IMG/VR virus record: IMGVR_UViG_2595698399_000001
Coordinates: 8,535-72,534 of that record
DNA from: a virus
Taxonomy: Duplodnaviria; Caudoviricetes
Direction: 5' to 3' (one strand)
DNA length: 64,000 nucleotides
Shown: piece by piece, positions 1 to 64,000 of the stretch
Layout: the number at the start of each line of letters is the position of its first letter
Position numbering within the stretch: position 1 is the first letter of the stretch
Made by a program: the position numbers and the translations under genes
The notes under the pieces: model-generated
The model's input: the letters and a program-made list of their open reading frames with translations, nothing else
Told to the model about the DNA's origin: nothing
The model's database searches: none

Positions 1-843
1 ACCTGCGTTATTAAGTGCTTTAAAGTTTGCGAACGAATCGTCTACGAACACTTCAATACCTTCTCTCTTGGCAATATCTACTTTAGAAACCCCCGGACGA
101 ACTGTGTATACAGGTCTAGCAGGGAATCCATGCATGTCTAACCATCTCTCTGTAATCTTAGAGTCGATCGGCCTAGAGGTTATGTAACAATGTACATCAA
201 AGCTTATATCCTTAGGGTCTACTAAAGGTTTAATATCCATGAAGAAAGAGTTCAATACTCCGTCTGACTCCATTTTACTAAAGATATCCATTAACTCCCT
301 ATCGAAGTACCAATCTTTTGGGTGTGCATCTGAACCCCTTAATTCAGTCCAAGCTCCTAGCCAATCGGCTAGTACTTCATCTATATCCAATCCTATCTTA
401 ACGTTCTCCAAGTATCCATGGGCCCTGTCATCCCCTTGTGGATAAATCTTGTAGTATGCCGATAAGAAGTGGGCGTTGCATTGTAAGTGATTTATGTGAA
501 GCTCTCCCGTTTCTGGGTCGTAGTCCTCTCCATTCTTAAATGCTGCCCAATGTCGATCTAGAGACTGAATTACATCGCTCCATTTCATACCCCTTTCCCA
601 ATTCCTAGGGGCATACTTCTCTGCTCCCTTAGTTAGAACTTTTACTAACCCCTCGGTTGCAACTGGATGCTGTAGGTCGTACCTCAATTTTCCACTGTTG
701 TACCTGAGGCCTCCTCCCTTTCCCTCAGAAGCAGTTCTAGCTACTTTTTCTGCATCTTCTTGAGGCTTTACTATAGTTATTTCCAAACCTTCAAAAAGGT
801 CGTCTTCCATCATGTCTTCAAATTTCTTTACGCTATCTCCCAT
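1..843 (-). CDS. dATP/dGTP diphosphohydrolase-like (DUF5664-type) domain fused to HAD-family nucleotidase; runs off window start
   Basis: Manual translation from ATG at 843: GGGLRYNSGKLRYDL...GAEKYAPRNWERG...SLDRH...GEDYDPETGELHINHLQCN, then KIGLDIDEVLAD (HAD DxD), YITSRP and VFVDD. Open to position 1; absent from the ORF track. Confidence 0.75.
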   Translation of the reverse strand, partial: MGDSVKKFEDMMEDDLFEGLEITIVKPQEDAEKVARTASEGKGGGLRYNSGKLRYDLQHPVATEGLVKVLTKGAEKYAPRNWERGMKWSDVIQSLDRHWAAFKNGEDYDPETGELHINHLQCNAHFLSAYYKIYPQGDDRAHGYLENVKIGLDIDEVLADWLGAWTELRGSDAHPKDWYFDRELMDIFSKMESDGVLNSFFMDIKPLVDPKDISFDVHCYITSRPIDSKITERWLDMHGFPARPVYTVRPGVSKVDIAKREGIEVFVDDSFANFKALNNAG

Positions 844-849
844 ATTATC

Positions 850-999
850 TTATTTAATTTTATTCCTCTTTTTAATTTCGTTTATCCTAGATTTCATCTC
901 CTTATCTTCTCCTTTACTTCTTAAGTACATAGACGATACTTCAAAAGCTTCGTTGTATGATTCTAAGTAACCTATAAGCGTCTTAATGTCATCTTTCAT
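850..999 (-). CDS. small hypothetical protein (49 aa)
   Basis: MKDDIKTLIGYLESYNEAFEV...; fills the gap between co-oriented genes. Confidence 0.5.
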   Translation of the reverse strand: MKDDIKTLIGYLESYNEAFEVSSMYLRSKGEDKEMKSRINEIKKRNKIK

Positions 1000-1010
1000 A
1001 TTTAATATTT

Positions 1011-2903
1011 TTAAAATGGTCTTACTATTGGTTTAAAGTCATCTCCGAACGCATCCTCTGCAGTCTTCTTAGGTATAGTCTTCTCCTCAGTAACAATTCC
1101 TTGTTTCTTTAAAGACTCATACATGGGGTTTCTATTGGAGCTATCGAAGTAGCCTCTGAATCCATCTACAGTCTTGTAAGATAGAGCTGTAGACTCGCTA
1201 GCAGGTGTTATACTACCTCCTGTATCATAATCTTTTATCTTTGCAGACCTTATATCCATCATCCTCTTTAAGGCGTCTACTTTATGGTTTGTTATCCTAT
1301 GATACACTAAGAATCCGTCGCATCTGTTAGCAAACATATTTCCTCCGATTGCATCGTAGTGGTATGGAGCTTTTAGATATCCGTCTTGGTCTCTAGGTGC
1401 TCTAGCCGCCTCCGTGTTAGGGTGGACAGACATGAATACCGCCATAACTTTCTTACTGTAAATATTAAGCCTTGAAAGAAGGTCGTCGTTATAGTTGTAA
1501 GTGTTTGCAGCAGGTTTCTTAAAGTATGAGAAAGGGTCGATAAATAGTCCATCTAAATTGTGGAACTTATTTAAAACCTCTGCCCTCTTAAGAATATCCT
1601 CTACTGAGAAAAACTCTTCGTTTTTAAAGATAAAGAAGTGAGAGTACATGAAGTCTTTAAACACTTGCAATTCCTTGTCTCTACCTTTATAGTAAGAAAT
1701 TTGCTTACCGCAAAGGGCCTCTAAAAGGTACCTTTTTACTGTACCCACATCATTTTCTCCGCAACATATAGCAAACTTCTTACCGTAAAGGACAGATAGG
1801 CCTACTAATTTGTGAAGAACCATGAACGTCTTCCCTACACCTTCAAAGGCGAGTATAAAGTTTAGGGTCTTCTCTTTAAATACGTAGTACGGATCTAAGT
1901 CAGGCCAACCGAAAGATAATCCTAGTGGAATATCACCCGATATGTATTGGTCTAACTTTTCTTCGTCTTCGCCTGCCCAAGATATAAAGGATAAGTCGCT
2001 GTAATCAGTATCGTCGTCTTCCTCGTCTTCTTTAGGTAGGTCTACACCATACCCCATTTTACGTAGTTGTCTGTAACCTTTAGCAAAATCTCCGTCTGCA
2101 TTTATAATAGAATAGATTGCAGAATTACTGTAAGGTTTCTCTGTATCGAATCCGGTAGAGGTTGAGAATACGTAAAGGAAATTGCCATCTAAGTTGTAAG
2201 TGGCAGACACACCATATCTTTGTTTGTCCGGCCTCCTTAGGTAGACCCAGTTTGCATCCTCTCTTAATACTTCCCAACCTGCTTCTTCAAGTATGTCTAG
2301 CCCTATGTCAGGGTCTTCGTTGTACTTTGGGAAGGGGTCTTTAAATTCTCCATCACCGTAAAAGGTTTTCTTTTCTCTAATCCTTTCGTCGTATGTCTTA
2401 CAAGTAGTTATAAGTACATTTCTTTCGTAGTTCTCTATAAACTGTATGTCTAGAATATCTCCGTAGATAATCTCGTAACCCTCAGACGGATAGCATTTAA
2501 TATATCCTCCCTGTCCTCTAGTCTCCATTATGACATCTTTATTTGCCTTAGATGCCAATTTCTGATTGCCTTCTACTACGGAAGTTCTATACATTAAGTG
2601 GTAGCCGCCACTCTTAGTCTTAGCTACTACTAATTTTCTTAATATGTTATCAGGTATCTTAGACTTCCAATCTTCCCAAACCTCGTCTTGATTCTCTAAG
2701 ACATCTAAATCCATATCTAGCACCTCAAGTCCTCCTGATACTGAACCCGTACAAATCCCAATCTCTTGGAAGTCGAACTCTGATAAGTCTTCTCCTATTG
2801 GGAGGCCCCAACCTGATATGTTAGGTATTTTATCTCCTTTATTTAGCGGCACGGGGTTTAGGCCCGCTTTTAAGTAAGACTCTGCTGTTTCTCTGTACGC
2901 CAT
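1011..2903 (-). CDS. Prim-Pol primase fused to DnaB-like helicase
   Basis: N-terminal PVPLNKGDKIP, LEVLDMD, KTKSGGYH, ETRGQGGY; C-terminal Walker A AFEGVGKT, LFIDPF, SVHP, IGGNMFANRCD. Confidence 0.85.
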   Translation of the reverse strand: MAYRETAESYLKAGLNPVPLNKGDKIPNISGWGLPIGEDLSEFDFQEIGICTGSVSGGLEVLDMDLDVLENQDEVWEDWKSKIPDNILRKLVVAKTKSGGYHLMYRTSVVEGNQKLASKANKDVIMETRGQGGYIKCYPSEGYEIIYGDILDIQFIENYERNVLITTCKTYDERIREKKTFYGDGEFKDPFPKYNEDPDIGLDILEEAGWEVLREDANWVYLRRPDKQRYGVSATYNLDGNFLYVFSTSTGFDTEKPYSNSAIYSIINADGDFAKGYRQLRKMGYGVDLPKEDEEDDDTDYSDLSFISWAGEDEEKLDQYISGDIPLGLSFGWPDLDPYYVFKEKTLNFILAFEGVGKTFMVLHKLVGLSVLYGKKFAICCGENDVGTVKRYLLEALCGKQISYYKGRDKELQVFKDFMYSHFFIFKNEEFFSVEDILKRAEVLNKFHNLDGLFIDPFSYFKKPAANTYNYNDDLLSRLNIYSKKVMAVFMSVHPNTEAARAPRDQDGYLKAPYHYDAIGGNMFANRCDGFLVYHRITNHKVDALKRMMDIRSAKIKDYDTGGSITPASESTALSYKTVDGFRGYFDSSNRNPMYESLKKQGIVTEEKTIPKKTAEDAFGDDFKPIVRPF

Positions 2904-2929
2904 ATTTGTTTTTTTGATAGTTTTATTTA

Positions 2930-3418
2930 TTATAGAATAATTGATACATCCTCTCTCCCGATTAATTCAGACTCCGATACAACTGGACTTGAAGGGTCTA
3001 CTTTTAAGAACCTTCTAAGTTGGATAGAGTAGACAAACACCTCTGAACTAGCCTCAGAACATGGAATAGCCCAGTTATTCCTACTCCCGTAAAATTTAAC
3101 TTCCTCTAAATTATATTGGTGAGCTTCATTCGGGTCTAGTGTAGTTCCTTGATAAGGGCTTTTATAAAAAACTCCGTTTGGTGGGTTGTATATTAAAAAC
3201 TTTGTGTTTGATGCATATAATTTACTCTCTTTAACTAAGTCATGACCCTTAAGGTCAATATAATCAAGGGGCACTGGTACTACTCTCCCACTTAACTCAC
3301 TCATTGCATCTGCTACATCTTTAGCTTCATAAACTTTTGCTTGCATTTTAAATGGAACTAGTATACCATCGTCTCCTATAAACAAACTTTTATTGTATAT
3401 TTTTATATAGAACTTCAT
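2930..3418 (-). CDS. hypothetical protein, tandem paralog A
   Basis: 162 aa; similar to 3446..3934 (MKFYIK start; RFLKVD...SESELIGRED.S..L end). Confidence 0.75.
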   Translation of the reverse strand: MKFYIKIYNKSLFIGDDGILVPFKMQAKVYEAKDVADAMSELSGRVVPVPLDYIDLKGHDLVKESKLYASNTKFLIYNPPNGVFYKSPYQGTTLDPNEAHQYNLEEVKFYGSRNNWAIPCSEASSEVFVYSIQLRRFLKVDPSSPVVSESELIGREDVSIIL

Positions 3419-3445
3419 AATTACTTTTTTTGATAGTGTTAATTA

Positions 3446-3934
3446 TTATAGAATAACTGATATATCCTCTCTCCCGATTAATTCAGACTCCGATATATTT
3501 GGAATCGAAGTGTCTACTTTTAAGAACCTCTTAAGTCTTTCGGAGTATATAAATAAATCTGAAATAGGGTCAGAGCATGGAATAAACCACATACTTGACC
3601 CCGAGAAATAATCGACCCCTTTAAGATCGTACTTGTAGGCTAACTCAGGGTTTTGTGTAGTTCCCTCACAAGGCGCTCTATAAAAAAGCCCCGAATGGGG
3701 GTAGTATATCAAGCACTTTGAATCTTTTGGATACGGGATAGAAAGGTCACTTAAGCTTACATCGCCGGGTTCTAAGTAGTTAACAGGAGATGCTACCACG
3801 GGGTTATTTAATTCAGATATTACTTTATATACGTCCTCTGATTCGTAGATATTTGCCCCTTCCTTGGTTGGTAAAAACACTCCGTTCTCACCTAAGTACC
3901 TATCTCCGTAATTTTCTTTTATGTAAAACTTCAT
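3446..3934 (-). CDS. hypothetical protein, tandem paralog B
   Basis: 162 aa; paralog of 2930..3418. Confidence 0.75.
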   Translation of the reverse strand: MKFYIKENYGDRYLGENGVFLPTKEGANIYESEDVYKVISELNNPVVASPVNYLEPGDVSLSDLSIPYPKDSKCLIYYPHSGLFYRAPCEGTTQNPELAYKYDLKGVDYFSGSSMWFIPCSDPISDLFIYSERLKRFLKVDTSIPNISESELIGREDISVIL

Positions 3935-3936
3935 AG

Positions 3937-4668
3937 TTATTTTTTTGATTTTTCAAACTCTCTTCTAAGAAGCTCGGCCATAATATAATTACTATGCGTA
4001 GGTATTCCATCCCTCCAACCTTTTGGAGAAACTCTTGTACCATCGTCCGTGGTTATGAAGAAATATTCATACCCTTTAGGAGCTCCATCTACGGCCTCTA
4101 ACTTGTTTTCCTCTCGACACCATACTTTTTCTAGCGTGAGTTTCCAACTTCTTATTTTCTTATTATTTTTATTATACCAGTCATTACTGGCGTAGTAGTC
4201 AACGAAAGTCTTTCCGTTTACTATGTAGCCTTTTTCCAATGCGTATTGTGTAGCTTCCTCAGGTGTTGGAGGTGTAAACGCTAATGGTGGCTTGAAGTCA
4301 TCTTCTGTGTAGATCTCTAATAGTTCATCCCTATATCGAGAGGCCTTCCCCTCTTCTATAGCCTTACGGATGTTAAGTTTTGATTTAGATAGCGATAAGA
4401 AATGTTCTTTTATTATAAAAACGTTAAATAAACCATCTTTGAAATGAACTAAATACCCACTCTCTTTTAATTCTTCTATACTCTCTTCTATTTCAACTTT
4501 GCCAGTAATCCCTATGTTTAAGTCTGTATTTAAAGACTCGTCTCTCAAAACCAACACTCCTAGAGTGCTTATTTGAGGTTGGGTTACTAAGTAAACATAC
4601 AAGAGTTTAGAATGGGCAGACAACGTAGAAAAATACGCATCCGCCCATAATTTACCTATTGGTACCAT
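3937..4668 (-). CDS. putative replication initiator-like protein
   Basis: N-terminal LWAD..F..LS...KLLYVYL and C-terminal FTPPT.EE...FVDYYASNDW...SWK, typical of phage replication proteins; sits in the replication block. Confidence 0.55.
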   Translation of the reverse strand: MVPIGKLWADAYFSTLSAHSKLLYVYLVTQPQISTLGVLVLRDESLNTDLNIGITGKVEIEESIEELKESGYLVHFKDGLFNVFIIKEHFLSLSKSKLNIRKAIEEGKASRYRDELLEIYTEDDFKPPLAFTPPTPEEATQYALEKGYIVNGKTFVDYYASNDWYNKNNKKIRSWKLTLEKVWCREENKLEAVDGAPKGYEYFFITTDDGTRVSPKGWRDGIPTHSNYIMAELLRREFEKSKK

Positions 4669-4676
4669 CTATATCC

Positions 4677-5417
4677 TTAGAATGGTTTATTGCTCTTTGG
4701 TTTGTCCTCTTTAGCGTCAGTAGCCTTGGCCCTTTTCTTACGCTCAGGCTTAGCCTTTACTTCCTCTTTAGGAGTAGAGTCTTTATCTCCTGCATCCTCA
4801 GAAGGTGCGCCATCTTTAAAGTTTTCTTTGATGAAGTCAACTAAGTGGTCATAGATGAAAGTTTCTTGCTCTGAGTAATCCCACTCTGTAAGACGTCCTT
4901 TTTTCTTTTGGACTGGCTCAGGCATCTCGTCATAAGTAAGGAAGTAATCTACCTTCTCATCATCTTGATACATTTTTACACCGCTTCTAGAGGATTTTCC
5001 GGTCTCTTCTGCAGTCATGTTCCATAGACCAAAGTCCACTTCCTTGGTTAAATCTAAATTACCGATTCTTCTAATGAAATCTTTAGAAGTTCTACTGAAC
5101 ACATCCCCAAGTGAGATAACATATTTGTCATCTACGTCAGTCATGCTAACCTCTACCATATCGCCCCAATCAGCTTCGTTGATAGAAATTCCGGTAATCT
5201 TAGCCTCTAAGTTTCTTAAGATGTAGTAATATACTACCTGACCTTCGTTCTTACCTTTAGTCTTCTTTCTTTCAAGAATATCTTCCGGATTAAGGCCTAA
5301 AGACTCTAACTTTGAGGTTAACTTCGCCTCATCGGTGTTCTCTAATACTAATTCGCTTGCGTAAACTCCTACGTAAGTCGTGTTTGAAGCTCCCGCTCCC
5401 CTTGTGTTAATCGCCAT
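4677..5417 (-). CDS. putative single-stranded DNA-binding protein
   Basis: Charged flexible C-tail ending KPF; replication-gene context. Confidence 0.45.
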   Translation of the reverse strand: MAINTRGAGASNTTYVGVYASELVLENTDEAKLTSKLESLGLNPEDILERKKTKGKNEGQVVYYYILRNLEAKITGISINEADWGDMVEVSMTDVDDKYVISLGDVFSRTSKDFIRRIGNLDLTKEVDFGLWNMTAEETGKSSRSGVKMYQDDEKVDYFLTYDEMPEPVQKKKGRLTEWDYSEQETFIYDHLVDFIKENFKDGAPSEDAGDKDSTPKEEVKAKPERKKRAKATDAKEDKPKSNKPF

Positions 5418-5429
5418 ATTTAATTGAAT

Positions 5430-5942
5430 TTAATTGTTATATGATTTTATTCTGCTTTCGTAATACTCGAAGTCTGAACTTAAAGACTCTTTATTTTCTT
5501 TAAGCAGTCTCCTTTTCTTCTCATACAGTTTTTTAGACCTTTCGTATGATTTAATAAGCTTGTCTGTGTTAGACCCCTGCTTCTGGATCCCCTTTTTCAT
5601 ATTTGAATACGCTAAGGTGGCCTGAACTGTCCAATAATTAATCTCTGTATCAATAGTTATTATTTGCCTGTTTATACTGGTAAGCTTATCTTGGTCATTA
5701 TGAACCATAACCATTAGCAAAGTCTTTACAAAACCTAATCTTAGAATATTCTCTGTAATCTTAGGATCTACTTCGTCGTAGTAGTCGCTAAATCTGACAT
5801 CCTTCCAACCGTACTCCCCATTATGTCTCTTTGATATTTTGAAGCCCTTATAAATATAGGCTAAATGGTCACCAAAATCAAACGGCTTTTTTTGCAGCTC
5901 TGATTCTGCCATTTTGTAAATCCTTTTATAAGTATCTTGCAT
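5430..5942 (-). CDS. hypothetical protein
   Basis: 170 aa ORF downstream of a promoter. Confidence 0.7.
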   Translation of the reverse strand: MQDTYKRIYKMAESELQKKPFDFGDHLAYIYKGFKISKRHNGEYGWKDVRFSDYYDEVDPKITENILRLGFVKTLLMVMVHNDQDKLTSINRQIITIDTEINYWTVQATLAYSNMKKGIQKQGSNTDKLIKSYERSKKLYEKKRRLLKENKESLSSDFEYYESRIKSYNN

Positions 5943-5962
5943 ATTTGTAATTTATATATTAG

Positions 5963-5994
5963 CAAATATAGCGAAACTAAATGGAAATTCCAAA
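5963..5994 (-). promoter_or_regulatory. Bacteroidota sigma70-type promoter for the replication block
   Basis: Minus strand TTTG (5994-5991), 20-nt spacer, TATATTTG (5970-5963); matches the -33/-7 consensus. Confidence 0.65.
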
Positions 5995-5996
5995 TC

Positions 5997-6371
5997 TTAC
6001 GGTACTATTCTAGATAGCTCTACAGTCTCATCTTTTAAACCCTTTACTACTTTTACTCTAAGAGCGTCTACCTTATCTAGTAACTCCTTTACTTTAGATT
6101 CTATCCTATTTACGGTAACCTTAACCATTTTATCCGCTATAGCTTCGTTTACTGATAGTAGTATTATATTTCCGTTTTGTATCAACTCTACGACCCTGCC
6201 TCCGACTGTTATACAACAACCTTCGGACTCATTTAGGATTATGTACTTGTTTATACCTTTTTGGAAAATCTTACTACCATTTTTGTTTATTATCCTTAGA
6301 AACTTTTTGTATATCTCAAAGTCTGACTCTGTTTGGCCCGACCTGAAAATCTTTTCTATCTGCTCTTTCAT
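5997..6371 (-). CDS. hypothetical protein
   Basis: 124 aa ORF in operon. Confidence 0.65.
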   Translation of the reverse strand: MKEQIEKIFRSGQTESDFEIYKKFLRIINKNGSKIFQKGINKYIILNESEGCCITVGGRVVELIQNGNIILLSVNEAIADKMVKVTVNRIESKVKELLDKVDALRVKVVKGLKDETVELSRIVP

Positions 6372-6392
6372 ATCCTGTATTTTTGATAGTGT

Positions 6393-7124
6393 TTATCCCC
6401 TTCCTTTAGAATCCGGATAGAGGTCTTTACTTCTATCTGATAACCAAAACTCTCTGGTGTTCATATCCATTATACAAAGTTGTCCGTTCCAACCTGCTCC
6501 GGTGTCCATGTTACATAAATTACCCACCCAAAAAGGTTCTCCTTTGTCATGTGAAGTGTGGCCAATGTATACCTCCTTGAATTGCTTAAGTGGTTTGAAG
6601 CTATCTAACTCCCTTCTATTTCTAAGAGATAGTGCAGATCTGTATAATTCTCTATCCCAATGGCATTCTCTGGATATAGAGCCTGCGTCAACTCTCAGGC
6701 TTGCTTGCCTTTCAAAATCTCCGTGGTGAGTATAATCCCAACCTGCGTGTACAAAGAGCCTATTTTCATCGTCTATATACCAATCTACTTGGTCTTCCCA
6801 AAACTTTACGTGCCTTTCGTCTTGTATTAATTTCTTATCTACGTAAGAGCGTACTGTAGCCTCTCCTCCTTGTTTAAGCCAATTGTTTGGGGCATCTTTA
6901 TACTTAATCCAATCGTGGCACCACACATCGTGATTACCTCTGATAGCCACTAAATTCTTTATACTTAGTAGTATTTCTACACACTCGGGAGTATCATCCC
7001 AACCGTCTGCAACATCTCCTAGCTGTATTAACTTATCTACATCTTTATCAAACCCCGACCTTTCCAAACATTGCTTTAAGGCTCTTGCAGATCCGTGGAT
7101 GTCTCCCATTACAAATACTCTCAT
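6393..7124 (-). CDS. calcineurin-like metallophosphoesterase (Ser/Thr phosphatase family)
   Basis: GDIHG, GDVAD, GNHD, VHAG, GHT, DTGAG motifs. Confidence 0.9.
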   Translation of the reverse strand: MRVFVMGDIHGSARALKQCLERSGFDKDVDKLIQLGDVADGWDDTPECVEILLSIKNLVAIRGNHDVWCHDWIKYKDAPNNWLKQGGEATVRSYVDKKLIQDERHVKFWEDQVDWYIDDENRLFVHAGWDYTHHGDFERQASLRVDAGSISRECHWDRELYRSALSLRNRRELDSFKPLKQFKEVYIGHTSHDKGEPFWVGNLCNMDTGAGWNGQLCIMDMNTREFWLSDRSKDLYPDSKGRG

Positions 7125-7143
7125 AATTTTTGTTTTTAATTAT

Positions 7144-7216
7144 TAGTGGAGGTGCCGGAGTTGAACCGGTATAGGCGCTTGTGAGGCCCCTGTTTTCCAC
7201 ATATGCATCTACCTCC
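7144..7216 (-). ncRNA. degenerate tRNA-like element (anticodon loop CTCACAA, CAC)
   Basis: GGAGGT...ACCTCC-A acceptor, CCGG-TTCAACT-CCGG T-arm, GGGGC/GCGCC anticodon stem; poor D-arm. Confidence 0.5.
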
Positions 7217-7228
7217 TTACCAAATTGA

Positions 7229-7579
7229 TTACTGGTTGTCTAAAACATCTTTCAAGAAGCTTATCTTATCTAAATGGTCTTGTAGATTTTGCTCTGCATC
7301 CGTTAAGTCGTTCTTAGCTGTTAGTAATACTGTAATGTAATCCTTTCTGTCTGAGATAGGGTTTCCAAAGTTTACTTTAGAGCCTTCTAAACGCTCTTTA
7401 CTCTTTGTTACCATGTCTTCAAAGTCTATTGTATCACCTTCGTAAGAAGAGATATGAGATTTTAAAGAGCTTTGCGCTTGCCTGTAAGCTTTTTCCGCTA
7501 ATACTGAATCGTCGTCTCCTTTTAAAAACGCTTTAAAACTCGTTAAGAAAGACTCTGTTGTTGTTTTTGTTTTGCTCAT
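7229..7579 (-). CDS. coiled-coil hypothetical protein
   Basis: 116 aa helical ORF, loosely resembling 20202..20474 and 21139..21429. Confidence 0.7.
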   Translation of the reverse strand: MSKTKTTTESFLTSFKAFLKGDDDSVLAEKAYRQAQSSLKSHISSYEGDTIDFEDMVTKSKERLEGSKVNFGNPISDRKDYITVLLTAKNDLTDAEQNLQDHLDKISFLKDVLDNQ

Positions 7580-7598
7580 AGTTGTATAATTTACTTAG

Positions 7599-8549
7599 TT
7601 AATATTTTAATTTTGATTTTCTAATTTTTTTAAGTTTGACGTCAGACGTCTCTATGCCTTTGTGGACTACGGTGGTAGGAGTTGTTGTGCTAGGGGTTTT
7701 TATAAATGACTTATCCGAACCCTTATAAAGCCCTTCAAAAGGATTTCCCTGTACCGTCACGCCTTTATCGCCTAATAAAACACCCCATTTTCCATTGCTG
7801 TGTATGAACCCTTTCTGGTTATACGTCCAAATATCTCCCTTACTATTGGATCTTATATCTCCGTTAGACTCAACTGTAACTCCTTCCATACCACTGAAAC
7901 CTCTAACAGGTCTGTATAATACGCCTTTTCCGTATATTTTTCTGGCTTTATCTAGATTAATGTCTAAGATCAAGGCTTCTATATCTTTTTCTGGATTATC
8001 TACTATATCTGACCATACTCCATCTTTGTAGATGAACCCTTTTTGACCCCCCACCCAAATATCTCCTCTACCATTAGACTTTATAATACCGCTAGAGATA
8101 CTTGTAAACTTACTTTCAGGGCCTTTAAACGGCCTGTATACCACTCCTTTTTTGTATAATCTCTTGGCTTTTTCTAAAATTTCTTCTTTAGCGACTTTAA
8201 CTAAACCCTCAAGAGTGGTGGTAGGTTTTGATCCTTTTACTACACCTGCAATATCTTTTCCTGTCTTCTCTTTACTGATACTGTACTGACTTAGTATAGC
8301 ACTTATTACAGATAGTACGTCTGCTTTTGAATCCTTGGTGCTAGTGTATACCGAAGACCAACTTATACCGTGGTCTAAAGACTTCATCCAATTTATTTTA
8401 GAGAATATTACTGAGGACAATGGTCTATCTAGTAAATTAGACATATCTACACCTTTATTAGTGTCTTTTACACAGAACTCCAATACGCTATAAGCGATTA
8501 AACTGTTTTCTAATACATCTCTTACTTTTATATCTATCCCTTTTTTCAT
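7599..8549 (-). CDS. hypothetical protein with two internal repeats
   Basis: L[ED]KA[KR]..Y.KGV.YRP...S.G.I.SN..GDIW...QKGFI...G.W present twice. Confidence 0.7.
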   Translation of the reverse strand: MKKGIDIKVRDVLENSLIAYSVLEFCVKDTNKGVDMSNLLDRPLSSVIFSKINWMKSLDHGISWSSVYTSTKDSKADVLSVISAILSQYSISKEKTGKDIAGVVKGSKPTTTLEGLVKVAKEEILEKAKRLYKKGVVYRPFKGPESKFTSISSGIIKSNGRGDIWVGGQKGFIYKDGVWSDIVDNPEKDIEALILDINLDKARKIYGKGVLYRPVRGFSGMEGVTVESNGDIRSNSKGDIWTYNQKGFIHSNGKWGVLLGDKGVTVQGNPFEGLYKGSDKSFIKTPSTTTPTTVVHKGIETSDVKLKKIRKSKLKY

Positions 8550-8560
8550 ACCTCTTTGTT

Positions 8561-8968
8561 TTATTGGTTAATAAAGTACTCTATTAGATAGAGCCTTGGT
8601 GCAATTAGAACCTTTAAAAGGCTGTACACTCCGTCAATCAAGCTGTAAAATGATAAAGGTGCTGCAATTGCTGTAAAAATACAAAGGAGGGCAAACATAG
8701 GGCCTCCTTTTTCGTAATACCTTCCCATAATCAGGCTGTCGTAGCGATTAGACTTCTCCTTCCTTCCTAATAAAATAAATATCTTGTATATTAGGAAAAG
8801 GTATAAGGATGAAAAAACTATCCCTAAAACTTCCGAGGCTATATGCCACCTATAAAACTCTTTCAACAGGATTGGTGCCTGCTCTATTACAAAGTCACCT
8901 GTAGACTCCGCCACCTCTATACCTTTCTTTACTAATTTTGCTAATTCTGAATCTAGATTATCTTCCAT
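8561..8968 (-). CDS. membrane protein
   Basis: Two hydrophobic segments; EQAP and APRLYLIEY motifs. Confidence 0.7.
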   Translation of the reverse strand: MEDNLDSELAKLVKKGIEVAESTGDFVIEQAPILLKEFYRWHIASEVLGIVFSSLYLFLIYKIFILLGRKEKSNRYDSLIMGRYYEKGGPMFALLCIFTAIAAPLSFYSLIDGVYSLLKVLIAPRLYLIEYFINQ

Positions 8969-8990
8969 ATAACTGCCTTATTTTTTCTGT

Positions 8991-9770
8991 TTATAAGTTT
9001 TCTTTAACCCAATTTTCTAATCTTACACATCTATCTACATCTCTTCCTTGATACCAAGTGCATAGGTGTTGAATATCGGATTTTAATACTTGCAACTCTG
9101 ACCTACTATAAGTCTTTTCTTCTACAAATTTAATTGTGATAGTGTTGTATACTAGGTCTACTTTAAGTTTATAAATATTATTTTCAGAAAAACTTGGAGT
9201 CCAGTATCCTAGCCCCTTATTTTTAAAGTTTAATCTAGTATTATATTCATCAAATTCATACTCAATTAACACCTCATCAATACCACCGAGCTCACAATAC
9301 TTCTTGATGAACTCTTGTGGTGGCGATGGTAAATATGCAGTTTGAACTTTATCTCCTTGACATATATCACACACCCTTTGTGTAGTGTACGTTCCAGAAA
9401 ATGTTGTTTCTCCTGTACCATTACATTGAAAACACTGCTTAGTTTTTATTAATGATGTATCAGTTGTAGCTATTATTTTAACTAATGAAAATATATTAGT
9501 TTTAATTTCATATTCTCCATTTGTAAAATGATAAGATTCTGAAGTTACCATTTGTACTTGAAGTATTTCTTTCTGATTATAGAGTACCCAATTACCCGCT
9601 TCAATATCCTCATCTACAGTTAGGTATAGATGTTGATTTGTATATTGCTTCTTTTCATTTGCTTCCTTGACATTATCATAATAGTATAAATTCTTACTGT
9701 TCATGTGTGCTATAATGCAGGTCTTTCCTTTTGTTGGCAACATCGCTACTCTACTCTTTCTATACTCCAT
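8991..9770 (-). CDS. hypothetical protein with DnaJ-like CxxCxG zinc motifs
   Basis: CFQCNGTG...CDICQGDK. Confidence 0.7.
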   Translation of the reverse strand: MEYRKSRVAMLPTKGKTCIIAHMNSKNLYYYDNVKEANEKKQYTNQHLYLTVDEDIEAGNWVLYNQKEILQVQMVTSESYHFTNGEYEIKTNIFSLVKIIATTDTSLIKTKQCFQCNGTGETTFSGTYTTQRVCDICQGDKVQTAYLPSPPQEFIKKYCELGGIDEVLIEYEFDEYNTRLNFKNKGLGYWTPSFSENNIYKLKVDLVYNTITIKFVEEKTYSRSELQVLKSDIQHLCTWYQGRDVDRCVRLENWVKENL

Positions 9771-9788
9771 GTTAGCAAATTTAATTTT

Positions 9789-9953
9789 TTAAAAATCTAT
9801 GTACTTAATATCTGGCAAAAGGCCAAGATAGACTACAGGCCGTTCATCGACCTCTTTAGTAATCATCTTTAGCCAGTGCCACTTACCTTCAATGCACTTA
9901 ACTGGGTGCCATGCAAACCATCTATAGCTGCTTATATATTTACTTCCGTTCAT
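9789..9953 (-). CDS. small hypothetical protein (54 aa)
   Basis: MNGSKYISSYRWFAWHPVKC...WHWLK; fills an intergenic gap. Confidence 0.55.
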   Translation of the reverse strand: MNGSKYISSYRWFAWHPVKCIEGKWHWLKMITKEVDERPVVYLGLLPDIKYIDF

Positions 9954-9958
9954 TTAAT

Positions 9959-10696
9959 TTAAAGATTATAATAGCTATATGCTGCTTTGTACACTTCTTC
10001 TTTTACCGCTCTTCTGATATCTTTTAGAGAGTTTATAGTCTCTAGGTCTCCATCAAGGTATTTTTTGGCATAATAGCTAGAGATTAACCCCCTATCTAGT
10101 AAAATTGAAATATAAGGATCTCTACCCTCTTTGAACTCGGCAACATCGGCCATAATGCCTCCTTTAGTCATTAACTTAGCTCTTAAAACACCTCCATTTG
10201 ATTGAGCCCAATATCCTGACGAACCTTTTACTACGTTATCATCGTTTATGACAATAGGCGTAGAGTTAAGTAGGCAAATTACCTCTTTTGCATCTCCAAA
10301 CACCCTTTTTATATACGCATCTACTTCCGATCCACTAATCCTATTGTTTACTTTAGACATATTTAAAGGCATATAATCTACCCCTCTTAATAATCCGTCG
10401 TCTTCTGACCTTAAGATTGAACCTCTGTACATCATGCTCTCTAAAGAATTTTGAGACTCCTCTATTAAAACCATTATCCTATCGTCTAAATTTTTAGAGC
10501 ATGCCATGGTAATAGAGAACGCCATTAATTTACCTAAAGCCTCTGCCAATTTATCGGGGTCTTTGTCTAATGCATCTGAGTAATCTCTTAAAAGAGACTC
10601 CATAAACTTCTTACTGTCCTCCGATGCTAGTCCTCCCGCTCTACCTCTTGCTAAAAATGATGATAATCTGCTCGCTTTTTTTATTATTTCTTTCAT
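9959..10696 (-). CDS. hypothetical protein
   Basis: Start reassigned to ATG 10696 (MKEIIKK), just after the rtcB stop and the AACACTATCAAA motif. Confidence 0.65.
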   Translation of the reverse strand: MKEIIKKASRLSSFLARGRAGGLASEDSKKFMESLLRDYSDALDKDPDKLAEALGKLMAFSITMACSKNLDDRIMVLIEESQNSLESMMYRGSILRSEDDGLLRGVDYMPLNMSKVNNRISGSEVDAYIKRVFGDAKEVICLLNSTPIVINDDNVVKGSSGYWAQSNGGVLRAKLMTKGGIMADVAEFKEGRDPYISILLDRGLISSYYAKKYLDGDLETINSLKDIRRAVKEEVYKAAYSYYNL

Positions 10697-10712
10697 GTTT
10701 GATAGTGTTTTA

Positions 10713-12116
10713 TTATTTCTTTTTCCAAGGTTTAAATCTGTCGTAATCACCTGCCATTATGCTTCCATAAGGCATTATTTTATCTAATACGTCTCCAAGT
10801 CCAAAACTCTCCATTTGGTCTTGTACTGTATCTGCGTTCTTATAAGCGGATGGCAACTCAGAGATATCTATCTCTCCTGAGAAGAATCTTATATCTAACC
10901 CTGCAGTCTCGTCTTTGAATATCTGAGGGTTGCTCTTGGCTGACATACTTCTCTTATGTGCTGCTCTACTTACATTTCTACCTGCACCGTGTGGAGCAAA
11001 TCCTAAGTTTGTTCTTGTAGTTTTTCCTTTTACTATTAGTATAGGCTCTGCCATGTTTAAAGGTATTAGTCTTAGACCCTCTGTAGAATCCGGTACAAAC
11101 TTATCATCTAAAGGGGTTGCGCCTTTGGCATGGTAGAACTTATCTCCGTCCTTGAATACAAAATTGTGCTCATTCCAAAAAGATCTTATTGGAGTAGTCT
11201 TCAACTTGTTTGCTACCCTATTGTGTATAGAAGAGTGGTTTAATTTAGTCCATTCTCTTAGTATTTGCAAAGCCTCCCAATACAACTCTCCTTCTTTTTC
11301 TTCAAAAGGTATCCAAGCATTCATCGGGTCTGTTTTAGGGCTTAATTGCTTTCTAAATCTCTCTGCGGTATGCATCCCTTTTTTATAGACACTAGAACCA
11401 AACCCTCTAGACCCATGGTGCGTTACCATCATCGTTCTTCCGGTAGCTTCTGACACCCCTACGAATAAGAAGTGGTTACCGTCTCCCTGTGTTCCCATGT
11501 GCATCCTAGCCTTCTCTATGTAATCTTTAGTGAAGTAGTTCTCTTCTATTCTACTTGTAAGTAGAGACTCTCCATCTAATATAGATGACCAACCTCCTAA
11601 TCCTCTCCTACCCCCTGGGCCAAATTGAGTTGTCTCAAATGCAATATCCATAACATCTTTTGGTTTAACTCCTTCGGCAAACTCCGTGGCGTACACAGAG
11701 CAGCAAATATCTGCTGAATGAAAACCGGGATGTATTGCGTTTTTAGTTACTACTACAGAGCCTACTGGTATCTGACCTAGCTTCCCTGTGGGGCATGCAT
11801 CTGGCATTATAGTTCCGTCTACAATAGTAGGAGTCTTCATAAGACTGTCCATGGACATCTTTACTAGATCTACATTGTCTTGCTCCTTTTCGTTGGTTGG
11901 TAAAATGTTGATAGTGTAACTCACAGGATTTTTATGTAGTCCTATAGTTGGGGGAGGTAAGTACTTATTACACGAAAATACTATTTCGTCGTCCGTTAAC
12001 CTCCTACCTAATATTTTTAGAAATTGCTTCTCTTGGGCGTTAAGCTCGTCAATAGCTTCTCCAAACCATTTACTTGGCTTATACCCTAATTCAATCAGAG
12101 TTTTTCCTGTTACCAT
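10713..12116 (-). CDS. rtcB: RtcB family 3'-phosphate/5'-OH RNA ligase
   Basis: MPDAC, SADICC, GTQGDGNHF, THHGSRG, HNFV, HAKGAT, PHGAGR, SELPSAYKN. Confidence 0.92.
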   Translation of the reverse strand: MVTGKTLIELGYKPSKWFGEAIDELNAQEKQFLKILGRRLTDDEIVFSCNKYLPPPTIGLHKNPVSYTINILPTNEKEQDNVDLVKMSMDSLMKTPTIVDGTIMPDACPTGKLGQIPVGSVVVTKNAIHPGFHSADICCSVYATEFAEGVKPKDVMDIAFETTQFGPGGRRGLGGWSSILDGESLLTSRIEENYFTKDYIEKARMHMGTQGDGNHFLFVGVSEATGRTMMVTHHGSRGFGSSVYKKGMHTAERFRKQLSPKTDPMNAWIPFEEKEGELYWEALQILREWTKLNHSSIHNRVANKLKTTPIRSFWNEHNFVFKDGDKFYHAKGATPLDDKFVPDSTEGLRLIPLNMAEPILIVKGKTTRTNLGFAPHGAGRNVSRAAHKRSMSAKSNPQIFKDETAGLDIRFFSGEIDISELPSAYKNADTVQDQMESFGLGDVLDKIMPYGSIMAGDYDRFKPWKKK

Positions 12117-12140
12117 TCTTATTGATTTAATTGATTTATA

Positions 12141-12283
12141 TTGTTCCTTAGAGAGGATTCGAACCTCCGTGTAAAAGCCTGCCCATAACTATATATCTCG
12201 TTATAGGCAGACACAGTTTACATTTCTATAAAGCCTTGTACTTCGGCCTTAATCATAGACTATAACCACTTGTCTACTAAGGA
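12141..12283 (-). ncRNA. 143-nt tRNA-like RNA with expanded central region
   Basis: Acceptor TCCTTAG/CTAAGGA-A, D-arm GAC-AAGTGGTTATA-GTC, T-arm GGAGG-TTCGAAT-CCTCT; two extra hairpins between the D and T arms. Confidence 0.7.
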
Positions 12284-12294
12284 AGTCTTTTTAA

Positions 12295-12702
12295 TTAGTC
12301 ACAACCGCAGTCGTCACAATCTCCTTTATCACAACCTTTTTTTGAAGGCGATACGAAGCTTATCCCTCCATCGGGATCTATGTCTACAACTTCGTCTCCA
12401 ACTAACATTCCTAGAGACTTTCTAAGATCTTTCTCTCTAAAGGCGGCCATAAGACCTTGCTCTGTCATAGATGCTAAGAATTGGCACACGATTAAGTCTA
12501 CTTCTTTTTCCTCGAACTCTAAGTGGAAGTCGTTGAAGATATCTGTCGTATCTAAGTTGTTTGTATCTTGAAGCAAGATGTCTATCTTACCTGCTAAGAA
12601 CCCCTGAACTCTAGTTAATACCCCAGTTGCCTCCTCGTCCGTGTACCCTAAGTGCTCTAAGATAGTTGGTGTTTTCGTCTTGTCTACTTTAATTTTTGCC
12701 AT
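12295..12702 (-). CDS. hypothetical protein with Cys-rich C-terminus
   Basis: 135 aa; ends GCDKGDCDDCGCD. Confidence 0.7.
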   Translation of the reverse strand: MAKIKVDKTKTPTILEHLGYTDEEATGVLTRVQGFLAGKIDILLQDTNNLDTTDIFNDFHLEFEEKEVDLIVCQFLASMTEQGLMAAFREKDLRKSLGMLVGDEVVDIDPDGGISFVSPSKKGCDKGDCDDCGCD

Positions 12703-12716
12703 AATTTTAAATTTAA

Positions 12717-13148
12717 TTAATTGATTCTACTGTCTAATTTTTCTCTTACTTTTTTGTACTTCCTATAGTACCCCTTAGTGGCTTCTATCTTATATCCTTG
12801 GTATACACCCCCATTATGGTTTCTTACTATAACCTCTGCTGTAGGGCTTTTACCATACTTCTTTAGGTATCTCTCTATACCAATGGTGGCATATAACTTG
12901 AACACCTCTTCGGCACACTCTACGTTAAACATATCTTTGTGCCTGTATGATGTTCCGAACCTCCTGTTTACGTCTTTAACACAGGCCTTTTGTATTTGTA
13001 GTATCCCGAACGACCTCCCGTTGTCGCCTATTGCATCTGGGTTATTGTTGGATTCGATATACTTTAAAGCCTCTATTATCTTGTCTAAATCCGCTGCATG
13101 AGACTCAACGCTGAACAAAACTACGGATAATAATATGAATAATCGCAT
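12717..13148 (-). CDS. lysozyme-like/transglycosylase protein with signal peptide
   Basis: Hydrophobic N-terminus; IES.N.P.AIGD.G.SFGILQI and RNHNGG lysozyme-fold motifs. Confidence 0.7.
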   Translation of the reverse strand: MRLFILLSVVLFSVESHAADLDKIIEALKYIESNNNPDAIGDNGRSFGILQIQKACVKDVNRRFGTSYRHKDMFNVECAEEVFKLYATIGIERYLKKYGKSPTAEVIVRNHNGGVYQGYKIEATKGYYRKYKKVREKLDSRIN

Positions 13149-13160
13149 AATTTATTACTT

Positions 13161-13697
13161 TTATTTTTTAGGTAACATCCTAATGATCGGTTTAAGTCTG
13201 TCCTCTATAATACTTAATTGCTCTGAGTTCAACCCTTTTAACTGCATTAGAATATTGAATACTTTTTCGTTCCTAACCTGCCTTAATATGTAGTCTGTCT
13301 CTAATCTCACGGTGTCTTCTAACCCGTTAATCTCTTTGTCTAGCTTATCTCTAGCTTCGTATAAAGACCTCATAGACTCACTTAAAAAGGAGTTAGATTT
13401 ACTTATTTTCATAGAGAATGGATTGAAGGATTTTATAGCCCTATCGTACTTGTACAGCACCCTCTCTTCTCTTCTTTGTAGCATCTTTGAAACAGATACT
13501 CTATCCCTACCGTCCGCAATCATTCCCATCTCTGCGTGGGAAGCTTTGGTGTAGTTGCAAGATAATATGTAGTACATGGTCAGCGCCTCTAAAAAAACCA
13601 CTTTTCTAGTTCTACTCCTTGTTGATATATCTTGACCAGTCGCCTTTTTAACGTAGTCCTTTATAGAGTTTAACTCTGCCCTAAGTTCGTTATCCAT
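13161..13697 (-). CDS. DNA-binding protein with DnaA C-terminal-like HTH
   Basis: DISTRSRTRKVV...MYY...SHAEMG...GRDRVSV resembles DnaA domain IV. Confidence 0.5.
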   Translation of the reverse strand: MDNELRAELNSIKDYVKKATGQDISTRSRTRKVVFLEALTMYYILSCNYTKASHAEMGMIADGRDRVSVSKMLQRREERVLYKYDRAIKSFNPFSMKISKSNSFLSESMRSLYEARDKLDKEINGLEDTVRLETDYILRQVRNEKVFNILMQLKGLNSEQLSIIEDRLKPIIRMLPKK

Positions 13698-14076
13698 TAT
13701 ACTCTATTTCACTAGGTCTTACCACACTTTTAACATATTGACTACAGGAATGGCATGAGTAGTAAGCAGTTGGGTCTATAGCGCAATCTTTTATCCATTT
13801 AAAACTTTGAGACCCGTATCTAGACTCATCTACTGAAAACTCTTCCCAATTTCCGCACTCACACTTTATAGTCTGTCTCCAATCTAGGGAATCTATCCAA
13901 GATACAATATTAGAGCTAATAGAGGTGTGTTCTGTGCCCTTAGGAAAGTATTCACTACTTTTGAACAAGTCATACACCCTATGTATAATAGTATATTGAT
14001 ACTCCGGACTAAAATTCTTAAATTCTGTGTCGTATTTTGAGTATATTACCGAGAATATGTATAGCTCTAATTCCAT
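13690..14076 (-). CDS. hypothetical protein, possible zinc ribbon
   Basis: CECG...CHSC. Confidence 0.65.
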   Translation of the reverse strand: MELELYIFSVIYSKYDTEFKNFSPEYQYTIIHRVYDLFKSSEYFPKGTEHTSISSNIVSWIDSLDWRQTIKCECGNWEEFSVDESRYGSQSFKWIKDCAIDPTAYYSCHSCSQYVKSVVRPSEIEYNG

Positions 14077-14081
14077 ATCTT

Positions 14082-14252
14082 TTATTTAAGTATTATATTT
14101 TCCCTTATCCATTGATTAGCTATCCTATAGGCCCTCTCTAATAAGGGGGCCTCTTTAGGAAGAACTGGCGATATATTCACCTCTTTATCAGCTTTGTGGT
14201 GTATGTAAATCTGTACGATGGCTATTTTCTCCTCTACACTAGTCCTTAACAT
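14082..14252 (-). CDS. small hypothetical protein (56 aa)
   Basis: MLRTSVEEKIAIVQIYIHHK...; ATG follows the AACACTATCA motif. Confidence 0.5.
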   Translation of the reverse strand: MLRTSVEEKIAIVQIYIHHKADKEVNISPVLPKEAPLLERAYRIANQWIRENIILK

Positions 14253-14511
14253 TGATAGTGTTTTTTAGGTCTACGTATACCATCTCTCTGGCGTCGTGAT
14301 CGAAGTATTCAAACTTCGTTACCCTACCCGTAACCACCACCTCTTTTGAGATAGGGAAGGGTATTAATCCGGTATCGTCAAAGGTACTACCAATGTCTCC
14401 ACCTTTGTGGAATAAAGGGTTTACTAATTTGCCATTTACGAAATGGTTTCCTGTACTGTCTAACTTGTGTATGTCTTTTAAAATGACATCTTCGAATTTT
14501 TCTGTATACAT
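14239..14511 (-). CDS. hypothetical protein
   Basis: 90 aa ORF in operon. Confidence 0.6.
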   Translation of the reverse strand: MYTEKFEDVILKDIHKLDSTGNHFVNGKLVNPLFHKGGDIGSTFDDTGLIPFPISKEVVVTGRVTKFEYFDHDAREMVYVDLKNTINVKD

Positions 14512-14535
14512 ATATTTGTTTTAATTATTACTTTA

Positions 14536-15864
14536 TTATACCTCTTCTTCTACTTCTTCGTCTTCTTCTAACTCTTCTACCCAATCTCCGTCAGAGTTTT
14601 TAAACCACCCTCTATCTTCGTAAACTTCGTCTATGTAATCTGTATGTACACTAACGTCTAAGTCTTCTAGGTACTCTATTTCTTCGTTAGGTTGAAGTCT
14701 TTCACTCCACTCGCAAACAGAGTAGTCCTCTAGATGGACGTATTCTAACCTATATTCGCAGAAGGCTATCATTTCGTCCTCTTTATAATAATTTCTTGAG
14801 TAAATTTCTCCTACTCTAGTTATTGATACAACATCATCGTTTAAGTAATATTCTCCATCTACCTCTGAGCAATTATCATAGTGAGTGTATAGCTCTCTGT
14901 ATTCTATGTATACTGCATCTTCCTCGTTTATATTACACTCGTCGATTTCATCCCAAATTTGATTCATTTGTTGGTCTGGCTCTTCTTGTGCGAAAAATAC
15001 TGATCTTGAAACACAGTCAGAGAAGTTTCTAACTCCGTCTGTAGATACATAAGAGAACGTGTCCATGTAAGGGTAAACTGAGTATGATACTTCACTTAAT
15101 GGTATAGTAACCTCATCATTTGTAGTAGAGCCGTCAGGATTCACCCAAGAGTTATTTGTTCCGCAGTTTTGGTGGAGTTTGTGACTCCATCCTTTACTTT
15201 TAGCGTATATTTTAAAGGCCTCTGTTATATGGTCGTTTGCATAGATTCTATCTAACCAAGTACGACCCTCTGAACACTTCCAAACCAAGGCTCTACCCCT
15301 AACCATACCATCGTCGTTCAATAGGACTAATATACTACAATGATCTTCGTTGTCTACGTATATACTACAAGCATCTTGGCAGTTGTCATACCTCATACAA
15401 GAACTTCCTAAACTACCTATATTAAAGCCGGATTCGTCGTAGTTATCTTCTAAGTATGCCCATCTTATATCCTCTCCTGATAAGACTTTAAAAGAGCCTT
15501 CTAATTTATACTTAGCCTTAATTAAATTTACTAGAGCCTCTAGCTCGCTAAGTACTAAAAGTTCTTCCTTACCTCTCTCTTTCATTAGCTTAGATAAGAT
15601 TTTACCATATCTACCTTCTTGCCTATCCTCGTTTGAGTAAGCAAGCCCTCCTACGATTAACTTAACTTCTTTACCTTTAGGAAGGAATCTCATAACCCCC
15701 ATTGCATCTATATCTATACACTTTATTCCGTCAACGTCGTCCGGCGCTTCTTGGTGGTATATGTCAACCAAATGCTCTACTAACTTACCTACTTTAGGAT
15801 TTCCGTGGTGAGACATAAGCTCAATCATAAAATCTCTAGCTATGTATTTTTTATCTATACTCAT
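14536..15864 (-). CDS. conserved phage protein (SCMRY / GRALVW / DRIY / YPYMDTF motifs) with acidic Cys/His-rich C-terminus
   Basis: Motifs visible in translation; adjacent to M28 peptidase. Confidence 0.7.
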   Translation of the reverse strand: MSIDKKYIARDFMIELMSHHGNPKVGKLVEHLVDIYHQEAPDDVDGIKCIDIDAMGVMRFLPKGKEVKLIVGGLAYSNEDRQEGRYGKILSKLMKERGKEELLVLSELEALVNLIKAKYKLEGSFKVLSGEDIRWAYLEDNYDESGFNIGSLGSSCMRYDNCQDACSIYVDNEDHCSILVLLNDDGMVRGRALVWKCSEGRTWLDRIYANDHITEAFKIYAKSKGWSHKLHQNCGTNNSWVNPDGSTTNDEVTIPLSEVSYSVYPYMDTFSYVSTDGVRNFSDCVSRSVFFAQEEPDQQMNQIWDEIDECNINEEDAVYIEYRELYTHYDNCSEVDGEYYLNDDVVSITRVGEIYSRNYYKEDEMIAFCEYRLEYVHLEDYSVCEWSERLQPNEEIEYLEDLDVSVHTDYIDEVYEDRGWFKNSDGDWVEELEEDEEVEEEV

Positions 15865-15894
15865 TATACTTCTTTTTTTGATTTGATAGTGTTT

Positions 15895-16965
15895 TTATCT
15901 TTCTTGGTAATTGTTATACTTATTTGTATACTCTCCGCATGAGAAGCACCAATCGGCGTCTTCGTTTGCATCGTACATTAGGTCAATTCCGTCGCATTGT
16001 TCGCAAAGGCACATTAGCCCTAAAGGCTCTCCTTTTGAGTTAAATGGATTCTCTTCTTGGCTACTACTAGGATACTCTTTTTCAGAAGATTTACTACTGC
16101 TAAACTCTACCCAATTACCTTTCTTATTAAAGTACCCATTTTCAAACTTCCCCGGCAACTCTTCTTCTCTGTAAGATTTAGGGTATCTAGATTTACTCTT
16201 TAGAGAGTTTCTCCAAACTGTTCCAGAGATAGATTTTACTATTTCGTCTACTAAATCTCTAGTTCTAAATACATCTTCTATTATAATGATCTCATCATCA
16301 CAATGTGGTCTATAGTATCCACATGATATATTTGCAGAGCAAACCTCTAAGCCGTTCAGGCATAGTTGGTATACATCTGTCATACCCCCTTTTGTAGTCT
16401 CTACTTTTCCGTACTTTTCAAGTATTCCTGAGATTGCGTTAGAGAATGCCCTATCCGATAGAACCACTCCGTATATCTCTGTTACGAAGTCTTTATATCC
16501 TTGTCTATCACATTGTAGTACAAACTCTACATCTTTAAAGAACCTCATATCTGCATCCATTGAACCTAGGCACCCCATTTCCTCATCTCTAAAGAAGGCT
16601 ACCTTAATGTAATCATTGTTTCTTAAGGCTTCTAAGGCTATATAAATACCAACCTTGTCATCTCCTCCTATACCCATTTGCAAGCCCTTTCTCATGTTCA
16701 TTGCGAACATTGTTATACCGTCGTCGAATACCGTCATGTCAGACTGTATTTCGTGTACTGTATCCGTGTGGGCTACAACACATGGATAAGTGTCTGCATA
16801 ACCTTTAGTTATGTAGATGTTCTCGTCCTCAATTACAATGCAGTAATTGTCAGGATCGTCTGCTGAGATAGATTCAAACTCGTCTGAGATAAAGTCTATC
16901 ATGTCTTGTGTTTCGTAGGACTCTGACTGAATAGCCATCACCTTTTTTAATCTTTCTTTACTCAA
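15895..16965 (-). CDS. M20/M28 family zinc peptidase
   Basis: AHTDTVH, GGDDKVG, DEE.G, QCDR, GYYRPH; TTG start. Confidence 0.85.
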   Translation of the reverse strand: MSKERLKKVMAIQSESYETQDMIDFISDEFESISADDPDNYCIVIEDENIYITKGYADTYPCVVAHTDTVHEIQSDMTVFDDGITMFAMNMRKGLQMGIGGDDKVGIYIALEALRNNDYIKVAFFRDEEMGCLGSMDADMRFFKDVEFVLQCDRQGYKDFVTEIYGVVLSDRAFSNAISGILEKYGKVETTKGGMTDVYQLCLNGLEVCSANISCGYYRPHCDDEIIIIEDVFRTRDLVDEIVKSISGTVWRNSLKSKSRYPKSYREEELPGKFENGYFNKKGNWVEFSSSKSSEKEYPSSSQEENPFNSKGEPLGLMCLCEQCDGIDLMYDANEDADWCFSCGEYTNKYNNYQER

Positions 16966-17028
16966 TTTAATTGTGTTTATAGTTACGTGATTGCAATATT
17001 GCCTTACACGTTAATATTTTGATAGTGT

Positions 17029-17655
17029 TTATATGATCCCTTCTCTCTCTAGGGCATTTCTTATAGCATCCATACTGCTTTTGTCTATAAACACTCCGCT
17101 GCTCAATGTCATATGTTTGATGTACCTGTTTAAATGACCCTTAAAAAACTCTACACTTATCTTAGCGCACCCGTAGTCAACTGTCTTTTTATCAAGAGAG
17201 ATAGACCCCGTGTATCCGTTTACCTTGGGTAAAGAATTAATAGCCTCTATTTCCGCTATTGTTGCAAGCCTTACATTTTTGTCTATATCAACTCCACCTA
17301 ATTCGGTCTTGTACATATATCCACCTATGTAGACACTTATTGGGCCGGTTATTTTGAAAGTCCTATCCTCTGTATTGTTCATCCAGTAGTTCTTCTTATC
17401 CCCTCTCTCGTATCTAACTGTTATATAGTCGCCTTCCTTGTACTTATTGATAAAGTTAAGAGCTTCGTGTATTTCATTCAAACTGGCTAAATACTCTCTA
17501 TCCTTATTTCTAATTAAGTTTTGAGCCCTTTTATAGATAGATTTAGATAACGGATTGTATACTATTATACCTCCGTCAGAATTTCGTAAGCAGGTCATCC
17601 GAACCGTATTATCTTGATAATCTAAATCTGCTGTAAATATTTCTGATATCTCCAT
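17029..17655 (-). CDS. hypothetical protein
   Basis: 208 aa ORF. Confidence 0.7.
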   Translation of the reverse strand: MEISEIFTADLDYQDNTVRMTCLRNSDGGIIVYNPLSKSIYKRAQNLIRNKDREYLASLNEIHEALNFINKYKEGDYITVRYERGDKKNYWMNNTEDRTFKITGPISVYIGGYMYKTELGGVDIDKNVRLATIAEIEAINSLPKVNGYTGSISLDKKTVDYGCAKISVEFFKGHLNRYIKHMTLSSGVFIDKSSMDAIRNALEREGII

Positions 17656-17762
17656 GTCTTTGTTTTAAAGGTTTGATACTATGTAAAACATTACTGCTAA
17701 CACTAGTATATTAATTACTGTTATTACTGCCACTACCTTTCGGTCTTCTTTACTTGCCTTCA

Positions 17763-18248
17763 TTAATACTTGCTTATTACTTTACTAATTAATGGTTTAT
17801 CCCAATCTATCCAATCTGCAAAGTCCTGTGTAACATCTCCGCTAAAGATTACTAAATCTATCTTAGATACATTAGACCTTTTGATTGCATTCTTATAGAC
17901 TTTCCCTATAGTCTTTCCGGACTCTACAAAATCATCTACTATTATATTGAATGCATTGTTTTTACAGTCTACTCTACTACTGTGAGATTTTTCTCCATCT
18001 TTCTTTACGTGTATGATCCATATATCATTACTTTCGTTAGATATCTCATTCAATATTATGGCGGCTGTTATAGCCCCAGAGGATCCCATACAGAATATGT
18101 TCATCCTTTCTAACTTACTCTTACTAAACTCGATATTTACTATTTTAGCCATCGATTTAAGAGTGTTTAGGGATTCGTTAAGTACAGCCCCTAATGGATA
18201 CCCTAAATGGTGTAACCTTCCGTCTTTTTCGTAAATAGTTTTTGACAT
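17763..18248 (-). CDS. phosphoribosyltransferase-like protein
   Basis: PRPP-binding loop IIVDDFVESGKT; GSSG. Confidence 0.75.
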   Translation of the reverse strand: MSKTIYEKDGRLHHLGYPLGAVLNESLNTLKSMAKIVNIEFSKSKLERMNIFCMGSSGAITAAIILNEISNESNDIWIIHVKKDGEKSHSSRVDCKNNAFNIIVDDFVESGKTIGKVYKNAIKRSNVSKIDLVIFSGDVTQDFADWIDWDKPLISKVISKY

Positions 18249-18268
18249 CTTTATTGTTTTGTGATTAT

Positions 18269-18630
18269 TAGTGGAGGCGGAGGGAATCGAACCCTCGTCC
18301 AGAGCACTTAATCGTTAATGTTTTATACAGCTTTTGCGTAGTATCGTTACACACGGCATTTCTTTAGACTCTTTATGCTAGAGGGGCCAACCATAGTTAT
18401 GATTGAAGCTCCACCAAACTGTTTTGAGAAAACAGATAAAACGGTCAGCTTATACCCCTACTGCTACTTCAAGGTTAAGGATAGCGTTTACCGCTTCCAT
18501 ATTAGCTTCGATCTGTGCGTTTACCGCATTCGTGTTGTTTCCGTTTAAAGAATTTCACCTTAGTTTGTGCAGTTATCTCTCTGCGCTGAACATTAACGAC
18601 TGTTATACCCTGTCAAAACCAGTCGCCCCC
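18269..18630 (-). ncRNA. ssrA: tmRNA
   Basis: 5' GGGGGCGACTGGTTTTGAC; 3' GACGAGGGTTCGATTCCCTCCGCCTCCA with G3.U70 Ala determinant; about 360 nt; tag ORF after TAAAC at 18542-18450. Confidence 0.9.
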
Positions 18631-18923
18631 TTTTTTAACTCATTGAGATACCTAGCGTATCCAATTCCTTTTTTAAATATTTCGTAAAAGCTTGTACCTC
18701 TATCGCTGCCATCCATACTTCAAATGGCATTTTCTCACCTTTCTTTTTATCTTCGCTCATATAAGTCCTCCCTCTTTTCTATTAACCTGTTTACAGTTAT
18801 GTTTATTAACCCTATTAAAAATGCAGCTACAGAATACTCAAGGTTATCCGAGTCTGATAGGTACATTAATGCCGCTGAAACGAAGCATATTTTAGATATA
18901 ATTTTACGCATTTTGATAGTGTT

Positions 18924-19172
18924 TTAATCTCTCTCTTCAAATAATAGTCTATACAACCCTACTACAAGTGCGGTCAGTATTGAAGACCCAACAAATACGA
19001 GGAATACTGACGCTATAATAGAGGTTAACATCCCCAATCCCCCTATAACAGATAGTACAGGGCTACTATTTAAGTAGTCTTCATCTAGGAAGAGGTACAT
19101 AGCTAGGGGAGATGCTACAGAACATACTATTAAGAAGTCTACAACCCATTTAATAATCTTTCTATTTTTCAT
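18924..19172 (-). CDS. small membrane protein
   Basis: 82 aa, hydrophobic helices. Confidence 0.65.
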   Translation of the reverse strand: MKNRKIIKWVVDFLIVCSVASPLAMYLFLDEDYLNSSPVLSVIGGLGMLTSIIASVFLVFVGSSILTALVVGLYRLLFEERD

Positions 19173-19345
19173 AGCCTAATATTTTGATAGTATTGCATCA
19201 GCCATACTATTAATGTCGTCTGCTATTTGTTCCCTCTCTCCGTGTGGAATACTGTCTAACTTTTGCTCTAGTTTTTCTATAGCTTCCATTGCAAATACGT
19301 AATCTAAATCCATTGCCATAACTTTATTTGTGTTTATTATATTAA

Positions 19346-20050
19346 TTATTGTATGTAAGAGAAAATATCTTCTGTACCAATTATGTTGTGCTCTACATCC
19401 TCCGAAGCGAATGATATACTTTCTATCGCAGCCTTTTGACCGTGATTCATTATTATTGCCTTTGCAAGGTCTTTTACTAAGCCTCTTGTGTTTAATAAAT
19501 TTAAACCTATTTCAAAATGACTTTCCCCGTTATCGAACATCTCTAAAAACCATTCGTATGTAGAGTCTCCGTTAAGGTGAGCCGCAGTGAGTATATCCTC
19601 TTCGTAAATCGATCCAATAGTCTCTGCATCAAATGTCATTAAATCTTCGTATACTAAATCAGTGCATGAACCCCCTTTTAACATGAATAAGTCTCTACTT
19701 GAACTTCCATCGATCTCTACTTCTACATAATCCCGTCTTGTGCCCCTTCTTAAAAACTTTTCTATAGACTTCACCACACTACCTAAATTAAGCACCTTGT
19801 TTAAATCTAAGTGACTAGATATGATCGATAGGGCTTCGTGTCTAAGCGATCCTTCGGCTTCACTAACCTTTATTTTTTTGGATCCTAGTTTATTCCACTC
19901 CACTACTTCATTAAAGACTTCATTGAGCATCTCATCAGTAATGTCAATCCCTTTCTTAACGCCCTTTTTTATATCTACTACTGAACCAATCGGAACAGAA
20001 CTCCCTATTACTCTAGGGGTGTATAAAGTGTTTAGTCTTATTATTCCCAT
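19346..20050 (-). CDS. hypothetical protein
   Basis: 234 aa ORF. Confidence 0.7.
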   Translation of the reverse strand: MGIIRLNTLYTPRVIGSSVPIGSVVDIKKGVKKGIDITDEMLNEVFNEVVEWNKLGSKKIKVSEAEGSLRHEALSIISSHLDLNKVLNLGSVVKSIEKFLRRGTRRDYVEVEIDGSSSRDLFMLKGGSCTDLVYEDLMTFDAETIGSIYEEDILTAAHLNGDSTYEWFLEMFDNGESHFEIGLNLLNTRGLVKDLAKAIIMNHGQKAAIESISFASEDVEHNIIGTEDIFSYIQ

Positions 20051-20067
20051 GACTAGTTTGTATTAAT

Positions 20068-20142
20068 TAGTACTCTCTATAGGATTCGAACCTATGTTTT
20101 TCGGATGAAAACCGAATGTCCTTACCGCTAGACGAAAAGAGC
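20068..20142 (-). tRNA. tRNA-Glu(TTC), copy 1
   Basis: GCTCTTT acceptor, TTCGG-TTTTCAT-CCGAA anticodon arm, ATAGG-TTCGAAT-CCTAT. Confidence 0.85.
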
Positions 20143-20144
20143 AG

Positions 20145-20175
20145 AAAAAGCTAGTAAACATTGCTACTAGCTTTT
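20145..20175 (-). terminator. intrinsic terminator-like hairpin
   Basis: AAAAGCTAGTA...TACTAGCTTTTT. Confidence 0.55.
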
Positions 20176-20201
20176 ATTATATATGTATTTGATAGTGTTT
20201 C

Positions 20202-20474
20202 TTAAGAGTCTCCGAATAATTCCTTAACTTCTTTTTCGGCTATTTCATACCCTTTTTGATAATCGGATACTACCATAGTTTGCTCTACGATTTTAGATAG
20301 AGATAAGCTCTTGCTTGACCTTAAATTCTCCAACTTTTGCTTTTCTTTGCTTAACTGCAATTTTGTTGCCAATAAGTCTGCCTTGGCTTGCAACTCTGCC
20401 TGTTCCACGTCGTGCGCTAATTGCTCTGCCCCCGTCTGTCCTTCCGTCTTCTGTAATCTGCTCTTGTAATTCAT
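20202..20474 (-). CDS. small coiled-coil protein overlapping the upstream gene
   Basis: Similar to 21139..21429 (EQL...ELQA.ADLL.TK vs EQL...SLQADSSILETK); stop followed by junction motif. Confidence 0.7.
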   Translation of the reverse strand: MNYKSRLQKTEGQTGAEQLAHDVEQAELQAKADLLATKLQLSKEKQKLENLRSSKSLSLSKIVEQTMVVSDYQKGYEIAEKEVKELFGDS

Positions 20475-21108
20475 CTTTTTTATCTGATTTAATTTGCCCT
20501 TCGTTGGGTCTTGTTTTACTAACCTTGTTTAACCTTGTTTGTATTTCTTGGATAACTCTAGAGGCTGCTAACATATCGTCTTCCTTATAACATGGAAACG
20601 ACCCTTTATCTGGGTAATAACCGTAAGCCTCTTTACAAAGCTCCATCTTACCCTCTGGTAAAAGTCCTTTATCTCTTAATACACAGAATATCAATTCGTT
20701 TGAACCCCCTGTAGATGATAAATGGTCGTATGAAACCCTGTACTTAAAAACTTCTTCGCCTAATTCAAACTTTACAATATCTCCCTTTGAATACCTTTTT
20801 GTAGATACATCTTCTTTAGGTCTTAAGATTTCCTTACTCTCTAAGTCCTTTAGACTCTCCACCAATCTTGTCAATGCTTCGTAGTCGCCTGTCCTACACT
20901 CCGGACACATTCCGAATTTTGCTCTATAGCCGTAGGCCTTTGTACAAAAGGCTTCCCTTTCCTCGTCATCGTACATACCAAACATTTTGAATATCTGTTC
21001 ATTGCCATTCTTTACACTAGAGAGGTGATTATCAAAAACAATTACTTCCAACTCATCCCCTTGATAATTTTTGAGGGTTACTCTTTGTCCATGTTTTAAT
21101 GTCTCCAT
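20293..21108 (-). CDS. hypothetical protein with two repeated domains
   Basis: C..AYGY....G..P....D..A..R twice; C-terminus overlaps the next gene. Confidence 0.7.
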   Translation of the reverse strand: METLKHGQRVTLKNYQGDELEVIVFDNHLSSVKNGNEQIFKMFGMYDDEEREAFCTKAYGYRAKFGMCPECRTGDYEALTRLVESLKDLESKEILRPKEDVSTKRYSKGDIVKFELGEEVFKYRVSYDHLSSTGGSNELIFCVLRDKGLLPEGKMELCKEAYGYYPDKGSFPCYKEDDMLAASRVIQEIQTRLNKVSKTRPNEGQIKSDKKDELQEQITEDGRTDGGRAISARRGTGRVASQGRLIGNKIAVKQRKAKVGEFKVKQELISI

Positions 21109-21138
21109 AAGTAAAGTTTTTAAGATTTTTGATAGTGT

Positions 21139-21429
21139 TTACGCCCCGAATCTGCTCTTTTGAATACTCTCGGCTATACTAAGACCTTCTTCAAGGTTCT
21201 TTACCTCTATTGTCTTAGAGATTTCTTTGTCGAAGCTGTAAGGGATTGCTCTTTTTAATTCAGTAAGCTCTCTCTTTGCCGTTGCGATTGCTTTCTTAGT
21301 CTCTAAGATTGAAGAGTCTGCTTGAAGAGATGCCTCTTGCGCTCTAAATTGTAATTGCTCTGTCTCTACATCTTTAGAAGATTGAGAGATTAAATCGATG
21401 TACTTTTCTGATTGTGCCTTGTTTGCCAT
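21139..21429 (-). CDS. small coiled-coil protein
   Basis: 96 aa; paralog of 20202..20474. Confidence 0.7.
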   Translation of the reverse strand: MANKAQSEKYIDLISQSSKDVETEQLQFRAQEASLQADSSILETKKAIATAKRELTELKRAIPYSFDKEISKTIEVKNLEEGLSIAESIQKSRFGA

Positions 21430-21573
21430 AATTAATTTTAGTACGATGCTCTACAGCTTTGATTATTAATTGATTTTTGTTTGTATGTAAAATATTAAAG
21501 GTGTTCTGTTTGGTCATATGGTTCTTTGAACTATTATCTACCCGTGTCTCCCCTAATACCCCCATTGTATTGT

Positions 21574-22020
21574 TTAATATACTTTGCTTATCCTTTCAAT
21601 AGCTTCTTTACACTCTATCTCTAATGCTAATTTAGAGGCCTCTGTACCCTTCCAATTCGCTGAATCGTCGTGTATTATTTGAAGGAACTCCCAAACAATT
21701 ACTGGATAACCTTTATACTCGTCTTTAAGGTATATATCTAATTCGGGTAAAGGCTTGGACTTATCTACCGTTGATATCTTTACACCTGCCAATGAGTAAA
21801 GACCCCCTCTATTGTTTAACTCCCCATAGTCCAACCCATCTAACATACATCTACCTACAGCGCACATTCCTCCGCCTTCTGCACGGTATTTGCAAAAATT
21901 AGATCCCTTGCTCTCTACACCCCTTCTACTCAAATCCTCGGAGTAGTATTGTACAGTCTCGTTTAACAATCTTACCATGTCTTCTTTAGACCTTGCGGTT
22001 TCTACTTTTACTTCTGACAT
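21574..22020 (-). CDS. hypothetical protein (paralog of 22846..23265)
   Basis: ETVQYYSEDLSRR...CKY...MCAVGRCM...LKDEYKG...LQ..HD. Confidence 0.75.
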   Translation of the reverse strand: MSEVKVETARSKEDMVRLLNETVQYYSEDLSRRGVESKGSNFCKYRAEGGGMCAVGRCMLDGLDYGELNNRGGLYSLAGVKISTVDKSKPLPELDIYLKDEYKGYPVIVWEFLQIIHDDSANWKGTEASKLALEIECKEAIERISKVY

Positions 22021-22037
22021 CTCTTAAATTTTAATAT

Positions 22038-22112
22038 TAGTACTCTCTATAGGATTCGAACCTATGTTTTTCGGATGAAAACCGAATGTCCTTACCGCTA
22101 GACGAAAAGAGC
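22038..22112 (-). tRNA. tRNA-Glu(TTC), copy 2 (identical to copy 1)
   Basis: Exact repeat of 20068..20142. Confidence 0.85.
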
Positions 22113-22119
22113 TTTGTAC

Positions 22120-22518
22120 TTATTGTTTTACCCAATCACCTTTACCTTTATCTTTGAAGATGTATAGCCTGCCCATAATATCATATGCACTCCCACCGCA
22201 GTAGTTCTCTTGCTCCCACTCTGTCCAATAATGGTAACCGCTGTCGTAGCTATCTTGAAGAGACTCGTACCCATTCTCTTTAGCCATTTTCTCGGCGTCA
22301 GATCGGTACTTTATGTACATTGTGTCATGGAATAGGTAACCCTTATCCATACCCTCTCCTGTTACGTCGCAACGTCTTGGATACAGCCTAGGTTCATTGG
22401 TTCCTTCTGTAATATTACGACGCTTCCAGTCTTCCAATTTTGATTCCAACTCTTCTATAGCAAAGGCTACGGAAGATATGGAGTATATTATCATTTCTAT
22501 CAACTGTCTTTTAATCAT
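22120..22518 (-). CDS. hypothetical protein
   Basis: RRCDVTGEGMDKGY...YWTEWE. Confidence 0.7.
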   Translation of the reverse strand: MIKRQLIEMIIYSISSVAFAIEELESKLEDWKRRNITEGTNEPRLYPRRCDVTGEGMDKGYLFHDTMYIKYRSDAEKMAKENGYESLQDSYDSGYHYWTEWEQENYCGGSAYDIMGRLYIFKDKGKGDWVKQ

Positions 22519-22555
22519 AATTTCCCTAGGTTTTGGATAGTGAATAGGTCTCCTT

Positions 22556-22849
22556 TTATAGACCAGTTATTTTTATATATTGCTTATACTCTTTTCCGGA
22601 CTTCTTACTAGTCCTAAGAATGTAGTAACTACCCCTAGTACTTTTATACACGGGGTACTCAACACCTTTCACGTCCATGGTGTATTTGGTCTTTGTAGCT
22701 TCGGATGCAGATTTACCACCTCCTACTTTTACTATTTTGTCACCTTGTACCACATAGGTAGGCTCTGTACTTTCTTGTGCAGACGCAACTATTGTTACAA
22801 ATACTAATGTCAGTACTAATATTAACGATAACCTTTTAACTCTTCTCAT
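22556..22849 (-). CDS. secreted/membrane-anchored hypothetical protein
   Basis: Signal peptide (ASA cleavage-like); YPVYKS.RG.YYI.RTSKKSG.EYKQY. Confidence 0.7.
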   Translation of the reverse strand: MRRVKRLSLILVLTLVFVTIVASAQESTEPTYVVQGDKIVKVGGGKSASEATKTKYTMDVKGVEYPVYKSTRGSYYILRTSKKSGKEYKQYIKITGL

Positions 22850-23265
22850 AACTCTCCTTTTTCTATATCTGATTTAATTTGATTTAACTTTGCCGACCCC
22901 ATTCTCGAAAGTCCTCTCCCTTCCCAATTAAGACTTTGGTCATGTAAACTTTGCAGAGACATCCAAAAGGTCATGTTTACACCTCTGTACTCATCCTTTA
23001 AGAGGGTGTCTAATTTCTCATCTTGCTCTTCAACTTCTACATTACGGAATATCTCTAAAGAAGTTAATTCGCCCTGTGTGTTAAGGTCTTCAAATGGTGC
23101 GTCATCTCGCATACATCTACCCACAGCACACATATTCCCATGAGGAGTCTTGTATAGACACATGAAGTTTTCGTCGAGCGCCCTTCTACTTAAGTCCTCG
23201 GAGTAATACTTTACAGTTTCGTCTAGTATCTGTAGCTTTTTATCCCTTAATGCTTGGTTGTTCAT
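22846..23265 (-). CDS. hypothetical protein (paralog of 21574..22020)
   Basis: ETVKYYSEDLSRR...CLY...MCAVGRCM. Confidence 0.75.
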   Translation of the reverse strand: MNNQALRDKKLQILDETVKYYSEDLSRRALDENFMCLYKTPHGNMCAVGRCMRDDAPFEDLNTQGELTSLEIFRNVEVEEQDEKLDTLLKDEYRGVNMTFWMSLQSLHDQSLNWEGRGLSRMGSAKLNQIKSDIEKGEL

Positions 23266-23299
23266 TTCGTCCTGTTTTTGATAGTGGATACTTGTTCTT

Positions 23300-23554
23300 T
23301 TATACTATTTCCCATGCCTCGTGCAACTCACCGAATGCATAAACTAAACAGTAGTCCTCACCTTCTAAGTCGTCAGTATCCCAAAAGTTGGTGTTTACGG
23401 CTATTTTTTCAGGGTGATAAGCTGCTATAATAGTATGGTCTCCACCATAAAGAGGGTGTTCATACAAAGATATAGTTTGCCCCTCTCTATTTATAACTTC
23501 TGATAATAGTGTAGGATTTAGAGACATTAATTTCTCGTAGCTAATTCTTTTCAT
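23300..23554 (-). CDS. hypothetical protein
   Basis: 84 aa; YEHPLYG. Confidence 0.65.
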   Translation of the reverse strand: MKRISYEKLMSLNPTLLSEVINREGQTISLYEHPLYGGDHTIIAAYHPEKIAVNTNFWDTDDLEGEDYCLVYAFGELHEAWEIV

Positions 23555-23859
23555 AACTTGTTTATTTTTGGGGTTTTATTAAAGATTTGATGTGTTCACT
23601 GCTCCCGATAAGATAGCGACCAATAAACTTAATGCAGTTACTACTATAATAACTACCAATACATTTACGAATACTTTTTTTGCAAGTTCCATATCTTACT
23701 ATTTTAAAATTAGGGGCAATTAGTGGGATCGAGCCACCTACCAAGAGTAAATTCAAGGTGTTACCAAACATTACCATATAAAAAACCCGTGATAACTGTC
23801 AAGGATTACCACGGGCAAAATGAAAAAAATACTGTTTAATCGTAAACAGCATACCTTAA

Positions 23860-24345
23860 TTATGCCATTACAGGCTCTAATACTTCTTTTTTAGCTTCTG
23901 CTTTTTTAGCCGCTTCTTTTTTAGCCTTATTAGCTGCCCTTGTTTCAGCCGCTTTTTTAGCTCTATCTTTAGCCGCCTTTATTTGTTCAGGAGTTCTCAC
24001 TTCTGTTGTAGGCTTCGCCACCTCTTTTTTAGCTTCAACTGGCTCTGTGGTCATATCCTTTGCCACCTTCAAAGTTCTGTGTAGTGTTTGCAATACGTAG
24101 TAAGCCGAGTAAGTTCCTAGGTCTTTACCTTTGTACTTTGAAGTACGAACTGTTTTCTTAAATTTCTTGAATGCATCGGAATCGTCTCTTATGAAAGTCA
24201 ATAATTCGATTGCAGGCTCACTTAAGTTTATTTCCTTCTTAAATATTAGTAACATTTTTACACACCCTCCCAAAGTTTTACCTTCTGCTTTAAGTGCCTT
24301 GTTTACATCATTTACATTTTTTTGGTAACTAGATACATTTGCCAT
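23860..24345 (-). CDS. first left-arm gene; Lys/Ala-rich C-terminal tail
   Basis: AKKAAETRAANKAKKEAAKKAEAKKE; followed by hairpin at 23786-23815. Confidence 0.75.
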   Translation of the reverse strand: MANVSSYQKNVNDVNKALKAEGKTLGGCVKMLLIFKKEINLSEPAIELLTFIRDDSDAFKKFKKTVRTSKYKGKDLGTYSAYYVLQTLHRTLKVAKDMTTEPVEAKKEVAKPTTEVRTPEQIKAAKDRAKKAAETRAANKAKKEAAKKAEAKKEVLEPVMA

Positions 24346-25007
24346 AACTTTTAATTTTAAGATTATTATTTTATTTTATTATTTGATTATTTTGCGTTTC
24401 TACGCTTAGGTACTACACAGAATATTCTCTACGTCTGTGTAGCAAGTTGTAATTTCAATTTATTGTTTATACTTCTATTTTGTCAAATTTTACTCGGTTT
24501 GGCTCGTTTTAATATTGCAAAATACTGTTTACATTATTGCCTTTGCTATTGGCTAGTAAAACAGTACATAAAACTTATTAAGGTTTTATCGTAGTGCAAC
24601 ACGAAATTGCTAAAATTATCAATTTCAAAGTGTTTTATTACTTTATAAGCACTCAAGTCGTGCCGGTATAGGAGTGCCAAATATTTTACGGTGGCTTCCA
24701 CTGGTAACATTCTAAGTTACCCTCCTGACAGTTTCTTATATACCGAAGAACTGCCTTTTCGGTTTTATAATTAAAATAGTGTTTATTGTTTGAAATTTAA
24801 GGCTGTGCCTACTTTATACAAATTACCCTTGCGTCCTGTTTTAAACGTACACGGTATTTCACCGTTATTAAAAAATCAAGTATCTCGATTCTTTCTAACT
24901 AATTCGTTAGATTTTAGCAGTTTTAAGGCTGCCACACTTCCGAGGGATTATAAACTACACTAAATTAAAGAACTTATGTTATAATTAGTTACTTACTAAC
25001 TACGCTA

Positions 25008-25074
25008 CAAATGTATTAAAACAATATTGATTAAAAGCTATTTATTCGACGAACTACCTAAAAATCGGTTAAAC
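25008..25074 (-). promoter_or_regulatory. left-arm promoter module 1 with upstream conserved box
   Basis: TACATTTG -7 (25015-25008); box CGACGAACTACCTAAAAATCGGTTAAAC at 25047-25074. Confidence 0.6.
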
Positions 25075-25245
25075 TGTATTTTGTAGACCCTGAGCCAAGT
25101 TTTTAGTAGATTTATACATTAAGATACTACTTACTTACTTTTATTGGCAGCTATACACATATACACCCTATGATAGGTATTTTCGTCACTTGCTTATCAA
25201 TATGCTAAAAGAACGTTTGCAGCTTGTTACTCGTTAACTGCCCTA

Positions 25246-25312
25246 CAAATGTACGGCGGACTTAGAGATATTAAACTAAAAATCCGACGAACTACCTAAA
25301 AAATCGTTAAAC
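25246..25312 (-). promoter_or_regulatory. left-arm promoter module 2 with upstream conserved box
   Basis: TACATTTG -7 (25253-25246); box CGACGAACTACCTAAAAAATCGTTAAAC at 25285-25312; same spacing as module 1. Confidence 0.6.
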
Positions 25313-25490
25313 GGTAAAATTGAGGTTTTTGTGGGCTACTATAGGTATTTGCGCACGTGTGCGGGATACGTTGTAAAAAAGAAAGGTGGTTTTGTGGGTG
25401 GTTTGCGGGGCGGGTTGGTAAGGTCTACCATGTGAATGGCTGCTATTATGATAGTGATATTTTAACAGAGTTAGTTATCTGGTAAGCATG

Positions 25491-25597
25491 TGACAGTATG
25501 GCAGGTTATGGTGTCAGTTTGTCAGGTGTTGTTATGTGGAAGGTAGAGTCTGACAGGGTGGCAGTATGTGGAAGGTATTATATGACAGGGTGGCAGT
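25491..25597. repeat. cluster of TG[AT]CA-N3-TG[GT]CA boxes including a 32-bp tandem repeat
   Basis: Boxes at 25491, 25512, 25551, 25583; TATGTGGAAGGTA-N5-TGACAGGGTGGCAG twice. Confidence 0.7.
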
Positions 25598-26028
25598 AAA
25601 ACAATAATTATTTATAGAATAGCAAGCAGCAAATAAATATCCTAATCAAATAAACTATGTTAAACAGGTATTAAACAGACTTTATTTATAGCAGATTGAC
25701 CCGTATAAAATGATGCGGAGAAAGTTAAGGAGTTTAATGTAAGTGACTGCAAACCAAGTAATTAACAGCCTAGAAAAGCTAAAAACTATACGCAAATTTG
25801 AAAAAATGCGAACCCCACCCCGTTAAAAAAATCGGGTTTGCCATAGCAGCGTGAGGCCCGTGGGTATAGTATGTCTTAAAACAGAAAATGCAAGAGAACT
25901 TCGAAAGTTGGTGCAAAAACATGCATAAAATGGCCCCTAAAGTACGTGACAAACTTTTTACCGAATTATTTACTTGCACCCCTCGAAAGATTTTACTACC
26001 TTTATATCTCATTTAAACAAGGATTATT

Positions 26029-26322
26029 ATGTCAGATAAATTACTAGGAGCGATCGAATTAAAAACTATTAGAATAGATACAGTATTCTACGATTATGAG
26101 GGTCAAGATTTAGGAGACGAAGAAGTAAGGGAAAGTATCCTCGGAGGAGACTATGGAGCAGTTAGTGTTTATGTAAACGACGTCTTAGCATCTTCTTACG
26201 GTGACTACTACCACGAGAAGGGTGATGTAGCAGCAGATGCTTTTGCAAGTGGCCTGTTATTTGCATTAAACGCCCCAGAAGACTTCGAGATACTCTATAC
26301 AAATTCAATAGAGGTGTATTAA
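26029..26322 (+). CDS. acidic hypothetical protein
   Basis: 97 aa, first right-arm ORF. Confidence 0.65.
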   Translation: MSDKLLGAIELKTIRIDTVFYDYEGQDLGDEEVRESILGGDYGAVSVYVNDVLASSYGDYYHEKGDVAADAFASGLLFALNAPEDFEILYTNSIEVY

Positions 26323-26527
26323 TAGTGGTAATTTTATAAAATATGGCACGTACATGGGAATCATTCGGGGAGTTTTGGTCTGAACTATCAAAAGATCAGA
26401 GGACGTACTTAAAAGAGTACATAAATAAGAAAACACGACAGGCCGTCGAACAATATAAAGAAAGTCTCGAATAACAGCTCGAATACTTTTACTATATTTG
26501 CACCTAACACTATAAACATTATAAACT

Positions 26528-26674
26528 ATGATTACATTTTTAGTAGGAGTATTGGCCGGAGCGGCAGGCTTCGCATTAATCTTGAAGAACAACCCTAAAT
26601 TACAAGCATATTTCAATAGTGCTGCAGACGAGTTGGAGCGAAAGATTGAAGAAAAAACCGGAAAAGACATCTAA
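26528..26674 (+). CDS. small membrane-anchored protein (48 aa)
   Basis: MITFLVGVLAGAAGFALILKNNPK...; TATATTTG promoter element upstream. Confidence 0.65.
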   Translation: MITFLVGVLAGAAGFALILKNNPKLQAYFNSAADELERKIEEKTGKDI

Positions 26675-26693
26675 AACAAAAATTATTTACAAG

Positions 26694-26729
26694 TAAGTTT
26701 TTTTATATCAAAAAAAAGTTGTATATTTG
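26694..26729 (+). promoter_or_regulatory. tRNA operon 1 promoter (repeat copy 1 of 3)
   Basis: TAAGTTTTTTTATATCAAAAAAAAGTTGTATATTTG; -7 TATATTTG. Confidence 0.75.
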
Positions 26730-26748
26730 TATCAAAGCAATAAGATCG

Positions 26749-26826
26749 ATGAAAACAATTATGAACATAGCGACAGATATTAGAACCAAGGGAGTGAAAC
26801 TCTTGGGGAGGAGCCGTGTACTATAA
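26749..26826 (+). CDS. putative attenuator leader peptide 1 (MKTIMNIATDIRTKGVKLLGRSRVL)
   Basis: 16 of the first 17 codons specify operon-1 tRNA amino acids; 3' end carries antiterminator strand. Confidence 0.8.
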   Translation: MKTIMNIATDIRTKGVKLLGRSRVL

Positions 26827-26853
26827 TTTCTTTAGATATAAGATGTTTATTAC

Positions 26854-26881
26854 AGCCCTCCCCTAAAAAGGAGGGTTTTTT
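26854..26881 (+). terminator. attenuator terminator 1
   Basis: GCCCTCC-loop-GGAGGGT-TTTTT directly before tRNA-Ala. Confidence 0.8.
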
Positions 26882-26884
26882 ATT

Positions 26885-26962
26885 GGGGCTGCATGAACCA
26901 AGGCAAGGCGACTTTGATTTGCAATCAGAGTGAGATGGGTTCGATACCCATGAGTTCCACAA
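26885..26962 (+). tRNA. tRNA-Ala(TGC)
   Basis: Loop TTTGCAA, G3.U70, ATGGG-TTCGATA-CCCAT. Confidence 0.8.
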
Positions 26963-26987
26963 TAAGATCCCTTACTGACACCAAATT

Positions 26988-27063
26988 GCCCTTGTAGCAA
27001 ACAGGTTGTAGGCAACCGTCTTTTAAACGGTGGGGCTAGGTTCGATTCCTAGCAGGGGCACAT
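26988..27063 (+). tRNA. tRNA-Lys(TTT)
   Basis: ACCGT-CTTTTAA-ACGGT. Confidence 0.85.
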
Positions 27064-27109
27064 AAGTAAATTAGCTTATATAATGGATTATAAGCGAATA
27101 AGGTAATAT

Positions 27110-27185
27110 TGGAGTATAGCTCAGCGGTTAGAGCACTCCCCTGATACGGGAGATGTCGTAGGTTCGAAACCTTCTACTCCAACGA
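27110..27185 (+). tRNA. tRNA-Ile(GAT)
   Basis: CTCCC-CTGATAC-GGGAG. Confidence 0.85.
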
Positions 27186-27270
27186 GGCGGAAGACTACCG
27201 AAAGAAGGAAAAAGGAAAAAAGTTGGACTAAGAGATTGTTTTTACCTCAACTCTATAAAAAGAGGAATTT

Positions 27271-27346
27271 GCGTAAGAGGCCATAGTGGAATGGCGCCTG
27301 CCTTCCAAGTAGGAGATAGCGAGTTCGAACCTCGTCTTACGCTCTT
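27271..27346 (+). tRNA. tRNA-Gly(TCC)
   Basis: CCTGC-CTTCCAA-GTAGG. Confidence 0.85.
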
Positions 27347-27353
27347 TTAAAAT

Positions 27354-27425
27354 TGTGGGTGGTCGTGGTGACCAGAGGGCCTCATAAGTCCTTATAGATG
27401 GGTTCGACTCCCATACCCGCCACAA
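27354..27425 (+). tRNA. tRNA-Met(CAT), short D-arm, unpaired 1:72
   Basis: AGGGC-CTCATAA-GTCCT; ATGGG-TTCGACT-CCCAT. Confidence 0.7.
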
Positions 27426-27497
27426 AAGTCGTTTCTACACTCTTCGGGATAAAGGGTGTTCGTACGACACTCGGCAGTTAATCGACATCTGCCAACT

Positions 27498-27577
27498 GGT
27501 CTAATAAGCGTGTTTGGTAACACGAATTGCACTGTCACTGCTCTAAAACGAGGGTTCGAATCCCTCTTAGACCGCTT
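27498..27577 (+). tRNA. tRNA-Asp(GTC)
   Basis: Loop CTGTCAC; GGTCTAA/TTAGACC-G; anticodon stem partly mismatched. Confidence 0.7.
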
Positions 27578-27584
27578 TAATTAT

Positions 27585-27661
27585 GCACTAATGACTGAAT
27601 AGGAAATGGTACTTCATTTGTAACGAAGATAATTCGGGTTCGACTCCTGATTAGTGCTCAA
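27585..27661 (+). tRNA. tRNA-Thr(TGT)
   Basis: CTTCA-TTTGTAA-CGAAG; GCACTAA/TTAGTGC. Confidence 0.75.
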
Positions 27662-27867
27662 CATACTTAATCCGCCTATCGAGAAGTTTTGAAGCGCATT
27701 AGATTAAGTGTTTTCTGAAAAAGGGGCTTAGCGAATACTAGATATCGTTAACAAAGGCCCCTTTTTATTTATCAGGATAAAAGTATTGTAATGGAGTTTT
27801 GAGTTATGGAAATAAGCTTCTCCACGTTAAAAACAAAAAAGTAGGTGTAGTAATATGCTTACCATAT

Positions 27868-27944
27868 ACCAGATTAGCTCAGCGGTTTAGAGCAGCTCTT
27901 TTACAAGGAGAAGGTCGATAGTTCGAATCTATCATTTGGTACGA
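27868..27944 (+). tRNA. tRNA-Val(TAC)
   Basis: GCTCT-TTTACAA-GGAGA. Confidence 0.8.
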
Positions 27945-28002
27945 CAGTACCTACCACACTTCTAGGAGAACGTCTCAAAGTGTCCAAGGGTAGGTCTTTT
28001 TT

Positions 28003-28076
28003 ACCTCTATAGTTTAAAGGAAGAATACGGCGCTTCTAACGCTATGGTCGGGGTTCGAATCCCTGTAGAGGTTCTT
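28003..28076 (+). tRNA. tRNA-Arg(TCT)
   Basis: CGGCG-CTTCTAA-CGCTA. Confidence 0.8.
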
Positions 28077-28078
28077 AT

Positions 28079-28151
28079 TGGAGTAAGCCTAGGTAGGTTA
28101 GCACGTCTTATATGCGTGTGGAGATGGGTTCGATTCCCTCTATTCCAACTA
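28079..28151 (+). tRNA. tRNA-Ile(TAT), short D-arm
   Basis: CACGT-CTTATAT-GCGTG; acceptor TGGAGTA as in tRNA-Ile(GAT). Confidence 0.7.
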
Positions 28152-28170
28152 TTTATAAAATAAAAAGATA

Positions 28171-28205
28171 TAAGTTTTTTTATATCAAAAAAAGTTGTAT
28201 ATTTA
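28171..28205 (+). promoter_or_regulatory. tRNA operon 2 promoter (repeat copy 2 of 3)
   Basis: TAAGTTTTTTTATATCAAAAAAAGTTGTATATTTA. Confidence 0.75.
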
Positions 28206-28209
28206 CAAT

Positions 28210-28299
28210 ATGAAAACAAACATGACATACAATAATTTCTCTTGGTATTCGAATTGTAGCTTTAGTAGCTATAATGTCGAGAGGTTGTACTTGTCTTAA
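28210..28299 (+). CDS. putative attenuator leader peptide 2 (MKTNMTYNNFSWYSNCSFSSYNVERLYLS)
   Basis: Codons 7-22 use only Y/N/F/S/W/C, the operon-2 amino acids. Confidence 0.8.
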   Translation: MKTNMTYNNFSWYSNCSFSSYNVERLYLS

Positions 28300-28348
28300 A
28301 AATATATTCATTTCTTTTATTAATTTTTGATTATTAATTTTGATTTTT

Positions 28349-28390
28349 ACCCTCTTGGTCTTTCATAGCTAGGAGGGTTTTTTGTTTTTT
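28349..28390 (+). terminator. attenuator terminator 2
   Basis: ACCCTCTTGGT-loop-GCTAGGAGGGT-TTTTTGTTTTTT before tRNA-Tyr. Confidence 0.8.
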
Positions 28391-28396
28391 ATAACT

Positions 28397-28481
28397 TGCA
28401 ACGTAAAGCTAGTGGTTCTAGCAGGCTGTCTGTAAAACAGTTCTTGAGAGGGGAGTGGTTCGATTCCGCACGGTGCAACAA
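28397..28481 (+). tRNA. tRNA-Tyr(GTA)
   Basis: GCTGT-CTGTAAA-ACAGT; long variable arm. Confidence 0.8.
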
Positions 28482-28485
28482 TAAT

Positions 28486-28578
28486 GGAAGAGTAAGCCAA
28501 GTAGGTCTACTGGTCGCTGTCTTGAAAACAGTTGGGGTTTAAAAGCCCGTGTGGGTTCGAGCCCCACTTCTTCCGCAT
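28486..28578 (+). tRNA. tRNA-Ser(TGA)
   Basis: GCTGT-CTTGAAA-ACAGT; long variable arm; G73. Confidence 0.85.
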
Positions 28579-28580
28579 TT

Positions 28581-28668
28581 AGAGAGGTGTCTGAGTGGCT
28601 TAAGGTACTACTTTGCTAAAGTAGTGGGGTTAACGCCTCCGAGGGTTCGAATCCCTTCTTCTCTACAA
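28581..28668 (+). tRNA. tRNA-Ser(GCT)
   Basis: CTACT-TTGCTAA-AGTAG; long variable arm. Confidence 0.85.
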
Positions 28669-28674
28669 ACACAC

Positions 28675-28749
28675 GGCTAGGTAGCTCAGAGGAAGAGCAG
28701 GCGCCTGTTAAGCGTCAGGTCGAGATATCGTAATTCTCCCTAGCCTCTT
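28675..28749 (+). tRNA. tRNA-Asn(GTT)
   Basis: GGCGC-CTGTTAA-GCGTC; atypical T-loop. Confidence 0.8.
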
Positions 28750-28753
28750 TAAT

Positions 28754-28828
28754 ATGTCTCAGCATAAGGTATGCAGTCGGTCTCCAAAACCGTACATGGA
28801 CAAGGTTCGATTCCTTGGGGGCGTGCAA
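28754..28828 (+). tRNA. tRNA-Trp(CCA), short D-arm
   Basis: CGGT-CTCCAAA-ACCG; CAAGG-TTCGATT-CCTTG; G73. Confidence 0.75.
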
Positions 28829-28905
28829 TAAAACAACAGAGCATCCTATAATGTAAAGGAGCCGCCATAAAATCCGAGAGAAGGTCTTGGCTGTTGTTTT
28901 TTAAT

Positions 28906-28981
28906 GCGTTAGAAGCTAACTTGGTAGAAGCACTGGCTTGAAATCCCAGAGGAGTAGGTTCGATTCCTACCTATCGCACTT
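28906..28981 (+). tRNA. tRNA-Phe(GAA)
   Basis: CTGGC-TTGAAAT-CCCAG. Confidence 0.8.
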
Positions 28982-28984
28982 ATA

Positions 28985-29057
28985 TCGGAGATCCTGACGG
29001 AGAAGGGGCCTGTCTGCAAAACTGCGCTATACCGGTTCAATTCCGGTCTCCGATTCT
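28985..29057 (+). tRNA. tRNA-Cys(GCA), divergent anticodon stem
   Basis: Loop CTGCAAA; TCGGAGA/TCTCCGA acceptor with U73. Confidence 0.65.
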
Positions 29058-29106
29058 TATGTTTGTATTTTTCGTACCTTTACTACTTAACGTTAAACAA
29101 ACAACA

Positions 29107-29400
29107 ATGAGAAGAACTACAAGAAAAACTGTGCCAACTAATAAAACTGCGCCTAAGAAAAACGTAACAATCAAATCTGATAAGAGTAGTGTTGCAAGTA
29201 CCAAGGCTAAAAAATACACTGTTAAGACAAGTGGCAAGCTTAAGAAAGAAGAAGAAGCTAGAGGAACTAGGGGTCGTAATGACGCCAATAGATCTGCAGC
29301 CTTTAAGAAAGATGTAGAGAAGGCCGGAGGTATGAGTGCATATACTAAGAAATTAACTGATGCAAAGAAGAGGGTCAAGAAGAATCCAACAAGAATCTAA
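29107..29400 (+). CDS. highly basic small protein
   Basis: MRRTTRKTVPTNK...; K/R-rich; preceded by TACCTTTA -7-like element. Confidence 0.7.
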   Translation: MRRTTRKTVPTNKTAPKKNVTIKSDKSSVASTKAKKYTVKTSGKLKKEEEARGTRGRNDANRSAAFKKDVEKAGGMSAYTKKLTDAKKRVKKNPTRI

Positions 29401-29412
29401 TATAAAACAGTA

Positions 29413-29448
29413 TAAGTTTTTTTATATCAAAAAAAAGTTGTATATTTA
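29413..29448 (+). promoter_or_regulatory. tRNA operon 3 promoter (repeat copy 3 of 3)
   Basis: TAAGTTTTTTTATATCAAAAAAAAGTTGTATATTTA. Confidence 0.75.
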
Positions 29449-29452
29449 CAAT

Positions 29453-29542
29453 ATGAACGTAACGCTATTACATCAAGAGCCCTTAGAACAACTTCGATTA
29501 CCATCGAGGGTGCCTTATTATGGGATTGATGAACTATCATAG
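29453..29542 (+). CDS. putative attenuator leader peptide 3 (MNVTLLHQEPLEQLRLPSRVPYYGIDELS)
   Basis: Codons 5-17 use only L/H/Q/E/P/R(CGA), the operon-3 amino acids. Confidence 0.8.
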   Translation: MNVTLLHQEPLEQLRLPSRVPYYGIDELS

Positions 29543-29565
29543 TTTACAACGCACAATATCCTATT

Positions 29566-29602
29566 AAGAGCCCCTTTGGTATAAACCATTGGGGCTTTTT
29601 TT
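29566..29602 (+). terminator. attenuator terminator 3
   Basis: AAGAGCCCC-TTTGGTATAAACCATT-GGGGCTTTTTTT before tRNA-Pro. Confidence 0.8.
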
Positions 29603-29606
29603 ATTT

Positions 29607-29681
29607 CGAGTAGTGACAAAATTGGCACGTGCCGACCTTGGACGTCGGAGAATGCAGGTTCGATCCCTGCCTACTCGACTT
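29607..29681 (+). tRNA. tRNA-Pro(TGG)
   Basis: CCGAC-CTTGGAC-GTCGG. Confidence 0.85.
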
Positions 29682-29687
29682 TGATTT

Positions 29688-29765
29688 GCTATCGTCTTCT
29701 AAATGGAATAGGAATCCACCCTTTCAAGGTGTGCAATGCGAGTTCAAGTCTCGTCGATAGTACGA
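29688..29765 (+). tRNA. tRNA-Glu(TTC)
   Basis: CACC-CTTTCAA-GGTG. Confidence 0.8.
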
Positions 29766-29808
29766 AGGTTGTTTGCTAGTATCTCCCAACAAAGTAGAAA
29801 CTAGACAT

Positions 29809-29883
29809 TGGAGTATGATGTAACGGTTAGCATGACTGGTTTTGAGCCAGTTCGTCGGGGTTCGAATCCCTGTACTCCATCTT
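29809..29883 (+). tRNA. tRNA-Gln(TTG)
   Basis: ACTGG-TTTTGAG-CCAGT. Confidence 0.85.
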
Positions 29884-29891
29884 ATAAGAGT

Positions 29892-29968
29892 CCTCCGTTG
29901 CGCCAAATTGGAAAGGCGGTCAAGCTGTGAACTTGATTACATGGGTTCGATTCCCATACGGTTGTCCA
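29892..29968 (+). tRNA. tRNA-His(GTG), mismatched acceptor stem
   Basis: TCAAG-CTGTGAA-CTTGA; good D and T arms; acceptor CCTCCGT/ACGGTTG has two mismatches. Confidence 0.65.
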
Positions 29969-30004
29969 ACACGGGGTAGTGTCATAATGTCATACCCCTT
30001 TTAT

Positions 30005-30090
30005 GCCGGAGTGAGTAAAAAAGAGAATGGCAGATCATTGGGTCTTAGAAACCCAGACTTTTGGGGGTTCGAATCCCTCCTCCGGTACTT
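30005..30090 (+). tRNA. tRNA-Leu(TAG)
   Basis: TGGGT-CTTAGAA-ACCCA. Confidence 0.75.
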
Positions 30091-30096
30091 ATTAAT

Positions 30097-30182
30097 GCAT
30101 CCATGGTGGAAAGGGCTATACACTACAGGCTTAAAACCTGTCGCCGAAAGGATTGGGGGTTCGAATCCCTCTGGATGCACTT
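30097..30182 (+). tRNA. tRNA-Leu(TAA)
   Basis: ACAGG-CTTAAAA-CCTGT; long variable arm. Confidence 0.85.
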
Positions 30183-30186
30183 TCAC

Positions 30187-30261
30187 ACTTCTATAGCTTA
30201 ACGGAAAAGCGTTCCGCTACGAACGGATAGATTGGGGGTTCGAATCCCTCTAGAAGTTCTT
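30187..30261 (+). tRNA. tRNA-Arg(ACG)
   Basis: TCCG-CTACGAA-CGGA. Confidence 0.85.
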
Positions 30262-30265
30262 AAAC

Positions 30266-30298
30266 AAAAAAAGCCATCTAATTAAAGGTGGCTTTCTT
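30266..30298. terminator. terminator closing the tRNA array (possibly bidirectional)
   Basis: AAAAAAAGCCATCT-AATTAA-AGGTGGCTTTCTT. Confidence 0.7.
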
Positions 30299-31049
30299 AT
30301 TTTCAACTGGTGGTTGGTGCTAGGCTAATTTGGATTTGCCCCTAATTTTAAAAGATAGGGCATCCTTCACCTTGCTATTTTTTCGTTTATAAACTCGAGC
30401 AGTCGAATCTTCTTTCTTAGAATCCAACTTACTATTCTTCTTACTTTCTATTTTATGGTCTTTATATCTCATATCTTATCTCGGGGCTAGGTTATCTATA
30501 TTCTATTATATCTATATTTATTATCTAATAATATACTTTAGGTAATCCTCTCTGGATATAGCTTCGCTAAAGAGTAAAACCCGTTAGAGTGATACAATTT
30601 AGACGAAAACATATAACTTAATTTGGTTTAGAAGCTTGCGCTCTTTAGTATAAACCTCCTGTTATAATGGGAGCCATAAATGGCGGAGGAATTGCCTCTC
30701 TTACTCCAAACACTCCTCAGTGTTCCTTCGCTCGAATAACTATCTTAGCACGCCTATCCTTGGCCAGAACGATATGTAGCCCGACTAACTACTTCCCTAT
30801 TCGCTAGGTTCTTTATCTTCGGTACTTAGTTTGAGTAAGTCAAACCCTTAGAAACTCTTCGTATGTAATATGTTGTAAATATAGTAAAAATAAAGCGTGT
30901 ATGCAAATATACAAATAATTATTTTATACTTTTTTACCCCCCCCAAATAATTTAATTATGTAAAACGCTAATAGTCAACAACTTATAAAATAAATTAAAA
31001 ATAATTGAAAATAAATTAGGTTTAACAGACTTTATGTACTATCTTTGTA

Positions 31050-31280
31050 ATGAGCAAAACAAAAACAATTTGTATTATGAAAGATTTTATAGGCGTAGGA
31101 TTAAAGATTGGAGATAAGGTAGGATTTGTTGTACCGAGGTACAGAACCCTTAAAGAGGGTACTATATTAAAACTAGGTAATAAGATGGCCACCATAGGAT
31201 ATCCTGATAGCAAAGGAAAAGAAGTTAAGGTTACTAGATACTACTCACAAGTAGTTTTCGTAGGGAGTGCCACTAAGTAA
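31050..31280 (+). CDS. small hypothetical protein
   Basis: MKDFIGVGLKIGDKVGF...; SH3-like composition. Confidence 0.65.
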   Translation: MSKTKTICIMKDFIGVGLKIGDKVGFVVPRYRTLKEGTILKLGNKMATIGYPDSKGKEVKVTRYYSQVVFVGSATK

Positions 31281-31309
31281 TCAAATAAAATAATCAAAAA
31301 TTAATAAAG

Positions 31310-32023
31310 ATGGATAATAAGAAATACGTAGCATACTACAGGGCGTCGACAGAAAGCCAAAGAGATGGAATAGGTCTAGAAGTTCAAAAGAGTTCGGTAG
31401 AGGCGTTTGTTAAGTCTTACGGCGGAACTATAGTAGAAGAGGTTAGCGAGATAATCTCGGGTGGGGCCCAAGTTCGAGAAGGATTTGATAAGGCATTAGA
31501 ACTTTGTAAGAAACACTCTGCGGTATTACTGGTTCACCGCATAGATAGATTATCTAGAGCAGGGTTTATGACCATAGCAAAGCTAGAGGAGAAGGGTGTT
31601 CCTTTTATAGAAGCTGATTCACCTCACGATAGCGAGTTCTCTAAAAACATCAAGTTCTTAATTGCTAAAGAAGAAAAAGATAAAACTCAGAGAAGGGTAA
31701 AAGACGCCTTAGGCCAGATAAAGGCCAATATAGAATCTGACGGATACCATATTACTAAAGCCGGTGATCGAATCACTTCTTTAGGCAACCCTCAGAATCT
31801 CTCTGATATGGCCAGAGAGCGCTCTAAAGTAATTAGAAAGGCAAAGGCCATTGCTAACGAGAACAACCGTAGAGCGTACGCTATGGCATCTAGAATGAAG
31901 TCTAACAAGAGTACTTTAAAGCAGATAGCAGATTACCTTAATAAAAACGGATTTGAAACATCTAAAGGAAATAAATTTTACCCAATACAAGTAAGCAACT
32001 TAATCAAATTATATGAAAACTAA
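31310..32023 (+). CDS. serine recombinase/resolvase
   Basis: YVAYYRASTESQ (catalytic Ser), LLVHRIDRLSR, C-terminal LKQIADYLNKNGF.T.KG. Confidence 0.9.
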   Translation: MDNKKYVAYYRASTESQRDGIGLEVQKSSVEAFVKSYGGTIVEEVSEIISGGAQVREGFDKALELCKKHSAVLLVHRIDRLSRAGFMTIAKLEEKGVPFIEADSPHDSEFSKNIKFLIAKEEKDKTQRRVKDALGQIKANIESDGYHITKAGDRITSLGNPQNLSDMARERSKVIRKAKAIANENNRRAYAMASRMKSNKSTLKQIADYLNKNGFETSKGNKFYPIQVSNLIKLYEN

Positions 32024-32195
32024 TATGAAAGTTAATATAGAGAATTTAATCGATAAGAGTCCTAGGGAGTTGAACATCCTTAAGAAAGAGTATTTAGATA
32101 ACATGGATTTCGTAAGCGCTTGCGAGGTAAAGAGCTTCGCTAGGCATTGTACAAAAATAAAAATGTTGGTGAAAAGGGGGGGTCAAGAACAATAA
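32013..32195 (+). CDS. small hypothetical protein
   Basis: 60 aa, overlaps the recombinase stop. Confidence 0.45.
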   Translation: MKTNMKVNIENLIDKSPRELNILKKEYLDNMDFVSACEVKSFARHCTKIKMLVKRGGQEQ

Positions 32196-32244
32196 AATAA
32201 AAGGGTTATCTTTGTAGTGTAACAAATTATAAACAACACAAACA

Positions 32245-32787
32245 ATGGGAAAAGGAATAGCAGCATTATCGTACTTACCTAAAGTAGATATTTTATTCCC
32301 TGCAGAAAACGCAGCTTGTTCAACTGACGCTCTTAAAGGGGCAGCATTCTTAGTTTCAAAACTACAAGCAAACGGTACCGCAGACGGAACATACTCTAAC
32401 TTAATATCAAAAGGTAACTCTCCTTACAGCACATCTAAGTGGACTGTAGTGGTAGCAGACTCAGGAACTACATTTACATGTACTTTCGTAGAAGAAGAAA
32501 CAGTTCAATCAGGGGCTAGCGGTAGATCTGCATTGACTACAAGACGTCCTGTAAGTTTAGTTAGAGCTACCGGAGGTACTTTCGACTTTAACACAAGGTC
32601 AGTATTGGCACTTATAAACTTCATTGAGAAGATGGAGGATAAGGTAGCACAGACAGCCGACGATAACGCAGGAGATGGCACTTTAACAGAGCTGACTCTA
32701 AGAGGGTTCACACCTTTCGACGCATTTGTTTGGACTATCACTAAGCTAGACGATGTATATACAGTAGTGTCTACAGAAGGATCATAA
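32245..32787 (+). CDS. hypothetical protein, possibly structural (own promoter and terminator)
   Basis: 180 aa; TATCTTTG upstream; hairpin at 32809-32842. Confidence 0.7.
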   Translation: MGKGIAALSYLPKVDILFPAENAACSTDALKGAAFLVSKLQANGTADGTYSNLISKGNSPYSTSKWTVVVADSGTTFTCTFVEEETVQSGASGRSALTTRRPVSLVRATGGTFDFNTRSVLALINFIEKMEDKVAQTADDNAGDGTLTELTLRGFTPFDAFVWTITKLDDVYTVVSTEGS

Positions 32788-32881
32788 TAACATAAACACC
32801 AACCAACCAAAGAGTTAAGGCCAAAAGCTTTAGCTCTTTTTTCATTTGTATATGTCAGGTAAATTACTTACCTTTACTACA

Positions 32882-33427
32882 ATGGATGACAAATTAATTA
32901 AAAGGAGAGAGCACGAAGGCTTCGTCCATGAGAGGATAACAGAAGATATCTTATTTAAAAGGATGGCATTAAAGAAGCAGAAAGATTATAAGAAGAAGGT
33001 AAGGGTTGCTAATTTAGATTACAACTTCTTGCAGTACTCTTATATGGTAAGGGAGTGGGCTAAGAGAAACCACAACCTGACAGATAGGCAGATAGGGATA
33101 CTCTTCTACATATATCCACTACAAATATTTACAGTCCAACAATTTAAAGACGCTATTAAAGAGATGGGAATAAGTGATTATACTCAGTTCGGAAAATTAC
33201 GTAAAGAGGGTTGGATAATAGAGTGGGCCAAATCTGAGAGAATAAAGTACTTCGTATTAAGCCACAAAGGAAACGAGCTAATGAAGAGGTGCCACAAGAT
33301 GTTCATGTTGGAGGAGGAGATACCAATGAGCGCTAGGAGAAATGTAATAGTGAGGAGTAACAAAAAAGCAGACGAAGGGTTAATAGGGCTTTTCAAATTA
33401 TTTAACGACAAAGTAAAAAACAAGTAG
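32882..33427 (+). CDS. putative winged-HTH DNA-binding protein
   Basis: LTDRQIGILFYI...KLRKEGWIIEW...YFVLSHKG resembles MarR-type wHTH. Confidence 0.55.
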   Translation: MDDKLIKRREHEGFVHERITEDILFKRMALKKQKDYKKKVRVANLDYNFLQYSYMVREWAKRNHNLTDRQIGILFYIYPLQIFTVQQFKDAIKEMGISDYTQFGKLRKEGWIIEWAKSERIKYFVLSHKGNELMKRCHKMFMLEEEIPMSARRNVIVRSNKKADEGLIGLFKLFNDKVKNK

Positions 33428-33428
33428 T

Positions 33429-33890
33429 ATGGCAACAGCAAAAAACAGTAAAGCAAAGACAACAGCAGCGACAAAGGCAGAAGATAAGGTAGAGGCTAGC
33501 CACAAAGCTAAGCTAAAGGAGGTAGACAACACTCCGGAGAAGTTAGAAAGTGACAGATTAAGCAACATCGCAAAAACGTGTCACGAGGTGAACCGAGCGT
33601 ATTGCGAGGGTCATAATGATATGTCACAAGCCCCTTGGGAAGAGGTTCCAGATAATATTAAAAACTCTGCTATAGACGGTGTTAAGTTCGCACTAGCTAA
33701 TCCAAAAGCAACATCAAAATCTATGCACGACAACTGGCTTGCGTTTAAGATAGAAGACGGTTGGGTGTACGGAGAGACTAAAGATATTGAGAAAAAAGAA
33801 CACAATTGTTTAGTTGCATATGAGGAACTTCCTCTAGCTCAGAGGGTTAAAGACAGTTTGTTCCTAACAGTAGTTAGAAGTTTTGAGTAA
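33429..33890 (+). CDS. RyR-domain protein
   Basis: CHEVNRAYC...WEE.P...HDNW...K...GWVYGE.KD..KKEHNCLVAYEELP. Confidence 0.8.
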   Translation: MATAKNSKAKTTAATKAEDKVEASHKAKLKEVDNTPEKLESDRLSNIAKTCHEVNRAYCEGHNDMSQAPWEEVPDNIKNSAIDGVKFALANPKATSKSMHDNWLAFKIEDGWVYGETKDIEKKEHNCLVAYEELPLAQRVKDSLFLTVVRSFE

Positions 33891-33987
33891 TATAAACCTA
33901 TTTTAGAAAGGAGGTTAACTAGAGGCAAGGGGGGTTCATTTATGTTCCTCCCTTTTTTTGTACCTTTACATTAAAATTTATATAAAT

Positions 33988-34263
33988 ATGGCACCACCAA
34001 AAAAGAAGGGCGCTTTAAGTAAATCAGCTAAATTTTATAGGGATAATCCTACAGCTAGAAAGAAAAAAGCAGCCGACGATAAAAAAATAAACGCAAGACC
34101 AGAACAGAAAAAGAAAAGATCTGAATCAGGGTCGAAGAGATACGCTGCTAAAAAGTCCGGCAAGAATATTTCTGGAAAAGACTACGATCATGCGGTAGGG
34201 AAGTTTGTTTCTTCTTCTACTAACAGAGGTAGAAAAGGAGAAGGCGGACGGAAGAAAAAATAA
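33988..34263 (+). CDS. basic protein, degenerate HNH-like
   Basis: GKDYDH...SSTNRGR; K/R-rich. Confidence 0.55.
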   Translation: MAPPKKKGALSKSAKFYRDNPTARKKKAADDKKINARPEQKKKRSESGSKRYAAKKSGKNISGKDYDHAVGKFVSSSTNRGRKGEGGRKKK

Positions 34264-34266
34264 CTA

Positions 34267-34632
34267 ATGAATACATTGATAGCTAAACTTAAACAAAAAG
34301 AAGATAGTTTAATTACATACGATGTAGCTAGTACCCATACAACCGGAAAGAGGATAGAATTGGTAAGCGGACTTTTTACAGAAAGGTTGCCAAGCATGGA
34401 TGACACATTATTCTTTAGGGGTGAGTTAAAGGCAGGTAAAATAGTCGAGTCTCACCACCATGATTGCATAGAGGAGTTAGTAGTTTACAGCGGAGTGTTA
34501 AGAGAATTGGTCACAGGATTAGAATTAAAGAATTTTGGAAGGCTGATAATACCTATAGGACAATGTCACATACTGTACGCCGAAAAAGATTGCGTTTTTT
34601 ACGCCCACCTACATAAACCCCAAACAAAGTAA
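34267..34632 (+). CDS. cupin-like protein
   Basis: HHHDCIEELVVYSG...IIPIGQCH. Confidence 0.6.
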   Translation: MNTLIAKLKQKEDSLITYDVASTHTTGKRIELVSGLFTERLPSMDDTLFFRGELKAGKIVESHHHDCIEELVVYSGVLRELVTGLELKNFGRLIIPIGQCHILYAEKDCVFYAHLHKPQTK

Positions 34633-35027
34633 TGGAATTTGAAGTAATAGAAAAAATAGGTATTGGAGTACTTGGATTAGTCTCTACGATAATAGCCCTT
34701 AACAAAGATATGATACAAAGCTCTTTCAGTAGGAAGAGTAATACCGTATCCATAGATGTTAGTAAAGAGGATTTAGAAAGCATGCAACTAAAAAATGTAG
34801 AGCACGAGATCAACATTTATAGGGGGCTACTAGATGATATGGTTACCCGTCACAAGGCGACCATAATAGATTTACAAGACAGCTTCGCAGAGTCTCTTTC
34901 TAGATTAGAAGGTAAGATAGAAGAGCTTAATAACTTGGTACTAGAGCAAAAAGGGTTTATAGAAAAGCAAAGTAAGAGGTTGCACTTCTATGAAAAGAAA
35001 TTCGGAAAGATAAACGACCATATATAA
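34632..35027 (+). CDS. putative holin-like membrane/coiled-coil protein
   Basis: N-terminal hydrophobic helix plus coiled coil, directly before the endolysin. Confidence 0.5.
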   Translation: MEFEVIEKIGIGVLGLVSTIIALNKDMIQSSFSRKSNTVSIDVSKEDLESMQLKNVEHEINIYRGLLDDMVTRHKATIIDLQDSFAESLSRLEGKIEELNNLVLEQKGFIEKQSKRLHFYEKKFGKINDHI

Positions 35028-35036
35028 AAAAGAAAG

Positions 35037-35663
35037 ATGATAAAGAACGTAGTATTAGACCCCGGACATGGAGGGATAGACAGGAACGGTAAATACACAA
35101 CAGCTCCGGCTAAGATGTACAAATTCCCTAACGGAGAAGTGGCCTATGAAGGGGTTCTTAACAGGGCTATAGCTAAAGAGGTCGCTAGATGTCTAGAGGG
35201 TGAAAGTGGTATAAATGTAATATTTACAGTATCGCCAGAGGATCCTAAAGACGTATCATTAAGCGAGAGGGTTAGAATTACGAATAAGTACAACTCTAAG
35301 GAGACGGTATTCATATCCATTCATTGTAACGCATCTGCATCACACAAAGGTGAAGGATTTGAGATATACACGACCAAGGGAACTACTAAAAGTGATAGAC
35401 TAGCAGAATTGATAGCAGACTCGGCAGAGGTGTCTATTAAAGATGTGAGCATGAAACTTAGGTACGACTTATCAGACAAAGATAAAGACAAGGAGTCCAA
35501 CTTCAAAGTAATAAGAGAAACCAACTGCCCTGCGGTTTTAATAGAGTGTGGGTTCTTTGATAACGAGAAAGACTTCAAGAACTTGAAAGATCCAAAATTC
35601 CAATCGGATTTAGGGTCTAGGATTTACACAGGAATTTTAAACTATATAAATGAAAATAGGTAA
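35037..35663 (+). CDS. N-acetylmuramoyl-L-alanine amidase (Amidase_3) endolysin
   Basis: VVLDPGHGG, E..LN, L.ER, FISIHCNA, PAVLIECGF. Confidence 0.92.
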   Translation: MIKNVVLDPGHGGIDRNGKYTTAPAKMYKFPNGEVAYEGVLNRAIAKEVARCLEGESGINVIFTVSPEDPKDVSLSERVRITNKYNSKETVFISIHCNASASHKGEGFEIYTTKGTTKSDRLAELIADSAEVSIKDVSMKLRYDLSDKDKDKESNFKVIRETNCPAVLIECGFFDNEKDFKNLKDPKFQSDLGSRIYTGILNYINENR

Positions 35664-36249
35664 CACGGAAATAACCGTAAATTTAATACCATGGGTGATT
35701 GCTATAATAAGCTCTATGATGCTATTTACGGAGTGCAATAGAAAAAGTGGTATAGAATATATAGAAAAAGAAGTAAAGGTCTTAGTGCCGTCCGTAGAGG
35801 GCTCCTTCGAGGAGGTGAAGCCCGTTAAAATAAACACTACGGTAGTTGAGATAGATTCTACCTACTACGAGAGGTATGTATCTTTAAAAGATAGCGTAAG
35901 TAAGTTAGAGTTGTTCAAGGAGGCTATAGAGATAAATGAATACTCAGAAAAGTTCACAGACTCATTACAAACTATTGAAGTGTACACTAAGACGAGGGGA
36001 GAGATACTAGGGCAGTCTGTAAAATATAAGACTAACCCATATTACATAGAAACCGAAGTAAAGATACCTATAGAAGCTAAGAGGTACTTTTCAATAGGTA
36101 CAGAAGTAGGAGTATCTACAATAGAGCCATTGACAACTACTCCGGTAGTAAAAGGTAATCTACTTTACACAAATAAGAAAGGAAACACAATCTCAATATC
36201 TTACGATACAGAAGGAAGAGCTTGGATTGGAAAAACATGGAAATTATAG
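35650..36249 (+). CDS. putative spanin-like lysis protein
   Basis: N-terminal TM with Cys; C-terminal beta-strands ending WKL; follows the endolysin. Confidence 0.5.
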   Translation: MKIGNTEITVNLIPWVIAIISSMMLFTECNRKSGIEYIEKEVKVLVPSVEGSFEEVKPVKINTTVVEIDSTYYERYVSLKDSVSKLELFKEAIEINEYSEKFTDSLQTIEVYTKTRGEILGQSVKYKTNPYYIETEVKIPIEAKRYFSIGTEVGVSTIEPLTTTPVVKGNLLYTNKKGNTISISYDTEGRAWIGKTWKL

Positions 36250-39180
36250 ATGGCTAGAATAAAGAATACCGACGTATATGTATTTGACAACGTACCTGAA
36301 TCATCGTCGTTTTTAGTTGGGTCAGACCAAGGAGACGGTAGGATAACTAAGTCATACAGAATAGATACCATATTTGGGATACTTCCCTCATATGGATATT
36401 TCACAGACGCACCTAGAGATGGTCAGCCTTACCTAAGACAAAACGGGTCTTGGGCATTAGTGCCTGCATCTGGTGTAGGTAGTGTGTTCTCGGTGTTTGG
36501 TCAAACAGGTGCTATAGAGGCAAAAGAAGACGATTACAAGGACTTCTACTCTTTGCTAGGACATACGCACACAGAGAGCGAGATAATCGATCTAGGAGAC
36601 TATTTAGAGTCTGTAAACATATCTGATATAAATGCCACAGGGAGCGCAAACTCAAACACGTTCCTTAGGGGAGACGGAGTGTGGGCAGACGCCTCTAATA
36701 TAAATAGCGTATTTGGAAGAGGTGGAGAAGTTACAGCAGAAGAAGGAGACTACTCAGGATTCTACTCTTTGCTAGGGCATACTCATAACTCTTCTGAAAT
36801 AGACGACTTTAACTCAGAGCTATCCGGAAAAAATAACACTACAGCTTATACTCCAACAGGGGATTACAACGTATCAACTAAAAAGTACGTAGATGACTCT
36901 ATATCTTCATACAATCGAGTTACCGGAGTATTCGGTAGAGATGGAGAAGTTACAGCAGAAGAAGGAGATTACTCAGGATTCTACTCTTTATTAGGACACA
37001 CTCACTTAGAATCAGACATCACAGATTTAGGGAACTACCTAGAGTCTGTAAATATTGGAGATATAAACGCACTAGGTACACCTACCTCAGATAATTTTCT
37101 TAGGGGAGATGGTAATTGGGCAAGCATAGCTACCTCATTATCAGGACTTTCTGACGTAACCCTAGGATCTGTATTGTCAGGAGAAGTTTTAAGACATAAT
37201 GGAACAGTTTGGGAGAATAAAAAAATAACTATAGCAGACATAGATAATTTCCCGTCTTACGAGTTATTATCAAATAAGGGGGCATCTAACGGATACGCAC
37301 CCCTTAACGCATCTGGACTTATAGATTCAGGATACTTACCATCTTTCGTAGATGATGTTTTAGAGTTCAATGACTACGCCAGTTTCCCATTAACAGGAGA
37401 GACTGGTAAAATATACATTGACCTTTATGAGAATAATCTTTATAGATGGGGAGGGTCTAACTACATACCAGTAGGCGGAACAGAGGCTATTAACTGGGGA
37501 GCAATCACAGGTACCTTATCTAATCAAACAGATTTACAATCGGCATTAGATGGTAAACTAGGAACTCTTGGAACAGCCTACAACTCAAATTTACTAGGTG
37601 GGTTTAACTCAGGTCAGTTTTTAAGAAGTGATACTAGTGATACTATGAATGGTACGTTAGGTGTGCTTCAAAACATAAATGTCGGAGGTAGTTTAGATGT
37701 AGACGGTAATTCTAATACTTCTGGTATATTGGCAACTCAGGAGTATTTAATAACTAAAGGATCATCAAATGGACTAAGATTGCAGAATCCGATAAGTGTA
37801 GGAGATGCAGCAGATATCTATATGTCTTACTATGATTCAGTAAACACTAGGATGGGTTATGTTGGATTTGGATCTCAAAGTAGTTCAGACTTTATTATCA
37901 GGAATGACATGGCCGATAGTACCCTAACACTCTCTTCCACAGGAACAAAAGACCTAAAATACTCAAGTAACGGAATTACTGGCACTGTATGGCATTCTGC
38001 TAATGATGGGATTGGTTCTGGATTAGATGCCGATAGATTTAGAGGACTTACTAAATCTAGTTCAGGAGATCGATTTAACATAGTACCAGTAGTAAGTCCA
38101 ACAGGCGTAATGGAAATTGGAAGGTATGTTGATTTTCACGATTCAGATGAAGATACATCCGATTATAGTAATAGATTGTCATCGAATGGAGCAAGTGGGT
38201 TGACTGCATCAGGTAACTTTACTTCTTCTAAAGAGCTTCGTAGTGAAAACTCTGGGGAAAATGCAAGGTTATTGTACCTTGCTACAGAACGTCCTTGGTA
38301 TTTTAAACAAGGATTAACAGGGGGTACAACTAGATTATCATTAATATCAACATCTGCTTCTAAGGTTTTTACAATAGGAGACGAGACAAATGATGACAAC
38401 TTTATTGTAAATGCATCAAGCGGTTCAATTACAACACAAGGAGAAATTACCGCAAATGGTAATAATATATATACAGAAAACTGTAGAATTAGAGATAATG
38501 GAATAGGTGCGCTTATTGTTAGTGCATCAGGAGATGGTGTATACCTGAGACCAAATGGAGACGGCTCGGTTGCAGGTCAGTTTGAAATTTCCTCAAGTAA
38601 AGTGGTGACATCAAATCACATTGAAGTAACAGCAGCCGAGAGAAGAGTTGCTTACTCAGTTTGGTCAGGTAGTACATATGGTATTGGAATGGGGTCTGGC
38701 TATACTTATGGTGCATTGAGTGGATATGCAATGACTTTTCAAATGAACTCTGACGCAGGCAGAGGTTGGTGGTGGGGGAAATCAACCCACAGTAACGCAC
38801 AAGGAGCTATGTCCTTAGCTAATGATGGAAGATTAACAGTAGGTAGCACGGTAACTGCTACTAACTTTATATTATCATCTGATAAAAGGTTAAAAGAAAA
38901 TATAAAAGAGTATAAACCTCTTGACCTAAGCTTCAAGGCAGTAACATTCGATTGGATAGACAAGGAGCACGGGGGTACTCAAACTGGATATATAGCACAG
39001 GATGTAGAGATGAGTAATCCTCAATTTGTAAACACAGATAATAATGGATTTAAGTCTGTAAAGTACATAGATGTACTAGTTGCTAAAATGGCAGAGAAGG
39101 ATATTCAAATAGAATCTTTGGAAGAGAGGGTTGAAATATTAGAAGAAAAACTAAACTTAATAGTAGATAATTTATTATAA
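36250..39180 (+). CDS. tail fibre/spike with C-terminal intramolecular chaperone (S74-like)
   Basis: VFG..G....E.DY..FYSLLGHTH repeats, FLRGDG, FLRSD; SSDKRLKENIK...GYIAQDVE plus coiled coil. Confidence 0.85.
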   Translation: MARIKNTDVYVFDNVPESSSFLVGSDQGDGRITKSYRIDTIFGILPSYGYFTDAPRDGQPYLRQNGSWALVPASGVGSVFSVFGQTGAIEAKEDDYKDFYSLLGHTHTESEIIDLGDYLESVNISDINATGSANSNTFLRGDGVWADASNINSVFGRGGEVTAEEGDYSGFYSLLGHTHNSSEIDDFNSELSGKNNTTAYTPTGDYNVSTKKYVDDSISSYNRVTGVFGRDGEVTAEEGDYSGFYSLLGHTHLESDITDLGNYLESVNIGDINALGTPTSDNFLRGDGNWASIATSLSGLSDVTLGSVLSGEVLRHNGTVWENKKITIADIDNFPSYELLSNKGASNGYAPLNASGLIDSGYLPSFVDDVLEFNDYASFPLTGETGKIYIDLYENNLYRWGGSNYIPVGGTEAINWGAITGTLSNQTDLQSALDGKLGTLGTAYNSNLLGGFNSGQFLRSDTSDTMNGTLGVLQNINVGGSLDVDGNSNTSGILATQEYLITKGSSNGLRLQNPISVGDAADIYMSYYDSVNTRMGYVGFGSQSSSDFIIRNDMADSTLTLSSTGTKDLKYSSNGITGTVWHSANDGIGSGLDADRFRGLTKSSSGDRFNIVPVVSPTGVMEIGRYVDFHDSDEDTSDYSNRLSSNGASGLTASGNFTSSKELRSENSGENARLLYLATERPWYFKQGLTGGTTRLSLISTSASKVFTIGDETNDDNFIVNASSGSITTQGEITANGNNIYTENCRIRDNGIGALIVSASGDGVYLRPNGDGSVAGQFEISSSKVVTSNHIEVTAAERRVAYSVWSGSTYGIGMGSGYTYGALSGYAMTFQMNSDAGRGWWWGKSTHSNAQGAMSLANDGRLTVGSTVTATNFILSSDKRLKENIKEYKPLDLSFKAVTFDWIDKEHGGTQTGYIAQDVEMSNPQFVNTDNNGFKSVKYIDVLVAKMAEKDIQIESLEERVEILEEKLNLIVDNLL

Positions 39181-39632
39181 TGTCAGTACCAAACACAACA
39201 ACATTTAACCTGATAAATGTAACAACAGAGTTAGGCTTATCGTCTAACTCTAGTTTACAGGAGTGCTTTTCGGTGTCGTCTGCAAATGGATTTGACTCTA
39301 GCTATGCAGGCAGCAAGAACGGACTATTGAACTTTAGAAACTATAGCAATGTAGCAACGGAAGTCACAACTAGAATTGTAATGTCAAATACAGGAACATC
39401 CGCATTACCTAACGCATGTAGCACCTTAACAACAAGTGTTTTCAGGTATTTCAGAAGCACTGTAAGTTACCCTAGGATTGGAGATATAATATACGGAGAT
39501 TCAAACCTAAACTTCCCAATGAACGGACTTAATAATTATTTTAAGTTTGAGTACACAACAGGAACAGGTTCATATTTAATAAGAGTAAGCTCACAAGGGC
39601 AAGTGGTTAGTAGTGTAGCACTATGTTCATAA
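39180..39632 (+). CDS. tail fibre-associated small protein
   Basis: MSVPNTTTFNL...LLNFRNY; coupled to the fibre gene. Confidence 0.6.
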   Translation: MSVPNTTTFNLINVTTELGLSSNSSLQECFSVSSANGFDSSYAGSKNGLLNFRNYSNVATEVTTRIVMSNTGTSALPNACSTLTTSVFRYFRSTVSYPRIGDIIYGDSNLNFPMNGLNNYFKFEYTTGTGSYLIRVSSQGQVVSSVALCS

Positions 39633-39657
39633 TTAACAGAAAACAACAATAAAAGTA

Positions 39658-40989
39658 ATGGCAAGAATAAAAAATACACAGATATACGACTATGATGCAT
39701 CTCCTTCACCGGAAGACTATTTAATAGGAACGGATAGCCAAGATAATCTAAGAACTAGAAGCTACCTGATTGGAGATATAATAGCCTTAAGAAATAGTTT
39801 TCTAGGTTTGCCAGATACACCCAATAGTTTTGAAGGACAATCTGGAAAAACTTTAATAGTAAATGACGACGAAGATGGACTAATATTCGGGGAATCAGCA
39901 TCCTCATTTTTAAGTTTATTAGACACTCCCGACACTTTTACAGGTCAATCAGGTAAGTCTATAATAGTAAACAACGACGAGGATGGGGTAGTGTTTGGAG
40001 AGGCAATATCTAAGTTTTTAAGTTTATCAGATACACCGTCCTCTTACGTAGCACAGGCCGGAAAGTCGGTATTAGTAAATGCCCAAGGAACTGGATTGAC
40101 ATTCGGAGAGTCTACCTCTACGTTTTTAAGTTTATCAGATACACCTGACGATTACGAGTTCAGAAAAGGTTGGATATTGAAGGTAAATGATGACGAGGAT
40201 GGAATAAAGTTCCAACAAGATAATTACGTAACATTAGATACAGTTCAAACAATAAACGCTGCAAAAACTTTCAATGGAGTAGTTAGGACAAATAATATAA
40301 TAGCAGACGACCTTATAACCGCAAATAGCTCTGTGTACATCACAGGTGGTCTTAGAGTAGGTAAGTCGGGATCAACGGGCAGTATTACTATTTTTCCATC
40401 GACATCTTTGTTAGCACAAAACACTACTACCTCACATAGTTACTTTTCAGCAGTAGGTACTGGTTCTGGAATAGAGGGGTTTACCTTCAAGCCAGGCGGG
40501 ATCAAGTTTGCCGGAACACTTAATTTTGATGGATTTACGTCAAATAGAGTTCACTCGTTCCAAGATAGAGACGGAACGGTGGCTTATCTTGATGATGTAA
40601 TTTCTCAGGAGTCTGGCAGTTTTACTGCAACATTAGGGGATAGTAATGGTAGGTATAGTTATTCTCAAGGTTCTTCTGTAGGAAGTTATGTGAAGACGGG
40701 TAAGGTTATAAATTTCTCAATTAATATAAGAACAAGCGGAACTACTGATAATGGCGGAACTGCAGGATTACTGTCAATAAGTGGTTTTGATTTCTTGGAT
40801 GACGAGCTTTTTGAGTATAATCAGGTTTTCGCTTGCTTATTCAATAACAAACAGTATCACGGTACAATACACGGAGATAATACTATTATCTTTAGGGAAA
40901 TTGGAGGAAGTATATCAACAGCGGTTATAGCAACTAGTTTACCCAACAGCACTCAGGTGTATATGACAGGGTCTATAGTATTAAATTAA
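39658..40989 (+). CDS. second tail fibre protein
   Basis: Same MARIKNT N-terminus; four FL.L.DTP.....G....VN.....G..F repeats. Confidence 0.75.
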   Translation: MARIKNTQIYDYDASPSPEDYLIGTDSQDNLRTRSYLIGDIIALRNSFLGLPDTPNSFEGQSGKTLIVNDDEDGLIFGESASSFLSLLDTPDTFTGQSGKSIIVNNDEDGVVFGEAISKFLSLSDTPSSYVAQAGKSVLVNAQGTGLTFGESTSTFLSLSDTPDDYEFRKGWILKVNDDEDGIKFQQDNYVTLDTVQTINAAKTFNGVVRTNNIIADDLITANSSVYITGGLRVGKSGSTGSITIFPSTSLLAQNTTTSHSYFSAVGTGSGIEGFTFKPGGIKFAGTLNFDGFTSNRVHSFQDRDGTVAYLDDVISQESGSFTATLGDSNGRYSYSQGSSVGSYVKTGKVINFSINIRTSGTTDNGGTAGLLSISGFDFLDDELFEYNQVFACLFNNKQYHGTIHGDNTIIFREIGGSISTAVIATSLPNSTQVYMTGSIVLN

Positions 40990-41068
40990 CGAGTCGCCGA
41001 GCACATAATATTAGTGTAAGGCGATTTTCTTTATATTTGTATAAGTATTAATTTAATAAAATCTAACA

Positions 41069-41311
41069 ATGGCAACGAAACAATTTAGAAAAATAACAGT
41101 AGGAGATAATTTCTCTAACTGCATAGCTTACGTAAAAACTATAAAATACTTAGGACGTTCGGTAGAAATTACTGACATTATAGAAGAAGAAGAAAATAAA
41201 GGTTACATAGATATTTACGTCACTGCAGACGATGGTAGAACCACAGTTATATGGAAGACTATACCGTACAGTAAAGTGATAGAATTTGAATACGATGTAA
41301 ACTTCAAGTAA
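41069..41311 (+). CDS. small conserved hypothetical protein
   Basis: RKITVGD...VIWK...IEFEY; TATATTTG upstream. Confidence 0.7.
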   Translation: MATKQFRKITVGDNFSNCIAYVKTIKYLGRSVEITDIIEEEENKGYIDIYVTADDGRTTVIWKTIPYSKVIEFEYDVNFK

Positions 41312-41312
41312 T

Positions 41313-41897
41313 ATGAAAGCAACTATATATTTTATAGTACACGTGGAAAATTCTTATAATAACCACGTGGAACTAAACGACTCTCAAACAATGGCCGTAA
41401 ACAACTCAATAGAGAGTGTAGAGCACATTAACAGAGTAGGAAAAGTGATAAGCTCCCCTAAAGGCGCTCTAGTCAAAGAGGGAGATTTAGTCTTATTTCA
41501 CCACAACATCTGCAGAAAATCTTGGGGCCTCAAAGGAAAAAAGAAGCCTAGCGAGTACTCGATCACCGAGAATGAATACTACGTTCCGACAGAAGAGATA
41601 TTTATGTACATGAGTGAGGGCGATAGTGATTGGAAAGCTATAGACCCTTTCGTATTTGTAAGGCCTATAGAATCCGAGCCTAAGGTTCTAGATAACGGAC
41701 TAAGGGTGATAGAAGAAGAGTACAAAGGGATGGTTCCTCTAGTGGGAATAATGGCCTATCCAAACAGAGAGCTCCTAGATAAGGGAGTCAAGGCAGGGGA
41801 TAAAGTAGCTTTTCAACAAGATTCAGAACACGAGTACATGATTAAGGGTGTACTACATTATAAAATGAGAACTAACGACATTTTAGCAGTTATATGA
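41313..41897 (+). CDS. GroES-like co-chaperonin (two-lobed)
   Basis: VKEGDLVLFHHN and VKAGDKVAF...EYMIKG..HY.M...DILAV. Confidence 0.65.
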   Translation: MKATIYFIVHVENSYNNHVELNDSQTMAVNNSIESVEHINRVGKVISSPKGALVKEGDLVLFHHNICRKSWGLKGKKKPSEYSITENEYYVPTEEIFMYMSEGDSDWKAIDPFVFVRPIESEPKVLDNGLRVIEEEYKGMVPLVGIMAYPNRELLDKGVKAGDKVAFQQDSEHEYMIKGVLHYKMRTNDILAVI

Positions 41898-44533
41898 TAG
41901 GATTAAGCCATGACATAGAATTAGCACTAGACATAGTTATAGAAGGTCTAGATTATCAGATGGTAGTAGATGCCATAGAACCTGATAAGGTTAAGGCTGC
42001 CATGGAGTCAAAATTAACGTCATTCAAAACAGCTAAGGAATTACTTTCTAAGTGGGTAAATAGCCCAAATTCTCCATCGGATAAAAAGTTTACAAACTAC
42101 GTAGAGAAATTAATAAATTCAGGAGAGTCTTCACTTAAGACTTTAAGGAAAGCATTAGTAGCAAAGATCGATTACGACTTATTAGATGCACACAAGCATA
42201 AGCTAGCTGCCCAGACTAAACTACTTGTACTTAACTCTATAACCGAGTTAGATTCTTCATTAATAGAGCTTAGGCACCAGTTTGAAACAGGTAAAGTAAT
42301 CTTAAAAGAAGCAGAATTTACCAGAGGGTTTGCAGAAAAGTTTGCATACGGAGAGTTTTTCCCTTTAGATAACTACTATAAAAAGTGGTACAATGAAGAG
42401 GAAGACGCAGTAGTTATTGACCCAAAGGGTTCTAGAGGTGAGATTATAGAGTTAGACGGGCTAAGGGTTCAGCTACCAATACCACCTAGAGACAGAAAGA
42501 AGATAAGATTCCACGATAAAAAGAAAGAGGATCAGTATTGGAGAAGGGAAGAGTTACCTAAAGGCCTTACCCCTGACAATGCCGAGCCTTTTACAGAATA
42601 CATATTAGAGCAGTTTAGAATAAGAAGAGAAGGACTTTGGTTCTACAACAACGGAAAACCTACTTGGTTGTCTCCTAGACATTGGATGCAATTACAATGG
42701 GGAAAGATGTTTGATGACCAGATATACCCTACTTATAGACACGCTCAACTTTTACTTTACTACCATAAGGAGGCCTGCTACGTAGATTCTAGGTCTATGG
42801 GTCAAATATTCCTTAAGTCTCGTCAAACGGGGTATACTTATGGGATGATGTCAGACTCTTTAGAATTAGTAACTAGGGTTATAGGAGCCAGAACAGGATT
42901 GACTTCGATGACGGATGATGATGCCAGAGTAGCTTTTGGTAAGATGTCTTATACGTTTCAAGAATGGCCGTTCTTCTTCCAACCTATTTATAAAGGTAAA
43001 GTCGATTCTCCTACTAACTTAGCTTTTGGTAAGCCATCAAACTCTAGTAAGGATGAGAAAAAGAAAAAGGATACAACTACAGATGGTTATGTGAACAGTA
43101 TGACTGACTTCGAGGCTACCAAGGTTAAGGCCTATGATGGTAGACACATGAAGTTGTATATTGGGGATGAATCAGCTAAATGGGATAGAGCAAGTTACAT
43201 AGAACACTTAGGTACGCTATTACCTACAACCTTCCGTGGTGGTAGAGTAGTGGGTAAAGTATTCTTAGGATCTACCATGGGTAAATTAAATGCCGGTGGT
43301 GAGGATTTTAAAATACTTTATAGAAACTCTAAGGTTTCAGAGAGACAAGAGTCAGGGTTTACCTCAACTAAATTGTACTCTTACTTTATGGGAGCGCATA
43401 CCAACTACGAAAACTGTATTGATAAATATGGTAAGTGTTGGGAAGAGACCCCTCCAAAAGGAACCCTTAACGTGTTCGGAGAGCCAATACTTAAAGGATC
43501 TATACAGGCTATTAAAGAGATGTACAATGATGCAAAGAATACAGATGATGTAGCTCTTAACGCAGCATATAGAGCATTCCCTATGACCGAGTCTCACGCT
43601 ATGAGGGATGAGGCCGACGAGTGTGTATTCAACCTTACTAAACTTACTGACCAATGGGATAACAATGAAGAAGTGTCTATTTTTAAGAGTCAATATGTTA
43701 GAGGTAATTTCAAGTGGGAAAATGACATAAGATTCTCTAAGGTAGAATTTATACCAGATGATAGAGGTAGGTTCAAGATAGCTTGGATGCCGAACAAGGG
43801 AGATAACACAGACCACCTTAGAAATAATGTAAAGTCCGTAAGAAACTTATACACTCCGATGAACGACTACGGTTGTATAGGAGTCGATTGTTTTGGTTCA
43901 TACGTACAAGGTAAAAATAAAGCGTCTAAAGGAGCTGCCCACGGGTACTCTAAACCTAACGCACATGGAGTTCCGACAAACTTCTTCTTCTTTGAATACT
44001 TAGATAGGCCTGCAACACAGGACATATTTAACGAAGATATATTTATGGCGGCATGGTTCTACGGACTACCTATATTAGCAGAGAACAACAGGAGGGATTT
44101 TGTTAGATACATTTACTCTAACAGATCTAGACCATTCTCAATGAATAGAGTAGACAAGAAGAAACTAGACGGAGATGATTTAGTATTAGGAGGACAGCCA
44201 ATGCAGAGTAAGGATATTTTAGATACTCACGAAAACTGTATTAGAACTTTTATACAATGTCACGTAGGGGTTAGTACAGCGCCAGAGGGTATAAAATACA
44301 GACCGGAAGGAGACATGGGTAATATGGTCTTCAACGACACTATTTCCGACTGGATGATATTCAATCCAAGTGCTAGAACTGCCCATGATGCAACTATCTC
44401 TAGTGGATTAGCCATAATGGGATGTCAAAGAGAGAGATACAACCCTATCGAGAAAAAGAATGATAAGGAAAAAAACGTATCTTTGATAAGAAAATATAAA
44501 AATACGGGTTACACCAGTACACTTATAAAATAG
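41894..44533 (+). CDS. terminase large subunit with N-terminal extension
   Basis: Walker A KSRQTGYT, Walker B LYIGDE, GST coupling motif, nuclease GCIGVD, AENN, HDATISSG. Confidence 0.88.
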   Translation: MIGLSHDIELALDIVIEGLDYQMVVDAIEPDKVKAAMESKLTSFKTAKELLSKWVNSPNSPSDKKFTNYVEKLINSGESSLKTLRKALVAKIDYDLLDAHKHKLAAQTKLLVLNSITELDSSLIELRHQFETGKVILKEAEFTRGFAEKFAYGEFFPLDNYYKKWYNEEEDAVVIDPKGSRGEIIELDGLRVQLPIPPRDRKKIRFHDKKKEDQYWRREELPKGLTPDNAEPFTEYILEQFRIRREGLWFYNNGKPTWLSPRHWMQLQWGKMFDDQIYPTYRHAQLLLYYHKEACYVDSRSMGQIFLKSRQTGYTYGMMSDSLELVTRVIGARTGLTSMTDDDARVAFGKMSYTFQEWPFFFQPIYKGKVDSPTNLAFGKPSNSSKDEKKKKDTTTDGYVNSMTDFEATKVKAYDGRHMKLYIGDESAKWDRASYIEHLGTLLPTTFRGGRVVGKVFLGSTMGKLNAGGEDFKILYRNSKVSERQESGFTSTKLYSYFMGAHTNYENCIDKYGKCWEETPPKGTLNVFGEPILKGSIQAIKEMYNDAKNTDDVALNAAYRAFPMTESHAMRDEADECVFNLTKLTDQWDNNEEVSIFKSQYVRGNFKWENDIRFSKVEFIPDDRGRFKIAWMPNKGDNTDHLRNNVKSVRNLYTPMNDYGCIGVDCFGSYVQGKNKASKGAAHGYSKPNAHGVPTNFFFFEYLDRPATQDIFNEDIFMAAWFYGLPILAENNRRDFVRYIYSNRSRPFSMNRVDKKKLDGDDLVLGGQPMQSKDILDTHENCIRTFIQCHVGVSTAPEGIKYRPEGDMGNMVFNDTISDWMIFNPSARTAHDATISSGLAIMGCQRERYNPIEKKNDKEKNVSLIRKYKNTGYTSTLIK

Positions 44534-44537
44534 ATAG

Positions 44538-47024
44538 ATGAATAATAAAAGTAAAAACCTTAAAATGGCAGCTCACAGAACTCAGCCAGACCCTTTCGCA
44601 TCTTCCGAAGAAAAAGGAAGTGAAGAGTATGGTTTGAAGTTCGGTAAGTTAATAGAACACGAATGGTTCTTTATTAAATCAGGAGGCACAGATAGCCAGT
44701 TTTATGATAAGCAAGCTAAGTTCCACGAGCTTAGAAAGTACGCTAGAGGTGAACACGATACCGGATTAACTAAGAAACTTATTTCAGATGGAGTGGATGG
44801 AGAGTCTTATACCAACTACGATTGGAGACCTATTCAAATACTTCCTAAATTTATTAAGTTAGTAGTAAATCAAATGCTAGAGCGTCTATATGAAATAGAT
44901 GCCCAAGCTATTGACGGAATCTCGCAAGGCTTAAGAGACGAGTATAAAGACATACTTCAAAAGAACATGGTTGCAAAACCTATGTTAGAAGACGCTAAAA
45001 ATTTACTAGGTATAGACTTATCCCCAGATGGAATGGGAGAAATACCTGACAGTAATGAAGAGCTAGACCTTCACATGAATCTTAACTACAAGCCTGCCAT
45101 TGAGGTGGCTATAGAACAAGCTTTAAAGTATACCTTAGAGTTAAACGAGTACGATGAGACTCAAAAAATGATGTTGAAAGATTTGACAGAGATCGGTGTG
45201 GCCGCTCTACACCACAGGACTGACCCTACAAAAGGAATAGTAGCTGAGTATAGAGACCCTGCGGATATGGTCTGGTCTTACCCAACAAGGAGTAATTTTG
45301 AAAATGTATACTACTACGGATCAGCTAGAAGGTTGACACTTAACGAAGTACAAAGATTATCAGGTAAGAAGTTCTCTCAGGATGAGCTTGAAAAATATGC
45401 CAACGTTTCAAAAGAATGGGGTGCATATAATAAAATATCTAACGAGTTCTGGTACAGAGGTGAGGATTTAACAAACTACCAAGTAGACGTATTAGACTTC
45501 ACATTCAAGACGACTAAGTTAACTAAATACAAAAAGAAGTATAAGAAAAATGGAGGGTTTTCAATAATAGAAAAACCTTCTGATTATATCAAACCTCAAA
45601 GTATTTTAGACAAAGAAGAAAAGCAAGGGTTTAAAGAGTACGACATCCTAGAGAATGTGGATGAAGTATGGTACGAAGGTTCTTTAGTAATAGGTACAGA
45701 TTTATTATTCAACTACGGGGAGTGTACTAATATGCTTAGGCCAGAGGGATACATAAACAATAAAGTTATGTCTAACTATGTTGTATACGCACCGGAATTA
45801 TACCAAGGACGTATCCAATCTTTAGTTGGGAGGGTGACTCAATACATAGACCAATTACAACAAATTCAAGTTAAGATACAACAATTCATTGCCAAGGCTA
45901 AGCCTAACGGGATATGGATAGATGTTGACGGTCTACAAGAATTAGATATGGGTGAGGGTAACACCTTCGGGCCTTTGGAATTAATCAGGTACTACGATGA
46001 AACGGGTAACCTTTTAGGTACTTCTAAGTTAGCGGATGGCAATTACAATAACGGAGCTATGCCTATTAAAGAGCTTAATAACGGTGGTATGGCAGGTTTA
46101 GAGCAGTTAATGAACTCTTACAACTTCCATTTGAACTTATTCAGAGAAGCTATTGGTATAGGACAAGGTGCCGACGGTACTTTACCAGACCCTAGAACTT
46201 CTAACGGAGCTTTAGAAGCACAACAAAATAAATCCAACGTTGCGACTAGGTACATCCTAGATGCTCAACTTAAAATAACACAGTACTTAGCCAATGGACT
46301 TTCATTGAGACTAAAGGATATTTTCAAGTATTCTAATCTTAAGAAGGCTTACATAAATTCTATAGGTAAAGTTAATGTGGATGTATTGAAGTCTATACAA
46401 AACCTTCACTTACACGATTTTGGTATTACTATTAAGCTTAAACCAGACGCACAAGATAGAGCCATGTTAGAGAATAACATACAGGCCGAGATTGCTGCAG
46501 GCGGACTTTCTACAGTAGATGGTATTGACATTAGAAGAATAGGGAATATTACCCTAGCTAATGAAATGCTTAAAATAAGAAAGAAGAAGAACATAGAGGA
46601 AAATCACAAGAGGGAGCTTGAAAAAATCGAAGCTAACGGAGAGGCATCTGCTAGGGGTGCTCAAGCAGCAGCGGAAGCTAAGCAAAGTGAAATGTCCATG
46701 GAGTTCGACTTTAAGAAGCAAATACTATTATTAGAGAGAGAAAGTGCGGAGCTTAGAACTAACGGAGAGTTAGAAGCTAAGAGGTTACTTATGGCAGACG
46801 AATATTTCTACCAAACAGGTATTCAAGCAGAACTTGATAAGAACACTAAAAACTTGGAGAAATATAAGGAAGACAGAAAGGACGAAAGAACTAAGATACA
46901 AGCAACGCAGCAATCTAAGATTAAGTCAGAGCAAAGTAAAGAAGGTGGAGGAGAGGCCATAGATTTCAGATCTGGTAACACTAGTATCACAGGTGACTTA
47001 GGAATGGACGACTTTACAGCATAA
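44538..47024 (+). CDS. portal protein
   Basis: Follows terminase; LRKYARGE, DWRPIQILPKF, YYDETG; C-terminal coiled coil. Confidence 0.8.
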   Translation: MNNKSKNLKMAAHRTQPDPFASSEEKGSEEYGLKFGKLIEHEWFFIKSGGTDSQFYDKQAKFHELRKYARGEHDTGLTKKLISDGVDGESYTNYDWRPIQILPKFIKLVVNQMLERLYEIDAQAIDGISQGLRDEYKDILQKNMVAKPMLEDAKNLLGIDLSPDGMGEIPDSNEELDLHMNLNYKPAIEVAIEQALKYTLELNEYDETQKMMLKDLTEIGVAALHHRTDPTKGIVAEYRDPADMVWSYPTRSNFENVYYYGSARRLTLNEVQRLSGKKFSQDELEKYANVSKEWGAYNKISNEFWYRGEDLTNYQVDVLDFTFKTTKLTKYKKKYKKNGGFSIIEKPSDYIKPQSILDKEEKQGFKEYDILENVDEVWYEGSLVIGTDLLFNYGECTNMLRPEGYINNKVMSNYVVYAPELYQGRIQSLVGRVTQYIDQLQQIQVKIQQFIAKAKPNGIWIDVDGLQELDMGEGNTFGPLELIRYYDETGNLLGTSKLADGNYNNGAMPIKELNNGGMAGLEQLMNSYNFHLNLFREAIGIGQGADGTLPDPRTSNGALEAQQNKSNVATRYILDAQLKITQYLANGLSLRLKDIFKYSNLKKAYINSIGKVNVDVLKSIQNLHLHDFGITIKLKPDAQDRAMLENNIQAEIAAGGLSTVDGIDIRRIGNITLANEMLKIRKKKNIEENHKRELEKIEANGEASARGAQAAAEAKQSEMSMEFDFKKQILLLERESAELRTNGELEAKRLLMADEYFYQTGIQAELDKNTKNLEKYKEDRKDERTKIQATQQSKIKSEQSKEGGGEAIDFRSGNTSITGDLGMDDFTA

Positions 47025-47085
47025 AAAAAGCATATATAATAATTACTATCTTTGTAAGGTAGTTTCAAACTAAATTCAATTCAAT

Positions 47086-48288
47086 ATGGCATTTTTCAAA
47101 AAACAAGGGGATAACCTAAGTAGAGCAGCATCTATTATATCAGGCATTTCCAAAACTCCTTCTGGTGAACCAAAACCACCAGTAGAGCCAACAATAGAAC
47201 CAACAGTAGAGCCAACAGTAGAGCCAACAATAGAACCTACAGTAGAGCCAACAATAGAACCAACAGTAGAGCCTACAGTAGAGCCTACAGATAATATACC
47301 ACCAGTAGAAGAGGGAGTTGCAGACCCAATTCCTCCGGTGGAAGTAAAACCAGAAGTTCCTAAACCAGTAGAAACTCCTGAGGTTACGCCAGAAGTTACA
47401 GAAGAAGCACTATTATCATTATTGAGCGAGAGGCTAGGTAGAAGTATTAGTAGTGTAGACGATCTTAAACAGAAGGAAGTTGATCCGGAGGTAGAAGCAC
47501 TTTTAAAGTGGAAAGAAGACACAGGTTTAAGCTTATCAGATTGGTCTGAATACAATAAAGATTTTTCAAGTATGAAGGACTTGGACGTGGCTAGAGAGAT
47601 TCTATCCCAAGAGTTTCCAAACTTCACAGACGAAGAAATAGAGTATTCATTAAAAGACTATATTTACGATGAGGACTATGACGACGACGGAGATAAGATG
47701 CGTAAAAACATAAATCTTAAGAAGTTCGCCAAAGAGGGGCGGGAAAAGTTAGAGTCTAGTAAAGTTAATTTACCTAAAGGTAATAAACAACCTAGCCTGA
47801 CAAAAGAGCAACAAGAGGCTATTAATTTTGCTAATCAGTTTAAGGAAACCCAAGCAGCTAGTGCAAAAGCTACCGAGGATTATAACTTGAACATTTCAAA
47901 ACAATCTCAATCTCTTGAAGCTATAGAGCTGAATTTGAAAGAGGGGATGACGTTAAAGTACAGCATCCCCGAAGAGACTAGAAGAAATTTACCTAAAATG
48001 GTCGCAGAAATGCCTCATTGGTATAATGAAGATGGTTCTTACAATCACGCTAATGTAGTTAAAGATGTTGCAAAAGTAACAAACTTCGACGCTATGATAC
48101 AAGCTGCTTATAATCAAGGAGTTGAATCAGGAAAAGAAGGACAGATTAGAGTAGGGGCTAACATCACAATAGATGGATCACCTTCTCCGGCAAAGCCGAC
48201 AACAAAGAAAGGTAATATAGAAAGTGTTGTAAGCAACATAACAGGGGGTAGACAAGGCTCTAAATTACGTTTCAAACGAAAAAAGTAA
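47086..48288 (+). CDS. putative capsid scaffolding protein
   Basis: Acidic, between portal and capsid; Pro-rich repeats. Confidence 0.6.
   Translation: MAFFKKQGDNLSRAASIISGISKTPSGEPKPPVEPTIEPTVEPTVEPTIEPTVEPTIEPTVEPTVEPTDNIPPVEEGVADPIPPVEVKPEVPKPVETPEVTPEVTEEALLSLLSERLGRSISSVDDLKQKEVDPEVEALLKWKEDTGLSLSDWSEYNKDFSSMKDLDVAREILSQEFPNFTDEEIEYSLKDYIYDEDYDDDGDKMRKNINLKKFAKEGREKLESSKVNLPKGNKQPSLTKEQQEAINFANQFKETQAASAKATEDYNLNISKQSQSLEAIELNLKEGMTLKYSIPEETRRNLPKMVAEMPHWYNEDGSYNHANVVKDVAKVTNFDAMIQAAYNQGVESGKEGQIRVGANITIDGSPSPAKPTTKKGNIESVVSNITGGRQGSKLRFKRKK
47182..47289 (+). repeat. 9 x 12-bp coding tandem repeat ([VI]EPT)
   Basis: GTAGAGCCAACA / ATAGAACCAACA units. Confidence 0.9.
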
Positions 48289-48317
48289 GAAACACAACCA
48301 AATAACAAATAACAAAA

Positions 48318-49658
48318 ATGGCATTAACAACAGTACCAAGCTATCAAATTTCGCCTAGTTCAGTTAAGGCACCTAGCCAAACTAACTACATCGACGTATT
48401 TGATTACACTAATCAATTCGCCCCAGACGCATACGAGGAGTTGGTATCTATCTATGGAGACCAGTCTCTTACAGGTATGATTTTCAACCTTGGTAGCGAG
48501 GAAGCAATTTCTTCGGATCAATACATCTGGACGGAGAAAGGACGTTTACATACATCTTACGAGTCAGTAGCTCGTACAGGTAACGTCTTCACACAAGCAG
48601 GTCACGTATTCAGAGTAGGTGAAGTAGTAGCTTGTTCAGGTAACGGAGCTTTCCAACTTGGACGTATTTCAGCCGTAACACCTAATACATTTACAGCATT
48701 ACCGTACAAAGCGGCAGGATGGTCTGTAGGTGCGACTGGAATCAAAGCGTTTATCTCTCACACAGAGTTCTTAAAAGGATCTGGCCCTATGGACGGAAGC
48801 CTTGAGACTGACTTCACGGTTCTTAACAACAAGACTATTATCTCAAGAGATAACTACTTGGCGAATGGATCAGAGGTTACACAAGACTCTTGGATTGAGA
48901 CAGATAACGGAGGTTTCGTTTGGTATCTACAATCAGAGTTAGACGGCAGACGTAGATTCGAAGACAGGATCGAGATGGGTCTATTACAAGGTGAGTCTGC
49001 GGAAGCAGGTTCAGAGGCCGGAGCAGCCGGTTTCGATGGTTCAGAAGGACTATTCCAATCTGTAAGAACTAGAGGAAATATGTTCGAAGGATTAGCAACT
49101 ACAATTGCTGATTTTGATACTATCTTGAAGCGTTTCGATGCACAAGGTAAGATTAGAGAATACATGTTCTACGTAGATAGAGACCAGTCTTTAGCTATCG
49201 ATGACTTACTAGGTGAGTTAAACGCAGGTTACTCAGGAGGTATCTCTTACGGTATGTTCGATAACGATGAGCAAATGGCTATCAACCTTGGATTCAGAGG
49301 ATTCAAGAGAGGTTCTTATAACTTCTACAAGTCTGATTGGAAAATCTTAAATGACCCAACACTTTTAGGAGCAGTTGACCCTGCAAACGGAAAAGTACGT
49401 GGTTTACTTGTACCTCACGGGGATACAGAAGTATACGACGGTTCAAGCCCACAAGCAGACAGAGTTACTAAACCTTACTTGTCTATCAAGTACAGAGTTA
49501 AGGGTTCTGAGAACAGAAGACACAAAACATGGATCACTGGATCTGTTGGAACTAACGCTCCTACGGATGGTAACGATCACATGAGAGTTCACCACTTAGC
49601 GGACAGAGGTGTTAGTACCATCGGTGCAAACAACTACATGATCTTCGAAGGGGAGTAA
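48318..49658 (+). CDS. major capsid protein
   Basis: Position; WTEKGRLH, LGFRGFKRGSYNFYKSDWKILND; strongly biased codons; terminator follows. Confidence 0.85.
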   Translation: MALTTVPSYQISPSSVKAPSQTNYIDVFDYTNQFAPDAYEELVSIYGDQSLTGMIFNLGSEEAISSDQYIWTEKGRLHTSYESVARTGNVFTQAGHVFRVGEVVACSGNGAFQLGRISAVTPNTFTALPYKAAGWSVGATGIKAFISHTEFLKGSGPMDGSLETDFTVLNNKTIISRDNYLANGSEVTQDSWIETDNGGFVWYLQSELDGRRRFEDRIEMGLLQGESAEAGSEAGAAGFDGSEGLFQSVRTRGNMFEGLATTIADFDTILKRFDAQGKIREYMFYVDRDQSLAIDDLLGELNAGYSGGISYGMFDNDEQMAINLGFRGFKRGSYNFYKSDWKILNDPTLLGAVDPANGKVRGLLVPHGDTEVYDGSSPQADRVTKPYLSIKYRVKGSENRRHKTWITGSVGTNAPTDGNDHMRVHHLADRGVSTIGANNYMIFEGE

Positions 49659-49665
49659 TAAAACT

Positions 49666-49691
49666 AAGGGGGTCTAATCGCCCCCTTTTTT
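49666..49691 (+). terminator. intrinsic terminator after capsid gene
   Basis: AAGGGGGT-CTAATC-GCCCCCTTTTTT. Confidence 0.8.
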
Positions 49692-49727
49692 AATTTCAAT
49701 AATTTAACTTTAATTCAACAGAACAAA

Positions 49728-50528
49728 ATGGCAGCACCAAAAAAAGCAGCTACAAAAGCAGCAACATCAAAAACAGTATTACAAGAAAAAGAATACAGAC
49801 TACTAGATTTCCAACCACTTACTTACACTATTAAGACAGGTAGAGATAACAACTTACTTGTGTGGGATGAGGAATCACAATCTACAAGAGCTATCAAGCA
49901 TTGCCCTAACGAAAAATCAATCTTCGTAGACGAGCAATCTGACAAGGCGGTAGTTAGAGCAATTGTGTTCCTTAATGGACTCTTAAGCACAAAAGCATCA
50001 GAAAAAACAACACAAGACTTTTTAGAAAATCACCCAAAAAGAGGTATCTTATTTGAACTAATCGACGCAGCAGCAGACGCACAAGTGTTCTCTGACATCG
50101 AGGAAATTAAATTAGACGTTAAGCAAGCTATTAGATTAAAAGCTAAAGAAGAAACTGGAATGACTGAACTACGTTTAATCGTATCGGTATTGAACAATGA
50201 CTCTTTAAGCGCATCTAAAATGGAGCCTGCAGAAGTTAAGAACGAGCTTTACAGCTTGGTTGAAACTAACTTAAATAGGTTCGTAGACATGGAGACTGGC
50301 GAGGTTACTGTGTTTGACGACGTAGATATACAAAGAATGGCCCTTGCCCAACACTCATTTGACTCAGGAGTAATCCAAGTAAGTGCAGACGGAAACAAGG
50401 TAATGTGGTCAGATAACAAGAAAACAATTTGCATGATTCCTTCGGGTCAAAACCACTTAGATTTCTTCGCTAAGTACTTAGGTACAGAAGAAGGTATCCA
50501 AGTAGCAAAGGAAATTTCTAAACGATAA
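49728..50528 (+). CDS. conserved protein following the capsid gene
   Basis: 266 aa; NEKSIFVDEQ, IVFLNG, FLENHP. Confidence 0.75.
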   Translation: MAAPKKAATKAATSKTVLQEKEYRLLDFQPLTYTIKTGRDNNLLVWDEESQSTRAIKHCPNEKSIFVDEQSDKAVVRAIVFLNGLLSTKASEKTTQDFLENHPKRGILFELIDAAADAQVFSDIEEIKLDVKQAIRLKAKEETGMTELRLIVSVLNNDSLSASKMEPAEVKNELYSLVETNLNRFVDMETGEVTVFDDVDIQRMALAQHSFDSGVIQVSADGNKVMWSDNKKTICMIPSGQNHLDFFAKYLGTEEGIQVAKEISKR

Positions 50529-50611
50529 AAACAATCACTTACTATTTTAAGACGAGCCCCTTTGGGGCTTTTCTTTTTTCCGTATATTTGTAATACATAA
50601 AAATAGATAAG

Positions 50612-51310
50612 ATGATAAACAAAGTATTCGATCTTTTAAAGACGATCGTAAATAAAGAGGTCAGAGGGAACGTACCTTCTCCTGACGAACTTAACTTAAT
50701 AGCCAAGCAAGTACAATCAGAAATATTCAGAGCCTATTTTGAGGACGAGAATAGAGATAAGATTAAACAGAACAGGGGGGCCACTAGTAGCGGATACTCT
50801 AACTTGGCATTCAACCAAAGACAGAAGATAGACCAATTCTCAGATAAAGCTGCCTTAGTTGTATCAACTGGATCAGACTTCCTTTTACCAGACGACTTAT
50901 ACCAAATAAAGGATAATGGTCTAGACTACAACGGTAAAGTAATTTCTGAGATGGAGGGGCAGAGGTTTTCTTTCGCTAACACGTCTCTAATGAAGCCTAG
51001 CGAAACATTCCCAACATACGAGAGATACGGTAATAAAATATCAGTATCGCCAAACACAATAACATCCGGGGTTACTTGCAGGTATACAAGGATTCCTAAA
51101 GACCCTAAATGGACTTACTCAATAGCCTTTGACAGAGAGTTCTTCAACCCTTCTGCGGACGACTTCCAAGATTTTGAGCTACACGAGTCAGAGTTTTCTA
51201 ACATAGTAGTTAGAATGCTATCTTACTTAGGTATTCACATAAGAGAAGTAGAAGTTACTCAATATGCTGAGAAACTTAAAGAGAAAACAGAAATAAGAGA
51301 CGAACAATAA
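50612..51310 (+). CDS. tail/neck ring (adaptor) protein
   Basis: NKEVRG...P.ELN..AKQVQ...PKDPKW...DFELHESE. Confidence 0.65.
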   Translation: MINKVFDLLKTIVNKEVRGNVPSPDELNLIAKQVQSEIFRAYFEDENRDKIKQNRGATSSGYSNLAFNQRQKIDQFSDKAALVVSTGSDFLLPDDLYQIKDNGLDYNGKVISEMEGQRFSFANTSLMKPSETFPTYERYGNKISVSPNTITSGVTCRYTRIPKDPKWTYSIAFDREFFNPSADDFQDFELHESEFSNIVVRMLSYLGIHIREVEVTQYAEKLKEKTEIRDEQ

Positions 51311-51321
51311 AATAGAGTACA

Positions 51322-52173
51322 ATGGCATTACATAATTTTACAAATTTAGATGAATACTACAGCGACTCTAGCCAGTTCGGTGAGTATCAATATACGACAC
51401 TAGAAGAGATAATAAGTAACTACATGTTCGGAATGTCCGACGATGATTACACTATAAACTCAGATAGAAACAGAGTAGCACTATTCGGTAAGAAAGGGGT
51501 TAGGGAATTATACTTTGACGTAGTTAACGAGGTTATATCTATAGAACTAGATTTAAGTCCGACATTAACAATACCACTTCCACATGACTACATAGCATTT
51601 ACTAGGATTTCATGGGTAGACGACACAGGTAAATTGCACCCTCTTGCAGTAGACAAGAGTAATAACTTATCTCAAGCGTTCTTACAAGCAAACGACTACG
51701 AATTTTTATACGACGTAAACGGAGATATTTTAAAAGGTAGTCACATACAAAACTTACCGGAGAACAGTAAGAGAGTAGACTCGCAGTCTCCTAGCGGAAG
51801 CTCTCCAACTTTCAACTTGGATAGGTCTAAGATGTATAATAACGGTAGCTATAGGATAGACAAAACTAAAGGGGAGATACAATTTTCATCGGCAGTAGAC
51901 GGGAGAACGATAGTTTTAGACTACATAAGCGACGGACTGTTCCAAAGGGATGATAGTGATATAAAAATACATAAGTTCGCTGAGGACGCCTTAGACTCAT
52001 TTATTTACTACAATTTAGTAAAAAGAAATAGGAGCGTACCGGCCAATGAGAAATACAGAGCCGAAAAAGAGTGGTGGAATCTTAGAAGGATCGCCAAAAG
52101 AAGAATAAACCCTGTTAATTACGACAACATTAAGCAAGTTCTTAAAGGTGGGTCAAGATGGATTAAAGATTAA
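51322..52173 (+). CDS. tail/neck ring structural protein
   Basis: LPHDY, LDYISDG, IHKFAE; structural block. Confidence 0.65.
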   Translation: MALHNFTNLDEYYSDSSQFGEYQYTTLEEIISNYMFGMSDDDYTINSDRNRVALFGKKGVRELYFDVVNEVISIELDLSPTLTIPLPHDYIAFTRISWVDDTGKLHPLAVDKSNNLSQAFLQANDYEFLYDVNGDILKGSHIQNLPENSKRVDSQSPSGSSPTFNLDRSKMYNNGSYRIDKTKGEIQFSSAVDGRTIVLDYISDGLFQRDDSDIKIHKFAEDALDSFIYYNLVKRNRSVPANEKYRAEKEWWNLRRIAKRRINPVNYDNIKQVLKGGSRWIKD

Positions 52174-52178
52174 AAACA

Positions 52179-55100
52179 ATGATAGAAATTAAAAACTTAT
52201 TTACATCTGGAAAAATGAACAAGGGTGCTGACTCTAGACTTATGCCTGACGGAGAGTATAGAGATGCCTTGAATATAAAGCTAAGCACTTCACAAGGTTC
52301 AGATATAGGGGCTATAGAGAACTGCCTATCTACAAAGCAATTAACAACGCTTCCTCTTGGAAGTACAGTTAATACTTTGGGGGCCTTCTTTGATAGCTCG
52401 GCAGATATGATTTACTGGTTTGTTAATTCAAATACAGGGGATTATGTAATAGAGTACGACACTATTTCAGATTCGTCTACTATAATCTTGACAGACACTA
52501 CAGCAAACGTATTAAACTTTAACCCTGACTACCTTATTACTGGTGTCGGGGTTATCGTGGATACAGACAGTAATAAAAGAATACTTGTTTGGACTGACGG
52601 AATTAATCCTGTAAGGTCTATAAATATAAACACAGCAAAAGGGTATTCTGCGAATGGTTTCAACGACTCTCAAATATCTCTAGCAAAAGCTCCTCCATTG
52701 TATCCACCGACTATGGTATTAGGTACAACGGACACAGAGCAAGAAAATAACTTACTTAATAGATTCCTTAGGTTTTCTTACAGATACAAGTATGCCGATG
52801 GTGAGGTAAGCGCATTCTCTCCATTTACTGAGACTGCATTCTCTCCAAAAAACTTTAACTACGATTACTCTATATCTTCTAACGAGTCTATGGAGAATCA
52901 ATACAATACAGTAGACATCTCTTTCAACACAGGGGTGAGTGAAGTTGTAGGTATCGATATACTTATGAAGGAGTCTAGTAGCAGTAATGTATCATTGGTA
53001 CAAAGCTTTAATAAAGAAGAAGAAAACTGGGGGAATGGAGAAACAAAGACATTCACATTTTCAAATAATAAAATATCTACGGTTTTACCGTCAGACCAAC
53101 TTAGTAGACTTTACGACGCAGTACCACTTTCAGCCAAGGCTTTAGAGCTTATCGGTAATAGAATTGTATTAGGTAACTACGTAGAGGGCTACAACATAGA
53201 GGATGCATCTGGTAACAGAATCAAGATAGATTTTTCAGTAGAGGTGTTATCTACATCTGTACCTAGCGGACAACCTAGAGCCACTTTAAAAAGTAATAGG
53301 GGTTACGAAGTTGGTATAGTTTACTTAGATGATTACGGAAGGATGACGACCGTTCTTACTAGCCCTACAAACACTACTCACATTAGTAATGGTAATTGCG
53401 TAGACCAAAATAAGCTAAGGGTTACTATTGAGAATGAGGCACCTAGTTGGGCAACTAAATACAGATTCTTCTTAAAGCAAACTAGAACTGACTATGAAAC
53501 AATCGTACCATCTATCTTTTACCAAGATGGCGTATACGTGTGGATTAAAATTGAAGCCGACGAACAAAATAAATTTGATGTTGGTGATTTTATCTATGTT
53601 AAGTCAGACTCTACGCAAGTTTTAGATAAGGCGGTTCAGACTAGAGTATTAGAGCTAGTTAACCAAGAGGAGAATTTCTTAGAGGATCCTGAGGACGATT
53701 CTATAACTACGGTAAACCAGATTAGAGGTACTTACTTTAAAATTAAGCCAGTAGACTTTAGAATCAGAGAAGAGGATTTCCAAATCTACGAGAATGTTAC
53801 ATACGGTTTTAGGTCTACAAATAGTTCAAATAACTTCAATAACGACAGTCTTTACTATGTAGAGGAGCCAGTTTATTACGGTACTACTGGTATAGACGAT
53901 TTATCTTCTGCCGGAACATACACAGGGAGTACAGATATAAGATACATAGTAGATATAAACGCAGTAGGGGCTACAGATTCATTTAGATGGAGTAGTGACG
54001 GAGGACTTACCTATAGCGCTGACATTGCCATAACTGGCGGTAATCAGGTCATGGAAAAAGGAATAACTGTAAAATTCGATAACGTTTCAGGTCACTCTTT
54101 AGATGATAACTGGATTTTATCTGCAAAGTCAGGGCAAGTTACTATGAACGTTAGAAGTAGTGAAGCCTCTGGATCGGCAGGTACAACCAAGAGATCTGCT
54201 ATTATGCATTACGCAGGTAAGCAAAAAACAGCCGTTGGAGGGGAGACTATTAAAGGTGGGGCCAATATCACAATAGTGTACGACGATACAGCTAGTGACG
54301 GGGCCAATGACGATAACAGTATTAAATACACACAGTCGTTCAACGCCACTAGAGACTACGCAAACTTAGAAGAGTGGTTCTACGGTGATAATATTATAGA
54401 CACTTTACAATACCCAACTTCTGACCAAGCGGATAGAGTTATCTTTAGAAGAGGAGAAGAGGATTCGGGTAATTCCGAGGGGTCTCAAGTAGTTTCTATA
54501 TCTGCCACGGGGTCTAGGATGAATATGTGCTTTATGTCTAAGAAAGGATTTAGCGGTGGGGAAAGAGTTAGAGTTAACAAATTCTCAGAGCCGTCTTTGA
54601 CTATACTAGAGCTTAACAACAATATAATTTTCGAGACTATACCAGTTAACGACGATTCTCAATTGTTCTTTGAGGTAGGTAGGACTTATGAAATTTCTAA
54701 CGGACTGCATAGAAGTACTCACGCAGGGGATGTTAACCAAACATCAAACGCACCGGCCGAGTTGACTCTACCAGTATACAACGCATTCGCTTGGGGTAAC
54801 GCATTCGAGAGCTATAAGATAAAGGATTTATTCAATGAAAAGTCCATGAAGATAGATAGCAGGCCTTCGGGAGTTATCCAAGACTATAGACAAAATAATA
54901 GGATTGCAGACCTTACATATAGTAAGCCATTTGAAAAGTCTACTAATTACAACGGAATAAACGAGTTTAACTTGTCTACAGCCAACTTCATGCAAATGGA
55001 TGACAGATACGGAAGTATTCAAAAGTTATTCTCTGCGGAAACAAACTTAGAGGTATACCAAGAGGACAAGATACATAACGTACTTTACTCTAAAGATGTC

Positions 55101-56153
55101 TTATTAGATGCCGATGGAGAGGGTAATATTAAGGAAAGTACTAATGTCTTGGGTGGCACTCCTGTACCATGGTCGGGAGAATATGGTATTTCAAAAAATC
55201 CTGAGAGTCATGCGTCATACGGAAACTCTAGATTCTTTACGGATGCTAGGAGAGGTGTTTTACTTAGAAGAGGTCTAGAAGGAATCACGGAAATAACTTC
55301 TGGTATGGAAGATTTCTTAAGCGATAGTTTTAGACTTAGGCCGGACAACAAGAGGTTCGGGGCGTTTGACCTTAGAGACAAGGAGTATGTAATGCACGAG
55401 AAAGGTGTGTTTACAACAGCCTACAGTAATTTAGTTACGGGATATCCTTCATTCTATTCTTTTAGTCCTGAATGGATGGGTTCTTTGAATAATAAATTTT
55501 ATAGTTTCAAAGGAGGGCAGCTACATAGGCACTATGACGAGAGTAACCCTATTAGAAATAACTTCTACGGTACTCAATACGAGTCTACTATTAAGTTGAT
55601 AATGAATGAAGCTCCTTCGGATATAAAGGTACTAAAGGCTATAAACATTGAGGGCAATAAACCTTGGAGTTCAGTTATTAAATCTTACCTGAATGACGAG
55701 AATACGTCTATTACACAAACTAGCCTATCTGTAGAAGAGTTTTTGAATAAAGAAGGGAAGTTCTATGCGTATCTTAGGAGAAACGAGTTAGAGGGAGATT
55801 ACACCGCCAAGGATGTTTACGGAATTGGAGAGGTTCAATCATCCTCAGGTTCGACTATAACTATAAAAGGAAGTATAGCAGGCACAGCGCTTAGGGTAGG
55901 AGACGACCTTTACAACTCCTCTGGGGTTCGTTTAGGAGAGATTCAAACTTACAGCACTTTGGCCAATACGGTTACACTTACGTCTTCGGTATCAGTACCG
56001 GCCTCGACATTTTTGTTCGGTAAAAAGGACGGTAGAGTAGAGGGTAGTGAAATAAGAGGTTACAATTTTGAGATAGATTTGACAGATTCTACTAACACTA
56101 GAACTGAGTTATTTGCACTTAATGGTGTAGTCTTCAAAAGTTGGCCGTCTTAA
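52179..56153 (+). CDS. tail stabilisation/nozzle protein
   Basis: GKMNK..D.RL.P.GEYRDALN N-terminus, FSYRYKY.DGE.S, GEYGISKNPES; 1324 aa beta-rich. Confidence 0.75.
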   Translation: MIEIKNLFTSGKMNKGADSRLMPDGEYRDALNIKLSTSQGSDIGAIENCLSTKQLTTLPLGSTVNTLGAFFDSSADMIYWFVNSNTGDYVIEYDTISDSSTIILTDTTANVLNFNPDYLITGVGVIVDTDSNKRILVWTDGINPVRSININTAKGYSANGFNDSQISLAKAPPLYPPTMVLGTTDTEQENNLLNRFLRFSYRYKYADGEVSAFSPFTETAFSPKNFNYDYSISSNESMENQYNTVDISFNTGVSEVVGIDILMKESSSSNVSLVQSFNKEEENWGNGETKTFTFSNNKISTVLPSDQLSRLYDAVPLSAKALELIGNRIVLGNYVEGYNIEDASGNRIKIDFSVEVLSTSVPSGQPRATLKSNRGYEVGIVYLDDYGRMTTVLTSPTNTTHISNGNCVDQNKLRVTIENEAPSWATKYRFFLKQTRTDYETIVPSIFYQDGVYVWIKIEADEQNKFDVGDFIYVKSDSTQVLDKAVQTRVLELVNQEENFLEDPEDDSITTVNQIRGTYFKIKPVDFRIREEDFQIYENVTYGFRSTNSSNNFNNDSLYYVEEPVYYGTTGIDDLSSAGTYTGSTDIRYIVDINAVGATDSFRWSSDGGLTYSADIAITGGNQVMEKGITVKFDNVSGHSLDDNWILSAKSGQVTMNVRSSEASGSAGTTKRSAIMHYAGKQKTAVGGETIKGGANITIVYDDTASDGANDDNSIKYTQSFNATRDYANLEEWFYGDNIIDTLQYPTSDQADRVIFRRGEEDSGNSEGSQVVSISATGSRMNMCFMSKKGFSGGERVRVNKFSEPSLTILELNNNIIFETIPVNDDSQLFFEVGRTYEISNGLHRSTHAGDVNQTSNAPAELTLPVYNAFAWGNAFESYKIKDLFNEKSMKIDSRPSGVIQDYRQNNRIADLTYSKPFEKSTNYNGINEFNLSTANFMQMDDRYGSIQKLFSAETNLEVYQEDKIHNVLYSKDVLLDADGEGNIKESTNVLGGTPVPWSGEYGISKNPESHASYGNSRFFTDARRGVLLRRGLEGITEITSGMEDFLSDSFRLRPDNKRFGAFDLRDKEYVMHEKGVFTTAYSNLVTGYPSFYSFSPEWMGSLNNKFYSFKGGQLHRHYDESNPIRNNFYGTQYESTIKLIMNEAPSDIKVLKAINIEGNKPWSSVIKSYLNDENTSITQTSLSVEEFLNKEGKFYAYLRRNELEGDYTAKDVYGIGEVQSSSGSTITIKGSIAGTALRVGDDLYNSSGVRLGEIQTYSTLANTVTLTSSVSVPASTFLFGKKDGRVEGSEIRGYNFEIDLTDSTNTRTELFALNGVVFKSWPS

Positions 56154-56174
56154 ATATTTGTTGTATCTTGTAGT

Positions 56175-56573
56175 ATGGAATTTAAAGTAATACAACACGA
56201 TGCGAAAGATTTTTACGAAGTATACAAAAAATGGTGCAAGGGCCATAATTTCCCTGCAAGAAATGTTGAAGAGTTGGATATCGCCTTCGTGTCTTATCGT
56301 GGCGATACCCCTCTTTATAGCACTTTCATATGGAGGACGCCATCTACATTCTGCGTTCTGGGGTTTCCTGTTAGTAACCCTGATATACCTTACATACATA
56401 GAAAAGGAGCTCTCGGATTTTTGTTCTCCGAAGTATCTAGACAGCTTAAAGAAATGGGCTTTAAGATAATCTGGACTACCTCTGATACAGAGAGAGTTGT
56501 GGAGGGATTGATTGATAGTGGATTCCAAGTAGCGGACACTAAAGTAGACCAATATTACAAAGTACTCTTTTAG
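56175..56573 (+). CDS. GNAT-fold-like small protein
   Basis: Between nozzle and internal proteins; VSNP...RKGALG.L.......K.MGF. Confidence 0.5.
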   Translation: MEFKVIQHDAKDFYEVYKKWCKGHNFPARNVEELDIAFVSYRGDTPLYSTFIWRTPSTFCVLGFPVSNPDIPYIHRKGALGFLFSEVSRQLKEMGFKIIWTTSDTERVVEGLIDSGFQVADTKVDQYYKVLF

Positions 56574-56621
56574 TACATTTGTTTTTTCCGTACTTTTACA
56601 TTAAATAAAAACACATAAAAC

Positions 56622-57224
56622 ATGGGAGTAGGAGCAGCAGCAGCAGGCCTTTCAGCCGTAGGCGGTATAGTTAAGGGTATAAACGGGGCTAAGAGAGCGA
56701 GGAAAGCTCAGAAAGCTATAGATAATTACGAGAGACAAACGTTAGAAAATTCATATAAAGATATGGAAGTCAGTACTTTAGGTGCAGATCTTCAAAGGGA
56801 AGAACTTGCCAGAGCTACGGCAACTAGCGTAGGAGCATTAGCTTCGGGAGGAGTAAGAGGAATTATAGGAGGTGTTGGAGCGGTACAAGCTAACAACGTA
56901 GCCTCTTCTAGAGCAATCGGAGCAGATTTAGACTCGCAACAAAAGAACATAGACCAACTAAGAGCCTCAGATAATTCAGTTATTAGAAACATGACAGAGA
57001 CTAGAGAGCAGCAAGATTTAGCAGGTTTAGGGAATGCCTTAGAAGTTGGTCGTCAAGATGCAGCCTCAGGATTCGGAGACGCTATTCAATCAGTAGGCTC
57101 TATGGGAGGAATATTAGGAGGCGCTAAAGGAGCAACAGCAGCGGTAGGAGGAGGATCTTCTTTCAGTAATCCGTTTGCATCCACAAAAACATTTTTAGAT
57201 AATCACCAAAACCCTTTTAAATAA
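56622..57224 (+). CDS. internal virion (ejection) protein
   Basis: Gly/Ala-rich with amphipathic N-terminus. Confidence 0.6.
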   Translation: MGVGAAAAGLSAVGGIVKGINGAKRARKAQKAIDNYERQTLENSYKDMEVSTLGADLQREELARATATSVGALASGGVRGIIGGVGAVQANNVASSRAIGADLDSQQKNIDQLRASDNSVIRNMTETREQQDLAGLGNALEVGRQDAASGFGDAIQSVGSMGGILGGAKGATAAVGGGSSFSNPFASTKTFLDNHQNPFK

Positions 57225-58873
57225 TGGCAGGTAAAGGAACATATGCAGCTTACAAAGAGCTTACTCCTATAAAGGAAGACTTTGGAGAGTTAGCAAAAGC
57301 AGGTAACGCAAATAAAGCAGCTCAGATTACAGCAGATGCAGAGGCTAAAGCAGCTAGGCAGAAGAGAAAGGCAGAGCTAACGGACTCATTTAAAACCGAC
57401 TACGCTACATTAACCGACGTAATAACTAATACTAAATCTATTGACCAAGCTTTTGCCAGAGGTATTAACTCGGCAAGAGATGAGATGGGGAGTTTATACA
57501 AAGAGATGCAATCTAACCCCACTATGGCAAACAACGTAGATGTTCAACTGAAAGTTCAGAACTTGAAAAGGTTTTCTAAGAACTTAGCAGAGGCTTCTAA
57601 GATGTACACCGAGTATGGTGCCTCAGTCGCAGCAGGTGTTCAAGACGGTACTCTATCATCTTGGATGGAAGGAACTCTTAACCAATTAGATAGCGTATTC
57701 AGACAAACTAATTTAGATATAAAAGTAGATTCTAGAGGTAATGCAATAGCACTTACTTACAAAGTAGATTCTGAGGGTGAGCCAGTACTTGATGAAGACG
57801 GCGAAAAGATAGTAGAGGAGATAAACTTATCTGAGATTTTAGATGGTAGAGGTTTAGAAGAGCAAATCTCTGAATACAAAATTTCTGAGGAGGCCCAAAA
57901 GATCGGTAAGGATTTAGGTAAAAGAGAAGAGAAAAAGCCAGATGGTAGTTTCTCACACTATTCTAAACAAGCTTGGGAGGATATAGAAGGAGATGCCAGA
58001 GGGCTTGTTAGAGGTTACATAGGAACAGCTAAAAATCCTACGCCTATAGCTAAGTCAATTTGGTCAGATACTTTAGGTAAGGACAAGACTGAGTTAACAG
58101 AGGCAGACATGCAAGAGATAGAAGACACTTATCTTAACACTATTAAAACTTTCTACGACGTTAAGGACGAAAGAGAGGTAAACGTTTCTGCTAGAACTAG
58201 CGCAGCAAACAGTATTAGAACTGCCGATACAGCGGATAAAGACAGAGCCGCAAAAGGTAGCACAGGAGGATCCGGTGGTGTTGAAGTTAGGACTACAGAA
58301 GATGGAGAAATAATTAAAGACGGTATAACAGGAGTTAGCGGAGATTTAGGAGGAGCTTCTACATCATTTACTATGCCTAAACTAGACGAGACAGGTAAGA
58401 AGACCTCAGTTGTATTAGGTACTAAAGGAGACGAGACAGACGTAAAAGTACTACACCTTACAGACGCAGGTAAGATTGTTTATGAAGGAGCTAAGTACGT
58501 TGGTAAGACATCTGGTAAGAGTATAAGCGCCTTTGACGTAAGAGAAGGTAAGTTATCCGAAGAGGTTGTAACTAAAGAAGTAGGTGGGGGTGTAAATCCT
58601 AAAGATGCCAACGATATAGCTAGACAAATTTACTCAGAGGAGAAAGGTAGAAAGCTTAAGAATGCAGGTGAGCTTAAAGAGTACTTAGAGAACAAGGAGA
58701 AAGCTTATAAAGAAGGTAGAAATACTTCAAAAGGAAAAGATGAAAGTAAGGCAGCCAAGCCTGCTAGAAGTACCATCTCAATGTCAGAAATTGAGGATAG
58801 AGTTAAAGGCTCAGGTTATACAGTAAAAGAGTATATAAAATTACTCAAAGAAAAAGGAGTAGACGTAAAATAA
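57224..58873 (+). CDS. internal virion protein
   Basis: 549 aa, helical; podovirus core-protein position. Confidence 0.55.
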   Translation: MAGKGTYAAYKELTPIKEDFGELAKAGNANKAAQITADAEAKAARQKRKAELTDSFKTDYATLTDVITNTKSIDQAFARGINSARDEMGSLYKEMQSNPTMANNVDVQLKVQNLKRFSKNLAEASKMYTEYGASVAAGVQDGTLSSWMEGTLNQLDSVFRQTNLDIKVDSRGNAIALTYKVDSEGEPVLDEDGEKIVEEINLSEILDGRGLEEQISEYKISEEAQKIGKDLGKREEKKPDGSFSHYSKQAWEDIEGDARGLVRGYIGTAKNPTPIAKSIWSDTLGKDKTELTEADMQEIEDTYLNTIKTFYDVKDEREVNVSARTSAANSIRTADTADKDRAAKGSTGGSGGVEVRTTEDGEIIKDGITGVSGDLGGASTSFTMPKLDETGKKTSVVLGTKGDETDVKVLHLTDAGKIVYEGAKYVGKTSGKSISAFDVREGKLSEEVVTKEVGGGVNPKDANDIARQIYSEEKGRKLKNAGELKEYLENKEKAYKEGRNTSKGKDESKAAKPARSTISMSEIEDRVKGSGYTVKEYIKLLKEKGVDVK

Positions 58874-58887
58874 TTTAATATATAGTA

Positions 58888-61800
58888 ATGGAAGAGGAAT
58901 TAGACGAGTTCGGAATACCAGTTAAAAAAGCACAAACATCTAGTGGGCCAACAGACCCAGAGTTAGATGAGTTTGGAATACCATTAAAAAAAAAAGAAAA
59001 AGGAGAGCCTTCGGGATCGAGTTCTATCTATGGTCAGGCTCTTTTAAGTTCGGATGGTTCAGGCTATGATGGTACAGAGGTTCCTCAAACCGAGGCTCCT
59101 GACGATATAGTAGATGAGCCAATCGCTCAATTATATAGCGCCTATAAAGAGGCCGGTAAGATAAAATCCTCTGAACTTAAGCAGATAGAGCAGGTTATAC
59201 AAGACCAGAAAGATGGTAAGAGAAGTAATTGGGAAGTTGCTACTGCTTATGCAGAGGGATTTTTATTTAAGGCCGACATGGCGCCCGTGTTTAAATTTGA
59301 TACTAAAGATGACCTTATTAAGGCCAAGAAGGAGAAGAATAAAATCAACTTCTTACAGGACTTAACTGAGGATCAACTAGCGGACTTGCGTTCTTACTCA
59401 GGAGAAAAAATATCTGAGTTAGAAAACAGCAACCTAAACATTTTATTTGAAAATAAGATGATGGAGGAAAGAAGTAAGGAGTTAGTAAATAAAATCAAGT
59501 ACCTTAAATCCGGTGTTGAAAAAATTGAGGAAGTTGACCCAAGCCAACAACAAGTTTTGATAGACCAATATAAGGAGGCATACTCTGAATTAGAGGGCAT
59601 CAAGCTAAGCTACAATAAGAACGTAGACCTTATCGAAGAGGGTACGGAAGATATTGGAGATTTCTATGAAGAGATAAACCTATTGAAAAGAAACTACGGT
59701 GGATTAGATTACTACAAAGATATTACTAGATTACAATTCGCAGCACTTGGAGAAGGAGCAGCCACTTTCGCATTGGCTACAGACGAGATATTAGATAAGA
59801 GTATCGGATTCAGGCCAGTTACTTCGGGGTCTTCAAACCCACAAGAGTATAGGGATGAGGCTAAAGAAACTCTTACTAAATTCAGACAAGAGGTGGGTAA
59901 CCAAAGAGAGGGTCTTAGACCTCAATTATCTGTATCTGAAATAAATGACTTAAATACATTCTCCTCTTGGCTAGGTGAACAAGTTGCTAGTCAATTACCA
60001 GTACTTGCTACACTTGCCATTAGTGGAGGTTCTGCAGGACTTGGAGTTCTAGGAGCTGCATCTGGTGGTCAAAAGATTGGTGAATTAGAGGATGAAAGAA
60101 CAGCGGCCAAAGAGGAAATTTCTTCTCTAGCGGACTTAGTGGAAACAGGTACTTTAAGTGACGAGGAGTTCAAAGACATCTCTGATAAAATTGCCAAGTT
60201 GGATAGGTCTAGTAAAGTATCAGACCAAGAGATGTATTTCGCAGGGGTAGGTTTTGGAGCATTTGAAATACTTACTGAAAGAGTTTCTTTAGGTATTTTA
60301 TCTAAGGGTAAGAGAGCTTACACAGCAGCTAGAAGGTCTGGTAAAATTGCTAACTTAGGTTCGTCTTTATTGAGGGGAACGGCAGCAGCAGGTAAGGAAG
60401 GTTCGGCAGAGTTCGTAAATGCGTTCGCAGGTAACACTCTAGATATCATGTACTTAGACGATCCAGATACTCACGTATTCGACAATACTATTGACGCACT
60501 TGCGTCTGGCGCAGCTATGGGCTTCGGAATGAGTGTCTCACCTACAGCAGTAGGGTTCGGGGCTAAAGCATTCATGCCTAAAGCTAAAAGAAAAGGTATT
60601 ATAGCTAATACAGAGAAACTATCTAACATATTAGGTGAGATTGAAAACAAGAAAGATGAGATTGCAGAGTTAGAAACCTCAGAGAACACTTCGGAAGTTG
60701 AAGGACAAAAAGAAGTATTAAAAACTTTAGAGACTAAAGCTAAGCAAGTAAACAAAGAAATAAGTAAAGACATAAAAGATACTTTCGATGATATTGAAGG
60801 TAGAAGTAAAACAGATATAGCGGAGTTAATCGAGCTTGATAAAAAATCAAACGGGATTACGGCTAGAGTTAAGGCTATAGAAAACTCTAACATCTTACCG
60901 GAGCTTAGACAAGAATTACTTACGGACTTAAAAGCCGAAGTAGAAGTTTTAGCAGCTAAGAAGCAAGAGATTTTAGACAAGCCAAAACCTAAGAAGGAAA
61001 AAGTTGTAGAAAAAGTTGTAGAGGAAGTTGTAGGGGAAGTGGTTGAAGAATCTAAAGAGAATACAACAGAGTTAGAAGATGTAGAGGTTAAGCCACTTAC
61101 AGAACAGGCCACTAAGAAATTAGAAGCTGTAAAAGCAAAGTTGGTGAGATTATCTAATACTAAAAGAGGCCTTACTAAGAATCAAGCCTTGGCGCTAAAA
61201 CTTATCGACTCAAAACTTGCAGGTACTAATCCAATAGAAAGTTTATCAGAAGTAGACCTTTCTAACACATTAGGCCTAGCTAAGGCAGAGGCTTATTTGA
61301 CAAAACTTAGTAAAGAGTTGAAGAATTTTGGAGGGGCTACAGCAGGTATGAACTTACCAGTAGTTATTGCCAAGAGTGCGGTCGACGCTATGAGAGTTGG
61401 GGTTGCTGCGGCTAAAACTACAGCGGACTTACTTTCTATAGGTTTAAACCACGTAAAAGAATCTGATTGGTTTAAAGGCCTGAACGACGTTGACCAACAA
61501 GCAGTTATCGACAACTTTGAATCTGAGATGGGTGACCTTGACATACTTACTAGGAAGGATAGAAAGTCTATCACTAGAAAGCTTTTCTCTGGGGTGCCAT
61601 TGGTATCTTTCATAGATGAAGCAGTTTTCAGTAAGATGGCAGATGTAGCAGATAGGTATGTGGCTCAAAAGATAGATGAAGGGGCTAAGAGTAGAAACGA
61701 CCTTATTAGAAGTGCGGCTAAGTTCGCTATAGGTTGGGCAAATGGTTTACCACGTACCAACGTAGAGTTGACACAAAGACGTATGGTTGCAGGTCGTCAA

Positions 61801-63963
61801 AAACTTGCTTATGCTAAGGCGGCTAAAATGGCCGAGGATCTTAAGGTACTTATTAACAACGACCCTGAATCGGCTAGAAGAGTTCACTCTGTTTTAGATC
61901 CGGAATTATACAGCGTACAAGATGGAGTTTTACTTGAAGAATTAACAGACAACGAGAGAGCTTTATACGATATACTTAGAGACATAAATAACCAGACTCA
62001 CGAAACTAACTTTGCATTAGGATTAATCTCTAAGGAGACTTATGATAAATTTAAGGGTAACTATATCGGTAGAGGTTATGAAGGTCACGAGACTGTGGGA
62101 GAACCTATAGAATCTACTATTAAGAATCAAATCTTAGACGATATATACAAGGAAAGAAAAGACATTACTGAATGGATGATTGACAACGCTATACAAGATC
62201 CTATTTATTTAACTATGAATAGAATGGTACAGACGGAAAGAAACGCAGCGGTATTGGCATACTCTTCTTTAATATCTAAAAAGAAAGGTAGTGTTTTAGA
62301 CAAAGCAGAACACGACAAGCTTAAAGATAAGAATGGCAAAGTTAAAGGGTACACGCTTCTTACTGGGAAGGCCTATGGTAAATTAGATGGCAAGTATGTA
62401 GTTGATTACGTTGCGGAAGATTTCAAAGGGTATTTCTTTAATAACAAGTATGCCGACCTTGCTTACAAATTAGCTAAGTACTACGATAGGAATGCAGTTA
62501 GACAGTTCTTGAAAAAATATCATACTGTTTACTCTCCTGTAGTTCAATTAGGTAACTTGGTATCTAACACAGCTTTTGCATTTGTTACAGGTATAAACAT
62601 TGGTCAAATGGCCTACGAGGCTGCCGGAGCTAGAAAAGATTTAAAATCTAAATCTGGTGACTACTTGACTTTATTAGAGTTCGGTATAATTGACTCAGAT
62701 ATTCTTTCAGGGGATTTAATTAATTCTAGAGCAGAGGCAGAGAATTTAGGTGTAGATAACAAAGCTACTACCGCAGCTAAAAAGGCGTGGGAGAAAGTTC
62801 TTAAGGTAGACGAGTTCGCTCAAAAGATGTACTCATCTTCGGATGATGTTATGAAATTGGCGGCGTTCAAAGCACTTAAGAGAGTTGGATACACAGAGGC
62901 CGAGGCTGTACAAAAAGTATTCGAAGGATTCCAAAACTATGCGACTGTAGGTAAGACTTGGGATTTAGCAGCAAAGACACCATTGGTGGGTAATGCCTAC
63001 ATAAAGTTCCAAGCGGATTTACAAAGGATTATGAAGAATGCAGTTACTAAGAGACCTCTTACAACCGCTTCATTCATGTTCATGTTAAAAGGTGTTGCAT
63101 TATTTACATCTACCATGCTTGCAGGTGAAGAAGAGGAAGAGAGATTGATAAGAGAGGCTAGACCTTTCATACCTAAAATAAACTTAGGTTTTGCTGACAT
63201 CCCCCTTACATTCAAAGTAAGTGAAGACAAGGAAGTAAACGTAGCGAGATTTATTTCTCCATTCTACGAATACGACATCCCTACAGGCTCTATGTTAGAG
63301 AAAGCAGGTAAGTTCATGCCATTCCAGTACAAAAATACAGGTATGGAAGAGAAGGGGCAAGAGTCTGGTAGTTTAGACACTCCGGATTTATTATTAGGCC
63401 CTTGGTACGCAGCCTTTTTCAGTAATAAAGATTTCCGAGGGAAGGCCATTACAGATCCTTACGCCACTAGGTACAAGGAGTCTGGGTTAGATGACGGAGA
63501 GAAGTTGGTTAACCGATTAGAGTATATCTCTAGGTCTCAGTTCCCATTGTTCTCACCTATACAAGATGCGTATTTGGCCAATGAGTACGGCGAAGATTAT
63601 TTCGGAAGGGATAAGACGTTATTCGATATTATAGTTTCTAGAGTAGTTAAAGTACAAACCTACGATAACGAAAGTCTTAAGAAGACTATTGAAGGTGGTT
63701 ACAAGACAATAAACTACAAACAAAAGGAAATTAATGATAAGATGTCTAGTATCCAAAAGAAGAATAGTTTTGATATTTCTGAGATACTAAGGAGAGCCGA
63801 CGAAGGTAAAATCTCTGACGAGAAGGCCAAGAGATTAGTTGACTCTAAACTAAAGGAAGGAAGGAAAGCTTACAACAAACAAGTGAAGCTTCTAGTAGAG
63901 CAACAAGAAGAGTTGAACCTACTAATGGAAAGAACTAGAAAAGTATATAGTTCTGTAAAATAG
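58888..63963 (+). CDS. large internal virion/DNA ejection protein
   Basis: 1691 aa, helical with Gly/Ala segments; ELDEFGIP repeated at N-terminus. Confidence 0.6.
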   Translation: MEEELDEFGIPVKKAQTSSGPTDPELDEFGIPLKKKEKGEPSGSSSIYGQALLSSDGSGYDGTEVPQTEAPDDIVDEPIAQLYSAYKEAGKIKSSELKQIEQVIQDQKDGKRSNWEVATAYAEGFLFKADMAPVFKFDTKDDLIKAKKEKNKINFLQDLTEDQLADLRSYSGEKISELENSNLNILFENKMMEERSKELVNKIKYLKSGVEKIEEVDPSQQQVLIDQYKEAYSELEGIKLSYNKNVDLIEEGTEDIGDFYEEINLLKRNYGGLDYYKDITRLQFAALGEGAATFALATDEILDKSIGFRPVTSGSSNPQEYRDEAKETLTKFRQEVGNQREGLRPQLSVSEINDLNTFSSWLGEQVASQLPVLATLAISGGSAGLGVLGAASGGQKIGELEDERTAAKEEISSLADLVETGTLSDEEFKDISDKIAKLDRSSKVSDQEMYFAGVGFGAFEILTERVSLGILSKGKRAYTAARRSGKIANLGSSLLRGTAAAGKEGSAEFVNAFAGNTLDIMYLDDPDTHVFDNTIDALASGAAMGFGMSVSPTAVGFGAKAFMPKAKRKGIIANTEKLSNILGEIENKKDEIAELETSENTSEVEGQKEVLKTLETKAKQVNKEISKDIKDTFDDIEGRSKTDIAELIELDKKSNGITARVKAIENSNILPELRQELLTDLKAEVEVLAAKKQEILDKPKPKKEKVVEKVVEEVVGEVVEESKENTTELEDVEVKPLTEQATKKLEAVKAKLVRLSNTKRGLTKNQALALKLIDSKLAGTNPIESLSEVDLSNTLGLAKAEAYLTKLSKELKNFGGATAGMNLPVVIAKSAVDAMRVGVAAAKTTADLLSIGLNHVKESDWFKGLNDVDQQAVIDNFESEMGDLDILTRKDRKSITRKLFSGVPLVSFIDEAVFSKMADVADRYVAQKIDEGAKSRNDLIRSAAKFAIGWANGLPRTNVELTQRRMVAGRQKLAYAKAAKMAEDLKVLINNDPESARRVHSVLDPELYSVQDGVLLEELTDNERALYDILRDINNQTHETNFALGLISKETYDKFKGNYIGRGYEGHETVGEPIESTIKNQILDDIYKERKDITEWMIDNAIQDPIYLTMNRMVQTERNAAVLAYSSLISKKKGSVLDKAEHDKLKDKNGKVKGYTLLTGKAYGKLDGKYVVDYVAEDFKGYFFNNKYADLAYKLAKYYDRNAVRQFLKKYHTVYSPVVQLGNLVSNTAFAFVTGINIGQMAYEAAGARKDLKSKSGDYLTLLEFGIIDSDILSGDLINSRAEAENLGVDNKATTAAKKAWEKVLKVDEFAQKMYSSSDDVMKLAAFKALKRVGYTEAEAVQKVFEGFQNYATVGKTWDLAAKTPLVGNAYIKFQADLQRIMKNAVTKRPLTTASFMFMLKGVALFTSTMLAGEEEEERLIREARPFIPKINLGFADIPLTFKVSEDKEVNVARFISPFYEYDIPTGSMLEKAGKFMPFQYKNTGMEEKGQESGSLDTPDLLLGPWYAAFFSNKDFRGKAITDPYATRYKESGLDDGEKLVNRLEYISRSQFPLFSPIQDAYLANEYGEDYFGRDKTLFDIIVSRVVKVQTYDNESLKKTIEGGYKTINYKQKEINDKMSSIQKKNSFDISEILRRADEGKISDEKAKRLVDSKLKEGRKAYNKQVKLLVEQQEELNLLMERTRKVYSSVK

Positions 63964-63964
63964 A

Positions 63965-64000
63965 AAAATCCCCCTCAAGATTAATTTCCTGAGGGGGATT
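63965..64000. terminator. terminator hairpin at end of late operon
   Basis: AATCCCCCTCA...TGAGGGGGATT. Confidence 0.75.

What the first reader, a model, noticed from the sequence alone, without database searches (positions are those of the whole stretch)
29453..29602. Attenuator 3: 13 consecutive L/H/Q/E/P/R codons upstream of the Pro-Glu-Gln-His-Leu-Leu-Arg block
Codons 5-17 (CTA TTA CAT CAA GAG CCC TTA GAA CAA CTT CGA TTA CCA) match all seven tRNAs. AGGGTGCCTTATTATGGGATTG (29507-29528) is imperfectly complementary to CAATATCCTATTAAGAGCCCCT (29554-29575), which overlaps the terminator's 5' arm. The three leaders share no obvious sequence similarity beyond their starts, so the architecture is conserved rather than copied. 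Caveat: the stop lies 12 nt past the antiterminator strand, so timing would matter.
Basis: seen in the sequence. Interest (0 to 1): 0.85.

Follow-up and report, generated by a model that had tools for sequence, protein, structure and literature searches.

The report
Codon-matched leader peptides gate phage tRNAs
A marine Flavobacteria phage puts each block of its tRNA genes behind a tiny test gene made of exactly the codons those tRNAs read, so that it probably makes more tRNA only when ribosomes stall for lack of them.

Summary
At 29453-29542 a 29-codon ORF follows a 35-nt promoter-like box. Codons 5-17 are all L/H/Q/E/P/R. They include a cognate codon for each of the seven downstream tRNAs (Pro, Glu, Gln, His, Leu-TAG, Leu-TAA, Arg-ACG). 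An intrinsic terminator (29566-29599 plus T7) ends 5 nt before tRNA-Pro. An alternative helix (29500-29528 with 29558-29580, -25 kcal/mol) sequesters the terminator's 5' arm.

Two sister units in the window do the same for the other two tRNA blocks. Together, 44 of 45 sensor codons match and all 24 tRNAs have a cognate sensor codon.

The design recurs in Maribacter phage Panino, Cellulophaga phage phi4:1 and several IMG/VR contigs, and leader composition tracks tRNA content. Blocks without Glu and Leu-UUR tRNAs have sensors without those codons. A block that gained Tyr and Ser has Y and S codons. In one contig the Asn tRNA and the Asn codons have moved together. Antiterminator and terminator sequences co-vary.

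Best reading (about 0.8): ribosome-mediated transcription attenuation that feeds back on decoding capacity. Nine literature searches found no prior description. Function is not shown experimentally, and the discrimination depends on kinetics.

The parts
29413..29447 (+). 35-nt promoter-like box TAAGTTTTTTTATATCAAAAAAAAGTTGTATATTT. GTTG lies at 29437-29440 and TATATTTA at 29441-29448, ending 4 nt before the ATG.
   Evidence: Repeat family D5 has 3 copies, one before each leader. The core AAAGTTGTATATTTRYA occurs only 3 times in 64 kb, and 0 of 100 shuffles reach 3. The same core precedes ordinary genes in L006 and L009. The likeness to the Bacteroidota -7 motif TAnnTTTG is recalled, not tested.
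29453..29542 (+). Leader ORF 3: 29 codons plus TAG, MNVTLLHQEPLEQLRLPSRVPYYGIDELS.
   Evidence: Homologous ORFs occur in 8 further lineages.
29465..29503 (+). Sensor run: 13 codons (L L H Q E P L E Q L R L P) cognate to the 7 tRNAs downstream.
   Evidence: There are zero substitutions here against Calle_1, while 7 substitutions fall elsewhere in the 150-nt unit.
29480..29498 (+). Region 1. In the untranslated leader it pairs with 29503-29524 (including CUUCGAU with AUCGAGG), which holds region 2 away from region 3.
   Evidence: MFE of the full leader is -40.1 kcal/mol.
29500..29528 (+). Region 2: the 5' strand of the antiterminator, lying inside ORF codons 16-26.
   Evidence: Fold of 29492-29580 gives -25.0 kcal/mol. 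The duplex search gives -16.2, z -2.8 against shuffles.
29558..29580 (+). Region 3: the 3' strand of the antiterminator, which is also the 5' arm of the terminator plus its 5' flank.
29566..29602 (+). Intrinsic terminator: hairpin 29566-29599 (AAGAGCCCC-TT-TGGT / ACCA-TT-GGGGCTTTT) with T-run 29596-29602. It ends 5 nt before tRNA-Pro.
   Evidence: -20.6 kcal/mol. Both stems are identical in Calle_1.
29607..30259 (+). Regulated tRNA block 3: Pro-TGG, Glu-TTC, Gln-TTG, His-GTG, Leu-TAG (anomalous call, about 30005-30088), Leu-TAA, Arg-ACG.
30270..30295 (+). Terminator-like hairpin that closes transcription unit 3.
26694..26881 (+). Sister unit 1: box 26694-26728; ORF 26749-26826 (MKTIMNIATDIRTKGVKLLGRSRVL); terminator 26854-26877 plus T-run. 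It precedes Ala, Lys, Ile, Gly, Met, Asp, Thr, Val, Arg-TCT and Ile-TAT (26884-28149).
28171..28383 (+). Sister unit 2: box 28171-28205; ORF 28210-28299 (MKTNMTYNNFSWYSNCSFSSYNVERLYLS); terminator 28349-28378 plus T-run. It precedes Tyr, Ser, Ser, Asn, Trp, Phe and Cys (28397-29056).

Best explanation
This is a ribosome-mediated (leader-peptide) transcription attenuator placed in front of a phage tRNA operon.

How it would work. Transcription starts at the conserved box, probably at or within a few nt of the AUG. A ribosome translates the 29-codon leader. If all seven cognate aminoacyl-tRNAs are plentiful, the ribosome runs through codons 5-17, unwinds region 2 (29500-29528) and reaches the stop at 29540. 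The terminator (29566-29599 plus U7) then forms and the polymerase stops 5 nt before tRNA-Pro. If any one of the cognate tRNAs is scarce or uncharged, the ribosome stalls in the sensor run. The stall melts region 1 and leaves region 2 free to pair with region 3 as it emerges. The terminator cannot form, and the polymerase reads into the seven tRNA genes.

Because the products are the very tRNAs that read the sensor, the loop is a negative-feedback homeostat on decoding capacity. Two sister units do the same for the other 17 tRNAs, so all 20 amino acids are covered in three independently sensed blocks.

Shown here: the anatomy, its significance against chance, its conservation and its covariation. 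Inferred: that the ORF is translated, that termination is regulated, and which physiological signal is read.
For: 1. Match in the window. 13 of 13, 16 of 16 and 15 of 16 sensor codons fall in the residue set of their own block. 0 of 1,000,000 random partitions of the 20 amino acids reach 44 of 45; the best random score was 41. Each leader matches its own block and not the others. All 24 tRNAs have a cognate sensor codon. The script printed CAT as missing for unit 1, but that is a dictionary artefact: ATG is codon 5. The match holds at isoacceptor level. AGA appears in leader 1 with Arg-TCT, CGA in leader 3 with Arg-ACG, ATA and ATT with Ile-TAT and Ile-GAT, and both TCN and AGY with the two Ser tRNAs.

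2. Conservation in unrelated phages. Panino has MKTQRLHQELEQP... before P E Q H L L R, and MRAATGIAIIGRTKDK... before A K I G .... The 146-kb phage phi4:1 has all three leader types. IMG/VR contigs carry them too.

3. Covariation of sensor with tRNA content.
- 4 lineages whose block has Glu and Leu-TAA tRNAs have E and TTA codons in the sensor.
- The groups L008/L010/L012/L015 and L018/L023 have the block P Q H R L-TAG and the sensor CTA CGT CAC CCG CAA CAA, with no E and no UUR codon.
- L016/L020 have the block P Y Q H R S S and a sensor that contains Y and S.
- In L092 the Asn tRNA has moved from the Tyr/Trp/Phe/Ser/Cys block to the Pro/Gln block. N codons are absent from the first leader (LYSYSCFSSWF) and present in the second (NNLHIQQNNLP).

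4. Geometry. All 17 units have an open ORF and a hairpin followed by a T-run. The stop codon lies 23-31 nt before the hairpin in 14 of 17.

5. Antiterminator. In 12 of 17 units, at most 5% of 300 shuffles reach the observed pairing between a strand inside the ORF's 3' part and the terminator's 5' arm. Its energy is similar to the terminator's. A unit's own leader ranks 1st or 2nd of 17 for all 9 L3-type terminators, and 0 of 20,000 permutations reach the diagonal sum. In 9 of 9 L3-type units the transcript cut before the 3' arm folds into the antiterminator, at -15 to -32 kcal/mol. The paired sequences differ completely between lineages: GAGGG/CCCCT, GGGAGGG/CCCTTCC, GGGTGG/CCATCC, CTGAGGCT/AGCCTTAG.

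6. In the window, stalls at sensor codons 5-13 leave 12-13 of the 14 nt of the terminator 5' arm in the antiterminator. The untranslated leader instead folds into region 1:2 plus the terminator.

7. The box occurs only before the three leaders in the window.

8. Controls. 16 tRNA blocks in T5, Klebsiella phage Roth19, PA5oct and Bacillus phage Thrax1 have upstream runs of at most 6 codons.
Against: - No experiment shows translation of the ORF or regulated read-through.
- In equilibrium folds of units 2 and 3 the terminator stays in the MFE in every ribosome state, so the switch must be kinetic.
- In the window's unit 3, region 2 ends 21 nt before the stop codon. A ribosome at the stop covers only its 3' end, and a thermodynamic fold still allows region 2 to pair with region 3 around it.
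- Stalls at the last four sensor codons leave only 9, 7, 4 and 2 of 14 nt in the antiterminator. These four include the single Arg codon.
- Imperfect matches exist. AAC (Asn) sits in leader 1. L021/L083 have an Arg tRNA but no Arg codon. L016/L020 have five Leu codons but no Leu tRNA was found in the block. L092 has a His codon but no His tRNA. L008-type leaders carry N codons in their N-terminal part without an Asn tRNA. L007 keeps a full L2-type leader in front of only tRNA-Phe plus a tRNA fragment.
- L017/L019/L022 keep the box, a hairpin with a T-run and the same tRNA block, but have no leader ORF.
- The antiterminator is weak or not significant in phi4-L1, L003-L2 and L007-L2.
- Many units are related by descent, so the counts are not independent events.
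- Whether transcription and translation are coupled closely enough in Flavobacteriia is not known to me.
Confidence: 0.8

Rival explanations
1. Same attenuator, different signal. It reads amino-acid starvation (uncharged tRNA), as in the classical operons, rather than tRNA abundance. Induction of tRNA genes would then be a by-product, or would serve another purpose.
For: The mechanism cannot tell a missing tRNA from an uncharged one. All sequence evidence fits both.
Against: More tRNA does not relieve amino-acid starvation, so this gives no selective logic for matching each sensor to its own tRNA block. It also does not explain why the match follows tRNA gains, losses and moves or holds at isoacceptor level (AGA against CGA, ATA against ATT).
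Confidence: 0.15
2. The hairpin and T-run are only an insulator, an upstream-gene terminator or a pre-tRNA processing signal. The codon-matched ORF acts through translation on something other than termination, for example stability or processing of the precursor.
For: L017/L019/L022 keep the hairpin and T-run before the same tRNA block without any leader ORF. RNA contigs bridge terminators 1 and 2, so these terminators are at least leaky, if the contigs come from RNA.
Against: The terminator lies downstream of a dedicated promoter box, so it cannot be merely the end of the upstream gene. The strand inside the ORF that pairs with the terminator's 5' arm co-varies with it across lineages, which only an alternative-structure switch explains. 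The stop-to-hairpin spacing is conserved.
Confidence: 0.07
3. Direct tRNA sensing without translation (T-box-like). The codon run would pair with tRNA anticodons on the naked RNA.
For: The run consists of codons complementary to the anticodons of the block.
Against: There is no Rfam T-box match or any other riboswitch match. All 17 units keep a start codon right after the promoter, an open frame of 22-32 codons and a stop at a fixed distance from the hairpin. From base composition an open frame of 29 codons has roughly a 0.14 chance each (my estimate). No specifier-loop architecture is present, and 13-16 adjacent specifiers have no precedent.
Confidence: 0.02
4. The small ORFs encode functional peptides, or the match is chance.
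For: L2-type peptides are Cys-, Ser- and aromatic-rich, and look superficially like small secreted or modified peptides.
Against: Composition is conserved, not sequence. The chance levels are 3.6e-8 and 1e-10 for the runs, and 0 of 1e6 partitions reach the observed match. Composition changes with tRNA content.
Confidence: 0.01

Closest known systems
Leader-peptide attenuators of enterobacterial amino-acid operons (trpL, hisL, leuL, pheL; the multi-amino-acid thrL with Thr+Ile and ilvL with Ile/Val/Leu). Textbook knowledge, recalled.
   Same: A short ORF with regulatory codons, four RNA regions forming 1:2, 2:3 and 3:4 alternatives, an intrinsic terminator just before the regulated genes, and a terminator that is more stable than the antiterminator, so the choice is kinetic. 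An untranslated leader terminates.
   Different: The regulated genes are tRNAs, not enzymes. The sensor is a mixed run of 6-9 different amino acids that mirrors a whole tRNA block at isoacceptor level. The element is in a phage of Flavobacteriia. The ATG lies 4-5 nt after the promoter motif, so the mRNA is probably leaderless (inference). No Rfam leader family matches the window. The only hit is sub-threshold: Phe_leader at 27.9 bits against a gathering score of 55, on the L2-type leader of L092.
pheST attenuator (pheM leader) of E. coli. Recalled.
   Same: Attenuation by regulatory codons controls a component of the translation apparatus that serves the same tRNA.
   Different: The product there is a synthetase, it senses one amino acid, and it is chromosomal.
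T-box riboswitches
   Same: They sense the state of a specific tRNA and choose between a terminator and an antiterminator.
   Different: T-boxes bind tRNA directly, need no ribosome, carry one specifier codon and control synthetase or amino-acid genes in Firmicutes. No T-box match was found here.
Phage tRNA gene clusters as described so far (T4, T5, Calle, Panino)
   Same: Clusters of tRNA genes with small ORFs and hairpins between them.
   Different: The Calle and Panino papers only count the tRNAs (passages read). T5's small ORFs in its tRNA region are not codon-matched leaders. None of 9 literature searches returned a description of leader-peptide control of tRNA genes.

Membership tests
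Ribosome-mediated (leader-peptide) transcription attenuator | A short ORF between the promoter and the regulated genes | tested here: met
   ORF 29453-29542, 4 nt after the box. ORFs of 22-32 codons occur in all 17 units.
Ribosome-mediated (leader-peptide) transcription attenuator | Regulatory codons cognate to what the operon supplies | tested here: met
   13 of 13 codons match and 7 of 7 tRNAs are served. Sensor composition co-varies with tRNA content in relatives.
Ribosome-mediated (leader-peptide) transcription attenuator | An intrinsic terminator between the ORF and the first regulated gene | tested here: met
   Hairpin 29566-29599, -20.6 kcal/mol, followed by T7. It is not listed by the simple scanner, which did list those of units 1 and 2.
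Ribosome-mediated (leader-peptide) transcription attenuator | An alternative antiterminator that uses the terminator's 5' arm, with its other strand placed where a translating ribosome covers it and a stalled ribosome does not | tested here: met
   29500-29528 pairs with 29558-29580 at -25.0 kcal/mol. It forms for stalls at codons 5-13. It is present in 9 of 9 L3-type units and is specific to the unit's own terminator. Caveat: the ribosome at the stop covers only part of region 2.
Ribosome-mediated (leader-peptide) transcription attenuator | Read-through rises when the cognate charged tRNA is limiting | not testable with these tools
   Only contig-level RNA data were available. They cannot show 3' ends or expression levels.
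Rfam leader families (His, Leu, Thr, Trp, Phe leaders) | A match to the covariance model at the gathering score | tested here: not met
   No leader family appears in the window at the gathering score or at E<=1. In L092, Phe_leader scores 27.9 bits and Thr_leader 23.1 bits, both below the gathering score of 55.
T-box riboswitch | Stem I with a specifier loop plus the conserved T-box sequence (Rfam model) | tested here: not met
   No match.

The most novel reading that the evidence does not exclude
The three leaders are tRNA-supply sensors. The phage carries a complete 20-amino-acid tRNA set split into three operons, and it switches on exactly the operon whose decoding capacity has collapsed. 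The collapse could come from host anticodon nucleases, from phage-induced decay of host tRNA, or from late-infection demand. The operon shuts off again once its own tRNAs restore translation of the leader. This would be the first case of tRNA genes under ribosome-mediated attenuation, and the first combinatorial leader peptide that mirrors a whole tRNA block. The module is shared by horizontal transfer among unrelated Flavobacteriia phages.
Probability: 0.5. Interest if true: 0.92.

Novelty: new variant of a known kind. Interest (0 to 1): 0.88.

Why it matters
Why phages carry tRNAs, and how they control them, is a long-standing question. This architecture suggests that at least one group of marine phages does not express its tRNAs constitutively. 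Instead it measures, codon by codon, whether the cell can still decode, and tops up only what is missing.

It extends leader-peptide attenuation from amino-acid biosynthesis to the tRNA pool itself, to a phage, and to Bacteroidota. It shows that a leader can integrate up to nine amino acids at isoacceptor resolution.

It gives a directly testable link between phage tRNAs and tRNA-targeting host defences. It also supplies compact, natural, codon-specific sensors of translation capacity that could serve as reporters.

Finally, it offers a simple rule for annotating such ORFs in phage tRNA clusters, where they are now either missed or called 'hypothetical protein'. An example is PANI_CDS0063 in Panino.

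Tried and rejected

- Column-wise covariation counting on the MAFFT alignment A1 was abandoned. The helices fall in shifted columns in different lineages, and in L020 the region 2 strand is not positionally homologous. I used per-sequence folds and a cross-pairing matrix instead.

- The first tRNA-Pro pattern, with fixed spacing, found nothing in IMG/VR. A version with a variable gap found 13 loci.

- Bacterial genomes. The tRNA-Pro pattern found 0 matches. So no chromosomal or prophage counterpart was found, but this is no proof of absence.

- In the TTGCAGTATGAAAACA scan, several hits (MKTMKFHYQ and the like) lie inside a ribonucleotide-reductase-like gene. They are chance matches.

- RNA runs (contigs only). 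In 2 of 4 runs (X2, X4) a separate contig covers 29428-29526 or 29428-29531 at word depth of about 2400, against about 280 for the tRNA block. In the other two (X1, X5) there is no such excess. None of the listed pieces bridges 29532-29593, while listed pieces do bridge terminators 1 and 2; 48 pieces were not shown. By the tool's own warning, contig depth cannot rank parts of a gene and gaps prove nothing. Contig ends near 29412-29437 coincide with the repeated box. I therefore draw no conclusion beyond noting that the region is present in RNA libraries.

- T5, which I vaguely recalled as having small ORFs in its tRNA region, shows no codon-matched leaders.

- The sigma-70 promoter scan is uninformative for a Bacteroidota-type promoter.

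- Supplementary files were not open. SI file 7 of PMC8776804 (annotation of Calle) and Supplementary Dataset S1 of PMC5335546 (phi38:1 RNA-seq) might hold expression or annotation data for this region. I could not see them.
Full report
WHAT IS THERE

The window is about 95% identical over the aligned part to Cellulophaga phage Calle_1 (Pervagoviridae, Callevirus). Between 26.7 and 30.3 kb on the + strand it holds a tRNA cluster.

ARAGORN at default settings finds 18 tRNAs there. Relaxed settings add Ile-TAT, Tyr-GTA, Trp-CCA and Cys-GCA. Two more candidates get only anomalous calls: Ala-TGC at about 26884-26962 and Leu-TAG at about 30005-30088. Both align with cleanly called syntenic tRNAs of relatives, with the anticodon loops conserved.

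The 24 genes fall into three blocks:
- Block 1: A K I G M D T V R(TCT) I(TAT).
- Block 2: Y S S N W F C.
- Block 3: P E Q H L(TAG) L(TAA) R(ACG).

Together they cover all 20 amino acids.

Each block is preceded by the same arrangement: a 35-nt box (repeat D5, three copies), a small ORF, and a G+C-rich hairpin followed by a T-run that ends a few nt before the first tRNA. The core of the box, AAAGTTGTATATTTRYA, occurs only at these three places in the 64 kb, and 0 of 100 shuffles reach three matches.

THE OBSERVATION

- All 13 codons fall in the set {L,H,Q,E,P,R}, and all six residues are used.
- 11 of 13 codons are cognate under strict wobble. All 13 are cognate if U34 reads whole family boxes. 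Each of the 7 tRNAs has at least one cognate codon.
- The set makes up 0.268 of residues in the window's long ORFs, so p = 3.6e-8 for 13 given codons.
- The run is the longest for this set in all six frames of the window. The 16-codon run of leader 2 is likewise the longest for its set.

Across the three leaders, 44 of 45 sensor codons match their own block, the exception being one AAC in leader 1. None of 1,000,000 random partitions of the amino acids reaches that score; the best reached 41. Cross-assignment fails: leader 3 against blocks 1 and 2 gives runs of 3 and 2.

The match holds at isoacceptor level. Leader 1 uses AGA, and Arg-TCT is in block 1. Leader 3 uses CGA, and Arg-ACG is in block 3. 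Leader 1 uses both ATT and ATA. Leader 2 uses both TCN and AGY.

RNA STRUCTURE

The terminator is 29566-29599 (-20.6 kcal/mol), followed by T7.

They are part of a longer antiterminator, 29500-29528 with 29558-29580. This helix takes in 13 of the 14 nt of the core of the terminator's 5' arm (29567-29580), and its apical hairpin holds the stop codon. The transcript cut at 29580 folds into it at -25.0 kcal/mol.

Without a ribosome, the full leader folds at -40.1 kcal/mol into a region 1:2 helix (29480-29498 with 29503-29524) plus the terminator. An untranslated leader should therefore terminate.

I modelled a stalled ribosome as masking everything up to 12 nt beyond the first nt of the A-site codon. 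Stalls at codons 5-13 then leave the antiterminator intact (12-13 of 14 nt). Stalls at the last four codons erode it progressively, to 9, 7, 4 and 2 nt.

This is the classical four-region layout. As in the classical cases (recalled), the terminator is the more stable structure, so the decision must be kinetic. Equilibrium folds of units 2 and 3 keep the terminator in every ribosome state.

With the ribosome at the stop, only the 3' end of region 2 is covered, and a fold that ignores sterics still lets region 2 pair with region 3. My inference is that a ribosome sitting in the apical loop hinders that long-range helix sterically, while the local terminator hairpin forms. This inference is not tested.

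RELATIVES

The same module exists in:
- Maribacter phage Panino, with two units.
- The 146-kb Cellulophaga phage phi4:1, of a different genus, with all three types.
- IMG/VR contigs found with three motif scans.

I assembled 17 units. All have an open ORF of 22-32 codons and a hairpin with a T-run. In 14 of 17 the stop lies 23-31 nt before the hairpin.

Antiterminator evidence across the units:
- A strand in the 3' part of the ORF (starting at codons 15-23) pairs with the terminator's 5' arm at an energy close to the terminator's own. In 12 of 17 units, at most 5% of 300 mononucleotide shuffles reach that energy. Three units (phi4-L1, L003-L2, L007-L2) are not better than shuffles.
- Pairing every leader with every terminator, a unit's own leader ranks first or second of 17 for all nine L3-type units. 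The second places are due to near-identical twins. No permutation of 20,000 reaches the diagonal sum.
- All nine L3-type transcripts cut before the 3' arm fold into the antiterminator.
- The paired sequences differ between lineages, so the pairing, not the sequence, is conserved.

Against Calle_1, the 150-nt unit has 7 substitutions. None lies in the 39-nt sensor or in the terminator stems. One of them turns a G-C pair of the antiterminator into G-U.

SENSOR FOLLOWS tRNA CONTENT

- Four lineages (window/Calle, Panino, phi4:1, L005) have the block P E Q H L L R. Their sensors hold E and TTA codons.
- Two groups (L008/L010/L012/L015 and L018/L023) have the block P Q H R L-TAG. Their sensor is CTA CGT CAC CCG CAA CAA: one codon or more per tRNA, no E and no UUR.
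- L016/L020 have the block P Y Q H R S, plus a probable Ser-GCT that I read by eye. Their sensor is RLSLHSYRPLQQLSLL, with Y and S of both codon families.
- In L092 the Tyr?/Trp/Phe/Ser/Cys?/Ser block has no Asn tRNA, and its leader LYSYSCFSSWF has no N; every other L2-type leader has N. The Asn tRNA sits in the next block (Pro, Gln, a CAT tRNA, Asn, Leu-TAG), whose leader reads NNLHIQQNNLP. The Tyr and Cys identities there are my reading of the anticodon loops in Rfam tRNA hits.

EXCEPTIONS, TOLD IN FULL

- L021/L083 have an Arg tRNA but no Arg codon.
- L016/L020 have five Leu codons but no Leu tRNA was found in the block.
- L092 has a His codon but no His tRNA.
- L008- and L021-type leaders carry N codons in the N-terminal filler without an Asn tRNA.
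- L043 matches only in part.
- L007 has a complete L2-type leader before only tRNA-Phe and a tRNA fragment.
- L017/L019/L022 keep the box, a hairpin with a T-run and the P Q H R L block, but no leader ORF.
- Many units share ancestry, so the counts are not independent events.

CONTROLS AND RANGE

- The same promoter core precedes ordinary genes in L006 and L009.
- Sixteen tRNA blocks of T5, Klebsiella phage Roth19, Pseudomonas phage PA5oct and Bacillus phage Thrax1 have upstream matching runs of at most 6 codons.
- No counterpart turned up in bacterial genomes with two motif scans.
- The two extra tRNA-Glu genes of the window, on the minus strand, have no leaders.

EXPRESSION DATA

Five RNA-seq runs hold most of the region, but only as contigs. 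Pieces bridge terminators 1 and 2. For unit 3, two of four runs have a separate, deeper contig over the leader, and no listed piece crosses 29532-29593. By the tool's own rules this is not evidence of termination, so I do not count it.

COMPARISON WITH WHAT IS KNOWN

In mechanism this is a leader-peptide attenuator. All features that can be tested in silico are met. It is not a member of any Rfam leader family; the only hits are sub-threshold Phe_leader and Thr_leader matches on an L2-type relative. It is not a T-box.

It differs from known attenuators in four ways:
- The regulated genes are tRNAs.
- The sensor is a mixed run that mirrors a whole tRNA block.
- The element sits in phages of Flavobacteriia.
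- The mRNA is probably leaderless. This last point is an inference from the 4-5 nt between the TAnnTTT(G/A) motif and the ATG, and from a recalled promoter consensus.

Nine full-text searches returned nothing on leader-peptide or attenuation control of tRNA genes. In the Calle, Panino and phi38:1 papers I read only the passages around 'tRNA' and 'attenuat'. They give tRNA counts, or discuss host tRNA expression, and nothing on this element. Subscription journals and supplements were not searchable, so an older description cannot be excluded.

VERDICT

The finding is real, highly non-random, conserved and co-varying. The best explanation is ribosome-mediated attenuation that makes expression of each tRNA block depend on how well its own codons are being decoded (confidence about 0.8).

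Which signal it reads in nature is inferred, not shown. It could be tRNA loss through host defence or host shut-off, translational demand, or amino-acid starvation.

I rate it a new variant of a known kind of regulation, of high interest.

Noticed in passing
window 18271-18630 (-): Phage-encoded tmRNA (ARAGORN tag peptide AQIEANMEAVNAILNLEVAVGV; Rfam 87.6 bits). It sits next to a complete tRNA set, so the phage carries its own ribosome-rescue RNA as well.
   Followed up: no
window 20070-20142 and 22040-22112 (-): Two identical extra tRNA-Glu(TTC) genes outside the three attenuator-controlled blocks. Each lies directly after a protein-coding gene, without a leader ORF.
   Followed up: partly
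window 26884-30259: The three tRNA blocks are sorted roughly by the first letter of the codon. Block 3 reads C-starting codons (Pro, Gln, His, Leu-CUN, Arg-CGN) plus Glu and Leu-UUR. Block 2 reads U-starting codons (Tyr, Ser-UCN, Trp, Phe, Cys) plus Asn and Ser-AGY. Block 1 reads A- and G-starting codons. The same grouping holds in Panino and phi4:1.
   Followed up: no
window 27723-27766: A terminator-like hairpin (GGGGCTT ... AAGGCCCC followed by T5, with a long loop) lies inside block 1, between tRNA-Thr and tRNA-Val. No matching leader ORF was seen.
   Followed up: no
L017 7180-7285 (also L019, L022): A natural variant. It has the same promoter core and the same Pro-Gln-His-Arg-Leu block, but the leader ORF is replaced by about 60 nt holding the palindrome TTTCCCTAGGGAAA and a different hairpin with T6. 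An 8-codon ORF (GTG start, MKTYATAP) overlaps that hairpin's 5' arm.
   Followed up: partly
L092 7730-8236: An HNH-endonuclease-like gene is inserted between the attenuator's terminator and its tRNA block. The CAT-anticodon tRNA in that block resembles tRNA-Ile, and the leader holds an ATA codon, so it may be a lysidine-type Ile tRNA.
   Followed up: no
L007 (- strand orientation) 6073-6560: An L2-type leader is followed by only tRNA-Phe and the 3' half of a tRNA, then by genes on the other strand. This looks like a truncated block, possibly a recombination scar.
   Followed up: partly
L024 (phage T5) 10618-10893 (-): T5.072, a 91-aa ORF upstream of tRNA-Tyr, Glu, Trp and Phe, contains the stretch WEGWEGEIEWLYFY, which is rich in exactly those residues. 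An annotated promoter lies between the ORF and the tRNAs. This may be coincidence.
   Followed up: no
window 30005-30088 and 26884-26962: The Leu-TAG and Ala-TGC candidates have unusual D-arm regions, with extra nt compared to relatives. That is why the standard tRNA finders miss them. The Ala candidate keeps G3-U70.
   Followed up: partly
window 26694-26728, 28171-28205, 29413-29447: The repeated box contains T7-ATATC-A8, a potential A-U hairpin or protein-binding site, upstream of the promoter core. The IMG/VR relatives lack this part.
   Followed up: no
L002 (Panino) 5269-5500: In Panino the L1-type leader has no promoter box of its own. It follows directly a 49-aa membrane-protein gene, which is homologous to window 26528-26674, so it is probably co-transcribed with that gene.
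   Followed up: no
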